From IMG/VR virus record IMGVR_UViG_3300045988_111327, positions 1 through 39,203 of that record: 39,203 nt of DNA; one strand, given 5' to 3'. This DNA comes from a virus. Each line of letters begins with the position of its first letter. Position 1 is the stretch's first letter. The translations under genes were made by a program, and so were the position numbers. The notes under the pieces were generated by a model. That model saw only the letters and a program-made list of their open reading frames with translations, made no database searches and had not been told where the DNA came from. Positions 1 through 39,203 of this stretch are shown one piece after another.

Positions 1-99
1 ATGTTTTCAACTCCTTTAATTGGTATGCTTATATACTACAATAAAACTTTATAAAATGCAACACGATAATATAAAACTTTTTAAAATAAACAAAAAAAC
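1..99. repeat. Terminal direct repeat, left copy (identical to 39105..39203)
   Basis: Read by eye: atgttttcaactcctttaattggtatgc...caaaaaaac occurs at both ends, 99/99 bases. Confidence 0.95.
33..61 (-). promoter_or_regulatory. Putative early (cro-side) promoter
   Basis: Minus strand: -35 TTGCAT (rc of 56-61), 17-nt spacer, -10 TAGTAT (rc of 33-38). Downstream are RBS AAAGGAG and the cro-like ATG on the circular map. Confidence 0.55.
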
Positions 100-109
100 T
101 TTATATCAA
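41..109. promoter_or_regulatory. Three operator-like repeats in the cI/cro intergenic region
   Basis: ATAAAACTTTATAAAAT (41-57), ATAAAACTTTTTAAAAT (71-87), AAAAAACTTTATATCAA (93-109). Copy 1 fills the spacer of the cro-side promoter. Confidence 0.6.
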
Positions 110-110
110 G

Positions 111-116
111 TATAAT
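111..116 (+). promoter_or_regulatory. Putative -10 box (TATAAT) of the repressor-side promoter
   Basis: TATAAT at 111-116, about 40 nt upstream of the ATG at 157, with RBS GAAAGGAG at 141-148. No good -35 was seen. Confidence 0.4.
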
Positions 117-156
117 AACAATATAACTATATTGTAGTAAGAAAGGAGTTTGTACA

Positions 157-495
157 ATGACTACCGCCCAACGAATTAAAGATTTAAGAAAACGTCATAG
201 AATGTCGCAGACTGAGTTATCGAAATTCGTTAATGTTTCGCAAGCGACAGTTACGGCATGGGAAACTGGAAAAGCTGAACCTTCTAGCAGCGCACTTAAT
301 AAACTGGCTGATTTTTTTGATGTTTCAGCCGATTATATTCTTGGCAGAACTAATATTGAGAATAATAATAGTAGAAAAATGACCATTGATGAAGCAATGG
401 ACACTATCATGTCAGCAGACGGAAAAGAACCGACTGAACATGATAGAAAATTAATGGAAAGTATTATAAAGGCATACTTAGACAGTCGGGACTAA
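157..495 (+). CDS. XRE-family HTH repressor (cI-like)
   Basis: N-terminal HTH: QRIKDLRKRHRMSQTELSKFVNVSQATVTAWETGKAEPSSSALNKLADFF. Divergent from the cro-like gene. Strong RBS. Confidence 0.85.
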   Translation: MTTAQRIKDLRKRHRMSQTELSKFVNVSQATVTAWETGKAEPSSSALNKLADFFDVSADYILGRTNIENNNSRKMTIDEAMDTIMSADGKEPTEHDRKLMESIIKAYLDSRD

Positions 496-501
496 CTAGA
501 T

Positions 502-909
502 ATGGACGTTCGTAACATTGTCAAACAACTAAATATCAGTGTTCATTATGTGGATATGGAAAAGCCTGGCTATGCAACGATCAGCGCAGATAAGCAGTTA
601 AAGTTTGTGTTCGTTTCTAGCCACTACCCAGCGCGTGTGCAGAAAGTTACACTTATCCACGAACTAGAACATATCGCTAAGCAGTCAGGCCAGACAGCAC
701 TTTACAACGCTACTGTTTCGGCTCGTTTTAAAATGGAAAGTGAAATAAACCGTTGCGTTGTCTATGAGCTAGTAGACGACTATATCAAGCATACCGGCAT
801 TGAACCGGAAAACATCAACTATATAGATTTCATGCAGCTTAACGATATATCAGCAGACTATGAATCGTTCGTGAAAGAAACGATCAAAAATTATAAATGG
901 GGTAAATAA
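502..909 (+). CDS. ImmA/IrrE-like zinc metallopeptidase (COG2856-type)
   Basis: HEXXH motif HELEH. Lies immediately downstream of the XRE repressor, as in ImmR/ImmA pairs. Confidence 0.7.
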   Translation: MDVRNIVKQLNISVHYVDMEKPGYATISADKQLKFVFVSSHYPARVQKVTLIHELEHIAKQSGQTALYNATVSARFKMESEINRCVVYELVDDYIKHTGIEPENINYIDFMQLNDISADYESFVKETIKNYKWGK

Positions 910-910
910 T

Positions 911-1774
911 ATGAGAAAAAGTATTGCTTTCTTGATAATGGCATGTGGGATTGCCTTAGCCGGTTGCAGCACGAATACAGATAAAGCGAAATCTTCAAGT
1001 TCTTCCAGTTCATCAAGCGTTGCAAGGTCATCATCGGTTAAACCTGACCCTAACGCATCTGAGCGGACTTGGACTTACAAGAACAACGTTTTTGACGCTG
1101 GCAACGAAACTTATCGTTTTACCAAATGGAACGTTATGGATTCAGCAGATCAAGGCAAAAAGATTCTTGTCCTTTATTGTGATGTTACTAACAACTCGAC
1201 AAAGGAAATGGACCCGTCAAACGTATATATGGTAGTTGGTGCCTATCAGAAAAACGAAACTTCTGACGTGCAGCTCACACCGGGAATGGCAGCATTAGAT
1301 GAAAATGGGGACAATCCATTACAGCAATATGAAGACGGGTTATACAACAAGTTGCTTCCTGGAAAGACCGTTAAAGCGGTTATGACGTTCACTATCAACA
1401 ACGACAAACCGGTTCGTTTGGAATTTGAAAATCCTAATTTTGAAACGATTGGGACCAAGACTTACAAAGTTAGCAAGAAATTAAGCAAAGCGGAAAGAAA
1501 GAAACTTAATCAGTCTAGCTCTTCTTCATCTTCTACAACGCAAACAAATGCTGTTTCGCAAACTAAAACCGTTCCCCAGAACAATGGCGGTAGCAGCACT
1601 ACCCAGACATCAAGTTCAAGCAGTAGCGATCAAACTTACACTGCTCAACCATCGCAAGGCGGTACTATTTATCAGACTGGCAACGACACTGGCAGTTTTG
1701 CAGGCGACCCAGATGCTATTGCAGACACGCAGCAAATTCAAGAAAGTCTTGCAAAAGCGAATGGTTGGGAATAG
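911..1774 (+). CDS. Ser/Thr-rich lipoprotein, candidate superinfection-exclusion protein
   Basis: Signal peptide with lipobox LAGC (Cys19). Poly-Ser linkers and a beta-rich central domain. Sits between repressor and integrase, where Ltp/Sie-type genes are found. Confidence 0.7.
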   Translation: MRKSIAFLIMACGIALAGCSTNTDKAKSSSSSSSSSVARSSSVKPDPNASERTWTYKNNVFDAGNETYRFTKWNVMDSADQGKKILVLYCDVTNNSTKEMDPSNVYMVVGAYQKNETSDVQLTPGMAALDENGDNPLQQYEDGLYNKLLPGKTVKAVMTFTINNDKPVRLEFENPNFETIGTKTYKVSKKLSKAERKKLNQSSSSSSSTTQTNAVSQTKTVPQNNGGSSTTQTSSSSSSDQTYTAQPSQGGTIYQTGNDTGSFAGDPDAIADTQQIQESLAKANGWE

Positions 1775-1790
1775 CAACTTAAACAAAAAT

Positions 1791-1815
1791 AACCCTAGCT
1801 GTTACGGCTAGGGTT
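1791..1815. terminator. Stem-loop after the lipoprotein gene
   Basis: AACCCTAGC-tgttacg-GCTAGGGTT. The T-run is clear only on the minus strand (ATTTTTGTTT); the plus-side tail is only TTT. Confidence 0.45.
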
Positions 1816-1858
1816 TAAAAATAGACTTAAATCGAACATATGTACGAAAGGATTTACT

Positions 1859-2953
1859 ATGGCTTCTTTTACTAAACGAAACGGAAAATGGCAAGCTCGT
1901 ATCAGCTGGCATGATGAAAATGGAAAACTTCACCAGAAAGCAAAGTCTGGATTTGCTACCAAAGCACAAGCGAAAGACTATGCAACTCAAATTGAAAATG
2001 AGCTGATCAATGGCGTTGATATTGCAGCAGACCCGGTTTTTGCCGACTACTTCAAGACATGGTGTGAAACTTATCGCTTGCCGAAAATATCAAAAGCAAC
2101 GGCTCGCAACTATATGAGTTATTACCGAGTTATCACAAGTTATTTTGGTGAAACTAGAATCAAGCAGATCAAGCGCAGCACCTATCAGCAGTTTTTAAAC
2201 GACTATGGCAAAGATCACTCGTTGGGAACAATGAAAGAAATGACGTCAAAAGTTAAAGCTTGCGTTAGATCAGCTATTGCAGACGGTATCATCACTAAAG
2301 ACTTTACCTATAATGCAAATATAACCTATGACAAATCGCTGACACGCAACCCTGAGTATTTATCCATCAATGAGCTTAAACGGCTTATATCAGCCCTTAA
2401 TGACGATTTAAAACCAGATAACGTTAAGCCTTATATCGTTTTGACTGCTATTTATACCGGCGCAAGATTTTCAGAAATTATCGCTTTGACTTGGAAAGAC
2501 GTTGACTACCTGCACCGAACGATCACGATTAATAAATCCATTGACTATAAGTACAATACCGGATTTAAGCCAACCAAAAATGAAAGTTCAAACAGGACAA
2601 TTCGAGTTAATGGTGAGCTGCTTAAGATATTGTCGCAGCTAAAAGTTAATCAAACGCCACTTTTGTTTGCTAAAACTCCGCAATCTTTTCGCACTATTTT
2701 CATAAAAAAAGTTAACGCCTATCTTAAATCAACTATGGAACGAATCGGAATTAAAAAACGCGATTACACATTTCATGCGCTCCGCCACAGCCATGTTGCG
2801 TTTCTTTTAAGTCAAGGAATCGACATTTACGCAATTAGCAAACGATTAGGGCACTCAAATATGACGACAACTAGCAATGTATATGCTTACTTGATAGATG
2901 AATATAAGCACAAGCTGGACGATGAAATTGAGCGCAAATTAGCGCAATTATAG
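1859..2953 (+). CDS. int: Tyrosine recombinase / phage integrase
   Basis: Catalytic signature: GARFSEI (Arg), HALRHSH (H-x-x-R, His), LGHSNMTTTSNVYAY (Tyr). N-terminal SAM-like domain. Confidence 0.93.
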   Translation: MASFTKRNGKWQARISWHDENGKLHQKAKSGFATKAQAKDYATQIENELINGVDIAADPVFADYFKTWCETYRLPKISKATARNYMSYYRVITSYFGETRIKQIKRSTYQQFLNDYGKDHSLGTMKEMTSKVKACVRSAIADGIITKDFTYNANITYDKSLTRNPEYLSINELKRLISALNDDLKPDNVKPYIVLTAIYTGARFSEIIALTWKDVDYLHRTITINKSIDYKYNTGFKPTKNESSNRTIRVNGELLKILSQLKVNQTPLLFAKTPQSFRTIFIKKVNAYLKSTMERIGIKKRDYTFHALRHSHVAFLLSQGIDIYAISKRLGHSNMTTTSNVYAYLIDEYKHKLDDEIERKLAQL

Positions 2954-2959
2954 CCGTCG

Positions 2960-3149
2960 TTGCACTAATATTGCACTGCTAAACTATAAATGCTGTTATA
3001 TCAACGTTTTAACGATGTTAAATACCTTGTCGATAAAGGTCAGCATAGTGTTCTATAGTTTTTTATAATGCACGAAACCGTATATTATCATAATTTAGTG
3101 ATATATAATAATATATAAATATTATAACCATTGCACTTTTCGTTGCACA
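2960..3149. promoter_or_regulatory. attP arm region with four TTGCAC(T) repeats (putative integrase arm-type sites)
   Basis: TTGCACT at 2960-2966, 2971-2977 and 3131-3137; TTGCACA at 3143-3149. They flank a very AT-rich stretch just downstream of int. Confidence 0.5.
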
Positions 3150-3174
3150 AAAAAACGGCCGTCATTGACGACCG
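3149..3174 (-). terminator. Rho-independent terminator (minus strand)
   Basis: Minus strand: CGGTCGTC-aat-GACGGCCG (one mismatch) followed by TTTTTTT. Confidence 0.55.
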
Positions 3175-3318
3175 CAGCCCCACTTGCGGTGGGGATAACA
3201 CAAATTAAGACCCAAGGTATTCTAATATCTATATCTGGATCACACCCGCTTTGGGCGGGTACTAAATAAGCTAATGCCTAATTTAATTATAGATTTCAAT
3301 CCGCGTGCTGAAAGCACG

Positions 3319-3345
3319 AAACAGCCGGTATCGCTACTGGCTGTT
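3319..3345. terminator. Stem-loop terminator at the end of the moron operon
   Basis: AACAGCC-ggtatcgctact-GGCTGTT, with a T-run on the plus side (TTTATTTTAT). It directly follows the stop codon at 3352-3354 on the minus side. A second small hairpin, GTGCT-gaa-AGCAC, lies at 3305-3317. Confidence 0.55.
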
Positions 3346-3351
3346 TTTATT

Positions 3352-3933
3352 TTATAGCAATTTATCGATTTCAGCAATTCGTTTCAGCAAACGTTCTTTA
3401 TCGTCAAGTAGCGCTTGGCGATCAATTTTAGGCTCGCTGACAATCTCAATAGTTGCATGCTTTACTTCAGCTTTCTTTGCCAAGCTTTCTGGGACGTTAT
3501 ATACAATGATTTCCGTTCCCTTGCCAAACTCGATTGTTGGGTATTTCATTGAACCGCCTGACTTGTATTTGCCTTTGACGGTTACACCATCGGCAACTTT
3601 TACGCCGGAATCACGACCACGTGCCGACATGATTTCACGGCCGAACAACGTCATTACCAGCTCGTTGTCGATTGATTGGATATCGCCTAAATCGCAATCA
3701 TCAAGAACCGTTAGCTTAACGGTTACTTTTGGTTCGTTATTTTCTGAACCGTCAGTACCATAGACATCACGCAGCACCCGCTTTGCGTCTTCAAGACTTT
3801 CAACAGGTACTTGCCATTCTTTTGTGGCAGCATGCCACTTGGCACTGCCAATGCTATGGATTTTCTTTACAAACTCTGGATTGAATGGGCTACTAATGTA
3901 TGCCTTATCGGCTTCGGTGCGAATTGAAATCAT
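3352..3933 (-). CDS. Hypothetical moron protein (N-terminal DUF5710-like motif, beta-rich core, C-terminal coiled coil)
   Basis: RBS AGGAGG 6 nt upstream of the ATG. The motif SAKWHAATKEWQVP resembles the AKWD..K.W.VP domain. No enzymatic motif recognised. Confidence 0.7.
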   Translation of the reverse strand: MISIRTEADKAYISSPFNPEFVKKIHSIGSAKWHAATKEWQVPVESLEDAKRVLRDVYGTDGSENNEPKVTVKLTVLDDCDLGDIQSIDNELVMTLFGREIMSARGRDSGVKVADGVTVKGKYKSGGSMKYPTIEFGKGTEIIVYNVPESLAKKAEVKHATIEIVSEPKIDRQALLDDKERLLKRIAEIDKLL

Positions 3934-3944
3934 TTTTATGCCTC

Positions 3945-4511
3945 CTAATCAAAATACGTGTCGTAAATTTGTTCAACAAGTTCTTCCGCTTTAACAGAAT
4001 TGGTGAACAATTCTTTAAAGTTTGAGTTTTTGCCTAACCAGTCTAATAGATCATTGCCACATAGATTGCTATTATCAATGACAACCAAGCCTTCGCCTTT
4101 AATATCGATTGAACCGTCTTCGTGCAGCTCGATAATGCTATTCAGATCATCAACAAAGTTTTCGACAAATTCAGCGGTGGTCATCTTTTCTTCTTCCGCT
4201 TCATCATTGTAGATGCTAACAATATCTTCTGGAAGGCCAACAGTTACGCCTTCCTTTGCTAATCCTTGCAGTTCTACCAGTTCGTTCAATTCCAGTTGTT
4301 CTTTCTTCATCATTTTAATTTCCTCCTCGTTATCGTTGATGAATGTTTGAAACTTTTCAAGCGTGGTCAGCCAAACTTTACTCCAATCTGACCGGCCAGA
4401 ACGCAAGTTAGAAATTGTTACACGGTTAACGCCCGTGCCCTTTTCTAGCTTAGTCGTTGGTATGCCAGAATCGCATACCAACTTTTTGATTGCTGTTGTA
4501 TCAATAATCAT
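3945..4511 (-). CDS. Hypothetical moron protein: N-terminal HTH-like segment plus very acidic C-terminal domain
   Basis: RBS AGGAGG. N-terminal TKLEKGTGVNRVTISNLRSGR looks HTH-like. The C-terminal 120 aa are rich in D/E. Confidence 0.7.
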   Translation of the reverse strand: MIIDTTAIKKLVCDSGIPTTKLEKGTGVNRVTISNLRSGRSDWSKVWLTTLEKFQTFINDNEEEIKMMKKEQLELNELVELQGLAKEGVTVGLPEDIVSIYNDEAEEEKMTTAEFVENFVDDLNSIIELHEDGSIDIKGEGLVVIDNSNLCGNDLLDWLGKNSNFKELFTNSVKAEELVEQIYDTYFD

Positions 4512-4522
4512 TTAGCAGCCTC

Positions 4523-4867
4523 CTAGTTTAAATGGTCCCGCTTGCTTAAGATAATATCTCCGTTCCAGCGTTTGCCGTCTTTGTAGAAATAATACCGGTC
4601 AAGACCTGGAACCCACTTGCGTTCAAGTCGAACAATCTTTCCTTGCAGGTTGTTCTCATCATATGGCAAGTTAGCCATTGGATTGTTATCATTAAGGGCT
4701 TTTGTTTCCATATCCTTAGTTACTTCCAAACCCATTGAACGGGTTAAGTGTCCCGTTTCATCGAGCGGGTCTTGGTTTACCCAGTTCCAGTTTTCGGTGA
4801 AATCTTCCAGGCTGATCAGCCCGTATTTCTTCCAGTTTTTAAAAATCTTTGTTTCTTCAATTTTCAT
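4523..4867 (-). CDS. Hypothetical moron protein (114 aa)
   Basis: RBS AAGGAG. First gene behind its own promoter. No recognised domain. Confidence 0.65.
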   Translation of the reverse strand: MKIEETKIFKNWKKYGLISLEDFTENWNWVNQDPLDETGHLTRSMGLEVTKDMETKALNDNNPMANLPYDENNLQGKIVRLERKWVPGLDRYYFYKDGKRWNGDIILSKRDHLN

Positions 4868-4910
4868 TTTTGATTCGCTCCTTTTTTGTTAATATTTCTT
4901 TACAAGTATT

Positions 4911-4939
4911 ATAATACACTCTTCCATCATGTTTGTAAA
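4911..4939 (-). promoter_or_regulatory. Putative sigma-A type promoter of the moron operon
   Basis: Minus strand: -35 TTTACA (rc of 4934-4939), 17 nt, -10 TATTAT (rc of 4911-4916) preceded by TG. Embedded in the palindrome GTATTATAATAC. Confidence 0.5.
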
Positions 4940-4960
4940 TACTTATTAACAAAAAGTCAA

Positions 4961-4992
4961 AATAAAAAAGACCTAGCCGTTAAGCTAGGTCT
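4961..4992 (-). terminator. Rho-independent terminator after the endolysin gene
   Basis: Minus strand: AGACCTAGC-ttaacg-GCTAGGTCT followed by TTTTTTATTTT. Confidence 0.8.
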
Positions 4993-5001
4993 AATCGTTA
5001 T

Positions 5002-5937
5002 TTATTTGAAGGTTCCGTAAGGCTCGCCAGTATTAGCGTTCCGGCATACCAGATAGCCGTATTGACCATTTCCGCGTGGTTGACGCAGCCAAACGAACCC
5101 GTTATGACGGCTCCATGCGTCATACTTAATCACGCTACCAGAAGGCAATACCGCGATTGACGTTGCGGTTACTTTAGCGCCCCACCGCAAATGCAGTGCC
5201 GTTGTACTCGTGAACGTACCATTTTCGGCGTGCCACTCATCGCCCAGTGCGTCCTTCCAGACCGTTTCAGCGGGCTTCTCAGCCGGTTGTGCAGGCTGTT
5301 CCGGTTGCTTAACTTCGGTTGGGTTAAATAGCGCCAAAGCGTTGTCAGTCAGTGTGATAGACCCGTCAACCTTGTAGCCTAACAAGTTATCAGTGTACTG
5401 CCATGCGTCAACATAGTTGGCACTTGGGAAGTAGTTAAAGTTAGGCTCTTTGCCGTCTGCCTTACCGTTTGCCAGTACGTATGCAGCTAACCAGAAGAAA
5501 TCGCAGTGTGGGTGGATTGCTTCCAGGTCAAACTTAGGCAGCAAATACTTGTACGTGTAGAAACCGGTATGATAACCAGCATTACGCAACGTGTCAAGAA
5601 ACACGATAACGCTTGACGTTGGCATGCCATTGATTTCAGCGTCAAGGACTAACAGCGTGCCAGGCTTGACGTTTGCCTTTGCCTTAGCGTTGGCGATAAA
5701 GAACTCGGCTTCCGCCTTCGCTCCGGCGTCATTCGTGAAACGTCCGAAATGGTAGAATGCAAAGCCATTAACACCGCCCGCAGCAGCATTATTTACTTCG
5801 CTTTGGATATAAGGGTTGACGTAGTTAGTGCCTTCTGTAACCTTAACGATTGCCTTAGTAGCGCCAATCGCGCGGTAATCGTTAGCGGTCAGGTTGGCTT
5901 GGTAACTAGCCAAATCAATCATGATTTCGCGTGCCAT
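5002..5937 (-). CDS. Endolysin: GH25 muramidase with C-terminal SH3b-like cell-wall-binding domain
   Basis: N-terminal IDLASYQ, YHF and LVLDAE motifs typical of GH25. Pro/Glu-rich linker QPEQPAQPAEKP. SH3-like C-terminus. Start chosen at MAREIM, which has RBS AAGGAGG; the track ORF begins 42 nt upstream. Confidence 0.88.
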   Translation of the reverse strand: MAREIMIDLASYQANLTANDYRAIGATKAIVKVTEGTNYVNPYIQSEVNNAAAGGVNGFAFYHFGRFTNDAGAKAEAEFFIANAKAKANVKPGTLLVLDAEINGMPTSSVIVFLDTLRNAGYHTGFYTYKYLLPKFDLEAIHPHCDFFWLAAYVLANGKADGKEPNFNYFPSANYVDAWQYTDNLLGYKVDGSITLTDNALALFNPTEVKQPEQPAQPAEKPAETVWKDALGDEWHAENGTFTSTTALHLRWGAKVTATSIAVLPSGSVIKYDAWSRHNGFVWLRQPRGNGQYGYLVCRNANTGEPYGTFK

Positions 5938-6364
5938 TTTTGACCTCCTTATTCGTGTCTTCGTGAACATACTCATCACTTAGTTTGTAGATATACTGCT
6001 TGACGAAATCGGGAACGGGTACGCCCATTTGCCCCAGATTTTCAATGATTGAAACAGCATAGAAAAGTACATAAAAGATAATCAGCGTATCGCCGGCACT
6101 CCGAAAACCGTTGATGTCAAGCATAGGGTAAAGCGTAATAATAATCAGCAGCAATGCCCCGTGCCGAATCAAGCCATCAGTGCCTTTACGACTGCTTGTT
6201 TTTTTGGTAACCAAAGACTTCAAAAAGCCCGTGGTAATATCAGCAACGACAATCCAGACAAACAGCCACACGATTTTGTTATCGACTAACATATGCAAGT
6301 GCTCCATGTATTGCATATGGTATGGTACGCCTGGACCATCAGCAAGATACTTAATAACGTCCAA
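5915..6364 (-). CDS. Holin (multi-TM, phage holin_4-like)
   Basis: Several hydrophobic helices. TTG start with RBS AGGAG. Overlaps the endolysin start. Confidence 0.75.
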   Translation of the reverse strand: MDVIKYLADGPGVPYHMQYMEHLHMLVDNKIVWLFVWIVVADITTGFLKSLVTKKTSSRKGTDGLIRHGALLLIIITLYPMLDINGFRSAGDTLIIFYVLFYAVSIIENLGQMGVPVPDFVKQYIYKLSDEYVHEDTNKEVKNGTRNHD

Positions 6365-6420
6365 TTTCCCAACTCCTAACTGCCGCCTTGCTATGCAATA
6401 CTGTTATCTTTCGTAGGCGA

Positions 6421-6452
6421 CAAAATAAAAAGATTACGCAGCTACGTAATCT
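6421..6452 (-). terminator. Stem-loop with T-run upstream of the lysis cassette
   Basis: Minus strand: AGATTACG-tagctg-CGTAATCT followed by TTTTATTTTG. It overlaps the stop of the XkdX-like ORF. Confidence 0.55.
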
Positions 6453-6568
6453 TGTCCGGTGATTTCCTTGAATTGTTCAGCGGTCAGCCAACCGACATAA
6501 ACCGCGTCCTTGCATTGTTGTACCGTGAACAGGCCCATTGGGTAGTACATCTTGAAGATAGAATACAT
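6434..6568 (-). CDS. XkdX-like small protein (44 aa; below the track cutoff)
   Basis: Hand translation: MYSIFKMYYPMGLFTVQQCKDAVYVGWLTAEQFKEITGQDYVAA. RBS GAGG. The W(I/L)T.E.(Y/F)KEITG motif is typical of XkdX. Confidence 0.7.
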   Translation of the reverse strand: MYSIFKMYYPMGLFTVQQCKDAVYVGWLTAEQFKEITGQDYVAA

Positions 6569-6585
6569 AGTTTTTACCTCGTTTC

Positions 6586-7101
6586 TTAGTTAGTTGCCTT
6601 TGCATTTGCCAGTAGTGCACTGGTCAGACTAGCGATTTGCGTACCTTGCTGCTTAACCGTCATTTGCGTTTGCAGCAGTTGAGCAGTAAGCAATGCAACA
6701 GTAGTTTCATCGCTCGATTCAGTTTTTTCGGGTTCTTTCAATTTATCGATTTCTTCCTTTGACAACGTTTCAACCCACTTATTTTGGGACTTGTCAAATT
6801 TTGGCTTGTACATACCTAAGCCGTTTTCATCTGACGGCTTAATCGTTGTTTCGTTGGAATTTAAAACCGCATCTTTTGTTGCGATTTCTAGATTATCTAA
6901 GCTACCATCACTGTCATAATGATAGATAGTAATCAGTTCCGTGTTATCAACCCAATTTTGCCCGTCCCAGTACGCATTAGCAGTTTGAGGCGCTACCAGT
7001 GTTTGACCTTCTGCCAATACGAAATTGTCATCAGCGTTTTCAGTTCCTAAAAACTCGTGCATGCGATTTTTTGCATTGTAAAGATAAACTACTTTACTCA
7101 T
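6586..7101 (-). CDS. Hypothetical tail-fibre-associated protein with C-terminal coiled coil
   Basis: ORF with RBS. Lies between the fibre genes and the XkdX-like gene. Confidence 0.6.
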   Translation of the reverse strand: MSKVVYLYNAKNRMHEFLGTENADDNFVLAEGQTLVAPQTANAYWDGQNWVDNTELITIYHYDSDGSLDNLEIATKDAVLNSNETTIKPSDENGLGMYKPKFDKSQNKWVETLSKEEIDKLKEPEKTESSDETTVALLTAQLLQTQMTVKQQGTQIASLTSALLANAKATN

Positions 7102-7112
7102 TAAAACACCTC

Positions 7113-7544
7113 CTAGCCAACAATCAGCAACGAAATCATAGCGCTAAATGGGGATAGATCGAAGTTATAACCGTTAGTCATCAAGATCTTGCCACCGCCT
7201 TGGTCAAAGCTCAGACCACTAGCAGGACTACCGTCAATATACCCGCTTTGCGCAAAATATGATCCAAACAAGTTCTTAATGTCGTCTGACATTTTAACGA
7301 TTTCGACCTTTTGCCCTTGCTTTACAGTTGGCGTAGTACACCAACCGGAAAATTCAAGGATTGTCAGTCCGCCCGCTTTATATTTGCGCCAACACAAATT
7401 ATCGCCGCCGAACCCGTTAAGGCTAGTTAGCCCTACCTTGCTCCACTCCGTACCGCTACCACTAGCAGCGTTCAGTTTTTCAAAGTTGGCTTGGATAGCT
7501 TCGGGCCCTTTATCCATGCCACTAAAAATCTTAGTAAGGTCCAT
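7113..7544 (-). CDS. Hypothetical structural protein (fibre/receptor-binding region)
   Basis: ORF with RBS AGAGGTGA, tightly packed after the fibre genes. Confidence 0.6.
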   Translation of the reverse strand: MDLTKIFSGMDKGPEAIQANFEKLNAASGSGTEWSKVGLTSLNGFGGDNLCWRKYKAGGLTILEFSGWCTTPTVKQGQKVEIVKMSDDIKNLFGSYFAQSGYIDGSPASGLSFDQGGGKILMTNGYNFDLSPFSAMISLLIVG

Positions 7545-7555
7545 TTTTTCACCTC

Positions 7556-8026
7556 TTAATTTTTAAAATAAATAGCCTTGACGCCATCGAATGCGCCAAA
7601 GCTACCATCATCTAATTTTTGCATTAGTTTGTTGTCTGAGAATTTGTCAAACGATGAAAGAATCTCAAGCGTGCTAATGCCGTTAGCAACACTAACCACT
7701 TCAACTGACAATGTTTGACGATTCCCACCACCGAAAAAACCGCTAGGCTCAGTCCCAATTGGAACGCTACCTAATGGATATTCCAGATAGGTTACAGTGT
7801 AGGTTGTTCCTACTGTTAAAACCGTAGGAACACGAATACGAATGCCATGCGTGTTGACGGCCAGCCATGAGCCAGCTCCATCTCGAATGCCGTTCCAAGC
7901 ATAGACATGAAACCAATAGTTGGTTCGCGGTTTAAGGCCAGTTACCGTGTACGACTTGGCACTCGTTGTTGCAATCAAAGTAGTAGCGCCATTCTTAGCG
8001 CTGCTATCTTCAATTCGAAACTGCAT
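7556..8026 (-). CDS. Tail-fibre distal segment: starts with the C-terminal part of an FN3 domain, then a beta-rich head
   Basis: YTVTGLKPRTNYWFHVYAWNG matches FN3 strands E-F. In frame with the upstream ORF, separated only by TAA plus 4 codons. Confidence 0.7.
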   Translation of the reverse strand: MQFRIEDSSAKNGATTLIATTSAKSYTVTGLKPRTNYWFHVYAWNGIRDGAGSWLAVNTHGIRIRVPTVLTVGTTYTVTYLEYPLGSVPIGTEPSGFFGGGNRQTLSVEVVSVANGISTLEILSSFDKFSDNKLMQKLDDGSFGAFDGVKAIYFKN

Positions 8027-8038
8027 AAGATCACCCGC

Positions 8039-8548
8039 TTAAGTCCAACTTAACTTGACAGAGTTAGTCGTTACATCGCTTGCCGTAAGGTTAGATACGT
8101 TGACCAGTGCTTCATAGACCGTGATAGTTACCACGTTTGACGTCTTAGTGCCAATAGTTGCTTTAATCGTGGTCGTACCAGGTGCAATTGCCTTGATATT
8201 GCCAGACTGATCAACCGTTGCAACTGTTGGCGTGGTACTGGTCAGCGTGTAGTGCCCGTCCGTTTCGTTAGCAGGCGTTACCGTTACGCTGGCCTTAGCC
8301 GTGCCACCGACTTCAAGCGCAGTCTTATCAATCGCAATCGTGATAGATTGTACTGGAATTTCGCTCGTAGTTACCGTTACGATGTTCGACTTGGCGCTTT
8401 CACGCAGTCCGTTGTAACTACTTACAGCAAAACGATAGGTCGTTTTTGCTTGCAGACCCGTAACCGTGTAGGTTTTCTGGTCGGTAACTTCCGCAATCTT
8501 AGTAAGTTCCCCACTAGCGCCTACACCTTGATAGATGTAATACTTCAA
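8039..8548 (-). CDS. Tail-fibre segment: FN3 (C-part), Big_2-like Ig domain, FN3 (N-part)
   Basis: YTVTGLQAKTTYRFAVSSYNG (FN3). VQSITI...TLTSTTPTVATVDQSGNIKAIAPGTTTIKAT (Big_2-like). Ends NLTASDVTTNSVKLSWT (FN3 strands A-B). TTG start. Confidence 0.7.
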   Translation of the reverse strand: MKYYIYQGVGASGELTKIAEVTDQKTYTVTGLQAKTTYRFAVSSYNGLRESAKSNIVTVTTSEIPVQSITIAIDKTALEVGGTAKASVTVTPANETDGHYTLTSTTPTVATVDQSGNIKAIAPGTTTIKATIGTKTSNVVTITVYEALVNVSNLTASDVTTNSVKLSWT

Positions 8549-8568
8549 CTTAACTATACCCCTTTAGT

Positions 8569-9930
8569 TTAGTTGCGCCATTCTAGCCGTTGCGTGTGTT
8601 CATCAATATAGATAGCTCGCAGATCACTTGGGCTTGTAGGCTTGCTGAAATAGCCCGAACCGCCTGCAAGGGTGCTCTTGCCTTTGCCCTCTCCAGTCAG
8701 TGCCAGTTGCGCGTTAACGTTACCCAGACTGACTTTAATAGTTTTGTAGCCATCGTGAACATACCATGCACCAGCACTCGATTCAAAGTTAGGAGCGTCG
8801 CTTAAATAGAAATTACGCGGCAACCGTACCTTAATCGTGTTGGCATCTGGATACGTAGCCATGCATGGAACTAGCTTTGTGTTAGTTTGTCCAAAACCGC
8901 TTGGGCCACTCCCAAGCCCGTTTGGCTCGGTACCAATTGCATACTCGTAGTACATGACTTTTGGTTCTGGATAATCAGCTTGATTGTGTACGATTGTGAT
9001 TTCGTACCCGTAAAGCAAGTCTTCCAGACTATCAGCCGTAACCATGCTTGCGTTACGCTCGGCAACCATGCCATTAGACAGTGCAATGACGTTGGTACCG
9101 TCTGGGGTTTCGTCCTTATGCTTAACGCGAATTTGCCAAACAGCGCCATGCCCGTCATCGTAGTTATCCCAACCCTTCGTGATTGCAAGGTCGTTCGCAG
9201 CTAATGCAGCATAACTTTGCATGGTCGGGACATCGCTGAATTGCCATGCTCGATCGTGGAACTGAGCTTGTTTCAGCGTTTCTTGGATTTGTTGCGTCAT
9301 CTCCAGCAGTTGATTATAGCGAACGTACAACCCATTCTTAGGGTCGTTCACTTCTGCCATTGCGTCGTTCAACGATTGCTTGTACTTAGCCAACCATTCG
9401 CTGAATTCCTGACTGTACGTTTCGCCCGCTTCATTAAGCTTGTCCTTAATCGCGTTGCCTTTGTCGGTTACTTGCTCAAGGATTCGTTCAAACTCTCCGA
9501 TATAATCTCGGCCGGCATTCCCAACGTGTGCAAAAAACTGGTCGTCGATAACATCAAAATCCATGTCAACGGTTGATACCGTTTGACCGTCTCGGCCAAT
9601 GAAACGAACAAAAAACTGTTGCCAGTGTCCAGGAACGTTGAAAGTGCGTTCGTCAAAGTGCAGCGTTACCCGTCCCAATGCGATTTGATCGTTGCGATCA
9701 TTAGCTTCTACTGGATAGATATGCTTATGCACGTACCCTTGATTGTCGACACCGCCGTATTCGTATTGCCAACCCCGCATATCAACGGGCAAACTATTGC
9801 TAGTGATATACACCGGCAAATAGTCGTCCGTGTCACCTACACGACCTTTGAAATACCCGCTAATATCTAAGATTTGGTCTTGATAGCGGGTTAGATCAAG
9901 CGTTAGCCGTGCCTTTTCTCGTAATGCCAT
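8569..9930 (-). CDS. Baseplate upper protein (BppU-like) ending in the N-terminal part of an FN3 domain
   Basis: N-terminus LDLTRYQDQILDISGYFKGRVGDTDDY is BppU_N-like. Central coiled coil. C-terminus PTSPSDLRAIYIDEHTQRLEWRN. Confidence 0.75.
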   Translation of the reverse strand: MALREKARLTLDLTRYQDQILDISGYFKGRVGDTDDYLPVYITSNSLPVDMRGWQYEYGGVDNQGYVHKHIYPVEANDRNDQIALGRVTLHFDERTFNVPGHWQQFFVRFIGRDGQTVSTVDMDFDVIDDQFFAHVGNAGRDYIGEFERILEQVTDKGNAIKDKLNEAGETYSQEFSEWLAKYKQSLNDAMAEVNDPKNGLYVRYNQLLEMTQQIQETLKQAQFHDRAWQFSDVPTMQSYAALAANDLAITKGWDNYDDGHGAVWQIRVKHKDETPDGTNVIALSNGMVAERNASMVTADSLEDLLYGYEITIVHNQADYPEPKVMYYEYAIGTEPNGLGSGPSGFGQTNTKLVPCMATYPDANTIKVRLPRNFYLSDAPNFESSAGAWYVHDGYKTIKVSLGNVNAQLALTGEGKGKSTLAGGSGYFSKPTSPSDLRAIYIDEHTQRLEWRN

Positions 9931-9944
9931 TCATTCACCTTCTT

Positions 9945-10121
9945 TCATCGTTCGTTCAAAGTGTCTTCGTCAAGGCCATATGAATTTAGGAAGCCATCTA
10001 CTTTGTCTTGCTTTGCAGCTAACAGTTCAAAGCCTTTTGCGATAGCTTCCCGAACATCTTTGCCATACTGAGCCTTACGAATCGTTTCAGCAATACTTTT
10101 CATATCATCAGTGGTTGCCAT
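9945..10121 (-). CDS. Small structural protein (58 aa; below the track cutoff)
   Basis: Hand translation: MATTDDMKSIAETIRKAQYGKDVREAIAKGFELLAAKQDKVDGFLNSYGLDEDTLNER. TAATG overlap with the stop of the upstream gene. Confidence 0.6.
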   Translation of the reverse strand: MATTDDMKSIAETIRKAQYGKDVREAIAKGFELLAAKQDKVDGFLNSYGLDEDTLNER

Positions 10122-12412
10122 TAGCTTGCCCCTTTCAGCTTATCAACTTCGGCTTTTAACTTATCAAAATCAGCTTGCGATACATAGCCCGCCGGTATCT
10201 TATCGTTAATGATTGATTGCAATTGACGCATGTCAAACTTAAGCTGCGTTACGTCTTCACTACTTGTCACGTTCTGAATAATCGTAGTTGTGCTTGACGT
10301 GTTAGATTGACCGCTCGCCTGAACCTCAGCTACACGGCTAACGATAACTTTAACCCGTTCCAAGTCTTGCGCTTGACGGCTTGTTTCCAACTGATAGTCA
10401 GTCAGCCCTAACGACTTATCGCCGATAGTTAGCGTTGACTTGTGCGGTTGTAGTAGGTCAATTTCTTTCTGCACTACTCGCAGCAATTGCGATTGCGCTA
10501 CATAAGGATTGATGAACATATACCGGTCGGCAACTTTGAAATGATCAAAGTTAGGCAAGTTCAGTTCAACCGCGCTGACTTCCCAGCTTTCTGGCACTCG
10601 CTGTGCGTTGATCCATGCTTTCGCTTGGTTCATCAAGTCGTTAGCGTCGGTTACTTCGTTGAACTCAATCGTGCCGTTGATAATGCCAAACTCTTTTTGC
10701 AGCTCCGGTATATCGATATAATCTCGCCCTTCATTGACGCTAGTAATCGTTAGTTTTGGTCTAGCAGCGTTTGAGTTGCTGACCTCTTCTTTCTTACTTT
10801 CATCTTTAGACTGTGAACCATCACCGCCGTTTTTGATCAACGCTTGCGGATCTAACCACGTGCCATCGTTTGTAAACGACTTCTTGACCGCTTCATAAAA
10901 ATCGGCTTTGGTAACCCCGACGTGCAAATGGTCGGTGTTTCGCCAACCGATAACATCACCGGTTTTGACCTTATCGCCAATGTTGACTCTGATTTGGCCA
11001 GCACTGCTGAACGCTTCTTGATAGACAATATTAAAACCGTCCGTGCTGTGCGTTACAACGTAGTTGCCAAGCCCGCCCATGTAGCCCTTGAAAACAACCG
11101 TGCCACCATGGATTGCGTGAACTTCACTTCCTGGGTGATCAACCGAACCAAAATCTAATCCATCATGAAATGAATTGGGTCTAAAGCCACCATCGTAACC
11201 GAATTTTTGGGCTTGGCTAAAACTGCCTTCGCCGACACTAGGAAACGGCCAGCCCCAACCATTTGTGAGTGTTTCGGTCGCGGTATCAGTAACTGGACCA
11301 TTAACCCGCCGTGTACCAGTTGGGCCCCAACCGCCGGCATGTGAAATATCGGCTAACCAGTTGGAATCGTTGAACATCGCTAAAAGTTGATGAAAACCTT
11401 TATGAATGTCTTCATAGCCTTGTACCTTCCATTTATCGAACGTTGGCTGAATATACTGTAACAGCCCTGTTGACGGGTGCCCTGCCTGTGCGTTGCTGTC
11501 CCAGTTGTTCGTTACCGTTTCACTACCACCGGATTCCTGGTTGATACGCCTTAAAATAGCGTTCAACCCGTTCTGGTCAAGGTTAACGTTCATTATCTTC
11601 GCAGCATGCTTAATGGCTTCTGTCCAATCGCCATTAATAGCGGTTGTTGCACCACCACCAGTCGTTATTGTTGAGTTTTCGCCGTCAACCTCGACTTTTT
11701 GGGGCTCTAACTGTTTGCCCAACGGAACGAGCCTAGTTATGACCTTTGTAGGGTCAATCGTAAGGCTAGCCGATTTCATGTTAACTGCTAACTGGATAGG
11801 CGTATCGCTCTTGTGATCGTTGCCAATATCAGTTACATAGTCAAGCATGTTCGGGCCGTCCTGCTTGTATTCTGTTACCAGATACCCGCCCAGCTCGTTA
11901 ATCAGCTTGTCTTTGATTGCGTCCCGTGTTTTCGGGTAGTCGATTTGCCGATAAGCATCATCTTTGTTGTTAGTAACGTTACAGTTACGCAACTTGAACT
12001 GTTTGTACTGTGGCACTTGGCTGTTATGAACATCAAGCAGCGATTGCAGAAACTCTTTCGGGGTTAGCCCAACCGCTTCATAAAACCGCTGAATGCTATC
12101 TAGCAAATATGCTTCAATATCCTCGAACGTGTACGTTCTAATGAACCGCCCGCTTGATTGCATTTCCTTCTTCGGCTTGATTGCCCGGCCACGAAACAGC
12201 AGTTTATCGTCATCATAGACTTCAACGTGCGTGTGCATCGGCCGAACGTTATCAAACAGCAAGCTATCACGGTTAACTGTTAACTCCAGATCATCAATAT
12301 CAGTTTCTTTGATTGTCAACTTGCCTTCGTTAACCGTTCGATTAACTCGTTGATCAAGCACGATAAAGCCGTTTTTGTCGGTAGGTTCGTTATATCCGAT
12401 AATGCGATACAT
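10121..12412 (-). CDS. Tail-associated lysin (Tal): prophage tail endopeptidase N-domain, lytic transglycosylase, M23 peptidase
   Basis: SLT-like ESGGSE...GLLQYIQPTF. M23 motifs HDGLDFG and HLHVG. Sits after Dit. Confidence 0.85.
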   Translation of the reverse strand: MYRIIGYNEPTDKNGFIVLDQRVNRTVNEGKLTIKETDIDDLELTVNRDSLLFDNVRPMHTHVEVYDDDKLLFRGRAIKPKKEMQSSGRFIRTYTFEDIEAYLLDSIQRFYEAVGLTPKEFLQSLLDVHNSQVPQYKQFKLRNCNVTNNKDDAYRQIDYPKTRDAIKDKLINELGGYLVTEYKQDGPNMLDYVTDIGNDHKSDTPIQLAVNMKSASLTIDPTKVITRLVPLGKQLEPQKVEVDGENSTITTGGGATTAINGDWTEAIKHAAKIMNVNLDQNGLNAILRRINQESGGSETVTNNWDSNAQAGHPSTGLLQYIQPTFDKWKVQGYEDIHKGFHQLLAMFNDSNWLADISHAGGWGPTGTRRVNGPVTDTATETLTNGWGWPFPSVGEGSFSQAQKFGYDGGFRPNSFHDGLDFGSVDHPGSEVHAIHGGTVVFKGYMGGLGNYVVTHSTDGFNIVYQEAFSSAGQIRVNIGDKVKTGDVIGWRNTDHLHVGVTKADFYEAVKKSFTNDGTWLDPQALIKNGGDGSQSKDESKKEEVSNSNAARPKLTITSVNEGRDYIDIPELQKEFGIINGTIEFNEVTDANDLMNQAKAWINAQRVPESWEVSAVELNLPNFDHFKVADRYMFINPYVAQSQLLRVVQKEIDLLQPHKSTLTIGDKSLGLTDYQLETSRQAQDLERVKVIVSRVAEVQASGQSNTSSTTTIIQNVTSSEDVTQLKFDMRQLQSIINDKIPAGYVSQADFDKLKAEVDKLKGAS

Positions 12413-13182
12413 TAAACCATCTCCTCACGTTTAAAGACAAACTCAATCGTGCCATTGCCAGACAAATTAATTTTGTTATCGCCAATATCAAGCACTACTT
12501 GCGTTTGCTTGTAGTTGCCATCGTTAAGCGACACTTCACCGAAACTTCCTTTTGCCTTGACGTTGCCAGTTACTACAAAAGACGACAAGACCGGCCGTGA
12601 ACCAATGTTTTTTACATTGACGTCCTGACTGCCATTAACGCTGAACTTGACTTGTTGCCATAACCAATGCGGAAAGAAAACATCGTCCCAATAGTCAGCG
12701 CCTTCGTTGTGGTTCGTGTAAGCATAAGGATATGCAGTAAACACGATTGACGCTTCAAGCGTTTCATTGTCGCTGCTATCGTCAACTTCAACACTCTTAC
12801 ACTTGGCCCACCAGTAATAAACCGGCTCGTGAGTATCAACCAACTTGCCCCAGTTGCGGGGCATTAGTTGCCGTTTTAATTCTTGTTCAAAACCTTTGCG
12901 GTTATGATACTCTTCGCCGACATATAACAGCTTGTAAGTGATTTCCCGATTGTTGAAAAACCGTTCGTTATCGATCATAGAAAAATCATAACTGCCTTGA
13001 CGATAGGGCACGCTTTCAGTGATTTCTTGCTCTTCCGGTGTCGGTGCCGTCCGTTCAGTCAACCACCAACCAGATTTAATACTATCGAAATCAGCGAAAG
13101 CAAAGCCTTCAACGTTTGGCAACGTGTCAACGTCAACTTCGGTTGGCGGTAAATCTCTGAATATATACTCCATTAACTCCAC
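12412..13182 (-). CDS. Distal tail protein (Dit)
   Basis: About 256 aa, directly between the tape measure and Tal; overlapping starts and stops. Confidence 0.75.
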   Translation of the reverse strand: MELMEYIFRDLPPTEVDVDTLPNVEGFAFADFDSIKSGWWLTERTAPTPEEQEITESVPYRQGSYDFSMIDNERFFNNREITYKLLYVGEEYHNRKGFEQELKRQLMPRNWGKLVDTHEPVYYWWAKCKSVEVDDSSDNETLEASIVFTAYPYAYTNHNEGADYWDDVFFPHWLWQQVKFSVNGSQDVNVKNIGSRPVLSSFVVTGNVKAKGSFGEVSLNDGNYKQTQVVLDIGDNKINLSGNGTIEFVFKREEMV

Positions 13183-15746
13183 CTATCCTTTAATGCCGTT
13201 CGCTGTCCTAAACGTTGATCATAACTGCCAGCCGTTGCACCAACAAGCACGCCAGAATCAAGAATCATCGTTGTATCTTTGCCTGCAATCTGTCGCAGCA
13301 GTGCGTTGTTCTGCATTTGCAAAGTGCTGTCTTGCATGGTCAACGAACCGGCGAACCGTGATTGTACATCACTTGCCATGCCGTTCAAGCGGTTAGCGAA
13401 ACCAGAAACATCAGGTTGCATTGCGTCGGTGATTTGCTTGTTCATTGCCAAAACGGACTTTTGAACATCGCTAAAGCCATCAACCAACCCGTTGCCCAGA
13501 CCGTTCATGATTGCATGCCCGGCTGGAATCAGCAGACGCCGGTCGACACTGATAGGCCCTTTGTGGGCTTTAATCCACTTGCCAATGCCACCGACAAACG
13601 ACTTGACACTTTCCCAAGCCGATTTAAGACCGCCAAGCAAACTGTTCATGATTGCCTTACCGTTAGCCGATAAATCAATATGAGCAACCGAATTAATGAT
13701 CTCGCGTCCAACCTGTGCCATTGCGCTGCCTAAGCTGCCAATCATTTGCAGAATACCTTTTATCAAAGCAGCTATAATTTGTACCCCTGCTGCTATAATC
13801 TGCGGTAAGTTGCTAATGATAGCTTCTGCTAATACAACGATAATTCGTAACGCACTAACCACAAGCAATGGCAGCACTTGTGCAATACCATTAATTAACG
13901 CTGTAAGAATCTCTACCCCAGCTTCAATGATCTGTGGCAAATTGCTAATAATAGCATTAGCAAGTGCCATAATGATTTGCACGCCGGCCGTAATAAGCAT
14001 TGGCAATACGGTAACAATGGCGTTAGCAAGTGCCATGATAATTTGCAGACCAGCCGTAATGATCATTGGCAAACTTGCAACTATGGTATTGATAAGCGCA
14101 ATCAGAATCTGTACGCCCGCAACTATCAGTAGTGGCAACGCAGCTGTAATCGCTGTGGTCAACGACGTAATGATTTGTGTACCAATCGCAATGATTTGTG
14201 GAAGGTTCTCAGAAATACTGTTAGCAATACCTACAATGACATTAGTTATCATTCCGACAATCAGCGGAATGTTTGCGACAATAGCGTTAGTTACGTTCGT
14301 GATAGTATTGCTTAACTGGTCGAAAACTTGAGTAATGCCATCTGCGTTTAGCTGTCCGGTTTGCAACCAAGCTGTTACAAAACTAATGACAGCCCCCGCA
14401 GCAAGTCCCCAAGGGCCGGATAAGCCTAACGCAGCCAGCCCAACTTTAGCTAAAGTGCTAACAATCATAGACGCGATACGGCCGATGCCACCTAATTTGC
14501 CTACAAAGTCTTGAATGGCCTGACCGCCGCCGCCTAATTTACCTACAAAGCCTTGAATAGCCTGGTAAGTGGCTTGCATTGATTGTATAAAGCTATTCCA
14601 AGCACCAATGAGCGCAGCATTTTTTGAACTAACAATTTGGCAAAAAGCATTCCATACATTGATTGCCGTATCACAAAACGACTTCCATACTTTTTTACCA
14701 ACTTCGGTTTGAGTGAAAAAGTAAGCTAATGCAGCTATTAAAGCGGTGATGCCAGCAATGACCAAAACTGCAGGATTAAGACTCATAGCAGCATTAAACG
14801 TCTTTTCAGCAAACGCGGCAAGTTTCAGCGCTATGCCAACCGTTGTTAAAATGCCAACGAAAGTCATTAAAGCAATTCCTAAACCAGTAATGATTTGGAT
14901 TGCCGGCCCGCCATTGTCAATCGCGTTGACAATGCCAGAAATTACCTTAATTCCTACACCACTCAAAGCATCAAAAGCTGGTTGCAGCTTGTTCGTTATA
15001 GTTTCAACCAACCCGTCCATCGCTTGACCTAACGTTTTGTACTCCGTAGACATTTTAGTAAATGCTTTGTTAGTACCAACTTTTGCAATAGCATTAAAAA
15101 AGTCTTGGGTTTTGATTTTGCCATCATTAACAGCAGAAACCATTTCAGACGTTGACATGCCCATTGCTTTTGCAACCGCAGCAATGCCGGCCGGGGTTTG
15201 TTCAAGCATAAGCTTAAAGTCTTGCCATTGGACCGTTGGCTTAGCAGCCATCTGCGTTGCTTGTTGCGACAACGTTTTCATCGCCTGTTTAGGATTTTCC
15301 GCAGCAGACGCAAGCCCACCGAACCCCTTAACAAGTTTGGTAGTGTTTTTGATGCCGACTGCTGCCAGTTGACTATACGTCGTTGCCATATCAGACGCTG
15401 AATAAATCGTTTGCTGAGCATATTTGGTCAACTCAGATCTGACTTTGCCTATTTGGCTTTGCGACTTGCCTAGATACGACATGTTGCCTTCGAACGTTTT
15501 CCAAGTTGCGCTTGCTTCGTTCAACCCGCTAATGACTTCGCCCAGACTGTTTTTAATCAGTCCCAAAGCTCCGGCGGTTACCACAGCACTTGCGCCAAAA
15601 ACAGCTCCATTCGCAGCAAACTTGCTTGCCGACTGATTGCTTTCACCAACGACTTTGCTAAGGCTATCAACAGCCGATTCCATCGTTTTGGTGAAATTTT
15701 GATCGACGGCGGAAAGAATCGCCTCGATGCTCATTTCTTGTGCCAT
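13173..15746 (-). CDS. Tape measure protein
   Basis: About 857 aa, helical and Ala/Ile/Gly-rich, with internal tandem repeats. Start chosen at MAQEMSIEAIL, which has RBS GAAAGGTGG; the track ORF starts 33 nt upstream. Confidence 0.9.
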   Translation of the reverse strand: MAQEMSIEAILSAVDQNFTKTMESAVDSLSKVVGESNQSASKFAANGAVFGASAVVTAGALGLIKNSLGEVISGLNEASATWKTFEGNMSYLGKSQSQIGKVRSELTKYAQQTIYSASDMATTYSQLAAVGIKNTTKLVKGFGGLASAAENPKQAMKTLSQQATQMAAKPTVQWQDFKLMLEQTPAGIAAVAKAMGMSTSEMVSAVNDGKIKTQDFFNAIAKVGTNKAFTKMSTEYKTLGQAMDGLVETITNKLQPAFDALSGVGIKVISGIVNAIDNGGPAIQIITGLGIALMTFVGILTTVGIALKLAAFAEKTFNAAMSLNPAVLVIAGITALIAALAYFFTQTEVGKKVWKSFCDTAINVWNAFCQIVSSKNAALIGAWNSFIQSMQATYQAIQGFVGKLGGGGQAIQDFVGKLGGIGRIASMIVSTLAKVGLAALGLSGPWGLAAGAVISFVTAWLQTGQLNADGITQVFDQLSNTITNVTNAIVANIPLIVGMITNVIVGIANSISENLPQIIAIGTQIITSLTTAITAALPLLIVAGVQILIALINTIVASLPMIITAGLQIIMALANAIVTVLPMLITAGVQIIMALANAIISNLPQIIEAGVEILTALINGIAQVLPLLVVSALRIIVVLAEAIISNLPQIIAAGVQIIAALIKGILQMIGSLGSAMAQVGREIINSVAHIDLSANGKAIMNSLLGGLKSAWESVKSFVGGIGKWIKAHKGPISVDRRLLIPAGHAIMNGLGNGLVDGFSDVQKSVLAMNKQITDAMQPDVSGFANRLNGMASDVQSRFAGSLTMQDSTLQMQNNALLRQIAGKDTTMILDSGVLVGATAGSYDQRLGQRTALKDRWS
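13750..14300 (-). repeat. In-frame tandem repeats (about 66 bp / 22 aa period) inside the tape measure gene
   Basis: For example gcattagcaagtgccataatgatttgcac at 13954 versus gcgttagcaagtgccatgataatttgcag at 14020. Protein motif LPxIIxAGVQIIxALxNAI is reiterated about 8 times. Boundaries are approximate. Confidence 0.75.
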
Positions 15747-15747
15747 T

Positions 15748-16140
15748 CTAACCGCCACCTTTCCATGCTTGCATATCAATCAGACCACGCTTTTTAAGCT
15801 CTTGAAATTCCTTGTAGCGCCGTTGGAACAGTTTCGTGGTATTTTCCTTATCACTATCGTTAGAACGTCCATACTGGGCGTTAATTGCTGATAACGACTT
15901 GGTAATGCCAACGTCTTTAAGGAATTTTTGAACAGACGCGTATTTCCACTTTGGATTTTTGCCACCAGTGGTTGCCTGAACAGCATAGTTGTACCACGCC
16001 TGATAAGCCTGATCCTCACGCTTGCGAATCGCTCGCAGTTCGTACGCCTCAAGCCGTAGTTGATACTCAGCTAACGTGATACGCTCTGCCTGTTTTACAT
16101 CGTTAAAGCCTAGATATGCCAGGCAGTTGACCAGAATCAT
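15748..16140 (-). CDS. Tail assembly chaperone, -1 frameshift extension (gpT-like), made as a fusion with 16182..16529
   Basis: The frame stays open upstream to the slippery site at 16194-16200. No convincing RBS of its own. Position between gpG-like and TMP. Confidence 0.75.
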   Translation of the reverse strand: MILVNCLAYLGFNDVKQAERITLAEYQLRLEAYELRAIRKREDQAYQAWYNYAVQATTGGKNPKWKYASVQKFLKDVGITKSLSAINAQYGRSNDSDKENTTKLFQRRYKEFQELKKRGLIDMQAWKGGG

Positions 16141-16181
16141 ACGATATGTTTCTTCGCTAGTCTGGTCGTTCTCTTGACTAT

Positions 16182-16529
16182 CTAGGCTTTCAGATTTTTT
16201 GTTGCAGTGCGTGCAGCATTGCTCGACTTAAGCTCTTTCTGAACATCATCAAACAGCTTATCAATGTCGGTTTCTTTGTCATCGATAAAAGCATCAATAT
16301 CATTCAAAGACGGGCGCTTTTGGTTGTCCCACGCAGCACAGTAAAGCAATTCCGCCAAAACAGCGACATCATAGCTTTGCAGTGCAGGGATAACCTTAGT
16401 CAGCGCCATGCCGAAATTCTGCTTAATGCCTTGTACAGTCAGCGTCAAACCGGCTTTTTGGTCAAGTTCGCGGATAAAGCGAACACCGAAATTAAGGTTG
16501 ACGTCCTTGCCATTAACTTTAATTTGCAT
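16182..16529 (-). CDS. Tail assembly chaperone (gpG-like)
   Basis: 115 aa, between the major tail and tape measure genes. The slippery site is 4 codons before its stop. Confidence 0.8.
   Translation of the reverse strand: MQIKVNGKDVNLNFGVRFIRELDQKAGLTLTVQGIKQNFGMALTKVIPALQSYDVAVLAELLYCAAWDNQKRPSLNDIDAFIDDKETDIDKLFDDVQKELKSSNAARTATKNLKA
16194..16200 (-). other. Programmed -1 ribosomal frameshift slippery heptamer A-AAA-AAT
   Basis: Minus strand GCA ACA AAA AAT CTG AAA GCC TAG. A -1 slip reads AAA AAA TCT GAA AGC ... ATG ATT CTG GTC, the frame of 15748..16140. Confidence 0.7.
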
Positions 16530-16540
16530 TTAAAGCCCTC

Positions 16541-17128
16541 CTAGTTGTCGCCAACGCCTTGACCAGCGTCAGTTTCCTTGTTCCAAGCCTTACCAGCGCC
16601 ATCAGTACCATCATTCTTTGGCGTGCCTTCAATTGCACCAACACCGCGGAAAATGTAAGCCAATTCTGCCTCTTGGTCTTCGCTCAGCGTTACCCAACCA
16701 CGAACTGGACCATAGTCAACCGTGATAGTCGTTTCACGGTTCGAAACATCGTCCGGGTCGTTATCGTTGCTGTCTTCGGTAACCTTGCCCCGCAGATACA
16801 GTGCATAATATTGGCCTTCCGAATTTTTGCGTTGCCGGTTAACCGCCCAAAATTCCATTTCTTCGTTATCGAAAATAGAATCAAGCAGCTGGTCGGCAAT
16901 CTTGGACCAGTTGTTTACAAATTCAAACTTGAAATCAGTTTCCAAGCTCGACGTGGTAGTTACCGTCCCAGACTTAGTTTTCTTTTTATCAGAGTCGCGT
17001 TGTGGGTCAATGCTCAAACTCGTTTGATACGGGATAAGCTGACCGGCTACTTTAGCAGCCTCCGCTAATTTGCGGGCATAGACAACGACGTTAACACCCT
17101 GAATTTTTTCTAAATTAGCATTTGCCAT
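16541..17128 (-). CDS. Major tail protein
   Basis: 195 aa. Its position and composition are typical of siphovirus major tail proteins. Confidence 0.8.
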   Translation of the reverse strand: MANANLEKIQGVNVVVYARKLAEAAKVAGQLIPYQTSLSIDPQRDSDKKKTKSGTVTTTSSLETDFKFEFVNNWSKIADQLLDSIFDNEEMEFWAVNRQRKNSEGQYYALYLRGKVTEDSNDNDPDDVSNRETTITVDYGPVRGWVTLSEDQEAELAYIFRGVGAIEGTPKNDGTDGAGKAWNKETDAGQGVGDN

Positions 17129-17138
17129 TCTCTCACTC

Positions 17139-17531
17139 CTAACTCAATTCGAATACAAGCGACACAATGCCATGCATTAACACGGTATCCTGCACGCTTG
17201 TATCAGTGATAATTTGATTGCTGTTAAGCGACGGCCGACCAACGAACCGGAAATTTTCGGAAAGTAAAACGCCTCGTCCGATAGCAGACAAGGCGTTCAT
17301 CATCTTTGCCACGTTATAGCGATTCTCTCCAGTGTCCCACACGTTAAGCGTGATATCGATTCTAGCCCCGTAGGCGTCTTTGTATGGGCTAATGATGGAA
17401 TTTACATCACCAACATTAACAAACGGGTACGGGGCATTCTCACTCTCTAACGGCAAATGATCATACACGGTATAGCCTAGCTCTTGCGCTTTAGAAAATA
17501 CTGCGTCGAATAGTTCCTGTTCAGGTATCAT
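17139..17531 (-). CDS. Tail completion / tail terminator-like protein
   Basis: 130 aa, position upstream of the major tail gene. YDHLP...APYPFV motif is DUF3168-like. Confidence 0.65.
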   Translation of the reverse strand: MIPEQELFDAVFSKAQELGYTVYDHLPLESENAPYPFVNVGDVNSIISPYKDAYGARIDITLNVWDTGENRYNVAKMMNALSAIGRGVLLSENFRFVGRPSLNSNQIITDTSVQDTVLMHGIVSLVFELS

Positions 17532-17543
17532 GCCATCGCCTCC

Positions 17544-17924
17544 TTACTTCATCGTTTTTTTAAGATCGTTAACAAACTGTACACTTTGATATGCAAATGC
17601 CGGCTTAAGTGTAGGCCGTGCCGACATGAATCGAGTACCGAATTCCAAGTAAGGGAAATACTCAGTGTGTGGTGCAACGGCTACTGTCATGCCAGCGTTT
17701 GAAAACGTGGTAGACAGTGAACGCCTGGTAGCACCAGTTGAATAGCCCGCTGTATAAGCAGCAGCCATGTTCTGTGCTGTTTTTGTTTTAAGCAACGCGC
17801 CATGTTTGGCGACAATCGTTTTCGTTTGTGTTGCCATCATCATAGGGCGCTTGGCAATTGCTCGTTGTAACTCCCTAGCGCCTTTGAGCTGAAACGTGAT
17901 TTTAGCCATTGCTTTCACCCACAA
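17544..17924 (-). CDS. HK97 gp10-family head-tail protein
   Basis: 126 aa, position and N-terminal pattern (GARELQRAI). Confidence 0.65.
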   Translation of the reverse strand: MWVKAMAKITFQLKGARELQRAIAKRPMMMATQTKTIVAKHGALLKTKTAQNMAAAYTAGYSTGATRRSLSTTFSNAGMTVAVAPHTEYFPYLEFGTRFMSARPTLKPAFAYQSVQFVNDLKKTMK

Positions 17925-18210
17925 TCAAAGTAAACAGCTTTAACGGCCTTCTCATTGTCTGCAATACATACTTCTGCGTTCCATCGTCAATGGTCAAATA
18001 GGACCACTTAGGCGGCGCAGCATAAAGCCGTATCACTAGACTGTTCTGCTTATAGTCGCCAAATAATTGCACAGACTTAACCGTGCCAATATCGGTAACG
18101 TTGCCATGCAGGGTTGAAACTAGCTTTTCACCGCCTACATAGCCGTGCGTTTTCGGGTCGTAGTGCCGTTCCCACTTATCGTAGAACTTAATCACGTGGT
18201 CAAAACGCAT
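17902..18210 (-). CDS. Head closure / head-tail adaptor protein
   Basis: 102 aa, position in the connector cluster. Confidence 0.65.
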   Translation of the reverse strand: MRFDHVIKFYDKWERHYDPKTHGYVGGEKLVSTLHGNVTDIGTVKSVQLFGDYKQNSLVIRLYAAPPKWSYLTIDDGTQKYVLQTMRRPLKLFTLIVGESNG

Positions 18211-18570
18211 TTAATCGCCCCGCTTCCAATAGAACGGGTCAACCGTGGTTAGTACGCCATGACTATGACGTTTGCGCCAGTCGTCGATATCAGCCTGGAA
18301 ATCATCGAAATCGTTGCTGTTAAACGTGATACTTTCGCCTTCCTGAGTGTATGAAGTCATACCCTCGTTTTTAAGGCGATTATAGCGCCGTACAGCAACT
18401 TCAATCGGAATATAGGCTAATTCGTTAGGCACTTGCTTGCCAGCGCCTAATGCTAACTTAAACCGCAGTTGTAAGTCCGTGTTTTTTAGAATCAGCGCCA
18501 AAACAGAATCTTGGCTTGTGTCATCAGTCGCAAGCCCTAGCAGTGTTTTTAAATCGTCAAGACTTGCCAT
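18211..18570 (-). CDS. Head-tail connector protein (gp6-like)
   Basis: 119 aa. N-terminus LDDLKTLLGL..DDTSQDSVL is typical of this family. Directly after the capsid gene. Confidence 0.7.
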   Translation of the reverse strand: MASLDDLKTLLGLATDDTSQDSVLALILKNTDLQLRFKLALGAGKQVPNELAYIPIEVAVRRYNRLKNEGMTSYTQEGESITFNSNDFDDFQADIDDWRKRHSHGVLTTVDPFYWKRGD

Positions 18571-18583
18571 GATAGATCACCCT

Positions 18584-19417
18584 TTACTTGCCAACGCCCG
18601 TTGCGTCTTGAACCGTTGCGACAACTACCTTCGTGTCATCGTACAGATAAGCAGCGAAATGCTCATCGCCTGTCATGATCGTAGACTTGGTAACAATATC
18701 GCGTTGCGTTTCAACAGCAACATCGCGCTTCTTAACCAGTTTCAGTGCAGGAGTCGTTGCGTTTGCCTTAACCAGAATCATATCGGTATCGGCAAGCTTC
18801 TTGCTCCGTACAAGCTGAACACCCAGTACATCATAGTACGCCCCGTTGATCACTTGGTTTGCACCGGCTTCACTACCCATCTTCTTGTTGATTGCGTCCA
18901 TACGCAACTTAGATGCCGTCTTAGGACTCATGATAGCTACAACGACAGAATCATCTTCGTCGTTGAACATATCAGTGGCCGCTTGCAAACCTTCAGTCGT
19001 TGGTGCAATGGTAATCTTTTGCGTGCCACCCTTAGCAGCAGTCAGCATTTGAGTATCAACATAATCTGCAATGCTCATGCCAAGTTGACGGTTGGCTTCG
19101 CCCATTACATCTCCGTATCCGGAAAGGATAGCTTCATCAGTGATTCGAATACCCTTTGCAGCTTTCTGAACCTTGACGCTGGCCGTCTTAGTGCCCAGCT
19201 TGTCCAGTGGGATTGGCTGACCTTCGGCAATGTTCTTAGCGTCGCCAATGTACGTGAATTTAGGGAACTTAAGCGTGTCGCCCGGGTTTCCTACCAAAGT
19301 AGAATCGACTTGTGCAAGTGGGGTAAACCGCATTGCATGTTCCATCGTGTACTGAACAATAGGTGCGTTGACTTCAGGATTTACCAAGTCCGCAATCATC
19401 GTCATGTTATCTGCCAT
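18584..19417 (-). CDS. Major capsid protein (HK97-fold type)
   Basis: 277 aa, directly after the scaffold gene. Strong RBS. Confidence 0.85.
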
Positions 19418-19419
19418 TT

Positions 19420-20070
19420 TTAGTTACCTCCTAAAATTCGTGCATACTCAGCAGGGTTTTCACGTTGGAATTTAACTCGTTCGGCCGTGCTCATCTTTAG
19501 CAGTTCTTGAGCTGATACCGGCTTGATTTCCTTCCCGCCAACTTTAGGCGTCTTCCCCGCTAAAAGTTTGTTTCGTTCATCTTCTCGAATCGCCTCAATC
19601 GCAGTCAGCAGCACGTTAACGTTTGCCTGAGTGCTTTCGGCAGTATCAGTTACAACTAGATCAAGCAGACCGTTATCAGCGTTGTTAAAACCGCCGTCTG
19701 CCAACATTTGCTTGGCACTATCGCGCATTTCGTAACGTGCCAGCTTTGCAGCAGCTTCTTCAGCCCGCTTGTTTGCTTTTTCAAGTTCGTAGTTAGCCTT
19801 TTGCTCGGCGTTCATACGTGATAACTTCTTGGCCTCGTCTTCCTTGGCCTTAAGTTGTTCCTTTTGACGCTCCAAACGTTGGCTAACAATCTTGTTTACT
19901 TCATCTTGCGTGAACGTCTTGGGCTGATTGTCTTGCGCTTTATCGCTTTCGTTTTTGCTTTCGCTCGTTTGGTCAGGTTCGTTATCTGGTGCACCGTTCG
20001 AACCATCGCCCTGTTCAGCGAAAAATTGCAAGTCCATAGGCAACCCATGTTGTTGTTCGTCAAAACTCAT
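19420..20070 (-). CDS. Scaffolding protein
   Basis: Start chosen at [19 protein letters not shown], which has RBS GAGGTG. Acidic N-terminus and long coiled coil. The track ORF's 118-aa N-terminal extension crosses a terminator and was discarded. Confidence 0.8.
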
Positions 20071-20164
20071 AAATACACCTCGTTTTAAGCCCGGTCGGCT
20101 ATATAGTCCGAACTTGTTCTTTTGGGTCTGCAAGTAAGTCAAAAAGACCAGAAATTTAAGCATG

Positions 20165-20198
20165 AAAAAAGAGAACCCTAGCCATGCTTGAGTTCTCT
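20165..20198 (-). terminator. Rho-independent terminator between the minor head and scaffold genes
   Basis: Minus strand: AGAGAAC-15 nt-GTTCTCT followed by TTTTT. Confidence 0.65.
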
Positions 20199-20242
20199 CG
20201 ATTTTGTTTTTAATTTGGAAAATAAAAAAGCCTAACACGCAG

Positions 20243-21253
20243 CTAAACTTTCTTTGCACCAATAGCTTTTTCAAGCGTCTTTGAACGTTTACCGCCGACA
20301 AGATTATCATCTCTGCCATCAACCCACGTTTCAGATATGCTGCAACGGCAATTTGGGTGGGTCGCATCTGGAATCTTTGGCACTTTAGCAACCGTATAAA
20401 CACCTTCGCCGAATCCACTATCACGACTTGCGATTGCTCGACAAGCAGGGCATGCTTTCGGCTCAGCTATCCATTGAACGTAGTTGTAGCCGTGCTTTTT
20501 AATCGATTCAAGCTGCACGTTCGTTTGAATTCTTGCGCTTTCAGTCCTTGCTAATCGCTCGGTTACATATCTTTGATTGCCAACCGCTGTTTTGACCTGC
20601 TCACGTAGCCGTATAGCCATTTTACGTGGGTTTTGACCCTGTATCATGCCAACACTTAAAACTTGGTCTAACTTAGCCTTAAGGGCGTCTTGGTCAGCCC
20701 ACAAACGTTGGCTAAACGTTGCCCCGTTGGTTTGTGCCATTAGGATTTTAGCAGCGTCCTTGCCAGTCCAAGGTGAACGTTGCGCACTGTCCATCATGAT
20801 ACCGGCTTGCCTAATGACTTCTTTCTGATAATCACCGCTTAACTTATCTCGTAGACTAGAATCGACTTTGATGTTAGCTCGCAGCATATCAAGACCAACT
20901 TCGGACTTAAGATGTTCAAGGCGGTTGATTCGCATTGTAGCGTTGTAGACCTTCAAGCGCTGGTTCACCTGGTCGCTAAAATCAGCATACGTTACCTTTT
21001 GACCATTAGCACGCATTTTCTCCGCCTCAGCCACGATTGACTTAGCTTTGGTTTCATACGCCTTGACGTCCATTTGCGTTACTTGGTCTTTGCCTACTCG
21101 GTTAAGTTCTTTCTCGATACTATCGCTAATATCATCGATTGCTTGGTTGTAGTAGGTTTCAAGCAACTTGCCAAACTCCGCATCGTTTTCAAGCTGTTTG
21201 AGTTGCCAGGCTTTCTCTTGCTTGGCTCGCTCTTCCCAGTAACTACTCGGCAT
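20243..21253 (-). CDS. Minor head protein (SPP1 gp7 / Mu F-like)
   Basis: C-terminal THPNCRC motif and RTESARI region. Follows the portal gene. Confidence 0.85.
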   Translation of the reverse strand: MPSSYWEERAKQEKAWQLKQLENDAEFGKLLETYYNQAIDDISDSIEKELNRVGKDQVTQMDVKAYETKAKSIVAEAEKMRANGQKVTYADFSDQVNQRLKVYNATMRINRLEHLKSEVGLDMLRANIKVDSSLRDKLSGDYQKEVIRQAGIMMDSAQRSPWTGKDAAKILMAQTNGATFSQRLWADQDALKAKLDQVLSVGMIQGQNPRKMAIRLREQVKTAVGNQRYVTERLARTESARIQTNVQLESIKKHGYNYVQWIAEPKACPACRAIASRDSGFGEGVYTVAKVPKIPDATHPNCRCSISETWVDGRDDNLVGGKRSKTLEKAIGAKKV

Positions 21254-22646
21254 TTACATCATCGCTTTCGGTGTCTTGCTTTTGCTGATCAGTCATGGAC
21301 GGCATAGCCTGCAAGTTATTTCGCACGTCTTCGGCTTGCTCTTCTCGCATACGGTCGATTTCCTTCTTAGGGTCATCAACAATCGACAACGTGCTTAACT
21401 GGGTTTCCTTCGACACAATGCCTGACAACATAGACGCAGTTTGTGCCTCGTTCTCGACATCAAGCGGAATATTACGGGCCGGTACGATTTGCAAGTCTTT
21501 CATGACATCAGCACGGCTAACTGTGCCAATTGCTTTGCCCAGACCTAACGCAGTGCCTAACAGTTGACGCAGACTGATAGCAAACTTCCGGTCTTCAAAC
21601 GCAGCTTGATTCTGCATACTTAACAGCTTGTACCGAATTGCAACCCCGCTTGCGTTACCACTAAACGCTTCATCGTTAAGGTTGGCAACCATTGCGGTTT
21701 GGAAAATATCATCTTTCAAACGACTAAGCATGTTTTCTTGCATGTTGTCGCCATCAGGCTTGGTGATGAAGTCTACCTCGCCTTGCGCAGCATCTGCACT
21801 CGGTGAGTAAAGAACGTGGTCTTGTTCCAAGTTAAGAACCGTTTCGCCGTCTTCATCTGTTGGCAATGGAATGCCCAGAATCTTAAGGTAGGCGTTATCA
21901 AAGTAAGCAACCTGGTTAGCCTTCTGACTGATAGCACGGTCGTACTCTTCGACCAACGTATCAATTTTGCCAATCAGTGAAAGTCGTTCATCGTTGGCAT
22001 AGAACTCAGCAGCAGGAACAAAGCCAAACACATGGTTGATTTGTTCTTCTACCTTGCCATCGTTGCCAAAATAAGTAATTTCTTTGTCGGTATAAACTTC
22101 ACCGTTCAGCTGGTTGTTGTAGCTTGAATACCGCACGAACGCAACGGGATTCCGTTTAATCGTCGTGTCGTAGATCATAAAGCTACTATCGGGCGCAGCA
22201 ACCGCAATTTCAGTTTCGCTGTTCTCGTTCTGATAGGCCATCATGTAAGACCGACCATAGATAGCAACTTGCTTGGCAACTTCGCTTAGTTTGTCCTGGA
22301 ACGAATTGACGTTCAACCAGTCTTGCAAGCGCTCGTTAGTGCTATCATCATCTAACGCAATCTTAGGTGGCTTACCGATAAAATAGCCGACATACGTATC
22401 AACAACATAGTTAGCCCAGTTGCTAATGATACGGTTGTCAGGTCTAAAAGATCGATCATGTGGCTTATGCAGAATGTCATGATTACCGCTATACAGATCA
22501 TAGTAATGGTTATACTTCGTAGACCGTTGGCGATTATCGTTGATGAACTGCATTAAGCTGGTCGTGTCCAGCTCTTCACCGGCAAACAGATATACGCCTT
22601 CTTTCGTAACATAGCAGTTTTCGCTAATCGTTTTCTGAATTGACAT
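21243..22646 (-). CDS. Portal protein (SPP1 gp6-like)
   Basis: 467 aa, immediately after the large terminase. Confidence 0.88.
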   Translation of the reverse strand: MSIQKTISENCYVTKEGVYLFAGEELDTTSLMQFINDNRQRSTKYNHYYDLYSGNHDILHKPHDRSFRPDNRIISNWANYVVDTYVGYFIGKPPKIALDDDSTNERLQDWLNVNSFQDKLSEVAKQVAIYGRSYMMAYQNENSETEIAVAAPDSSFMIYDTTIKRNPVAFVRYSSYNNQLNGEVYTDKEITYFGNDGKVEEQINHVFGFVPAAEFYANDERLSLIGKIDTLVEEYDRAISQKANQVAYFDNAYLKILGIPLPTDEDGETVLNLEQDHVLYSPSADAAQGEVDFITKPDGDNMQENMLSRLKDDIFQTAMVANLNDEAFSGNASGVAIRYKLLSMQNQAAFEDRKFAISLRQLLGTALGLGKAIGTVSRADVMKDLQIVPARNIPLDVENEAQTASMLSGIVSKETQLSTLSIVDDPKKEIDRMREEQAEDVRNNLQAMPSMTDQQKQDTESDDVNAE

Positions 22647-22695
22647 TCTCTCACCTCTTTTTCGTAGCTATTAAACGCACACGATATGCGTTTAA

Positions 22696-23925
22696 TCAGA
22701 AATATCTTGAACGAATCGTCCGTGCTTGGTTGTCGCGGTGTTGGTTATATATCGCATACCGCATGGAATCCATCACGTGGTCGTTCTCCTTGACTGGCTC
22801 GCCGGTCTTGTCGTCCCAAACGTACTGATAAACTTCATCTAGAAACTGGTTAACGCCTTCTTTGACGACAAAGAACTTGCCTTGTTTCATGAATTCGCTG
22901 ACCTTTTCAATACCTGCCATTTTTGCCTTGTTAGCATTACGAGCTTGAATACCAGCTTGTTGAAACTCGCTCACGTTGTCTGGCCGTGCAGAATCGCACC
23001 AAAAAAGGATATTCCGGCCGTACTTGGCTTGAATATCCTTTGCAACGTTTTTCCAATACTCGATAAACTTGAATTGCTTGGTGTGTTCTTCAATCAGATA
23101 GATGTTGCCTTGCCTATCATCGCCAAAAACTGTGATAACACCGGCATGTTCAAAACCCCAGTCGACACCGCAATAATAGCTTAAATCGTCCGGTAAGTCC
23201 TGCTTATCTATCATCATCGTTCGTTTGTCAAAATCACGATAAACAATGCCATCACCGCTGACCCACTGGCCTAAGATACGCCGATCATAAAAGACCCCAC
23301 TAGGCGTAGCAGCCTTTAATGCGTCCACATAATCGCGCGACAAAGTGGGGTTATCATCTAACACGAACGAGAACGTTTTAATACGTGCTTCCGGCTTATG
23401 ATTGTCGATATAGTCAGTTTTCAAAAAATGCTGTGGGTTGTCGGGGTTTGTGTCGCAGATAACCCGCGCGCCTTCTACTGAACAACGGTCAAGGATTTCT
23501 TGAAACACTTCATGCACCGCTAAACTAGCTTCGTTGATATATGCTCCATAGCTAGTCATACCACGAATGCCACTCATACCCCGTATGCTACCCGTATAAG
23601 CTGGCACTATATCAACGCCAAACAAATGATAGTGTCCGTGCTTGTCCGGCGTCAGATCAACACCGAATTGAGAACTTAACGAACTAATAACGTTGTTGTA
23701 GATAGTGTTAGAACTAAAGCCTGCAAGGATAAACTGTGGCTTAGGATCATGACGTGCAGCAGCAGCCTTCGCAACTCTTCGCAGTTCCAAAATGAACAAA
23801 TAGTTATCGATATAAGTCTTGCCACTCCGAACTGCTCCAGACAAGATAAGATACTTCCAATCGTCATGCAGATAGGATTGCAGCACCTTAATCTGTTTGC
23901 TCGTTAGTATGTTCTTCAGCGTCAT
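22696..23925 (-). CDS. terL: Terminase large subunit (PBSX/Terminase_3-like; headful type inferred)
   Basis: Walker A SGAVRSGKT and C-terminal nuclease region. 409 aa. Confidence 0.9.
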   Translation of the reverse strand: MTLKNILTSKQIKVLQSYLHDDWKYLILSGAVRSGKTYIDNYLFILELRRVAKAAAARHDPKPQFILAGFSSNTIYNNVISSLSSQFGVDLTPDKHGHYHLFGVDIVPAYTGSIRGMSGIRGMTSYGAYINEASLAVHEVFQEILDRCSVEGARVICDTNPDNPQHFLKTDYIDNHKPEARIKTFSFVLDDNPTLSRDYVDALKAATPSGVFYDRRILGQWVSGDGIVYRDFDKRTMMIDKQDLPDDLSYYCGVDWGFEHAGVITVFGDDRQGNIYLIEEHTKQFKFIEYWKNVAKDIQAKYGRNILFWCDSARPDNVSEFQQAGIQARNANKAKMAGIEKVSEFMKQGKFFVVKEGVNQFLDEVYQYVWDDKTGEPVKENDHVMDSMRYAIYNQHRDNQARTIRSRYF

Positions 23926-24397
23926 GCTCTTTGTCCGCCTCTTTAATCAACTTGTCCATCAGCATATCAAGTTGTTCGTTGCTTTCAGCTCCCAGACGTT
24001 CCATAACGTCAGCCTTAAGTTTCTTGATACGTGTATCTTGGATAACGTTCTCTTTGCGCGCTTTCGTCATTTCGCGTTCTTCAGGCGACAACGTGCTATC
24101 GTTGTACTTATCACGCCAATTGTTCTTTAGCCAAAAAATCATAGCGGTGGTGTTGCCTGATATAGCTTTGCGAAACAGCACGCTTTCAACCGCATAATTC
24201 GACTGCTCTCTACCTCTTTTTAAAGCGTTATTTATGTTAGGGTAGCGCTTTTTCCACTCGTAAAGTGTTTCTCGCCGAATACCGATATTTTTAGCTATTT
24301 CTTCATCAGTTACGCCGTTGCGTTTCCACCCTTGCAAAAGCAAAAGGTTGTCCGGCTCTAGCCACTTTTTGTATAGTCCTTGTGCCATTGCAAACAT
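23888..24397 (-). CDS. terS: Terminase small subunit
   Basis: N-terminal HTH (TDEEIAKNIGIRRETLYEWKKRYP). Overlaps terL. The start could instead be Met4. Confidence 0.8.
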   Translation of the reverse strand: MFAMAQGLYKKWLEPDNLLLLQGWKRNGVTDEEIAKNIGIRRETLYEWKKRYPNINNALKRGREQSNYAVESVLFRKAISGNTTAMIFWLKNNWRDKYNDSTLSPEEREMTKARKENVIQDTRIKKLKADVMERLGAESNEQLDMLMDKLIKEADKEHDAEEHTNEQTD

Positions 24398-24406
24398 CTC
24401 ACCGCC

Positions 24407-25252
24407 TTACTTTTTAAAACTGCTTGGCAAAATCTTAGGACAACAAGCGTTCCAGTTGACTAAGTGATGAATACGCAAGTGCTTGTCGCCCATTGCCGTT
24501 AGTGATACTATGGCTGGTTCTTGAATCACTGAATACATCGACTTTAGATACGTACCGTGATCGGTATACAGCTCCGTCATGCCATTTTCTGTTTTCTGTG
24601 TCTTAGGTTGGTTGATCATCAGAAACGAGTTTGTCAGCATGATTCGCCCGAGCTTGCCATAGTGTGTGTACATGTTGGTGTCTTCGTTGATACGTCCCAT
24701 AAATCTAACCGGCGTATCTGTCTTCCAAAAATAAACGTTCATGGCTTTACGCCTAAACTGGTCTTTAACCATACCGCCACTAGCACCACCTATGAAGTCC
24801 CCCCCTTGTGCCCAACAAAAACAATCTGTCGGCGTGGTTCTGAGCAACTCCAGTGATGTGTCAAATAATGGTGATATATTTTTGAATCTAATTTGTTTTA
24901 GTTTTCCATTCTTTACGTACCGTGCCGAAAACGTGTTGTAGTCGTCGTCAAGCATGACGAAATATTTCGCCCCCATGCTCTTAGCTAGATCAAAACAATA
25001 GTTCCTTGCCGATACAACTCCACTCTTTTCCGGAATGTTGTCCATTAGGTCTTCTTGTACGTCGTAGCGGTTGAACGTTTTCAGTATCTTGCCATATCTC
25101 GCTTGATACTCTCCAAACTGTGGGTCGTCATCACTAACGACCAGATAAATGTTTTCATCGACTCCCAATTTATGCAGCGTTTCCAGTGTCTTCTGTTCTT
25201 TGGCTCGCCCATAAGTCAGGATAAAAATTGGTGTGCTACTCAAGACGCTCAT
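24407..25252 (-). CDS. Hypothetical protein with GT-A-like glycosyltransferase features
   Basis: N-terminal beta strand PIFILTYGR, and a hydrophobic strand followed by a DXD-like motif (YFVMLDDDY). No family identified with certainty. Confidence 0.45.
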   Translation of the reverse strand: MSVLSSTPIFILTYGRAKEQKTLETLHKLGVDENIYLVVSDDDPQFGEYQARYGKILKTFNRYDVQEDLMDNIPEKSGVVSARNYCFDLAKSMGAKYFVMLDDDYNTFSARYVKNGKLKQIRFKNISPLFDTSLELLRTTPTDCFCWAQGGDFIGGASGGMVKDQFRRKAMNVYFWKTDTPVRFMGRINEDTNMYTHYGKLGRIMLTNSFLMINQPKTQKTENGMTELYTDHGTYLKSMYSVIQEPAIVSLTAMGDKHLRIHHLVNWNACCPKILPSSFKK

Positions 25253-25991
25253 CTACGTCGCCTACCTCGTCAATCTCTGCTGAGCGAACCTCATCTTTAA
25301 ATTTCGCAATGCCACGTGCAATTGCATCTTCGTAGTCGATAATCACTAGCAACTGCTCTTCGAATGCCTTTTGTATCGTTGCATCACTATGAGCGTAGAA
25401 CTCGGCAATTTTTGCAAAATCAAACTTAATAAACCGTGTCGCTCCTAGTAACAGGAAATGCTTTATACCCTTATCAATATCGAGTGAATCGATATACTCT
25501 TTTAATTCGTTGTATTTTTCGGTATCTGCCAGCTCATCAACATCAGGCTTTTTGTCACTGTTAGGAACGTACTCCACCGCATCAGTTTTCTGTGAGTACT
25601 TGTCATCGAACTTAGGAGTGTCTTTCTCACCATCAAAACCGAAAGCAGTCATATCGATGTTGGGAACGGTGCTAAGCTCATCTTTAAGCAAGTCGTCAAG
25701 CCAACTGGTCAGCTCGTTGGTCTTGTTGTCTGCCAGCCGGTATGCTCTGACCTGCTCATCGCTCAGCTTGTCAGCAACCACTACTGGAACATCTTTTAAG
25801 CCTAGCTTTTTCGCAGCCTTGTATCTGGTATGCCCAACGATAATAACGTTATCCTTATCAACTACGATTGGTTGCTGGAAACCAAACTCTTTAATCGAGC
25901 TGGCAACGGCATCTACACCGTCATCGTTGTTTCGTGGGTTCTTTGGATATGGTTTTACATCACCAATCGGCACTTCTTGAATCTGCTCCAT
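25236..25991 (-). CDS. ParB N-terminal domain (ParB/Srx-fold) protein with a C-terminal domain of unknown type
   Basis: VKPYPKNPRNNDDGVDAVASSIKEFGFQQPIVV...IIVGHTRYKAAKKLG is the classic ParB-N pattern. No methyltransferase motifs in the C-terminal half. Confidence 0.8.
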   Translation of the reverse strand: MEQIQEVPIGDVKPYPKNPRNNDDGVDAVASSIKEFGFQQPIVVDKDNVIIVGHTRYKAAKKLGLKDVPVVVADKLSDEQVRAYRLADNKTNELTSWLDDLLKDELSTVPNIDMTAFGFDGEKDTPKFDDKYSQKTDAVEYVPNSDKKPDVDELADTEKYNELKEYIDSLDIDKGIKHFLLLGATRFIKFDFAKIAEFYAHSDATIQKAFEEQLLVIIDYEDAIARGIAKFKDEVRSAEIDEVGDVDERLE

Positions 25992-26000
25992 GATTGCACC

Positions 26001-26180
26001 TCACAACTCCATTTTCGGCGGTTTAATGCTATACCTAACCTTTTTATCAATCTTTGTCTTAACAGGCTCGTGTCGCTCATTCTCGGCCTTGTGTCGCTCT
26101 CTGCATATCTGGTCAGCATAAGCCAACATGATATACTCAGACCGGCTACTGACTAGCCCGTATTTCTTTGTGATAAACAT
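26001..26180 (-). CDS. Small hypothetical protein (59 aa)
   Basis: Start chosen at MFITKKYG, which has RBS AGGAGAG, just downstream of the terminator at 26210-26235. Confidence 0.5.
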   Translation of the reverse strand: MFITKKYGLVSSRSEYIMLAYADQICRERHKAENERHEPVKTKIDKKVRYSIKPPKMEL

Positions 26181-26209
26181 TCGTTCGCTCTCCTGACCAA
26201 ATAAAAAGA

Positions 26210-26235
26210 CGGGCCGAAACCCGTCAATTGAAACT
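26210..26235 (-). terminator. Rho-independent terminator downstream of the tRNA
   Basis: Minus strand: GACGGG-tttcgg-CCCGTC followed by TTTTTATTT. Confidence 0.75.
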
Positions 26236-26355
26236 GATGCGTAAGCAGCACGCCAACGACCACTGTCAACGTACATGCTAACTATATTAACTCAATGAAA
26301 AGTGAATTTTTTATTTTTCCCTCATGAGAAACAATAGTTTTTTGCCCGTAGGCAA

Positions 26356-26427
26356 CGTATCCCGCAGGAATCGAACCCACATCTTCCGCTATACATGGCG
26401 GCTGCTCGCCCATTGAGCTAAGGATAC
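26356..26427 (-). tRNA. tRNA gene with a non-canonical anticodon arm (4-5 bp stem, 8-nt loop CAUGUAUA); identity undetermined, GUA is the best 3-nt reading
   Basis: Minus strand: GTATCCT TA GCTC AATGGGC GAGC A G-CCGC-CATGTATA-GCGG-A AGAT GTGGG TTCGATT CCTGC GGGATAC G. Acceptor, D and T arms are canonical. No encoded CCA. Confidence 0.75.
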
Positions 26428-26925
26428 ACAACCCGCCGGCGTTGATAAGGAACACCAGTGCCGGAAGGATAATATATGCAAAGGATTATGCAACCCGTTT
26501 TAAATTATGCCATTTCTGGCAAAGGATAGGTAGTGGACTCGCACCACTTTTTGCATGCTGCTAACGCCGGTGGATCGTTCAAATAGCGTTAACAACAAGC
26601 CCGCCTGGGACCTTCCAACTACTCGTCGTGTCTTTCGAGTAGTTAACACCGTAAGGCGGAATCGTACCGCCTCGCAAATGATCATATATTGGAGCGATTA
26701 GGTTTAAGGTTTACGGAAGTAATCATTTGCCATCTTATACGGTATGACAAGCGGTTTCCCGCTCGTTAGGTAAAAAGTCGCTTCGCAATTCGCGAATATT
26801 TTTTCTTGCGCATGCAAGCCTAGAAAATCAAAGTATGACTAAATTAAATCGTTTTGAAAGGATTCCATTTCCAACAAATTTGAAAGACCATCGGAACAGA
26901 AAGGTTCTATGCCATCTCTGGCACA
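26428..26925 (-). ncRNA. Candidate large structured ncRNA (ROOL/GOLLD-like class) directly upstream of the tRNA
   Basis: Largest ORF-free gap in the genome. It holds a GNRA hairpin (26750-26763), T-loop-like hairpins (26654-26672, 26532-26548), a 9-bp hairpin (26617-26644) and long-range complementarities. The 5' boundary is uncertain. Confidence 0.5.
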
Positions 26926-26930
26926 ATACC

Positions 26931-26959
26931 AATATACCGCATTTTCAAGGTTTGTTTAA
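26931..26959 (-). promoter_or_regulatory. Possible promoter for the ncRNA-tRNA unit
   Basis: Minus strand: -35 TTAAAC (rc of 26954-26959), 17 nt, -10 TATATT (rc of 26931-26936). Confidence 0.3.
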
Positions 26960-27003
26960 TCCCCTCTTAGTACCCCAATTGGTACTACCTTATATACCAC
27001 TTT

Positions 27004-27495
27004 TTAAGCCGTTGCTTTCTTCAAGATTGTAAACGTAGGAAACAACTCTTCAACTTGGTACTTTGCAATCGCTGTTTCGATTGTTTCTGAAAACTCATAG
27101 CATGCAAACTTTTCTGACTTGTGCCAGCTCTTGTTGCTACTGATATGCAGCAGCTCTTTGACGTCTTCGACTTGTTCTCGCTTGACAAACCGGTTTTTCA
27201 GAATAACCCGGCTTTCTTCGCTCAAACAATTGTTGATTGCGTCATACACTGCATTTAACGCCCTTGAATACTCCGTGTGAGCGATAAAAGCGTCTTCGTT
27301 GTGATTTCCACCACTACCACCGAAACCGCCGTCAGCAGACAATGACGGGCTTTTAATATCACCTGACCCCGCCTTGCGTAGAATATGGCTAAACGTCCGC
27401 TTGTTAAATCCATCGTCAAAGAAGAAATCACGCACCGCTTGGCGGGTTGCCTGCTCGTCAATTTCATCGAATAATTCTGCTTGTTTAACTGCCAT
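27004..27495 (-). CDS. ArpU-family late transcriptional regulator
   Basis: 163 aa. N-terminal pattern ATRQAVRDFF, a Gly-rich linker and C-terminal helices. Last gene before the packaging region, as is typical. Confidence 0.7.
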   Translation of the reverse strand: MAVKQAELFDEIDEQATRQAVRDFFFDDGFNKRTFSHILRKAGSGDIKSPSLSADGGFGGSGGNHNEDAFIAHTEYSRALNAVYDAINNCLSEESRVILKNRFVKREQVEDVKELLHISSNKSWHKSEKFACYEFSETIETAIAKYQVEELFPTFTILKKATA

Positions 27496-27498
27496 GCC

Positions 27499-28038
27499 CT
27501 AACCCCTTTCGACTTCATAGCGACCCAGATATGGCTTTTCTTGCCGGCGTTTCAAATAGTTGTGTAGCGCATGAGCTTTAAAGCCTAACGCCCGTTCTGC
27601 TGCTTGAATGCTGATATAGTGCATGACTTTACCTAGCTTTAAATCTTTAATGGTGATTTCCACGCCAGGCCTTTTAAATGACGGCAACTTTTGATGCATA
27701 ACCTTTAACGCACCGTTTCTTCGTACGTGGTAAAGGTAGCTGCTTCGAGAAATTGGCACGTTCTCGATAACCCAATGCCAGTTTTCGCCATGCTCTAGCG
27801 CTTCCTTTTGTTTTGCGTAAATTTCAGCCTCAATGGCAAAGTTGTCAACACTTTGTCCTGGCTTGTGATAGTTTGCTCGCATTTCCTTGATCATCTCTTG
27901 CAGCTTCTTGTACTTTGCCGTTGCCGTTTCGCCGTCTGGGCAACCGCCATCGTCCAGAAAGTCATATTCCAGATATAAATCGGGGTACGTTGTTCGATAC
28001 CAGTTCTCCAACTGGCAAAACTCTTGCATATCAATCAT
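27499..28038 (-). CDS. Hypothetical protein with a C-terminal NUMOD/IENR-like HTH
   Basis: ISIQAAERALGFKAHALHNYLK resembles DNA-binding modules of homing endonucleases. No nuclease motif seen. Confidence 0.55.
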   Translation of the reverse strand: MIDMQEFCQLENWYRTTYPDLYLEYDFLDDGGCPDGETATAKYKKLQEMIKEMRANYHKPGQSVDNFAIEAEIYAKQKEALEHGENWHWVIENVPISRSSYLYHVRRNGALKVMHQKLPSFKRPGVEITIKDLKLGKVMHYISIQAAERALGFKAHALHNYLKRRQEKPYLGRYEVERG

Positions 28039-28140
28039 CTAATCACCTACCATTTTCACGATTGCCACTGCTGCCAATATCCAGAACCAGTACACCAGGC
28101 ATGCAAAAAGGACCAAGCCTAACCTTTTCCAGTTACGCAT
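28039..28140 (-). CDS. Small membrane peptide (33 aa; below the track cutoff)
   Basis: Hand translation: MRNWKRLGLVLFACLVYWFWILAAVAIVKMVGD. Its ATG overlaps the upstream stop (ATGCGTAA), and its TAG is followed directly by the next ATG. Confidence 0.5.
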   Translation of the reverse strand: MRNWKRLGLVLFACLVYWFWILAAVAIVKMVGD

Positions 28141-28303
28141 TGTAGATCACCATCGCCGTGTAGTAGTTGTATGAGCCGTTAACACCATAAGCAGTTGGTG
28201 CCAACTTAATATCAACTACTGCAACCTTGTTCTTCGTCAACCATTCGTTCATCTTGTCTTGCAGCATTGCGATGTTAGAATCGCAGAAAAACTCAACCTT
28301 CAT
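28133..28303 (-). CDS. Small hypothetical protein (56 aa)
   Basis: Start chosen at MKVEFF, which has RBS GAGGAA. Confidence 0.55.
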   Translation of the reverse strand: MKVEFFCDSNIAMLQDKMNEWLTKNKVAVVDIKLAPTAYGVNGSYNYYTAMVIYNA

Positions 28304-28562
28304 GCCGTTCCTCGCTTTCGATAACATGCTTGCCCGTTGTATATACGCTTTCCCAACCAGTTAAAATCTTTGGAAAGTGTTTTGAATAGTAATGCCCTTC
28401 GTCGTTGTACATCTCGTCAAGCAGCACGGTTTTGTTCAGCTTGTTTAGCTCGACGATTTGATACAGTCTAAAACCGTCAATCAGCGTTACCAGTTCGTTG
28501 TTGCGGAATGCTCGTTCTACATCGTTATCTTCCTTGTGCTGTCGTGTTCGTTTAGTGCTCAT
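28293..28562 (-). CDS. Small basic protein, MS(T/A)(R/K)R(A/T)(K/R)QH family, member 1
   Basis: N-terminus MSTKRTRQHKEDN is shared with four neighbouring ORFs. The rest is unrelated. Confidence 0.65.
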   Translation of the reverse strand: MSTKRTRQHKEDNDVERAFRNNELVTLIDGFRLYQIVELNKLNKTVLLDEMYNDEGHYYSKHFPKILTGWESVYTTGKHVIESEERHEG

Positions 28563-28587
28563 CTTTATCAGTCCTCAATTCATTTAT

Positions 28588-28833
28588 CTAGCCTAAAATT
28601 TTTAAAAGCGTCCTAAAAAAATCAAGAGTCTCCTCCAAAGTCTGTTGGACTTTCTTCTTCTCAATCTCTTTCTCGCGATCATAAGCACGTTTGCGAAACT
28701 TGTGTGGGCTACATTGAACTTCATTAAGAAATTTGTTGAAACGCCCGCCTTCGTCATTTACTTTGGCATTCTTTCTGTCTAAAACATCAAAGAAAGTATC
28801 TTCCTTGTGCTGTTTTGCTCGTCTAGTGCTCAT
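28588..28833 (-). CDS. Small basic protein, same family, member 2
   Basis: MSTRRAKQHKED...PHKFRKRAYDREKEIE. Full-length paralogue of 29034..29345. Confidence 0.65.
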   Translation of the reverse strand: MSTRRAKQHKEDTFFDVLDRKNAKVNDEGGRFNKFLNEVQCSPHKFRKRAYDREKEIEKKKVQQTLEETLDFFRTLLKILG

Positions 28834-28836
28834 GTT

Positions 28837-29046
28837 CTAGCCTCGCTTTCGCTTTAAATCCTTGATTCGCCGATTAATCAAGACATAGTACGTTTCTAGC
28901 AGCATGAATTGCGTTTCCGCTAACGAAAGTTGCGCATCACTAACCGTCTGCTGATCGCGCTGAATGTTTAAGAAAGCGACAAGTTCATCAATCTTTTCGT
29001 CAACTTCTTTACGCTCGTGTTTCAGTTGCTTTTTTAGTCCTTCCAT
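28837..29046 (-). CDS. Small coiled-coil protein
   Basis: 69 aa, heptad-like and charged. Overlaps the upstream stop. Confidence 0.55.
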   Translation of the reverse strand: MEGLKKQLKHERKEVDEKIDELVAFLNIQRDQQTVSDAQLSLAETQFMLLETYYVLINRRIKDLKRKRG

Positions 29047-29345
29047 AATCCACGCTCCCCCCTAAAAATATCTTTGTATCTACTTTGTTCAAACGGAGCT
29101 TTTACGAACTGCAACAACCCTAGCGGCTCCGTCTTCAAAGACTGTTTGGCTTTTTTATTCAGGATTTCATTTTCAATCTCTTTCGCGCGATGATAAGCAC
29201 GTTTACGGAATTTGTGCGGTCGGTCAGCGAGTTTTCTAAGATCTTTATGCATGAGCCCTTCTTGGTCGAATGTTTTCCAGAATTTTCTGGCCCTAACATC
29301 TAGAAAGATATCGATTTTATGTTGTTTCGCTCGTCTAGCGCTCAT
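29034..29345 (-). CDS. Small basic protein, same family, member 3
   Basis: Start chosen at MSARRAKQHKIDIF (TAATG overlap with the upstream stop). Shares PHKFRKRAYHRAKEIE with member 2. Confidence 0.65.
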   Translation of the reverse strand: MSARRAKQHKIDIFLDVRARKFWKTFDQEGLMHKDLRKLADRPHKFRKRAYHRAKEIENEILNKKAKQSLKTEPLGLLQFVKAPFEQSRYKDIFRGERGLWKD

Positions 29346-29524
29346 TACCGCAGCTCCTTTACAATGATCCATACTTCCTTGCACACCAGCACAGCTGTGA
29401 ATACGATCAAAGCTGTCTCCAAAGCATTCAGAGTAACTTCAGTCTTATCCCAGACCACCCAGATAGCGGCTGCAACTAAGCTGAAAAAGCTGATCACAAT
29501 GGCTGCGTTTAAAAATTGTTTCAT
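29345..29524 (-). CDS. Small two-helix membrane protein (59 aa)
   Basis: Start chosen at MKQFLNAAIVISFF, which has RBS AAGGAAATGAGG and an ATGA overlap with the upstream stop. Confidence 0.55.
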   Translation of the reverse strand: MKQFLNAAIVISFFSLVAAAIWVVWDKTEVTLNALETALIVFTAVLVCKEVWIIVKELR

Positions 29525-29582
29525 CGCCAGCGCCTCATTTCCTTTTCTCGCTCCGTTCGATATGCTCGCCAACGCGGGCCAT
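29521..29582 (-). repeat. 62-bp dispersed repeat, copy 1 (gene-junction module)
   Basis: tcatcgccagcgcctcatttccttttctcgctccgttcgatatgctcgccaacgcgggccat. About 56/62 bases identical to 30352..30413. Confidence 0.8.
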
Positions 29583-29706
29583 TAATGCGTTGAGCGGTTG
29601 GTGCAAAATAAATGATGTTATGGTTAGTTTTATAGTGCATTAAATGCCGCACGGCTTTTTGGTTGGCAACAATCTCCTGGTGTTGCTTTGCTCGTCTAGT
29701 GCTCAT
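29521..29706 (-). CDS. Small basic protein, same family, member 4
   Basis: MSTRRAKQHQEIV...GPRWRAYRTEREKEMRRWR. The C-terminal 20 aa are shared with member 5. Confidence 0.6.
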   Translation of the reverse strand: MSTRRAKQHQEIVANQKAVRHLMHYKTNHNIIYFAPTAQRINGPRWRAYRTEREKEMRRWR

Positions 29707-30013
29707 GCTGATCACCATCAAAAAATGCTTCCAGATACTGACCGCACAACTTAATCAAATCGCCAAACAAGGCTGAATTGTCTTTATCGACGTAGATAGA
29801 GTCTAGATCAATTGCTGGAGTCTCATCGACAGTGGTCAATTCAAATACAGTATCGTTGCCGTAGGTGATCAAAACATTCCCTTTTTCGCTAAGGCTAATA
29901 AAGCTACCGTTCAAATTTGCCTCAGTATTTTCTAAAACTTTAAAACCTAGATGGTTATCAAGTGCTTTGAGTTTCTTGCTAAAATCATTAACTAATTTTT
30001 GGTTCATGCTCAA
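29696..30013 (-). CDS. Acidic hypothetical early protein (105 aa)
   Basis: ORF with RBS AGAGGTA. Net acidic; no recognised domain. Confidence 0.6.
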   Translation of the reverse strand: MSMNQKLVNDFSKKLKALDNHLGFKVLENTEANLNGSFISLSEKGNVLITYGNDTVFELTTVDETPAIDLDSIYVDKDNSALFGDLIKLCGQYLEAFFDGDQHEH

Positions 30014-30019
30014 TACCTC

Positions 30020-30355
30020 TTACAGTTTCCGACCGCAATATGGGCAATACTTGAAAACTTCCCCACAATATTGGCAATACTTTAAATCGTACAGATCCGT
30101 TAGATATTCAGAATCGCTCTCATCATCTGTTTTCTCTGTGCATTGTGTCCGATCAACTCCTAACAGATAATCAATCGATGTTTTGAAATAAAACGAATAT
30201 GCTTCCAGTACTTCAACGCTTGGCTCGCGTTCGCCACGTTCGTATTTTGAAAGCTTGCCAGCTTTCACAATCAATAAGCCTCGTTCACGGAACGCCATTG
30301 ATAGCTGTTTCAACGTCAACCCGTATCCCTTACGTACCTCTTTCAATCGATTCAT
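30020..30355 (-). CDS. XRE-type HTH protein with C-terminal CxxC...CxxC zinc ribbon
   Basis: Start chosen at MNRLKEVRKGYGLTLKQLS. HTH, then CQYCGEVFKYCPYCG. ATGA overlap with the upstream small ORF. Confidence 0.7.
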   Translation of the reverse strand: MNRLKEVRKGYGLTLKQLSMAFRERGLLIVKAGKLSKYERGEREPSVEVLEAYSFYFKTSIDYLLGVDRTQCTEKTDDESDSEYLTDLYDLKYCQYCGEVFKYCPYCGRKL

Positions 30356-30413
30356 CGCCAACGCCCCATTTCCTTTTCTTGCTCCGTTCGATATGCCCGC
30401 CAACGTGGACCAT
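30352..30413 (-). repeat. 62-bp dispersed repeat, copy 2
   Basis: tcatcgccaacgccccatttccttttcttgctccgttcgatatgcccgccaacgtggaccat. Confidence 0.8.
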
Positions 30414-30501
30414 GAACACCTGGCCCGTTGGCACGATAGCAGCGCTTGTATGCTTTCAACGCAAGTACAAGCCCCACATGTTCCCGTGCCCGCTTTGTCA
30501 T
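30352..30501 (-). CDS. Small basic protein, same family, member 5 (49 aa; below the track cutoff)
   Basis: Hand translation: MTKRAREHVGLVLALKAYKRCYRANGPGVHGPRWRAYRTEQEKEMGRWR. Its ATG directly follows the upstream TAG. Confidence 0.55.
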   Translation of the reverse strand: MTKRAREHVGLVLALKAYKRCYRANGPGVHGPRWRAYRTEQEKEMGRWR

Positions 30502-30771
30502 CTAAATAGCCCCTTCCTTCAACATCTTTGCAATTCGCTTTTCTGTGCTCTCAACCAGTGCAGCATATGCTTGCATGGTCTTGATTTCGTCATCGTTGTT
30601 TGCCGTCTGCTTGATATACTCATCTAACGCAGCACTTAGTTTGCGTCCGCAGTACCAGCGCCGCAGCTCAACTGTCTTGCCATTTTCCTTGTTAATGCCA
30701 AACTTAACCAGGATAGCGGGGTTGTAACTGTCGCTAGTAATGTAAAAATTGTCGTCAATCTTAATCTTCAT
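30502..30771 (-). CDS. Hypothetical early protein (89 aa)
   Basis: ORF in a tightly coupled gene string. Confidence 0.55.
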   Translation of the reverse strand: MKIKIDDNFYITSDSYNPAILVKFGINKENGKTVELRRWYCGRKLSAALDEYIKQTANNDDEIKTMQAYAALVESTEKRIAKMLKEGAI

Positions 30772-31006
30772 CTTCGATCAACTCCCTAATGCTAATGATT
30801 TGCTTTGGCGCGATAGCGATCATATTGCCAAGCTCACCAGTTGCACGATACAGTGTGTCCTTACGCAGTGCCTGGTCAATCAGTGCGGTTTCGGTGCGGA
30901 ATACGCCTTTGATGTTAATGGCCATAATCCTTTGATTCGTGTTGACTGTTAGCAGCAAGTGCTTTGGCTGTTCGTTGTTTTCAGTCCCTTTGTAGCTCGA
31001 TGTCAT
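30761..31006 (-). CDS. Hypothetical early protein (81 aa)
   Basis: ORF with RBS GAGGAGGA upstream. Confidence 0.55.
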   Translation of the reverse strand: MTSSYKGTENNEQPKHLLLTVNTNQRIMAINIKGVFRTETALIDQALRKDTLYRATGELGNMIAIAPKQIISIRELIEDED

Positions 31007-31009
31007 GCC

Positions 31010-31510
31010 TTAATCCTCCTCGACTTCTTCCGCAGCGCGCCATAAATCCATAGGGTGCAAGTTGGCGCATAAATCACTATTTGCGATTTCGTTGATTTCA
31101 TCAGCCGTGAACATGGCTTTTTGATTGCTCATCTTGGCGATCTTTAGCGACGTTACGCTCCACGAATCAGTGCCTTCTACCCGTGTCAGATAGCCGTAAT
31201 CATTATTTAGCAGCTTGATATAATATTTTGGCTCTAATTGCTTGTCGAAATAATCGAACAGCTGGCTGCTGATCAAACGCAGCACTTCACGATCAGTCTT
31301 ATTGCTTCGTACTGGAACGAAATCGGCCTTGAACCAACCCGACTTATCGCCTTCGTAAATATATACATTTGCTACCAACTCATCGTTCAGTTGGTCATAC
31401 AGCCGAATGGCAAAGCTGTTTTGTGAGCTTACTTTTGCAACGGAATAGGTATAGTGAAATGTTCCGATTGCTTGCTTGGTAATTTCGCTTAACTTTTCTT
31501 TAGTCAGCAT
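31010..31510 (-). CDS. Hypothetical early protein (166 aa)
   Basis: ORF with RBS AGGAG. Confidence 0.6.
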   Translation of the reverse strand: MLTKEKLSEITKQAIGTFHYTYSVAKVSSQNSFAIRLYDQLNDELVANVYIYEGDKSGWFKADFVPVRSNKTDREVLRLISSQLFDYFDKQLEPKYYIKLLNNDYGYLTRVEGTDSWSVTSLKIAKMSNQKAMFTADEINEIANSDLCANLHPMDLWRAAEEVEED

Positions 31511-31528
31511 TTGTCATACTCCTAACTT

Positions 31529-31966
31529 CTATTTTGCATAAATTTCAACTTCTATTCTTGGCTTATCCGAGTAATACTTGTCGATTTCTTCGTGAACAAT
31601 CATTGCGTCATCTTTCCATAAAACGCCGTTTAAGGCATCTTCGAATGATTTAAGGTAATTAGATAAGTCGGCTTTTACAATCGGTCTATGGGCTCCTGAG
31701 GCCCGTCTATCGTGCTCTTTTTTAGATATGCTCTTTTGAATCTTTCGATAAAAGGCTACCTTGAGATATATTTCACCCTCGACTGGTGCATCGTGATACA
31801 TCTCTGTTGCCAATGCTCGCAACTGTTTCTTGAACGTGGCAGTTTTAGGTGGGTCATACAATCTGATTCCTTTGCCGAACCTTCTTGCTCGTGGTCTTGC
31901 TTGTGCTACCGGTTCAATCGGTAAAATCAGCTTAATCATCAATGGTCTAATGACGTGCCGATACAA
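31529..31966 (-). CDS. rusA: RusA-family Holliday junction resolvase
   Basis: LPIEPVAQARPRARRFGKGIRLYDP and KADLSNYLKSFEDALNGVLWKDD are RusA patterns. The true start may be Met10 (31939). Confidence 0.8.
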   Translation of the reverse strand: MYRHVIRPLMIKLILPIEPVAQARPRARRFGKGIRLYDPPKTATFKKQLRALATEMYHDAPVEGEIYLKVAFYRKIQKSISKKEHDRRASGAHRPIVKADLSNYLKSFEDALNGVLWKDDAMIVHEEIDKYYSDKPRIEVEIYAK

Positions 31967-32112
31967 GCGAAAATCAAAGCGCTAAAAATAGCAGTTACTG
32001 TTGCTTTCACGCCTACGATGGCGTTAATCCATAATGCCCAGAAAAAGCCAACTGCTGTTGCCAACATTGCGCTAATCGCTAGTGCATAGAATAGCTTTGT
32101 TAAAATTTTCAA
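31939..32112 (-). CDS. Possible small membrane protein (57 aa, TTG start)
   Basis: Hand translation: (M)KILTKLFYALAISAMLATAVGFFWALWINAIVGVKATVTAIFSALIFACIGTSLDH. Its TGA overlaps the RusA Met10 ATG. Weak RBS. Confidence 0.35.
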   Translation of the reverse strand: MKILTKLFYALAISAMLATAVGFFWALWINAIVGVKATVTAIFSALIFACIGTSLDH

Positions 32113-32116
32113 ACCC

Positions 32117-32341
32117 TTATACCCCCATATCGTGCATTAAACTTGCGTCTACTTCGTTGTTGCTGTCCCAATGCCCGGAACTCTTCATAACCCGTACGAT
32201 TGCCGGGTCAATGCGCAGCATGCCATCGCCACCGCAGAACGGGCACTTACGCTCGATTGCGTCCAGGTAGCCTGAACCTTCACACCAAGCGCAGTATTGC
32301 TCGGTGTCTAAGATCATCTTGTCTTTCGTTACTTTCAGCAT
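32117..32341 (-). CDS. Small zinc-finger protein (DnaJ-type CxxCxGxG repeats)
   Basis: CAWCEGSG ... CPFCGGDG. Start chosen at MLKVTKDK, which has RBS AGGAGG. Confidence 0.6.
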   Translation of the reverse strand: MLKVTKDKMILDTEQYCAWCEGSGYLDAIERKCPFCGGDGMLRIDPAIVRVMKSSGHWDSNNEVDASLMHDMGV

Positions 32342-32352
32342 TTTCAGGCCTC

Positions 32353-32793
32353 CTACCATTTAATTTGAACTCGATTGCAGTCTTCCAAACCCCAATACTT
32401 GATTTCCGCCATTGTAAATAAGCAATCGACTAGGTTTGATTCGCGTTCAATGTTTTTGACATCGATAAAATCACTATATGCAAGCCCTGCAAGTTGCTTA
32501 TCTTTAGAAATCATTAGTCCGTACTCATATCGCAAATAATAGCAATCTGGGGTGTGAGGAACGAAAACAATATAAACTGGTTGTTCGTTTTTGAAACGTT
32601 CTTGACTGTTGCGGTTAGCCTCATCAAGCAGCGCTTGAATCACATCTGCAGCATCTTCCACCAATCCTCTGTCGTCATGGTCATACTCGTAATAGCTGTT
32701 AAGCCAATCGATCGCATTATCTCGGTTGTACTCCGTGACATAACGATACCTTTTGTTTTGTTTTTCAAACCATTCTGGACTCATAGTCAGCAC
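32353..32793 (-). CDS. Hypothetical early protein (146 aa)
   Basis: ORF with RBS AAGGAG. Confidence 0.6.
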   Translation of the reverse strand: MLTMSPEWFEKQNKRYRYVTEYNRDNAIDWLNSYYEYDHDDRGLVEDAADVIQALLDEANRNSQERFKNEQPVYIVFVPHTPDCYYLRYEYGLMISKDKQLAGLAYSDFIDVKNIERESNLVDCLFTMAEIKYWGLEDCNRVQIKW

Positions 32794-32796
32794 TCC

Positions 32797-33627
32797 TTAA
32801 ATCATGCTTGCCCGAACATCAACCATGCCGTTAAACGTCAAGCGATGTTCTGGGTTTCGTGTAATCAAGCGACTCAATAACTTTTCGTTATACATTTCTT
32901 GTAATTCACTCGTTTTGTTATTCGTGGTAACAATCGTGGTGAACTTGCCAAACCGTGCGTCCGCGACGCTGAATAATCCTTTTTGCATATCAACGCGAAC
33001 TTGGCTTTTGGTGTCGGTTCGCATACCGCCTTCAGTGCCGAAATCATCAAGCACCAGAACATCAACCGGTTCGATTTTCAGTTGGCGGTTGCCTTGCATT
33101 AGATCAATCAAGCCATACAAGCGGTTCTGAACGGTCTTATCATCGAACCGCCGACTGTATAGCTCGGCCAGCGCGTCAGTTGAAACAAACAGCGCTGTCT
33201 TTCCGCTTTCGTTGCGAATCTTATCAACCATCGCTAATGCTAGGCTCGTCTTGCCAGTGCCTGGATTTCCTGCCAGATACACGTTCATGTTTTGACCGTT
33301 GGCAATCATCTTTGCTAACGTCCAAGCACGGTTACCGATTTCAGCAGCCTGTTTCTTGTCCGCCTGTTTGTCGACTTTCCAATCGTCAAACGTGAACTTT
33401 ACCGGCTGATTGCCAGTCCATAAGCTCTTGTTATAGACCCGATTAAAGTTGTGCATGGCGTTCTCTTTCCGCCACTCGTCATGTAACGGTTCTGCTTTCT
33501 TTTTCAGATAATCAACCGCTGCTTGCTTATCAGTCAGATCAACGTCTGGCAACTCCCAGCCTTCTTTGGCAAATATCTTCTTTAAGCTCTTAACGCCTTC
33601 TTTGGCGCTATCCTTTACGTTTAGCAT
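32797..33627 (-). CDS. DnaC/IstB-like AAA+ helicase loader
   Basis: Walker A GNPGTGKTSLA and Walker B VLVLDDFG. Follows the replisome organiser. Confidence 0.85.
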   Translation of the reverse strand: MLNVKDSAKEGVKSLKKIFAKEGWELPDVDLTDKQAAVDYLKKKAEPLHDEWRKENAMHNFNRVYNKSLWTGNQPVKFTFDDWKVDKQADKKQAAEIGNRAWTLAKMIANGQNMNVYLAGNPGTGKTSLALAMVDKIRNESGKTALFVSTDALAELYSRRFDDKTVQNRLYGLIDLMQGNRQLKIEPVDVLVLDDFGTEGGMRTDTKSQVRVDMQKGLFSVADARFGKFTTIVTTNNKTSELQEMYNEKLLSRLITRNPEHRLTFNGMVDVRASMI

Positions 33628-33637
33628 GTTTCACCTC

Positions 33638-34483
33638 CTACCAGAATTCGTTGTCCATCTGATACCGCGTCAATCCGTTAGGGTCTGGCTGACCAGTCAT
33701 TGGATTGATCCTTTCGGTATAGTAAGGATCGTTCTTGTCTGGTTGGCCCTTCACTTTCTCGTTTAGATAGTCTTCAAACTTCGTTCCAAACAGCGTTAAT
33801 GGTCGTAGGTATTTGTTCATCTTGTTGTCGTTCAGCCAAGTAGCAGTTTTCTTGTCGATAACTGTTTTGAAGTCATCAACGCTAAATCCTTCTTTAAGTC
33901 TTGCTTGAACTAGCTGCTTGGTCTTTGGTGTGGTTGCTTTGTAGTGGCTATCTGTTTTTTCGTTCAGATAGTCAACGATTGTTTTAGTTTTGTCAGCCAC
34001 ACCGTCGGGCTCTGCCCGACTATTATTGTCTGTTGTAATCTCTGTCGTAATCTCTGAGTAATCTCTGGTATTGGTTTGCTCATTTTGAGCAACTCCGTTT
34101 GCTCTTTTTGAGCAGTCCGTCTGCTCATTTTGAGCAACTCGTTTGCTCATGCCCTTATCAACCATTTCATAATCGATTGAATACCATTTCGTTTTGTCAA
34201 ACCCAGCTTTATTGAAGTTGCCAGTAATGATCAATCCTTTTTTCTCGCAGTTTTCAATAGCCCGGCGAACCGTTGCTAAACTCCAAAAAGGGAAATTATC
34301 TTCTTGCCATTGCTTATAACTGTTGTAAATCCACTTTCGACCGTTGATTAACTTGGCACTTTTACCATTTAACCAATAGTTAAGTTGTTGCAGCACGATT
34401 GCTTCGTTAAGCCCAAATGCTTTTGCTAATTCGCGGTCAACGACAATTGGGTGCGAATCAAAAAGCCATTTACTCATTGCCAT
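33638..34483 (-). CDS. Replisome organiser / replication initiator (wHTH N-domain plus conserved phage C-terminal DnaD-like domain)
   Basis: C-terminus IVDYLNEKTDSHYKATTPKTKQLVQARLKEGFSVDDFKTVIDKK...RPLTLFG. Internal DNA iterons. Confidence 0.8.
   Translation of the reverse strand: MAMSKWLFDSHPIVVDRELAKAFGLNEAIVLQQLNYWLNGKSAKLINGRKWIYNSYKQWQEDNFPFWSLATVRRAIENCEKKGLIITGNFNKAGFDKTKWYSIDYEMVDKGMSKRVAQNEQTDCSKRANGVAQNEQTNTRDYSEITTEITTDNNSRAEPDGVADKTKTIVDYLNEKTDSHYKATTPKTKQLVQARLKEGFSVDDFKTVIDKKTATWLNDNKMNKYLRPLTLFGTKFEDYLNEKVKGQPDKNDPYYTERINPMTGQPDPNGLTRYQMDNEFW
34035..34150. repeat. Putative origin iterons inside the replisome organiser gene
   Basis: 3x GTAATCTCTG (34035, 34047, 34058). 3x 17-bp palindrome TTGCTCAttttTGAGCAA-like (34076-34092, 34099-34115, 34121-34137), plus a half site at 34143, with a 22-23 bp period. 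Confidence 0.6.
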
Positions 34484-35153
34484 ATACCCCTTTCATGCCG
34501 ATTCGTTTCAACGTTTCAGCGTTTACTTTCACGCCTAAGTTTGTTAAGCGATATTTCTTGCAGAACGCTTGATTGCCTATCTGGTGCCACTCCGTATGGT
34601 GTACCCGGCAAAGCGCTGATAATCGTGCTTGCGTATGGTCTAGCTTGTTACGATTACGACCCATACCGACCTCATCGATATGGTTGATGTCAGCAGCACG
34701 ACCACAGATCAAGCAACGCCGGTGTTGTATACACTTGAACTGAAAATATGATTCATCACGTGGCAACAGCGGATAGCCGTCGTTGATTGGCACTTGGTAA
34801 TCGAAAATAAAATCAATCACTAGGTTTATCAGCTCCGTTGCATCTGATACCGTGCTAACAGTATCGTTTGCCAAGCTAATCTCTTTGCCAGCCGTCTTGA
34901 TTGTGTATTGAAGGTAAAAGTATTCCTTCAACCACTCTGCCGGTTCGCCTGACCATCTGTGAATATCGCTTAACAGTGCAAAGAATAGTCTTCTCTGACG
35001 TGGTCTTGCTTTTCGCCTATCTGGGATTTCGTACTCCACCGGAACACCACTAACCTTGCCGTACATGGTTTCTATATGGCTAAGATTTGGTGTTTCGTCT
35101 GGGGCAATCCACCACCCACCCTGCTCCCAGTAGGCTTTACCGCTCCGCAGCAT
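34470..35153 (-). CDS. HNH-type nuclease (putative HNHc_6-like)
   Basis: CLICGRAADINHIDEVGMGRNRNKLDH...LCRVHHTEWH gives Cys/His metal ligands and an HNH pattern. Confidence 0.7.
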   Translation of the reverse strand: MLRSGKAYWEQGGWWIAPDETPNLSHIETMYGKVSGVPVEYEIPDRRKARPRQRRLFFALLSDIHRWSGEPAEWLKEYFYLQYTIKTAGKEISLANDTVSTVSDATELINLVIDFIFDYQVPINDGYPLLPRDESYFQFKCIQHRRCLICGRAADINHIDEVGMGRNRNKLDHTQARLSALCRVHHTEWHQIGNQAFCKKYRLTNLGVKVNAETLKRIGMKGVYGNE

Positions 35154-35596
35154 TAGAACGGAACATCATCGGCGCTATCGTCAAATGGCATAGCGTCGAA
35201 AGGCTGCTGGTAGTTATCGTTCTGATAGCCGTTAGACTGTTGATAACCGCCTTGTTGGCTTTGATCGTTGTTGTTCTTCTTGGAATCAAGAAAAGTTACG
35301 TTCTCGGCTACAACTTCGGTTACATAGACCCGCTGGCCTTGATTGTTTTCGTAGTTACGGGTTTGGATTTGGCCTTCAATTCCGATTAGCGAACCCTTAC
35401 CGCAATACTTGCAAAGCAAGTCAGCAGTCATGCCCCACGCTTGAATGCCAATAAAATCAGCTTCACGATTGCCATTTGAATCCTTGAACCGGCGGTCAAC
35501 TGCTAACGAGAAGTTGACAACGGACGTCCCTTTGTTCGTTTGGTGCTTTTCAAGGTCTTTCGTGATACGACCAGTTAAAGTTACGTTGTTAATCAT
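35153..35596 (-). CDS. ssb: Single-stranded DNA-binding protein
   Basis: OB-fold N-terminus MINNVTLTGRITKDLE, a Gly/Gln-rich linker and an acidic tail DDVPF. Confidence 0.92.
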   Translation of the reverse strand: MINNVTLTGRITKDLEKHQTNKGTSVVNFSLAVDRRFKDSNGNREADFIGIQAWGMTADLLCKYCGKGSLIGIEGQIQTRNYENNQGQRVYVTEVVAENVTFLDSKKNNNDQSQQGGYQQSNGYQNDNYQQPFDAMPFDDSADDVPF

Positions 35597-36294
35597 TAGT
35601 TTTGTTCCCCACTTTCAAGCAGTGCTTTCACTGCATTTACATACTCTTCACCGCTATGCTTACCATCGCCGAGAGTGCCCTTAACAAGCTCTTCAGCACG
35701 CTTTGAATCGCCATTAAGACGATTAATCAACTCCATCATTAAGCGCCGATATTCGGCTTGTAATGCGTTCATTTTGCGTTGCTGATTAACTTGTTCCTTG
35801 CGCTGCTCTGCTTGCTCTTTGTCAGCTTCGTTGATGTCCGCCATCGGCAAGTCTTCACCGGCATACAAGTTAAGCCCTAGCCCTGCCATTGCTAACGCCT
35901 TTACTAAACAGCGTTGTTGTGTCTTGTTGATCTGTGCGATGTTAGGCTTTGCGACCGGTTGGTTTCGCATATCCATGACGTACAGCCGTTCAGAATACGT
36001 TTCATCTTCAATCGTTACAGTTACCTTGACTTCGCAGCCTTCCGGCGTGATTCGATAGTCTAGCATTTGACCAGTTGCATACCATGCACCGGTTTTTTCG
36101 TTGAACCGGTACTCTGGGAACTCCTCGATAACACGGTTAGCGCTTGGATAAATACTCTTGACCATGTTCCAAGCCCAAGCCCACGAAACATACTTCAGTG
36201 CCGGGCCTTTTCGCATGCTGATAACTTCAACGTGGTTTGAAACATCAACCGCAGACAACGTTTCAAACACTGACTTCTTCTTTTCGTCTGCCAT
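35596..36294 (-). CDS. Sak / Rad52-like single-strand annealing protein (DUF1071-like)
   Basis: LKYVSWAWAWNMVKSIYP and QRCLVKALAMAGLGLNLY are typical of Sak-type SSAPs. Adjacent to ssb. Confidence 0.8.
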   Translation of the reverse strand: MADEKKKSVFETLSAVDVSNHVEVISMRKGPALKYVSWAWAWNMVKSIYPSANRVIEEFPEYRFNEKTGAWYATGQMLDYRITPEGCEVKVTVTIEDETYSERLYVMDMRNQPVAKPNIAQINKTQQRCLVKALAMAGLGLNLYAGEDLPMADINEADKEQAEQRKEQVNQQRKMNALQAEYRRLMMELINRLNGDSKRAEELVKGTLGDGKHSGEEYVNAVKALLESGEQN

Positions 36295-36794
36295 TACTTG
36301 ATAACCCCTTTATAGTTAGTAGCCAGATAAGCACCAGGAACTTCCTTGCCGTCCTTGATAGCCTTTTTAATATCCGTCTTGCTAGGCTCTCGCTTGACGG
36401 TAACTTTCTCTTTGTAATACTGGTCAGGAATTAACGACTGATCGCTAAACTCTACCTTTTCGCTCTTGCGCTTGCTGTAAACGTGCTTATCAGTGCGGAC
36501 CTTCGCCGTTCCTGAGTTAGCTACAATGTAGCCAACGTATTCTTGCAGGCGGTCAACACGGGCTTTCGCCTTGTCCCGCTCCTTCTTAATATCAGTCAGC
36601 TTTTGGATTTCGCTTTCGTATACAGCAATATCCTTGTTAGTGTCATCAATCAGCCAGGCAATAGCGTCCAGCTTGTCGGCCAGTTCGAGCTGCAAGGCGT
36701 CGATAGTGTCCGTGTAGGACTGCTTATCGATTTCACCTTCGGCCCGTTTCTGGTCGATAGTGGCAATCGCCGTGATGATTTCAGCAGTGTTCAT
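36294..36794 (-). CDS. Siphovirus Gp157-family protein
   Basis: Start chosen at MNTAEIIT, which has RBS AGGAGGA. Coiled-coil N-terminus with LDAIAWLIDD. Position upstream of the SSAP gene. Confidence 0.7.
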   Translation of the reverse strand: MNTAEIITAIATIDQKRAEGEIDKQSYTDTIDALQLELADKLDAIAWLIDDTNKDIAVYESEIQKLTDIKKERDKAKARVDRLQEYVGYIVANSGTAKVRTDKHVYSKRKSEKVEFSDQSLIPDQYYKEKVTVKREPSKTDIKKAIKDGKEVPGAYLATNYKGVIK

Positions 36795-36804
36795 TCGTTT
36801 CCTC

Positions 36805-36933
36805 CTAATCGTGTTTCGGATCGTCTTCCGGTTCGACTTCCAGATAGTTGTCAATTAGTGCGTCTTGGTAGCCTTCCTCATAGCCAGACTGCCAAGCTTT
36901 GACTAAATCGGCTTTCGTATACGTTTCTTTCAT
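36805..36933 (-). CDS. Small acidic protein (42 aa; below the track cutoff)
   Basis: Hand translation: MKETYTKADLVKAWQSGYEEGYQDALIDNYLEVEPEDDPKHD. RBS AAGGTGA. Confidence 0.5.
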   Translation of the reverse strand: MKETYTKADLVKAWQSGYEEGYQDALIDNYLEVEPEDDPKHD

Positions 36934-36969
36934 GCTATAATCACCTTGAATTTTGTTTTTTTATCGGCA

Positions 36970-37140
36970 TTACCGGCGATCGGTAGTGCCTTTTTTTGTT
37001 GTGCTGACAGTAACTTGGATTGAAAACAATACGATCCAGATCAGTGCTACCCAGTTCGCCTTGATAAAGTGGTTGGTCATGTACAAATACATGAAACCGC
37101 CACTTAACAGCGACCAGATACTAGCCTTGAGTGTTCCCAT
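36970..37140 (-). CDS. Small membrane protein (56 aa)
   Basis: Start chosen at MGTLKASIW, which has RBS GAGGTGG. Two hydrophobic helices. Confidence 0.5.
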   Translation of the reverse strand: MGTLKASIWSLLSGGFMYLYMTNHFIKANWVALIWIVLFSIQVTVSTTKKGTTDRR

Positions 37141-37261
37141 GTTTACCACCTCGATTGATACCTGCTTGACGTTCAAGCGCAGCAACTTTGTTGGTCAGAT
37201 CAGCAAGACCGACAAACAGAATCGCTACTAACAATCCCAATAGAATTACAGCAATAGTCAT
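37121..37261 (-). CDS. Small membrane protein (46 aa; below the track cutoff)
   Basis: Hand translation: MTIAVILLGLLVAILFVGLADLTNKVAALERQAGINRGGKHGNTQG. Its ATG directly follows the upstream TAA. Confidence 0.45.
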   Translation of the reverse strand: MTIAVILLGLLVAILFVGLADLTNKVAALERQAGINRGGKHGNTQG

Positions 37262-37570
37262 TTACTTCGCTCCCCAATTAAATTCGTGGTAGTGGTCGTT
37301 GACCCAAAGACTGGCATCGTAGGCATAAATAATGGTTTTACGCCCCGTTCCTGGAAATGGATCGACGACAAAGCCGCCGTTCTCGACATATGTTTCTGGG
37401 TAGCGATCAAAGATTTCACGCTTGACCCATGCTCGGCCTTTACCGCCTAGACAATTCTTGCGGAACTCTTCAACGTCCCATGTTTTGCCTTTCAGTGGTA
37501 CTAGGCCCAGCTTTTTAATCGATTGCTTGACGGACTGCTCAATCAGTTCATCATCAATCGTGATTTTCAT
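37262..37570 (-). CDS. DUF771-like early protein
   Basis: The pattern W...EFRKNC.GGKG..WVK..IF..YPE...ENGGFVV.P...G.K...Y..A..W...H..EFNW matches my recollection of the lactic-phage DUF771 family. Confidence 0.55.
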   Translation of the reverse strand: MKITIDDELIEQSVKQSIKKLGLVPLKGKTWDVEEFRKNCLGGKGRAWVKREIFDRYPETYVENGGFVVDPFPGTGRKTIIYAYDASLWVNDHYHEFNWGAK

Positions 37571-37581
37571 TTGATTGCCTC

Positions 37582-37782
37582 CTATTCCATGTACAAATCG
37601 TCCATGCCAAGCAGATCACACACTGCGTATAGAACATCAAGATTCATGTCTTGTAGGTCTTCAATTCGTGCTTCACGTTCATTACCGTTACCATCACGGG
37701 TTGTGGTTAAAGTAGCGGTGTTGTATTCAATCAGCGTCTTGAGCGCTTCACGCAAGTTATCTGGTTCGTACATCGTTGACAC
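37582..37782 (-). CDS. Hypothetical early protein (66 aa)
   Basis: ORF with RBS GGAGG. Confidence 0.55.
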   Translation of the reverse strand: MSTMYEPDNLREALKTLIEYNTATLTTTRDGNGNEREARIEDLQDMNLDVLYAVCDLLGMDDLYME

Positions 37783-37785
37783 CTC

Positions 37786-37944
37786 CTAGAAGTACAAAAC
37801 TTTGGCCTCTTTCGATTCGCCATTCTCGTCTGTTTGAAAGCTGACTGATAGAAAGTCAACGTCTGCAAGCAGCACATCAACTCGCAGCTCAAAATCTTCT
37901 TGGGTTTCGCCTTCTCGACGCTTGATAATTTTCGTGTTCATCAT
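37786..37944 (-). CDS. Hypothetical early protein (about 52 aa)
   Basis: RBS GGAGGA precedes tandem ATG ATG; the start is one of these two. Confidence 0.5.
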   Translation of the reverse strand: MMNTKIIKRREGETQEDFELRVDVLLADVDFLSVSFQTDENGESKEAKVLYF

Positions 37945-38015
37945 TAGTCCTCCGTTTGTGTTTTGCATTAGGCTTTTAACGAAACGTTAGAAGCCTTATA
38001 TATCAACGTTTGTGT

Positions 38016-38846
38016 TTATTTGATTGCTGATTCGATAGCTTTTACACCTTTGTCAAAGTAAAGCCACTGTGGCACTTCTTTGTCCAAGCTACGCGACTTG
38101 CTGTTAGCCCAACGACCGTATTCGTTTTGTCCAGGCTGTTCAGCTTTTAACCCCAACTGGTTAGCGATACGACCAACTTTGTTAGAAGTGATGCCTAGCT
38201 TTTGCCCAATTTGTGTTGCCGTGTACTCTTTGTGTTTCATGACTGGCACTGTCATTTCACCGGTCAACTCTTTAGCAGCATGAGCTAGTAGCAATTGACG
38301 GGCTGTTTCTGAACTGGTAGCCATTGCGATTTTGTACATCATGTTGGCTTTGCGAGTAGCAGCGTTGTCTTCCATGATTGACAATCGTCGTTGCTGTACC
38401 AATGAAGGGCTGTTTTTCTTGATTGCTACTCGCATATTGAAGTAGTTGTCTACCAGCTCGTCGTAAATGTCCCACGCTTTATCATCATCAAGCACTTTTA
38501 AAAGTTTTGCGTAGCCTCGCTCAGAAAGCAGATAAACGTGCTTTGCGTTGCCCCATTGTGCTTTGGTGAACCCATAGTCAGAAAACATATACTTTGAAAG
38601 TATCTGTTTTAAGTCGATTAAATCGATGCCGGTTTTAAAGTGCTTAATGTTGTCGTTGATTAATTGGTTGATCTTAAACAGCGGGCGTTCGTGAATGTTT
38701 GCAATATCTCTGGCAAGCATTGACTTTTTGCCTTCCCCAAAACCGCCTTCGATTCCCAAAAATTCAAAACCGGCGATATGTTTTTCACCAATTACTTTGA
38801 TTTCTGGAACGTTTTCCAGAACTTTTTCTGTATTGATGTTTTCCAT
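38016..38846 (-). CDS. Antirepressor-type DNA-binding protein (ORF6N-like N-domain, KilA-C/ORF6C-like C-domain)
   Basis: KSMLARDIANIHERPLFKINQLINDNIKHFKTGIDLIDL is ORF6N-like. Position directly after cro. RBS AGGAGGAA. Confidence 0.65.
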   Translation of the reverse strand: MENINTEKVLENVPEIKVIGEKHIAGFEFLGIEGGFGEGKKSMLARDIANIHERPLFKINQLINDNIKHFKTGIDLIDLKQILSKYMFSDYGFTKAQWGNAKHVYLLSERGYAKLLKVLDDDKAWDIYDELVDNYFNMRVAIKKNSPSLVQQRRLSIMEDNAATRKANMMYKIAMATSSETARQLLLAHAAKELTGEMTVPVMKHKEYTATQIGQKLGITSNKVGRIANQLGLKAEQPGQNEYGRWANSKSRSLDKEVPQWLYFDKGVKAIESAIK

Positions 38847-38861
38847 ATTGTTCCTCCTAAA

Positions 38862-38878
38862 ATAAAACTTTGTAATTA
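38862..38878. promoter_or_regulatory. Fourth operator-like copy, between the cro-like and antirepressor genes
   Basis: ATAAAACTTTGTAATTA shares the ATAAAACTTT core with the sites at 41, 71 and 93. Confidence 0.45.
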
Positions 38879-39106
38879 GCCTTGTTTCTGTTTATTTTTA
38901 TCAAGTTTTTTGGTATTTAACAGCAAAAAAATTTGCTCCACGCTACAATCCAAAACCGTTGCCAGTTTCTTCAAATGACGCGGGCTAGGAATTGATTTCC
39001 CCGTTTCCCAAGAAGAAACAGTCGGGAAACTAACTCCTACTTCTTTCGCTAATTCAACTTGCGTAAGTCCTTTGCGAATACGCAAGAACTTAATGCTATC
39101 AGTCAT
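38876..39106 (-). CDS. Cro-like XRE-family HTH regulator
   Basis: LRIRKGLTQVELAKEVGVSFPTVSSWETGKSIPSPRHLKKLATVL. Divergent from the cI-like gene across the circular junction. Confidence 0.85.
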   Translation of the reverse strand: MTDSIKFLRIRKGLTQVELAKEVGVSFPTVSSWETGKSIPSPRHLKKLATVLDCSVEQIFLLLNTKKLDKNKQKQG

Positions 39107-39203
39107 GTTTTCAACTCCTTTAATTGGTATGCTTATATACTACAATAAAACTTTATAAAATGCAACACGATAATATAAAACTTTTTAAAATAAACAAAAA
39201 AAC
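39105..39203. repeat. Terminal direct repeat, right copy (identical to 1..99)
   Basis: Same 99-nt string as 1..99. It begins inside the ATG of the cro-like gene (39104-39106). Confidence 0.95.

Follow-up and report, generated by a model that had tools for sequence, protein, structure and literature searches.

Baseplate genes of Lactobacillaceae prophages with boundaries inside FN3 domains, and the probable reassembly of the halves in trans

The DNA analysed here (the window; 39,203 nucleotides of IMG/VR record IMGVR_UViG_3300045988_111327) is a Limosilactobacillus prophage in which two FN3 domains are each broken by a TAA just after a conserved Trp. The question raised by this locus is whether such breaks reflect damaged genes, sites of translational recoding, or genuine gene boundaries lying within a single small domain. 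The sequence statements of the sequence-only reading that drew attention to the two breaks were all correct. Its description of the genes as tail-fibre genes has to be replaced, as they are a gene for a BppU-type baseplate upper protein (ORF1) and two accessory genes (ORF2 and ORF3) downstream of Dit and Tal. Our analysis shows that the breaks need no recoding. From their sequences, ORF1, ORF2 and ORF3 appear to be separately translated baseplate genes with boundaries inside two paralogous FN3 domains, the halves of which probably reassemble in trans as plug-socket pairs. The features concerned are collected in Table 1.

Table 1. Features of the adhesion module in the window, listed in order of transcription
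Feature	Position	Strand	Length or residues	Description
ORF1	8569..9930	-	453 aa	BppU-type baseplate upper protein: N-terminal domain, helical region, BppU_IgG (aa 307-402), C-terminal FN3 A-B hairpin
Plug 1	8572..8649	-	ORF1 aa 428-453	FN3 strands A-B at the ORF1 C-terminus, PTSPSDLRAIYIDEHTQRLEWRN
Junction 2	8549..8571	-		ORF1 TAA and 20-nt spacer actAAAGGGGtatagttaag with SD, then the ORF2 TTG start in the -1 frame
ORF2	8039..8548	-	169 aa	TTG start, -1 frame relative to ORF1
Socket 1	8363-8548	-	ORF2 aa 1-62	FN3 strands C-G
Big_2 domain	8126-8356	-	ORF2 aa 65-141	Pfam 4.9e-13
Plug 2	8042-8116	-	ORF2 aa 145-169	FN3 strands A-B
Junction 1	8027..8041	-		ORF2 TAA and 12-nt spacer gcGGGTGATCtt (SD), then the in-frame ORF3 ATG
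ORF3	7556..8026	-	156 aa	ATG start
Socket 2	7853-8026	-	ORF3 aa 1-58	FN3 strands C-G
Second BppU_IgG domain	7559-7846	-	ORF3 aa 61-156	Pfam 1.3e-23
ORF4	7113..7544	-	143 aa	Putative receptor-binding protein
ORF5	6586..7101	-	171 aa	Tail-fibre-associated; last adhesion-module gene before the holin; PHROG 1766 'tail fiber protein', 8.9e-19

The genes of the window run in the order Dit, Tal, a 58-aa ORF and ORF1. The BppU_IgG family (PF18667) was found in both ORF1 (Pfam E = 1.4e-40) and ORF3, the two copies having weak mutual similarity, and by sequence ORF1 matched the TP901-1 ORF48 C-terminal domain (residues 192-262) in the PDB, as well as Tuc2009 BppU. BppU_N (PF10651) was unreported for ORF1 by Pfam at E<=0.1, yet many close homologues have a precomputed match to it. 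In TP901-1 and Tuc2009, a C-terminal domain of the BppU_IgG type holds the trimers of the receptor-binding protein (RBP) (PDB 4v96, 3u6x, 5e7t; PMC4742702, PMC9692632). ORF4 gave no match in Pfam or in the PDB. Across loci it always lies downstream of a protein that ends in a BppU_IgG domain or in a hairpin, and its N-terminus is conserved (..IFSGM.KGPEAI.ANF..) while its C-terminus is variable. Its position, and the homology of its neighbours to the BppU C-terminal domain, suggest that ORF4 would be an RBP docking on BppU_IgG domains.

Profile searches with Pfam place both stops, that of ORF1 before ORF2 and that of ORF2 before ORF3, in the B-C loop of an FN3 domain. By itself ORF2 matches fn3 profile positions 41-82 only and ORF3 positions 41-76 only, and the tail of ORF2 alone matches positions 3-21. 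An artificial fusion of the ORF1 tail to the ORF2 N-terminus matches positions 2-83 of the 84 in the profile with 37.1 bits, and a fusion of the ORF2 tail to ORF3 matches positions 3-76 with 50.1 bits, compared with 27.4 and 25.9 bits for the halves. A whole seven-strand fn3 domain (PF00041) in one polypeptide was thus found in none of the single ORFs and only in the artificial fusions, in keeping with the earlier prediction that joining the halves would rebuild one FN3. The socket of ORF3 also matches residues 56-100 of FN3con. Among 32 ORF2 homologues, the fn3 core residues W168, Y4, I5, Y6, L32, Y38, R39 and F40 are invariant. The strand-B Trp is present in all BppU tails that have a socket gene downstream, and in nearly all intact plugs. 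The two FN3 domains of the window are paralogues with 38% identity, which would fit the duplication of one split module and account for the same break position in both.

The junctions have the character of ordinary gene boundaries. In the window, ORF1 ends in ...HTQRLEWRN-TAA and the 20-nt spacer that follows contains ACTAAACTAA, with TAA stops in both frames, as had been noted from the sequence. ORF2 starts with KYYIYQG... and finishes with ...NSVKLSWT-TAA, and ORF3 starts 12 nt past that stop in the same frame (TAA-AGDL-ATG). Among 64 unique junctions, TAA, TAG and TGA are all used and the spacers measure 0-21 nt, with frame offsets (0/+1/+2) numbering 11/8/10 between BppU and ORF2 and 20/2/13 between ORF2 and ORF3. 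Junctions that are in frame often have two or three stops, for example TGA TGA TGA ATG, and downstream of every junction there is a start codon. Pairing with the anti-SD ranged from -7.3 to -15.3 kcal/mol for the 18 junction pairs tested, compared with a background of -3.5+/-2.6; the duplexes in the window have values of -8.4 kcal/mol at junction 2 and -13.3 kcal/mol at junction 1. At junction 2, relatives carry AAGGAGG or GGGAGG, or an SD embedded in the Trp-Arg codons themselves (tGGAGG); at junction 1 they have 5-nt out-of-frame spacers or two to three consecutive stops. The tandem ACTAA in the window had suggested a 5-nt duplication, for which the relatives offer no support, their spacers being diverse and none pointing to a recent 5-nt insertion. 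In five loci plug and socket are encoded by unlinked genes, about 1 kb apart with three genes between them, and these halves could be joined only by assembly in trans. The separate starts, the variable stops, spacers and frames, and the conserved lengths together indicate that the FN3 domains are genuinely split, one of the options that the sequence-only reading had put forward.

Both breaks recur in every relative examined, a set made up of 29 + 54 IMG/VR and GTDB loci, 10 contigs from other assemblies and one GenBank phage; when the DNA of the region was compared with GenBank phages by megablast and blastn, there was no match. The 120 best ORF2 homologues (69-98% identity) are nearly all exactly 169 aa long and come from L. 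mucosae, reuteri, oris, pontis, fastidiosus and portuensis and from Ligilactobacillus salivarius, and an alignment of 32 of the sequences has zero indels. The 120 BppU homologues, which extend down to 53% identity, are 399-470 aa long or shorter fragments. None of them has fn3 or Big_2 fused to BppU, and those that keep the hairpin terminate 0-4 residues past the strand-B W-R. For the ORF3 family, a search with a fused query (A-B plus ORF3) gave 57 matches, of which 56 start at strand C or at most three residues from it, most of them as M-x-Y-[RK]-[IV]; the sole exception (P0421) is without strand C. No fused ORF3 form was found, since none of the 57 spans more than 83% of the fused query or covers its A-B part. 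A search of representative proteins with ORF2 was dominated by giant multi-Big_2 proteins and was uninformative on the fusion state. The breaks are therefore ancient and universally conserved, with split forms in well over a hundred relatives, and the pattern is far beyond chance. For ORF2, dN/dS was 0.087 in the socket, 0.188 in Big_2 and 0.211 in the plug at a pS of about 0.8, and by these estimates both halves are under strong purifying selection despite the saturated synonymous sites. In comparisons of BppU with distant homologues, the plug has 86% identity and the whole protein 57%, and the plug ranks in the top 5% of sequence windows.

These observations bear on two of the explanations offered for the stops. 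Programmed recoding, listed first by the sequence-only reading, would make functional fused isoforms by readthrough of the TAA at 8039-8041 and by a frameshift or bypass at 8549-8571. What can be said for it is that members of the L. mucosae group have one TAA and an in-frame start at junction 1, with a spacer of 12, 15 or 18 nt (multiples of 3), that the window has an unusual tRNA-like gene whose anticodon loop CAUGUAUA is 8 nt long, and that the sister lineage in Latilactobacillus seems to need a -1 shift, located between BppU and the hairpin and not inside the FN3 domain. However, the in-frame, single-stop form of junction 1 does not hold beyond the L. mucosae group and one locus (L008) already has two stops, junction 2 occurs in all three frames with stops in both frames of its spacer, no slippery heptamer is present, and a strong SD and a start codon accompany every junction tested. 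With TAA ending 27 of the 46 genes in the window, more than any other genuine stop, and with the halves unlinked in five loci, we regard recoding as highly improbable. A suppressor tRNA or a reassigned code was also considered and rejected, the sole tRNA-like gene having no UUA, CUA or UCA anticodon. Bypassing at junction 2 in the manner of T4 gene 60 was rejected as well, given the many unrelated spacers of the relatives and the lack of matching take-off and landing codons, as was a split intein with protein trans-splicing, given that ORF1-ORF3 have no intein-related Pfam match and that their termini are plain FN3 strands. It is hardly credible that the stops are the decay of an ancestral gene of about 790 aa, or sequencing or assembly errors. 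Obvious frameshifts do occur in a few metagenomic relatives (four loci), but the stops lie at the same sites in independent isolate genomes, MAGs and viromes from several host species, the protein lengths are invariant, dN/dS is 0.09-0.21, and a fused homologue is absent from the matches. The earlier argument that breaks at the same structural position are not random decay was therefore sound, and the comparison of orthologues that it called for found them split at the same sites.

Whether the separate halves come together again is a different matter, and here the distribution of plugs and sockets is informative. Wherever a socket was seen, its locus also encodes a plug upstream of it. Plugs that are degraded, with the Trp lost or the hairpin truncated or absent, occur only where no socket gene follows: plugs with a partner number 25-26 intact and none degraded, and those without a partner 7 intact and 6 degraded (Fisher p about 5e-4, with loci treated as independent and phylogeny ignored). 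The structural readings, drawn from pLDDT values and DSSP strings only, are that AlphaFold2 (AF2) predicts the plug of BppU as a dangling beta-hairpin with a pLDDT of about 44, within a model that is poor as a whole (mean pLDDT 60), and ORF2 with a mean pLDDT of 83.5. In Foldseek the ORF2 model matched nothing more specific than generic Ig-like, S-layer and fibronectin entries.

An alternative is that the genes are separate and the halves do not reassemble, the hairpin having a role of its own in RBP contact or in packing of the BppU trimer, the C-G part folding or oligomerising alone, and the FN3 likeness being a relic of an old fission. The ORF2 socket reaches a pLDDT of about 90 by itself, and seven loci have intact orphan plugs, directly before an ORF4-like gene and lacking a socket gene in the 6 kb to each side, so that the plug may have another role or the loci may be recent deletions. 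On the other hand, the FN3 core is kept in both halves, with Y-x-I-Y, L and Y-R-F invariant in the ORF2 socket, and without strands A and B the hydrophobic core of the remaining five-strand FN3 fragment would be exposed. The restriction of hairpin decay to loci without a socket gene, the constant presence of an upstream plug, and the high conservation of a plug predicted to lie outside the fold of its own protein also argue against independent halves, which we consider unlikely. Since ORF2 carries one socket and one plug, it is also topologically possible that it closes on itself as a circularly permuted FN3 with a Big_2 insert, in which case the ORF1 hairpin would pair with the ORF3 socket. 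AF2 confidence is moderate to high at both ends of ORF2, but residues 23-36, the region of strand E, lack the beta pairing expected with strand B docked, which suggests that ORF2 does not bind its own hairpin. Self-closure is very unlikely for the further reasons that no locus has BppU directly followed by ORF3 without ORF2, and that the two plug classes are distinct (identity 0.48-0.54 within a class and 0.25 between them) and both conserved across lineages. Two such classes fit two orthogonal pairs that follow the gene order.

We therefore favor reassembly between neighbouring proteins. In the proposed mechanism the C-terminal A-B beta-hairpin would be the plug, unstructured or dangling when alone, and would insert into the five-strand C-G socket with which the next protein begins, so that the FN3 sandwich is completed with the conserved Trp inside it. 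Two pairs that differ in sequence would give a defined non-covalent chain from BppU to ORF2, with Big_2 as a spacer, and on to ORF3, forming an extended host-recognition arm of three proteins. Because ORF3 ends in a second BppU_IgG domain of the RBP-holding type, such a chain would add an outer tier of docking sites for ORF4. The short spacers, and the SDs often formed from the Trp-Arg codons, suggest translational coupling, which would help the proteins to be made in equal amounts from one mRNA and to assemble locally. The arrangement may have arisen from one ancestral split module that was later duplicated. There is perhaps an even chance that the pairs serve more generally as fold-on-binding connectors, two orthogonal pairs attaching the Big_2 spacer, the second RBP dock and inserted CBMs as optional modules to one shared BppU hub, also when these are encoded at a distance, and with the Latilactobacillus plug added by a non-canonical -1 frameshift that would tune the number of arms per baseplate.

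The nearest known parallel is donor-strand complementation in chaperone-usher pili, where, as proposed here, an incomplete beta-sandwich is completed by the strands of a neighbour to give a directional non-covalent chain. In our loci the sequences contain both the incomplete folds and the strands that these lack, and an unlinked arrangement exists. In the pili the fold is that of an Ig-like pilin, a single N-terminal strand replaces strand G and the product is a homopolymer, whereas here an FN3 fold would receive a two-strand A-B hairpin from the upstream C-terminus in two heterotypic pairs, the complementation being deduced from sequence, and no chaperone or usher was recognised among the neighbouring genes of the window. 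The BppU-(BppA)-BppL tripods of TP901-1 and Tuc2009 resemble the present module in the BppU_IgG domain of ORF1 and in its position after Dit and Tal, and in Tuc2009 an accessory protein, BppA, likewise extends the BppU arm. Neither of the present accessory proteins (FN3/Big_2 and FN3/BppU_IgG) is related to BppA, ORF1 with its 453 aa is longer than the 299-aa chain of TP901-1 ORF48, and for the lactococcal BppUs no FN3 hairpin tail and no split domain are described. Fraser et al., writing in J Mol Biol in 2006, reportedly found Ig-like domains appended to phage structural proteins via programmed frameshifting. Common to both cases are the decoration of tail or baseplate proteins by FN3 or Big_2, gene boundaries that adjoin Ig-like modules and, in the Latilactobacillus sister lineage, what seems to be a -1 shift appending the hairpin to BppU. 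In the frameshifted cases, however, the boundary lies before the domain; here it lies inside the domain, the downstream genes have their own starts, and in the window and most relatives recoding is neither needed nor possible.

That an FN3 domain can reassemble from two fragments has been demonstrated by engineering, which makes the proposed mechanism physically feasible: according to the account in PMC11666773, FN3 monobody fragments split in a loop reconstitute a native-like functional domain (Dutta et al. 2005; split monobody DAM21). As described there, the engineered split is laboratory-made and lies in the C-D loop, in contrast to the natural, genomically conserved split in the B-C loop that apparently serves as a connector between subunits. 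Our full-text literature search found no split FN3 and no assembly of the donor-strand type described for phage adhesion devices.

The locus is in any case a natural example of gene fission within one small domain that is stably maintained by selection. If the halves reassemble, phage baseplates join subunits by fold complementation of a split FN3, a principle already known from bacterial pili and engineered split proteins. As general connectors, the halves would be the first natural case of a single domain split to serve the assembly of a virus. The two naturally orthogonal peptide tags of about 25 aa, with their cognate sockets, would be available to synthetic biology. Current annotation, in which ORF2 homologues are called 'major tail protein' or 'Ig-like domain protein' and ORF3 homologues 'hypothetical', would be corrected. 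Reassembly would also explain how the very common prophages of gut and food Lactobacillaceae exchange or gain host-recognition modules while leaving the BppU hub untouched.

The window represents a prophage of the Limosilactobacillus mucosae type; its ORF1 shares 94% identity with a locus of L. mucosae DSM 13345 and 99% with an IMG/VR contig. This ORF encodes a BppU baseplate upper protein, whose residues 307-402 form a BppU_IgG domain (E = 1.4e-40), and the PDB matches of this region are the C-terminal domains of TP901-1 ORF48 and Tuc2009 BppU that hold the receptor-binding protein (RBP). In ORF2 a Big_2 domain stands between an N-terminal FN3 C-G half and a C-terminal FN3 A-B half, and ORF3 has an FN3 C-G half followed by a second BppU_IgG domain (E = 1.3e-23). 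The sequence-only reading had spoken of tail-fibre genes, which is imprecise: with these BppU_IgG matches, and with Dit and Tal encoded upstream, the region is an adhesion module of the BppU baseplate family. ORF4 had no match in Pfam or PDB but is likely the RBP, because it has a conserved N-terminus and a C-terminus that varies among relatives, and because in the relatives compared the gene before it always encodes a BppU_IgG-terminated protein or a hairpin. ORF4 is followed by ORF5, holin and endolysin. A 58-aa ORF between Tal and BppU, abutting the Tal stop, matched only a PHROG without known function, and weakly (1.9e-05); in some related loci (L-numbers) this gap also holds small ORFs (59 aa in L030, 91 aa in L034, 148 aa in L032).

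Positions of the module genes, their spacers and other features (window coordinates, except for the last row)
Feature	Position or length	Strand	Remarks
Dit	12412-13182		upstream of ORF1
Tal	10121-12412		upstream of ORF1
58-aa ORF	9945-10121	-	
ORF1	8569-9930	-	453 aa, C-terminal end ...PTSPSDLRAIYIDEHTQRLEWRN-TAA
ORF1-ORF2 spacer	20 nt		actaaaggggtatagttaag
ORF2	8039-8548	-	TTG start, 169 aa; KYYIYQG... to ...NLTASDVTTNSVKLSWT-TAA
ORF2-ORF3 spacer	12 nt		gcgggtgatctt
ORF3	7556-8026	-	156 aa, N-terminus MQFRIEDSS...; same frame as ORF2
ORF4	7113-7544		putative RBP gene
tRNA-like gene	26355-26428	-	
Latilactobacillus-type loci	2400-2500 in L038 (GenBank OQ240258)		also L100, L101/L074, L102, L103/L077

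The genes of this region are all on the minus strand, with ORF2 in the -1 frame relative to ORF1. The Pfam fn3 matches of ORF2 (profile positions 41-82) and ORF3 (41-76) cover the C-terminal half only, and the tail of ORF2 matches positions 3-21; artificial joins of the ORFs gave full-length matches (2-83 of 84, 37.1 bits; 3-76 of 84, 50.1 bits). Since the halves match fn3 partially and the joins match it in full, the initial description of two FN3 domains interrupted just past the strand-B Trp is accurate, both cuts falling in the B-C loop, 1-2 residues after the Trp. We refer to the C-terminal A-B hairpin as the plug and to the N-terminal C-G half as the socket.

The possibility that the breaks are sequencing errors or the remains of a pseudogene does not fit the homologues. 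The best 120 ORF2 homologues (69-98% identity, coverage 99-100%), from prophages of L. mucosae, reuteri, oris, pontis, fastidiosus and portuensis and of Ligilactobacillus salivarius, are almost all exactly 169 aa long, and an alignment of 32 of the sequences has zero indels, with every C-terminus one residue past the Trp. Among the best 120 BppU homologues, which reach down to 53% identity, those that keep the hairpin stop 0-4 residues past ...RL[LE]WR, and none carries fn3 or Big_2. A search with the A-B hairpin joined to ORF3 returned 57 ORF3-family matches, with identity as low as 34%, none of which covered the hairpin part; most begin with M-x-Y-[RK]-[IV], so that strand C runs from residue 2, a few have a two- or three-residue N-terminal extension, and one protein (P0421) is without strand C. 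The other matches were ORF2 homologues aligned over the hairpin alone. The question of whether orthologues are fused or split is thus answered: they are split at the same sites, and no fused form was found in the ORF2, BppU or joined-query searches. The dN/dS of ORF2 (Nei-Gojobori) is 0.087 for the C-G half, 0.188 for Big_2 and 0.211 for the A-B half, despite a pS near 0.8 when the window is compared with the prophages of reuteri, salivarius and fastidiosus, and therefore the split has outlasted saturating synonymous divergence under purifying selection. The FN3 split itself is firmly established.

Programmed readthrough or recoding, another explanation raised from the sequence, does not fit the junctions, whose frames, stops and spacers vary. 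The ORF2/ORF3 boundary of the window is in frame with one TAA. Some relatives have a 5-nt out-of-frame spacer at this boundary (TGA tatga ATG) and others two or three consecutive stops (TAG TAA; TGA TGA aaa TTG; TGA TGA TGA ATG; TAA TAG agg TGA). The BppU/ORF2 spacers of close relatives are 17, 18, 20 or 21 nt long, in two relative frames, and contain canonical SDs (AAGGAGG, GGGAGG); distant junctions read 'LLWRGV TAA gcataa ATG', 'LEWR TAG gtaata TTG', 'LLWRD TAG tta ATG' and 'KLDWE TGA gaag ATG', and in several distant relatives the codons for Trp-Arg supply the SD (tGGAGG). The 64 unique junction sequences make use of all three stop codons, their spacers range from 0 to 21 nt, and the frame offsets 0/+1/+2 occur 11/8/10 times at the first boundary and 20/2/13 times at the second. 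Pairing with the anti-SD is strong in the 18 junction pairs tested (-7.3 to -15.3 kcal/mol; background -3.5+/-2.6). In the window, TAA is the usual majority stop (27 of 46 genes), and both SD flavours of the junctions recur at other genes. Most tellingly, in five loci (L042, L085, L087, L088, L089) three genes (RBP-like, ORF5-like and XkdX; together about 1 kb) lie between the hairpin-bearing BppU and ORF2, and because plug and socket genes are that far apart no translational trick could unite the halves. ORF1, ORF2 and ORF3 are three closely spaced genes, each separately initiated.

Several details of these junctions deserve mention. At L032 (3985-4003), L034 (3988-4003), L059, L062 and others the FN3 Trp-Arg codons TGG AGG double as a GGAGG SD, 9-10 nt from the downstream start in L032 and L034, which may help to explain the easy upkeep of a gene boundary just past the Trp. 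At L008 (7884-7892) the ORF2 Trp codon has become TAG, giving two in-frame stops. The BppU of the unlinked layout is short (about 295-300 aa); L042 (1583-4906) has such a BppU with its hairpin, then the three genes, and after them genes resembling ORF2 and ORF3, the latter long (301 aa).

Five Latilactobacillus-type loci form a special case. There BppU stops after ...GDQSQ[PL], and only in the -1 frame can the hairpin be read without a break; this frame opens directly past a TGA within a strictly conserved block (GGTGAYCAAAGCCAAC). This frame is under selection, since the hairpins differ in amino acids and have an in-frame 3-nt indel among them; no canonical slippery heptamer was found in the five loci. 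A lineage-specific, non-canonical programmed -1 frameshift may give part of the BppU the plug as a docking tag, so that BppU would be made with or without it. One of the five is GenBank phage TMW 1.1381 P1; the lysate of strain TMW 1.1381 contained no fully assembled virions (PMC10688831), so a defect is a possible alternative to a frameshift. The ORF2 homologue of this phage is annotated 'major tail protein'. Proteins of the ORF2 type bear this label in GenBank (OQ240258 CDS 11635-12123) and in PHROGs (PHROG 341), probably wrongly and on account of their Big_2 domain. The window also contains a tRNA-like gene (Rfam tRNA, 38.7 bits) with an 8-nt anticodon loop (CAUGUAUA), to which ARAGORN was unable to assign an anticodon. 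It is kept in three related viral contigs (L039, L040, L041); in one of the three the loop differs (UAUGCUAC) and the acceptor stem carries compensatory changes. Loops of 8 nt are typical of +1 frameshift suppressors; a role as nonsense suppressor was rejected for want of a nonsense anticodon, and a tie to the FN3 junctions is not supported.

That the halves belong together is indicated by their distribution. A scan of 83 loci with half-domain HMMs turned up no C-G half lacking an upstream A-B half in its locus; the A-B half lies either directly before it or, in the unlinked layout, on BppU. One locus is ambiguous, its contig beginning too near its socket. All A-B matches end 0-5 codons ahead of a stop and gene-initial C-G matches start 0-18 codons past one, the sole exceptional C-G match lying downstream of a domain inserted in the ORF3 of L073. 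The BppU hairpin shares 86% of its residues with distant homologues, whereas the figure for the full-length protein is 57%; this ranks it in the top 5% of 24-residue windows, and yet in the AF2 model of ORF1 it dangles (strands 437-443 and 446-451, pLDDT about 44) outside the confidently folded BppU_IgG domain (pLDDT 76-87), a pattern typical of a segment that would fold on a partner. Every ORF2-bearing locus has an intact hairpin; degraded ones occur only where no socket gene follows (Trp-to-Arg in L026/P0282, truncated in L020 and P0347, wholly absent in L014). With a partner about 25 hairpins are intact and none degraded, and without one 7 are intact and 6 degraded (Fisher p about 5e-4, loci treated as independent of phylogeny); the seven intact orphan plugs are a weak point for the proposed assembly. 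The AF2 model of ORF2 (mean pLDDT 83.5) leaves the FN3 strand-E region (residues 23-36) without beta-pairing, which argues against the ORF2 hairpin being docked on its own socket. The hairpins fall into two classes, each conserved across lineages (identity 0.48-0.54 within and 0.25 between), and the window's two reconstructed FN3s share 38% identity, which fits two orthogonal plug-socket pairs. Both probably descended from one ancestral split module, which would explain the same position of the two breaks.

The proposed linkage is similar in principle to donor-strand complementation in chaperone-usher pili and to engineered split FN3, and a passage in PMC11666773, citing Dutta et al. 2005, states that two loop-split fragments of an engineered monobody FN3 reassemble. 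The module differs from these systems in its fold, in that the donated element is a C-terminal two-strand hairpin, and in having two heterotypic pairs and no recognisable chaperone. Full-text literature searches brought up no description of split FN3 or fold-complementation linkage in phage adhesion devices, and nothing of this kind is described in the structural papers on P335 and Tuc2009.

Variant loci support the view that the system is modular. In L014 a hairpin-less 429-aa BppU (position 7288) overlaps (ATGA) the gene after it, whose product opens with MDLTKIF as ORF4 does; in the L016 type the RBP gene directly follows the hairpin; and ORF3 versions of 226-328 aa contain inserted domains. 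In P0423 (307 aa) and L073 (5506-6105) a Pfam PF02018 CBM_4_9 domain is inserted in the ORF3 socket, behind strands C and C'. Additional sequence is present in other ORF3 homologues (284-328 aa), and those checked (P0438, L. salivarius ORF3) keep a BppU_IgG-type C-terminus. In L010 (7360-7430) a deletion joins the ORF1 stop to the ORF3 3' end and leaves the hairpin orphaned. We consider it fairly likely that the split FN3 halves assemble in trans. The C-terminal hairpin of BppU would plug into the socket of ORF2 and the hairpin of ORF2 into that of ORF3, which would offer its second BppU_IgG domain to RBP trimers, and the outcome would be a two-tier, extended adhesion arm.

Follow-up and report, generated by a model that had tools for sequence, protein, structure and literature searches.

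The 576 nt between a phage activator gene and a tRNA in the window (the whole stretch of viral DNA analysed, 39,203 nucleotides) raise the question of what positions 26428-27003 encode. The first-pass annotation had proposed a large, minus-strand structured RNA of the ROOL or GOLLD class. We find that the minus strand of this region encodes a conserved non-coding RNA, about 500 nt long, of Limosilactobacillus mucosae temperate phages, in agreement with the Lactobacillales prophage setting proposed earlier. The RNA is a chain of modules, namely a 5′ domain, a tRNA-like domain (TLS1), the hairpin H3, a second tRNA-like domain (TLS2), three spacer hairpins, a tRNA slot, a trailer and an intrinsic terminator (Table 1).

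A conserved minus-strand RNA and its relatives

The minimum free energy (MFE) of the minus strand was -181.8 kcal/mol, which none of 100 shuffled sequences equalled (z = -4.34), as against z = -1.86 for the plus strand of the same region. Folding from the predicted transcription start gave z = -4.38. The sole sizeable ORF on the RNA strand, 61 aa long, was absent or frame-shifted in several of 18 homologues and protein coding was rejected on this ground. The earlier view that the gap holds no credible ORF was thus upheld, as no conserved ORF was found in 26428-27003. Collecting homologues and checking them for covariation, as the first-pass annotation had suggested, revealed conservation and compensatory changes. 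These, with the strand difference in z, confirmed a large non-coding RNA with structure specific to the minus strand, as the loops fitting only that strand had indicated. All hairpins listed in that annotation were present (26763-26750, 26672-26654, 26548-26532 and 26644-26617). The 576-nt extent had to be revised, since the RNA is real but about 80 nt at the 5′ end (27003-26927) are probably promoter and operator DNA.

About 80 distinct relatives, subfamilies A, B and C among them, were found in gut metagenomes, in prophages of L. mucosae and in a 39-kb circular element of this species. The full structure of subfamily A comprised 81 pairs and was 99.2% paired, against 29-47% with partners slid, a comparison in which the structure is favoured over the slid controls because it was derived from the same sequences. 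Many of its G-U pairs would read as A-C mismatches on the opposite strand. Subfamily A varied little (90% column identity) and many of its stems were invariant. Independent compensatory events were few, since the differences between subfamilies are partly swaps of whole modules.

A covariance model built from TLS2 (R1) scored 77-101 bits on 78 out of 78 full-length copies and 51 bits on a 5′-truncated copy. True tRNAs scored 19-22 bits, end to end, and were the only weak matches outside the family. Four of the five genome_contigs matches (Planctomycetia, Verrucomicrobia, Chloroflexota and Rhodanobacteraceae MAGs) were not recovered by R1 and were therefore taken as chance. A T-arm-only pattern detected the same contig set and one truncated copy. 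BLAST of the region against 50,697 GenBank phages gave no match, and megablast of half the window detected just two short unrelated matches. A search with the 15-mer GTGGTGCGAGTCCAC yielded mostly chance or tRNA matches, and a degenerate T-loop pattern and an S1-S2 spacer pattern yielded chance matches only.

The gene order around the region is of the prophage type, with the region lying upstream of the terminase genes. The order activator, promoter, RNA island, intrinsic terminator and late genes was found in the window, in subfamily C and in the phages JNU_P5 (of L. fermentum) and LFP01. After its activator gene JNU_P5 carries a tRNA lacking the anticodon arm (Rfam, 44.9 bits) and a D-armless mini element; the island has no callable tRNA and neither TLS1 nor TLS2. 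The stems of these JNU_P5-type non-decoding modules covary. The LFP01 island contains a truncated tRNA-like module, and modules lacking the anticodon are common to phages of two host species. Upstream of the island promoter both JNU_P5 and LFP01 have CCGGAAA direct repeats, which, judged by sequence, look like activator sites.

Modules of the RNA and their flanking signals

Table 1. Features of the RNA locus and its flanks, listed in the direction of transcription (positions are those of the window).
Feature	Position	Strand	Basis or remark
Phage transcriptional activator gene (called ArpU-like in the first-pass annotation)	27004..27495	-	PHROG phrog_248 'transcriptional activator', E = 4e-24
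Inverted repeat GTAGTACC-AATTGG-GGTACTA, immediately past the activator stop codon	26968..26988	-	Nearly invariant in 25 subfamily-A sequences
Sigma-70-type promoter, -35 T(A/C)AACA, 16-nt spacer, -10 TA(T/A)ATT	26931..26958	-	Consensus scan
P1 hairpin UGUGCCA-GAGA-UGGCAUA, GNRA loop; predicted RNA 5′ end	26908..26925	-	7 pairs
5′ domain, subfamily-A-specific, one AUCCUUUC motif at 26863	26766..26907	-	~90% conserved
GNRA hairpin CGAGCGG-GAAA-CCGCUUG	26748..26765	-	Direct alignment reading; extends the hairpin 26763-26750 noted earlier
TLS1, tRNA-like three-way junction	26646..26745	-	Isolated-segment MFE, z = -3.07; pairing in 25 sequences
TLS1 acceptor-like stem AUACCGUA/UACGGUGU, then 7-nt linker	26745-26738 with 26653-26646	-	
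TLS1 third arm, 11 bp, 35-nt loop	26730-26720 with 26684-26674	-	
TLS1 T arm AGGCGG-UACGAUU-CCGCCU, stacked on acceptor 3′ strand	26672-26654	-	
H3 hairpin, 9 bp, ACAC-containing loop (AAAGACACGA)	26617..26644	-	
TLS2, conserved core, tRNA-like three-way junction	26524..26616	-	Covariation; same fold by isolated MFE
TLS2 acceptor-like stem GGAAGGU/ACCUaUCC, then linker CCCAGGCGG	within 26524..26616	-	
TLS2 long arm, then AAAAA	26600-26553	-	
TLS2 T arm AGUGG-UGCGAGU-CCACU	26548-26532	-	
Spacer with hairpins S1, S2 and S3	26432..26522	-	100% paired in 25 sequences, little variation
S1 UGCCA-GAAA-UGGCA (GNRA); S2 UGCA-UAAUCCUU-UGCA	within 26432..26522	-	
S3 CCGGC...GCCGG, loop contains UAUCAACG	within 26432..26522	-	
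tRNA slot, cloverleaf on tRNA-Asn-type body	26356..26427	-	Rfam tRNA, MFE cloverleaf
3′ trailer	26226..26355	-	Alignment of 18 loci
Intrinsic terminator GACGGGUUUCGGCCCGUC then UUUUUAUUU	26199..26225	-	Terminator scan (hairpin 26225-26208)

The activator gene had no Pfam match at E <= 0.01, and a homologue of it lay upstream in the same orientation in 72 of the 79 related loci that had enough flank. The inverted repeat that follows it is, by its sequence, possibly an operator or activator site and, being upstream of the predicted promoter, probably lies outside the RNA. Subfamily B has a comparable upstream repeat, GTACC-AGAA-GGTAC. A possible promoter had been noted at 26931-26959, and the consensus scan found a promoter-like site there (26958-26931). 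Both its hexamers were kept in the two sequence versions of the promoter stretch and the -35 context GGATTAAAC is common to subfamily C. We infer a transcription start near 26924.

Across 25 sequences the pairing of the P1 hairpin was 99.4%, and one C-G pair had become U-G. The 5′ domain, in place of which the other subfamilies carry unrelated sequence, showed almost no informative variation and gained no structural support; long-range pairs predicted in it by RNAalifold showed no covariation. RNAalifold pairs between the first 46 nt and the interior were also discarded, as they showed no covariation and lie upstream of the likely promoter. Relatives of the GNRA hairpin read AAGCAAG-GAAA-CUUGCUU, a stem that differs at five of seven positions with pairing and loop kept, and the counterpart in one further relative (L016) is CGGGC-UUGC-GCCCG.

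TLS1 was 99-100% paired in 25 sequences, including a G-C to A-U change in the T stem. It is homologous to the TLS1 of subfamily C, with a U-A to C-G switch in the acceptor-like stem and three versions of the T stem. In the H3 hairpin five of the nine pairs change on both sides within subfamily A; in subfamilies B and C the equivalent hairpins carry ACACA or CACACA in the loop, on unrelated stems. For TLS2, 98.4% of cells paired across 23 distinct sequences from three subfamilies (36-48% in slid controls), and 11 of the 25 pairs had changed on both sides in the same set. The single-stranded motifs of TLS2 were identical in all 23 aligned sequences, whose flanks could not be aligned between subfamilies.

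Both TLS domains have an acceptor-like stem of 7-8 bp, stacked on the T arm, whose 3′ strand directly follows the T stem, and a T arm with a 5-6-bp stem and a 7-nt T-loop, with U at position 1 and A at position 5. They lack a D arm, having a 7-9-nt unpaired G-rich linker instead, and they also lack an anticodon arm with its 7-nt loop. That place is taken by a variable arm, here of 11-15 bp with an 18-35-nt loop, whose length differs in relatives and between subfamilies. TLS1 and TLS2 reproduce just the top half of a tRNA. The Rfam tRNA model RF00005 gave no match over 26524-26745 at E <= 10, and ARAGORN, with lowered thresholds or in mitochondrial mode, returned many doubtful calls and did not cleanly recover either domain. 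TLS2 and the slot tRNA share U(-1)/G(+1) at the 5′ junction, the lack of an encoded CCA and U-rich trailers with a UUGCC hairpin.

Three long-range complementarities had been reported earlier, all of which exist as sequence, but two are unsupported as pairs and the third is less likely. GGAAGG/CCUUCC was rejected since GGAAGG (26616-26611) pairs locally with ACCUaUCC (26531-26524) and covaries with it. CCGGCGUU/AACGCCGG was rejected as it is broken without compensation in four relatives (L007, L006, L015 and L004) and missing from the other subfamilies. In the case of CCGUAA/UUACGG, UUACGG has a better partner in AUACCGUA (26745-26738). The pseudoknot proposed from the two crossing complementarities was not supported, as relatives support neither of them.

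The S1 loops, GAAA, GAGA, GCGA and GGGA, are all of GNRA type. In subfamilies A and B the S1-S2 spacer comes after TLS2, and in two other relatives (L106 and L111) it comes after a true tRNA-Ser. The AUCCUU motif, described earlier as occurring three times, is indeed reiterated, but the actual count is four. UCCUU occurs in five copies against 0.63 expected, a count reached by one in 1000 shuffles, and not once on the other strand. Three UCCUU copies lie in the spacer and a fourth just upstream at 26526, in the 3′ strand of the TLS2 acceptor-like stem.

The region runs straight into the tRNA, as noted before (26427-26356). The slot scored 38.7 bits against RF00005 (gathering score 29) over model positions 1-71. 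Its anticodon stem has 4 bp and an 8-nt loop, CAUGUAUA, in the MFE structure, as opposed to the standard 5-bp stem and 7-nt loop, and Rfam flagged one anticodon-stem pair as non-standard. ARAGORN called it 'tRNA-???' with anticodon (gt), or (tgta) in mitochondrial mode. On these predictions the slot element is probably non-decoding. Among 79 relatives the slot held Ser(GCU) in 28, no callable tRNA in 25, Asn(GUU) in 11, an aberrant form in 8, Tyr(GUA) in 5 and others in 2, with at least seven versions of the anticodon arm on one slot body.

The trailer consists of a hairpin UUGCC-UAC-GGGCAA (26355-26342), a variable stretch and a conserved 70-nt segment, GUACGUUGACAGUGGUCGUUGGCGUGCUGCUUACGCAUCAG. 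The terminator reported after the tRNA was recovered by the scan and is kept in 16 out of 17 subfamily-A loci (the exception being L014) as well as in L099. Directly after it, at about 26180, begins a conserved small ORF with a ribosome-binding site.

Possible functions of the transcript

Taken as a whole, with the modular RNA described above, the explanation that fits best is held with moderate confidence. Its most likely form is a late-leader transcript in which RNase P and RNase Z would cut at the tRNA-like joints. Transcription would begin at the promoter immediately downstream of the late activator gene, so that the unit would lead the packaging and late operon. RNase P would cut 5′ of every acceptor-like stem and RNase Z would cut 3′; a CCA end is not encoded by any module. 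Stable tRNA-sized RNAs and freed spacer pieces would result. Selection would target the tRNA top half, as read by RNase P, RNase Z and other elbow or acceptor binders, and not decoding. The joint proposal of leader transcription, cutting by both enzymes, stable products and top-half selection draws on sequence comparison and is tentative, at somewhat less than even confidence.

In favour of a processed late leader we count the strand-specific stability, the conservation without an ORF, the covariation, the homology of TLS1, the independent folding of the TLS domains, their tRNA likeness, the array logic, the free bottom half, the modules found in two host species and the activator synteny; that the islands end in terminators is further support. 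Against it we count the low variation of subfamily A and the failure of the Rfam tRNA model and ARAGORN to detect the TLS domains. The perfectly conserved TLS2 linker and the unusual UGCGAGU T-loop exceed what mere cleavage signals need, which also counts against it. The conserved loop motifs ACAC, UAUCAACG and UCCUU find no explanation in cleavage of a leader and are likewise counted against it.

A possible though unlikely alternative is that the element is a cis-acting leader of the late operon, in which read-through of the terminator at 26225-26199 would be controlled by the structured RNA or by the way it is processed. This terminator separates the activator-proximal promoter from the packaging genes, which recalls lambda PR'-6S RNA-tR' under Q or put-type antitermination RNAs, and the same order recurs in four settings (the window, subfamily C, JNU_P5 and LFP01). 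The first downstream gene starts immediately behind the terminator and has a ribosome-binding site of its own, the scan found no same-strand promoter in between, and the CCGGAAA repeats of JNU_P5 and LFP01 also fit. However, known antitermination RNAs are small, about 70 nt long, and not tRNA-like, and the present RNA is large and tRNA-like. Phages with the same layout also differ greatly in their modules, with JNU_P5 lacking both TLS domains, and a specific RNA polymerase-binding fold is hard to reconcile with module content that varies in this way. Moreover, activators of the class encoded upstream are described as acting on promoters and not as antiterminators.

Unlikely, too, is a new RNA class of 'top-half' tRNA mimics that would head Limosilactobacillus late operons and act in trans on a host factor recognising the tRNA elbow or the acceptor and T arm. 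It would include TLS1, TLS2, the TLS0 of relatives, the anticodon-arm-less tRNAs and the D-armless mini tRNAs. If this were true, such RNAs might block a tRNA-directed immune nuclease or redirect RNase P, RNase Z or CCA-adding activity, and an arms race would have left its mark in the hypervariable bottom halves and the shuffling of modules.

We regard as decidedly unlikely a trans-acting tRNA mimic that titrates a host protein binding the acceptor and T arm or the elbow, for which a tRNA-targeting defence nuclease, a toxin, or a modification or processing enzyme would be candidates. In its favour, selection maintains several tRNA-shaped modules that do not decode, the shuffled modules and hypervariable anticodon arms are reminiscent of arms-race loci, and the unit has its own promoter and terminator in the manner of a moron. 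The proposal that phage tRNAs counter tRNA-targeting defences (PMC10264068) would also agree with titration. Most known tRNA-targeting defence nucleases, however, cut the anticodon loop (e.g. PMC13056530), and this usual target is missing from the modules.

An improbable reading is that of a functional analogue of ROOL and GOLLD outside those families, a self-assembling multimer whose cargo or partner would be the tRNA covalently attached to it. The shared context, the variable 5′ part with a conserved 3′ core and a size near the ROOL average of 581 nt (PMC5737381) agree with it. Nevertheless, there is no covariance-model similarity to ROOL or GOLLD, no pseudoknot or long-range contact is supported, the host range is narrow, and modules that can be swapped or lost argue against one integrated tertiary fold.

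We consider it very improbable that the region is a decaying tRNA gene array of pseudogenised phage tRNAs and spacers without a function of its own. The modules are tRNA-derived in shape and the anticodon arm of the slot is damaged here and in many relatives. Against decay, compensatory changes hold stems at 98-99% paired, the TLS2 single-stranded motifs are identical in 23 of 23 sequences despite unalignable flanks, and phages of two host species have anticodon-less modules in common. Finally, a DNA-level site (a cos or pac packaging site or a protein-binding array) or a small-protein gene, suggested by the position upstream of the terminase genes, where packaging sites are frequent, and by the 61-aa ORF, can practically be dismissed, as the strand-specific G-U pairs and one-sided transitions are sensible only as RNA, no packaging-site-type repeat array was seen in the region and many homologues have lost the ORF or carry it out of frame.

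The region thus yields a large phage RNA that Rfam lacks and that the comparison of relatives supports; it occupies the niche of ROOL and GOLLD with a quite different build. Phage "tRNA genes" are not all decoders, as non-decoding tRNA-shaped modules are selected in phages of two host species, and this bears on the long-standing question of why phages carry tRNAs. In several Limosilactobacillus phages a terminator separates the packaging genes from an activator-proximal promoter, which suggests an unstudied step of late-gene control. Culturable systems exist in L. mucosae DSM 13345, with its element on NZ_AZEQ01000005.1, L. mucosae A1 (NZ_CP058957.1), which has the 39-kb circular element, and the L. 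fermentum phage JNU_P5.

Comparison with known RNA families

The Rfam 15 covariance models detected only tRNA in the whole window at gathering score. At E <= 10 the 1-kb region 26150-27150 gave no ROOL, GOLLD, HEARO, intron, tmRNA or RNase P match. No family besides tRNA was found in 16 related loci, and none at E <= 5 in a subfamily-C RNA (L113), a 17-nt fragment of which matches the T arm of the tmRNA model at 15.1 bits (gathering score 47). The JNU_P5 gap had no ROOL, GOLLD, HEARO, intron, tmRNA or RNase P match at E <= 1. Whatever else matched at relaxed E-values scored far below the gathering score of its family. Since Rfam 15 finds tRNA only, ROOL, GOLLD, HEARO, introns, tmRNA and RNase P RNA are all ruled out as identities of the element. 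Membership of ROOL or GOLLD, the central proposal of the first-pass annotation, was thus not supported even at E <= 10, and the single ornate pseudoknotted fold imagined there gave way to a chain of exchangeable modules with two tRNA-like three-way junctions. A literature search, not extending to the 10,006 unnamed candidates of PMC10690425, turned up no account of the RNA.

What the RNA shares with ROOL and GOLLD is confined to context (phage, tRNA neighbourhood, size, variable 5′ and conserved 3′ parts). ROOL is likewise a large structured non-coding RNA of Lactobacillales and other phages and prophages, often beside tRNAs (PMC5737381), and it assembles into a homo-oligomeric nanocage (PMC12286853). 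Unlike ROOL, the present RNA consists of two three-way junctions and hairpins, as exchangeable modules with no supported pseudoknot. GOLLD shares the phage or prophage context, the adjacent or embedded tRNAs and the variable 5′ and conserved 3′ parts (PMC12286853), a likeness of layout that is no evidence for homology. GOLLD is typically longer than 800 nt, whereas the present RNA is much smaller and was detected only in L. mucosae phages.

The tRNA-like domains of tmRNA and YrlA also combine an acceptor stem and a T arm with a substitute for the D-loop and a big insertion in place of the anticodon arm, a topology seen in TLS1 and in the TLS0 of relatives. Unlike in tmRNA, the TLS domains are internal and have no 3′ CCA, no G3-U70 pair and no tag reading frame. 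ARAGORN found no tmRNA, and RF00023 had no match in 26150-27150 at E <= 10. The bacterial Y-RNA families had no match at E <= 10 in the 1-kb region or at E <= 5 in L113.

The 'species 1 and 2' of the phage T4 tRNA cluster are stable non-tRNA RNAs that are co-transcribed and co-processed with the phage tRNAs. They differ from the present RNA in host, size and architecture. Non-decoding tRNA-shaped signals for RNase P and RNase Z are also known from MALAT1 mascRNA, plant mitochondrial t-elements and the tRNA-miRNA transcripts of murine gammaherpesvirus 68. By analogy, the present RNA most likely works like these tRNA-like processing signals. They are eukaryotic, organellar and herpesviral, whereas the present RNA places different modules in tandem within a bacteriophage late leader, where their cleavage is predicted.

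A strand-specific RNA with two tRNA-like domains

The hairpins listed in the first-pass annotation were all present, at the coordinates given there, on the minus strand of the region 27003-26428, and the observation was confirmed as a whole. On this strand the region folded at a minimum free energy (MFE) of -181.8 kcal/mol (z = -4.34; none of 100 shuffles did as well), versus z = -1.86 on the plus strand, in agreement with the minus-strand structure claimed earlier. Transcription probably starts near 26924, and the 499-nt RNA counted from that predicted start had z = -4.38. The suspected terminator and promoter were both recovered by a consensus scan, and the reported reiteration of AUCCUU(U)-type motifs held (UCCUU found five times versus 0.63 expected, and not at all on the opposite strand). 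The non-coding RNA is conserved, strand-specific and modular, and its core consists of two mimics of the tRNA top half, TLS1 and TLS2, fused to a tRNA slot.

Features of the RNA island and its borders in the window
Feature	Position	Strand	Description
Inverted repeat	26968-26988	minus	GTAGTACC-AATTGG-GGTACTA; just 3′ of the activator stop codon, upstream of the promoter
Promoter-like site	26958-26931		consensus scan
P1 hairpin	26925-26908	minus	GNRA loop
5′ domain	between P1 and GNRA hairpin	minus	subfamily-A-specific, without structural support
GNRA hairpin	26765-26748	minus	5 of 7 stem positions exchanged in relatives, GAAA loop kept
TLS1	26745-26646	minus	tRNA-like domain
H3 hairpin	26644-26617	minus	ACAC loop motif; 5 of 9 pairs covary
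TLS2	26616-26524	minus	tRNA-like domain
Spacer hairpins S1 to S3	26522-26432	minus
tRNA slot	26427-26356	minus	Rfam 38.7 bits (gathering score 29), confirming the tRNA noted earlier; ARAGORN 'tRNA-???'
Small hairpin and conserved trailer, in that order	3′ of slot	minus
Terminator	26225-26208		consensus scan
59-aa ORF	26001-26180	minus	GGAGAG ribosome-binding site; start directly 3′ of terminator

In TLS2, an acceptor-like stem of 7 bp (GGAAGGU/ACCUaUCC) leads into a 9-nt linker (CCCAGGYGG) and a long variable arm; AAAAA then precedes a T stem of 5 bp, which is capped by the loop UGCGAGU and directly followed by the acceptor 3′ strand. Pairing was retained in 98.4% of cells among 23 distinct sequences from three subfamilies, and fell to only 36-48% when partners were slid by 1-3 columns as a control. 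TLS1 follows the same plan, and its subfamily-A and subfamily-C versions are homologous: UACCGUA/UACGGUG in A corresponds to (C/U)ACCGCA/UGCGGUA in C (a U-A to C-G switch); its T stem occurs as GGCGG/CCGCC, GACGG/CCGUC or GGUGG/CCACC. The MFE structure of each isolated segment was the same three-way junction. A hand-built structure of the whole subfamily-A RNA contained 81 pairs, 99.2% paired in 25 sequences, with many G-C to G-U changes that would be mismatches on the opposite strand. The stems covary in homologues, with 11 of 25 TLS2 pairs and 7 pairs of the subfamily-A structure changed on both sides, counts to be read in light of the low diversity of subfamily A, of whole-module swaps that lower the number of independent compensatory events, and of the derivation of the structure from the same sequences. 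Outside the family, a covariance model built from TLS2 (R1) found true tRNAs only, at 19-22 bits; the Rfam tRNA model detected neither TLS1 nor TLS2. Their likeness is therefore limited to the top half of tRNA, the D arm and anticodon loop being missing.

The UCCUU(U/C) motifs, at minus-strand positions 26863, 26527, 26486, 26470 and 26451, are like the 16S rRNA 3′ end (CCUCCUUU), and exact ACCUCCUUUC occurs within subfamily-C 5′ domains. The UCCUU motifs could either pair within the RNA or bind Shine-Dalgarno sequences. At the promoter end, both hexamers were retained in the two sequence versions of the promoter stretch, and the -35 context GGATTAAAC was common to the window type and subfamily C. 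An inverted repeat similar to that of the window (GTACC-AGAA-GGTAC) was found in subfamily B (L112, about 88-120), and the Limosilactobacillus fermentum phages JNU_P5 and LFP01 have CCGGAAA direct repeats at the equivalent position; these repeats may be putative activator binding sites.

Relatives and mini elements

The region had no match among GenBank phages. With the upstream protein as query, 17 IMG/VR contigs were recovered that have the same intergenic element, at 74-94% nucleotide identity versus 96-99% identity for the protein. A two-part pattern from the most conserved piece yielded 44 viral-contig stretches in three subfamilies: A (the window type), B (with a different 5′ domain) and C (differing in both 5′ and 3′ parts). 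The sole true match among 185,579 species-representative genomes was Limosilactobacillus mucosae DSM 13345, whose flanking sequence shows about 87% identity with the window. In L. mucosae strain A1 the element lies, unannotated, on a circular 39,346-bp 'plasmid' (91.5% identity). Gut-type assemblies contributed a further 46 stretches in a metagenome scan, each confirmed by covariance model (77-101 bits), and relaxed patterns gave no further relatives. The family defined by TLS2 is confined to L. mucosae-type phages. A 27-kb metagenome contig (OOBU01000294.1) held two TLS2 copies (loci L148 and L159) without BLAST-detectable mutual similarity, one of subfamily A and one with a subfamily-C-like short-arm TLS2; it could combine regions of two phages or be an assembly chimera.

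Subfamily C possesses an extra tRNA-like domain, TLS0, with a covarying acceptor stem. Two mini elements follow downstream of its tRNA-Ser, one an anticodon-arm-less tRNA, the other a mini tRNA of D-armless type. Both mini elements and a terminator were found in the isolated phage JNU_P5 (MN830253.1, 3302-3751), in a 450-nt unannotated gap 3′ of its own phrog_248 activator gene; TLS1 and TLS2 were absent from this gap and ARAGORN called no tRNA there. The anticodon-arm-less element of JNU_P5, with 3 nt in place of the anticodon arm, scored 44.9 bits with the Rfam tRNA model. Isolated phage LFP01 (OR048821.1, 36466-36808) has a 3′-truncated, unannotated copy of the same element after the activator gene. 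The stems of the mini elements covary across loci. Phages of two host species therefore maintain non-decoding tRNA-shaped modules, a phenomenon wider than the TLS2 family. Subfamily-C islands (L113, 9652-9669 and 10212-10233) also have, besides the closing terminator, an internal terminator-like hairpin and U-run right after TLS0, and thus may comprise more than one transcription unit.

The tRNA slot and neighbouring genes

The S1-S2 spacer lies 3′ of TLS2 in subfamilies A and B and 3′ of a real tRNA-Ser in two loci (L106 and L111), so TLS2 occupies the array position of a tRNA. Across 79 distinct variants, the slot held tRNA-Ser(GCU) in 28, tRNA-Asn(GUU) in 11, tRNA-Tyr(GUA) in 5, aberrant elements in 8, other contents in 2 and no callable tRNA in 25. 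The window's only tRNA, the slot element, has a tRNA-Asn-type body whose 4-bp anticodon stem carries a loop of 8 nt (CAUGUAUA), for which ARAGORN gave an anticodon of 2 nt, or of 4 nt (UGUA) in mitochondrial mode. In relatives this body, with constant acceptor, D and T arms, bears at least seven anticodon-arm versions (intact Asn loop, 8-nt loops, tetraloops, a duplication and short replacements). Some of them might conceivably decode, for example a quadruplet codon.

In JNU_P5 as well as in subfamilies A and C, the upstream gene matched PHROG 248 ('transcriptional activator'), and a homologue lay upstream in 72 of 79 loci. Further upstream, a 179-aa ORF (27499-28038, minus) had no Pfam or PHROG match. 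Downstream of the terminator, the conserved 59-aa ORF is followed by genes for a ParB_N protein, a TET-associated glycosyltransferase and both terminase subunits (small and large). The 59-aa ORF is also conserved in L148, where it differs by amino-acid substitutions, and had no match in Pfam or PHROG. Between tRNA and terminator, a 70-nt stretch within 26226-26341 (minus; GUACGUUGACAGUGGUCGUUGGCGUGCUGCUUACGCAUCAG...) was highly conserved in subfamily A, its adjoining 5′ sequence being variable; it may be a further RNA module or, at the DNA level, a site such as cos. The ParB_N and glycosyltransferase genes (24407-25991, minus; PHROG label of the latter beta-glucosyl-HMC-alpha-glucosyltransferase) are replaced in the L. 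mucosae A1 relative (L193, 3407-5239) by ParB_N, hypothetical proteins and a QueT-family transporter, and the L. mucosae DSM 13345 prophage is without the segment. The segment looks like a variable DNA-modification slot.

Possible function and known RNA families

TLS2 and the slot tRNA have in common U(-1)/G(+1) at the 5′ junction, no encoded CCA and similar UUGCC-hairpin trailers, from which we infer cleavage by RNase P and RNase Z. We tentatively lean towards a late-operon leader transcript that would be cut by both enzymes at its tRNA-like joints and selected for the part of tRNA shape that they read. Every island examined closes with an intrinsic terminator, which separates the activator-proximal promoter from the late genes. 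Cis-acting control of read-through at this terminator seems unlikely. A trans-acting mimic of the tRNA top half, the half that TLS1 and TLS2 resemble, may be judged less likely again. A self-assembling analogue of ROOL or GOLLD is improbable, and a decaying tRNA array is a highly doubtful origin for such an RNA. A DNA site or small protein is scarcely credible: as for the latter, no credible ORF had been seen at first, and many homologues have lost or shifted the 61-aa ORF of the RNA strand.

The first-pass annotation had favoured the ROOL/GOLLD class, a placement that did not survive comparison with Rfam 15 (4227 families). At gathering score, tRNA was the sole match in the whole window and in 16 related loci. 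At E <= 10, the interval 26150-27150 gave in addition only an antisense tRNA artefact and, over the terminator, a SorY match of 20 bits, and a subfamily-C RNA (E <= 5) and the JNU_P5 gap (E <= 1) gave, besides tRNA, only matches far under gathering score. These results lend no support to membership in ROOL, GOLLD, HEARO, group I or II introns, tmRNA or RNase P RNA, and the RNA belongs to neither ROOL nor GOLLD. It corresponds to no Rfam family and no description in the literature searched, unnamed candidates of a large IMG/VR screen aside. The RNA is best filed with the stable RNAs associated with phage tRNA clusters and with tRNA-like structures.
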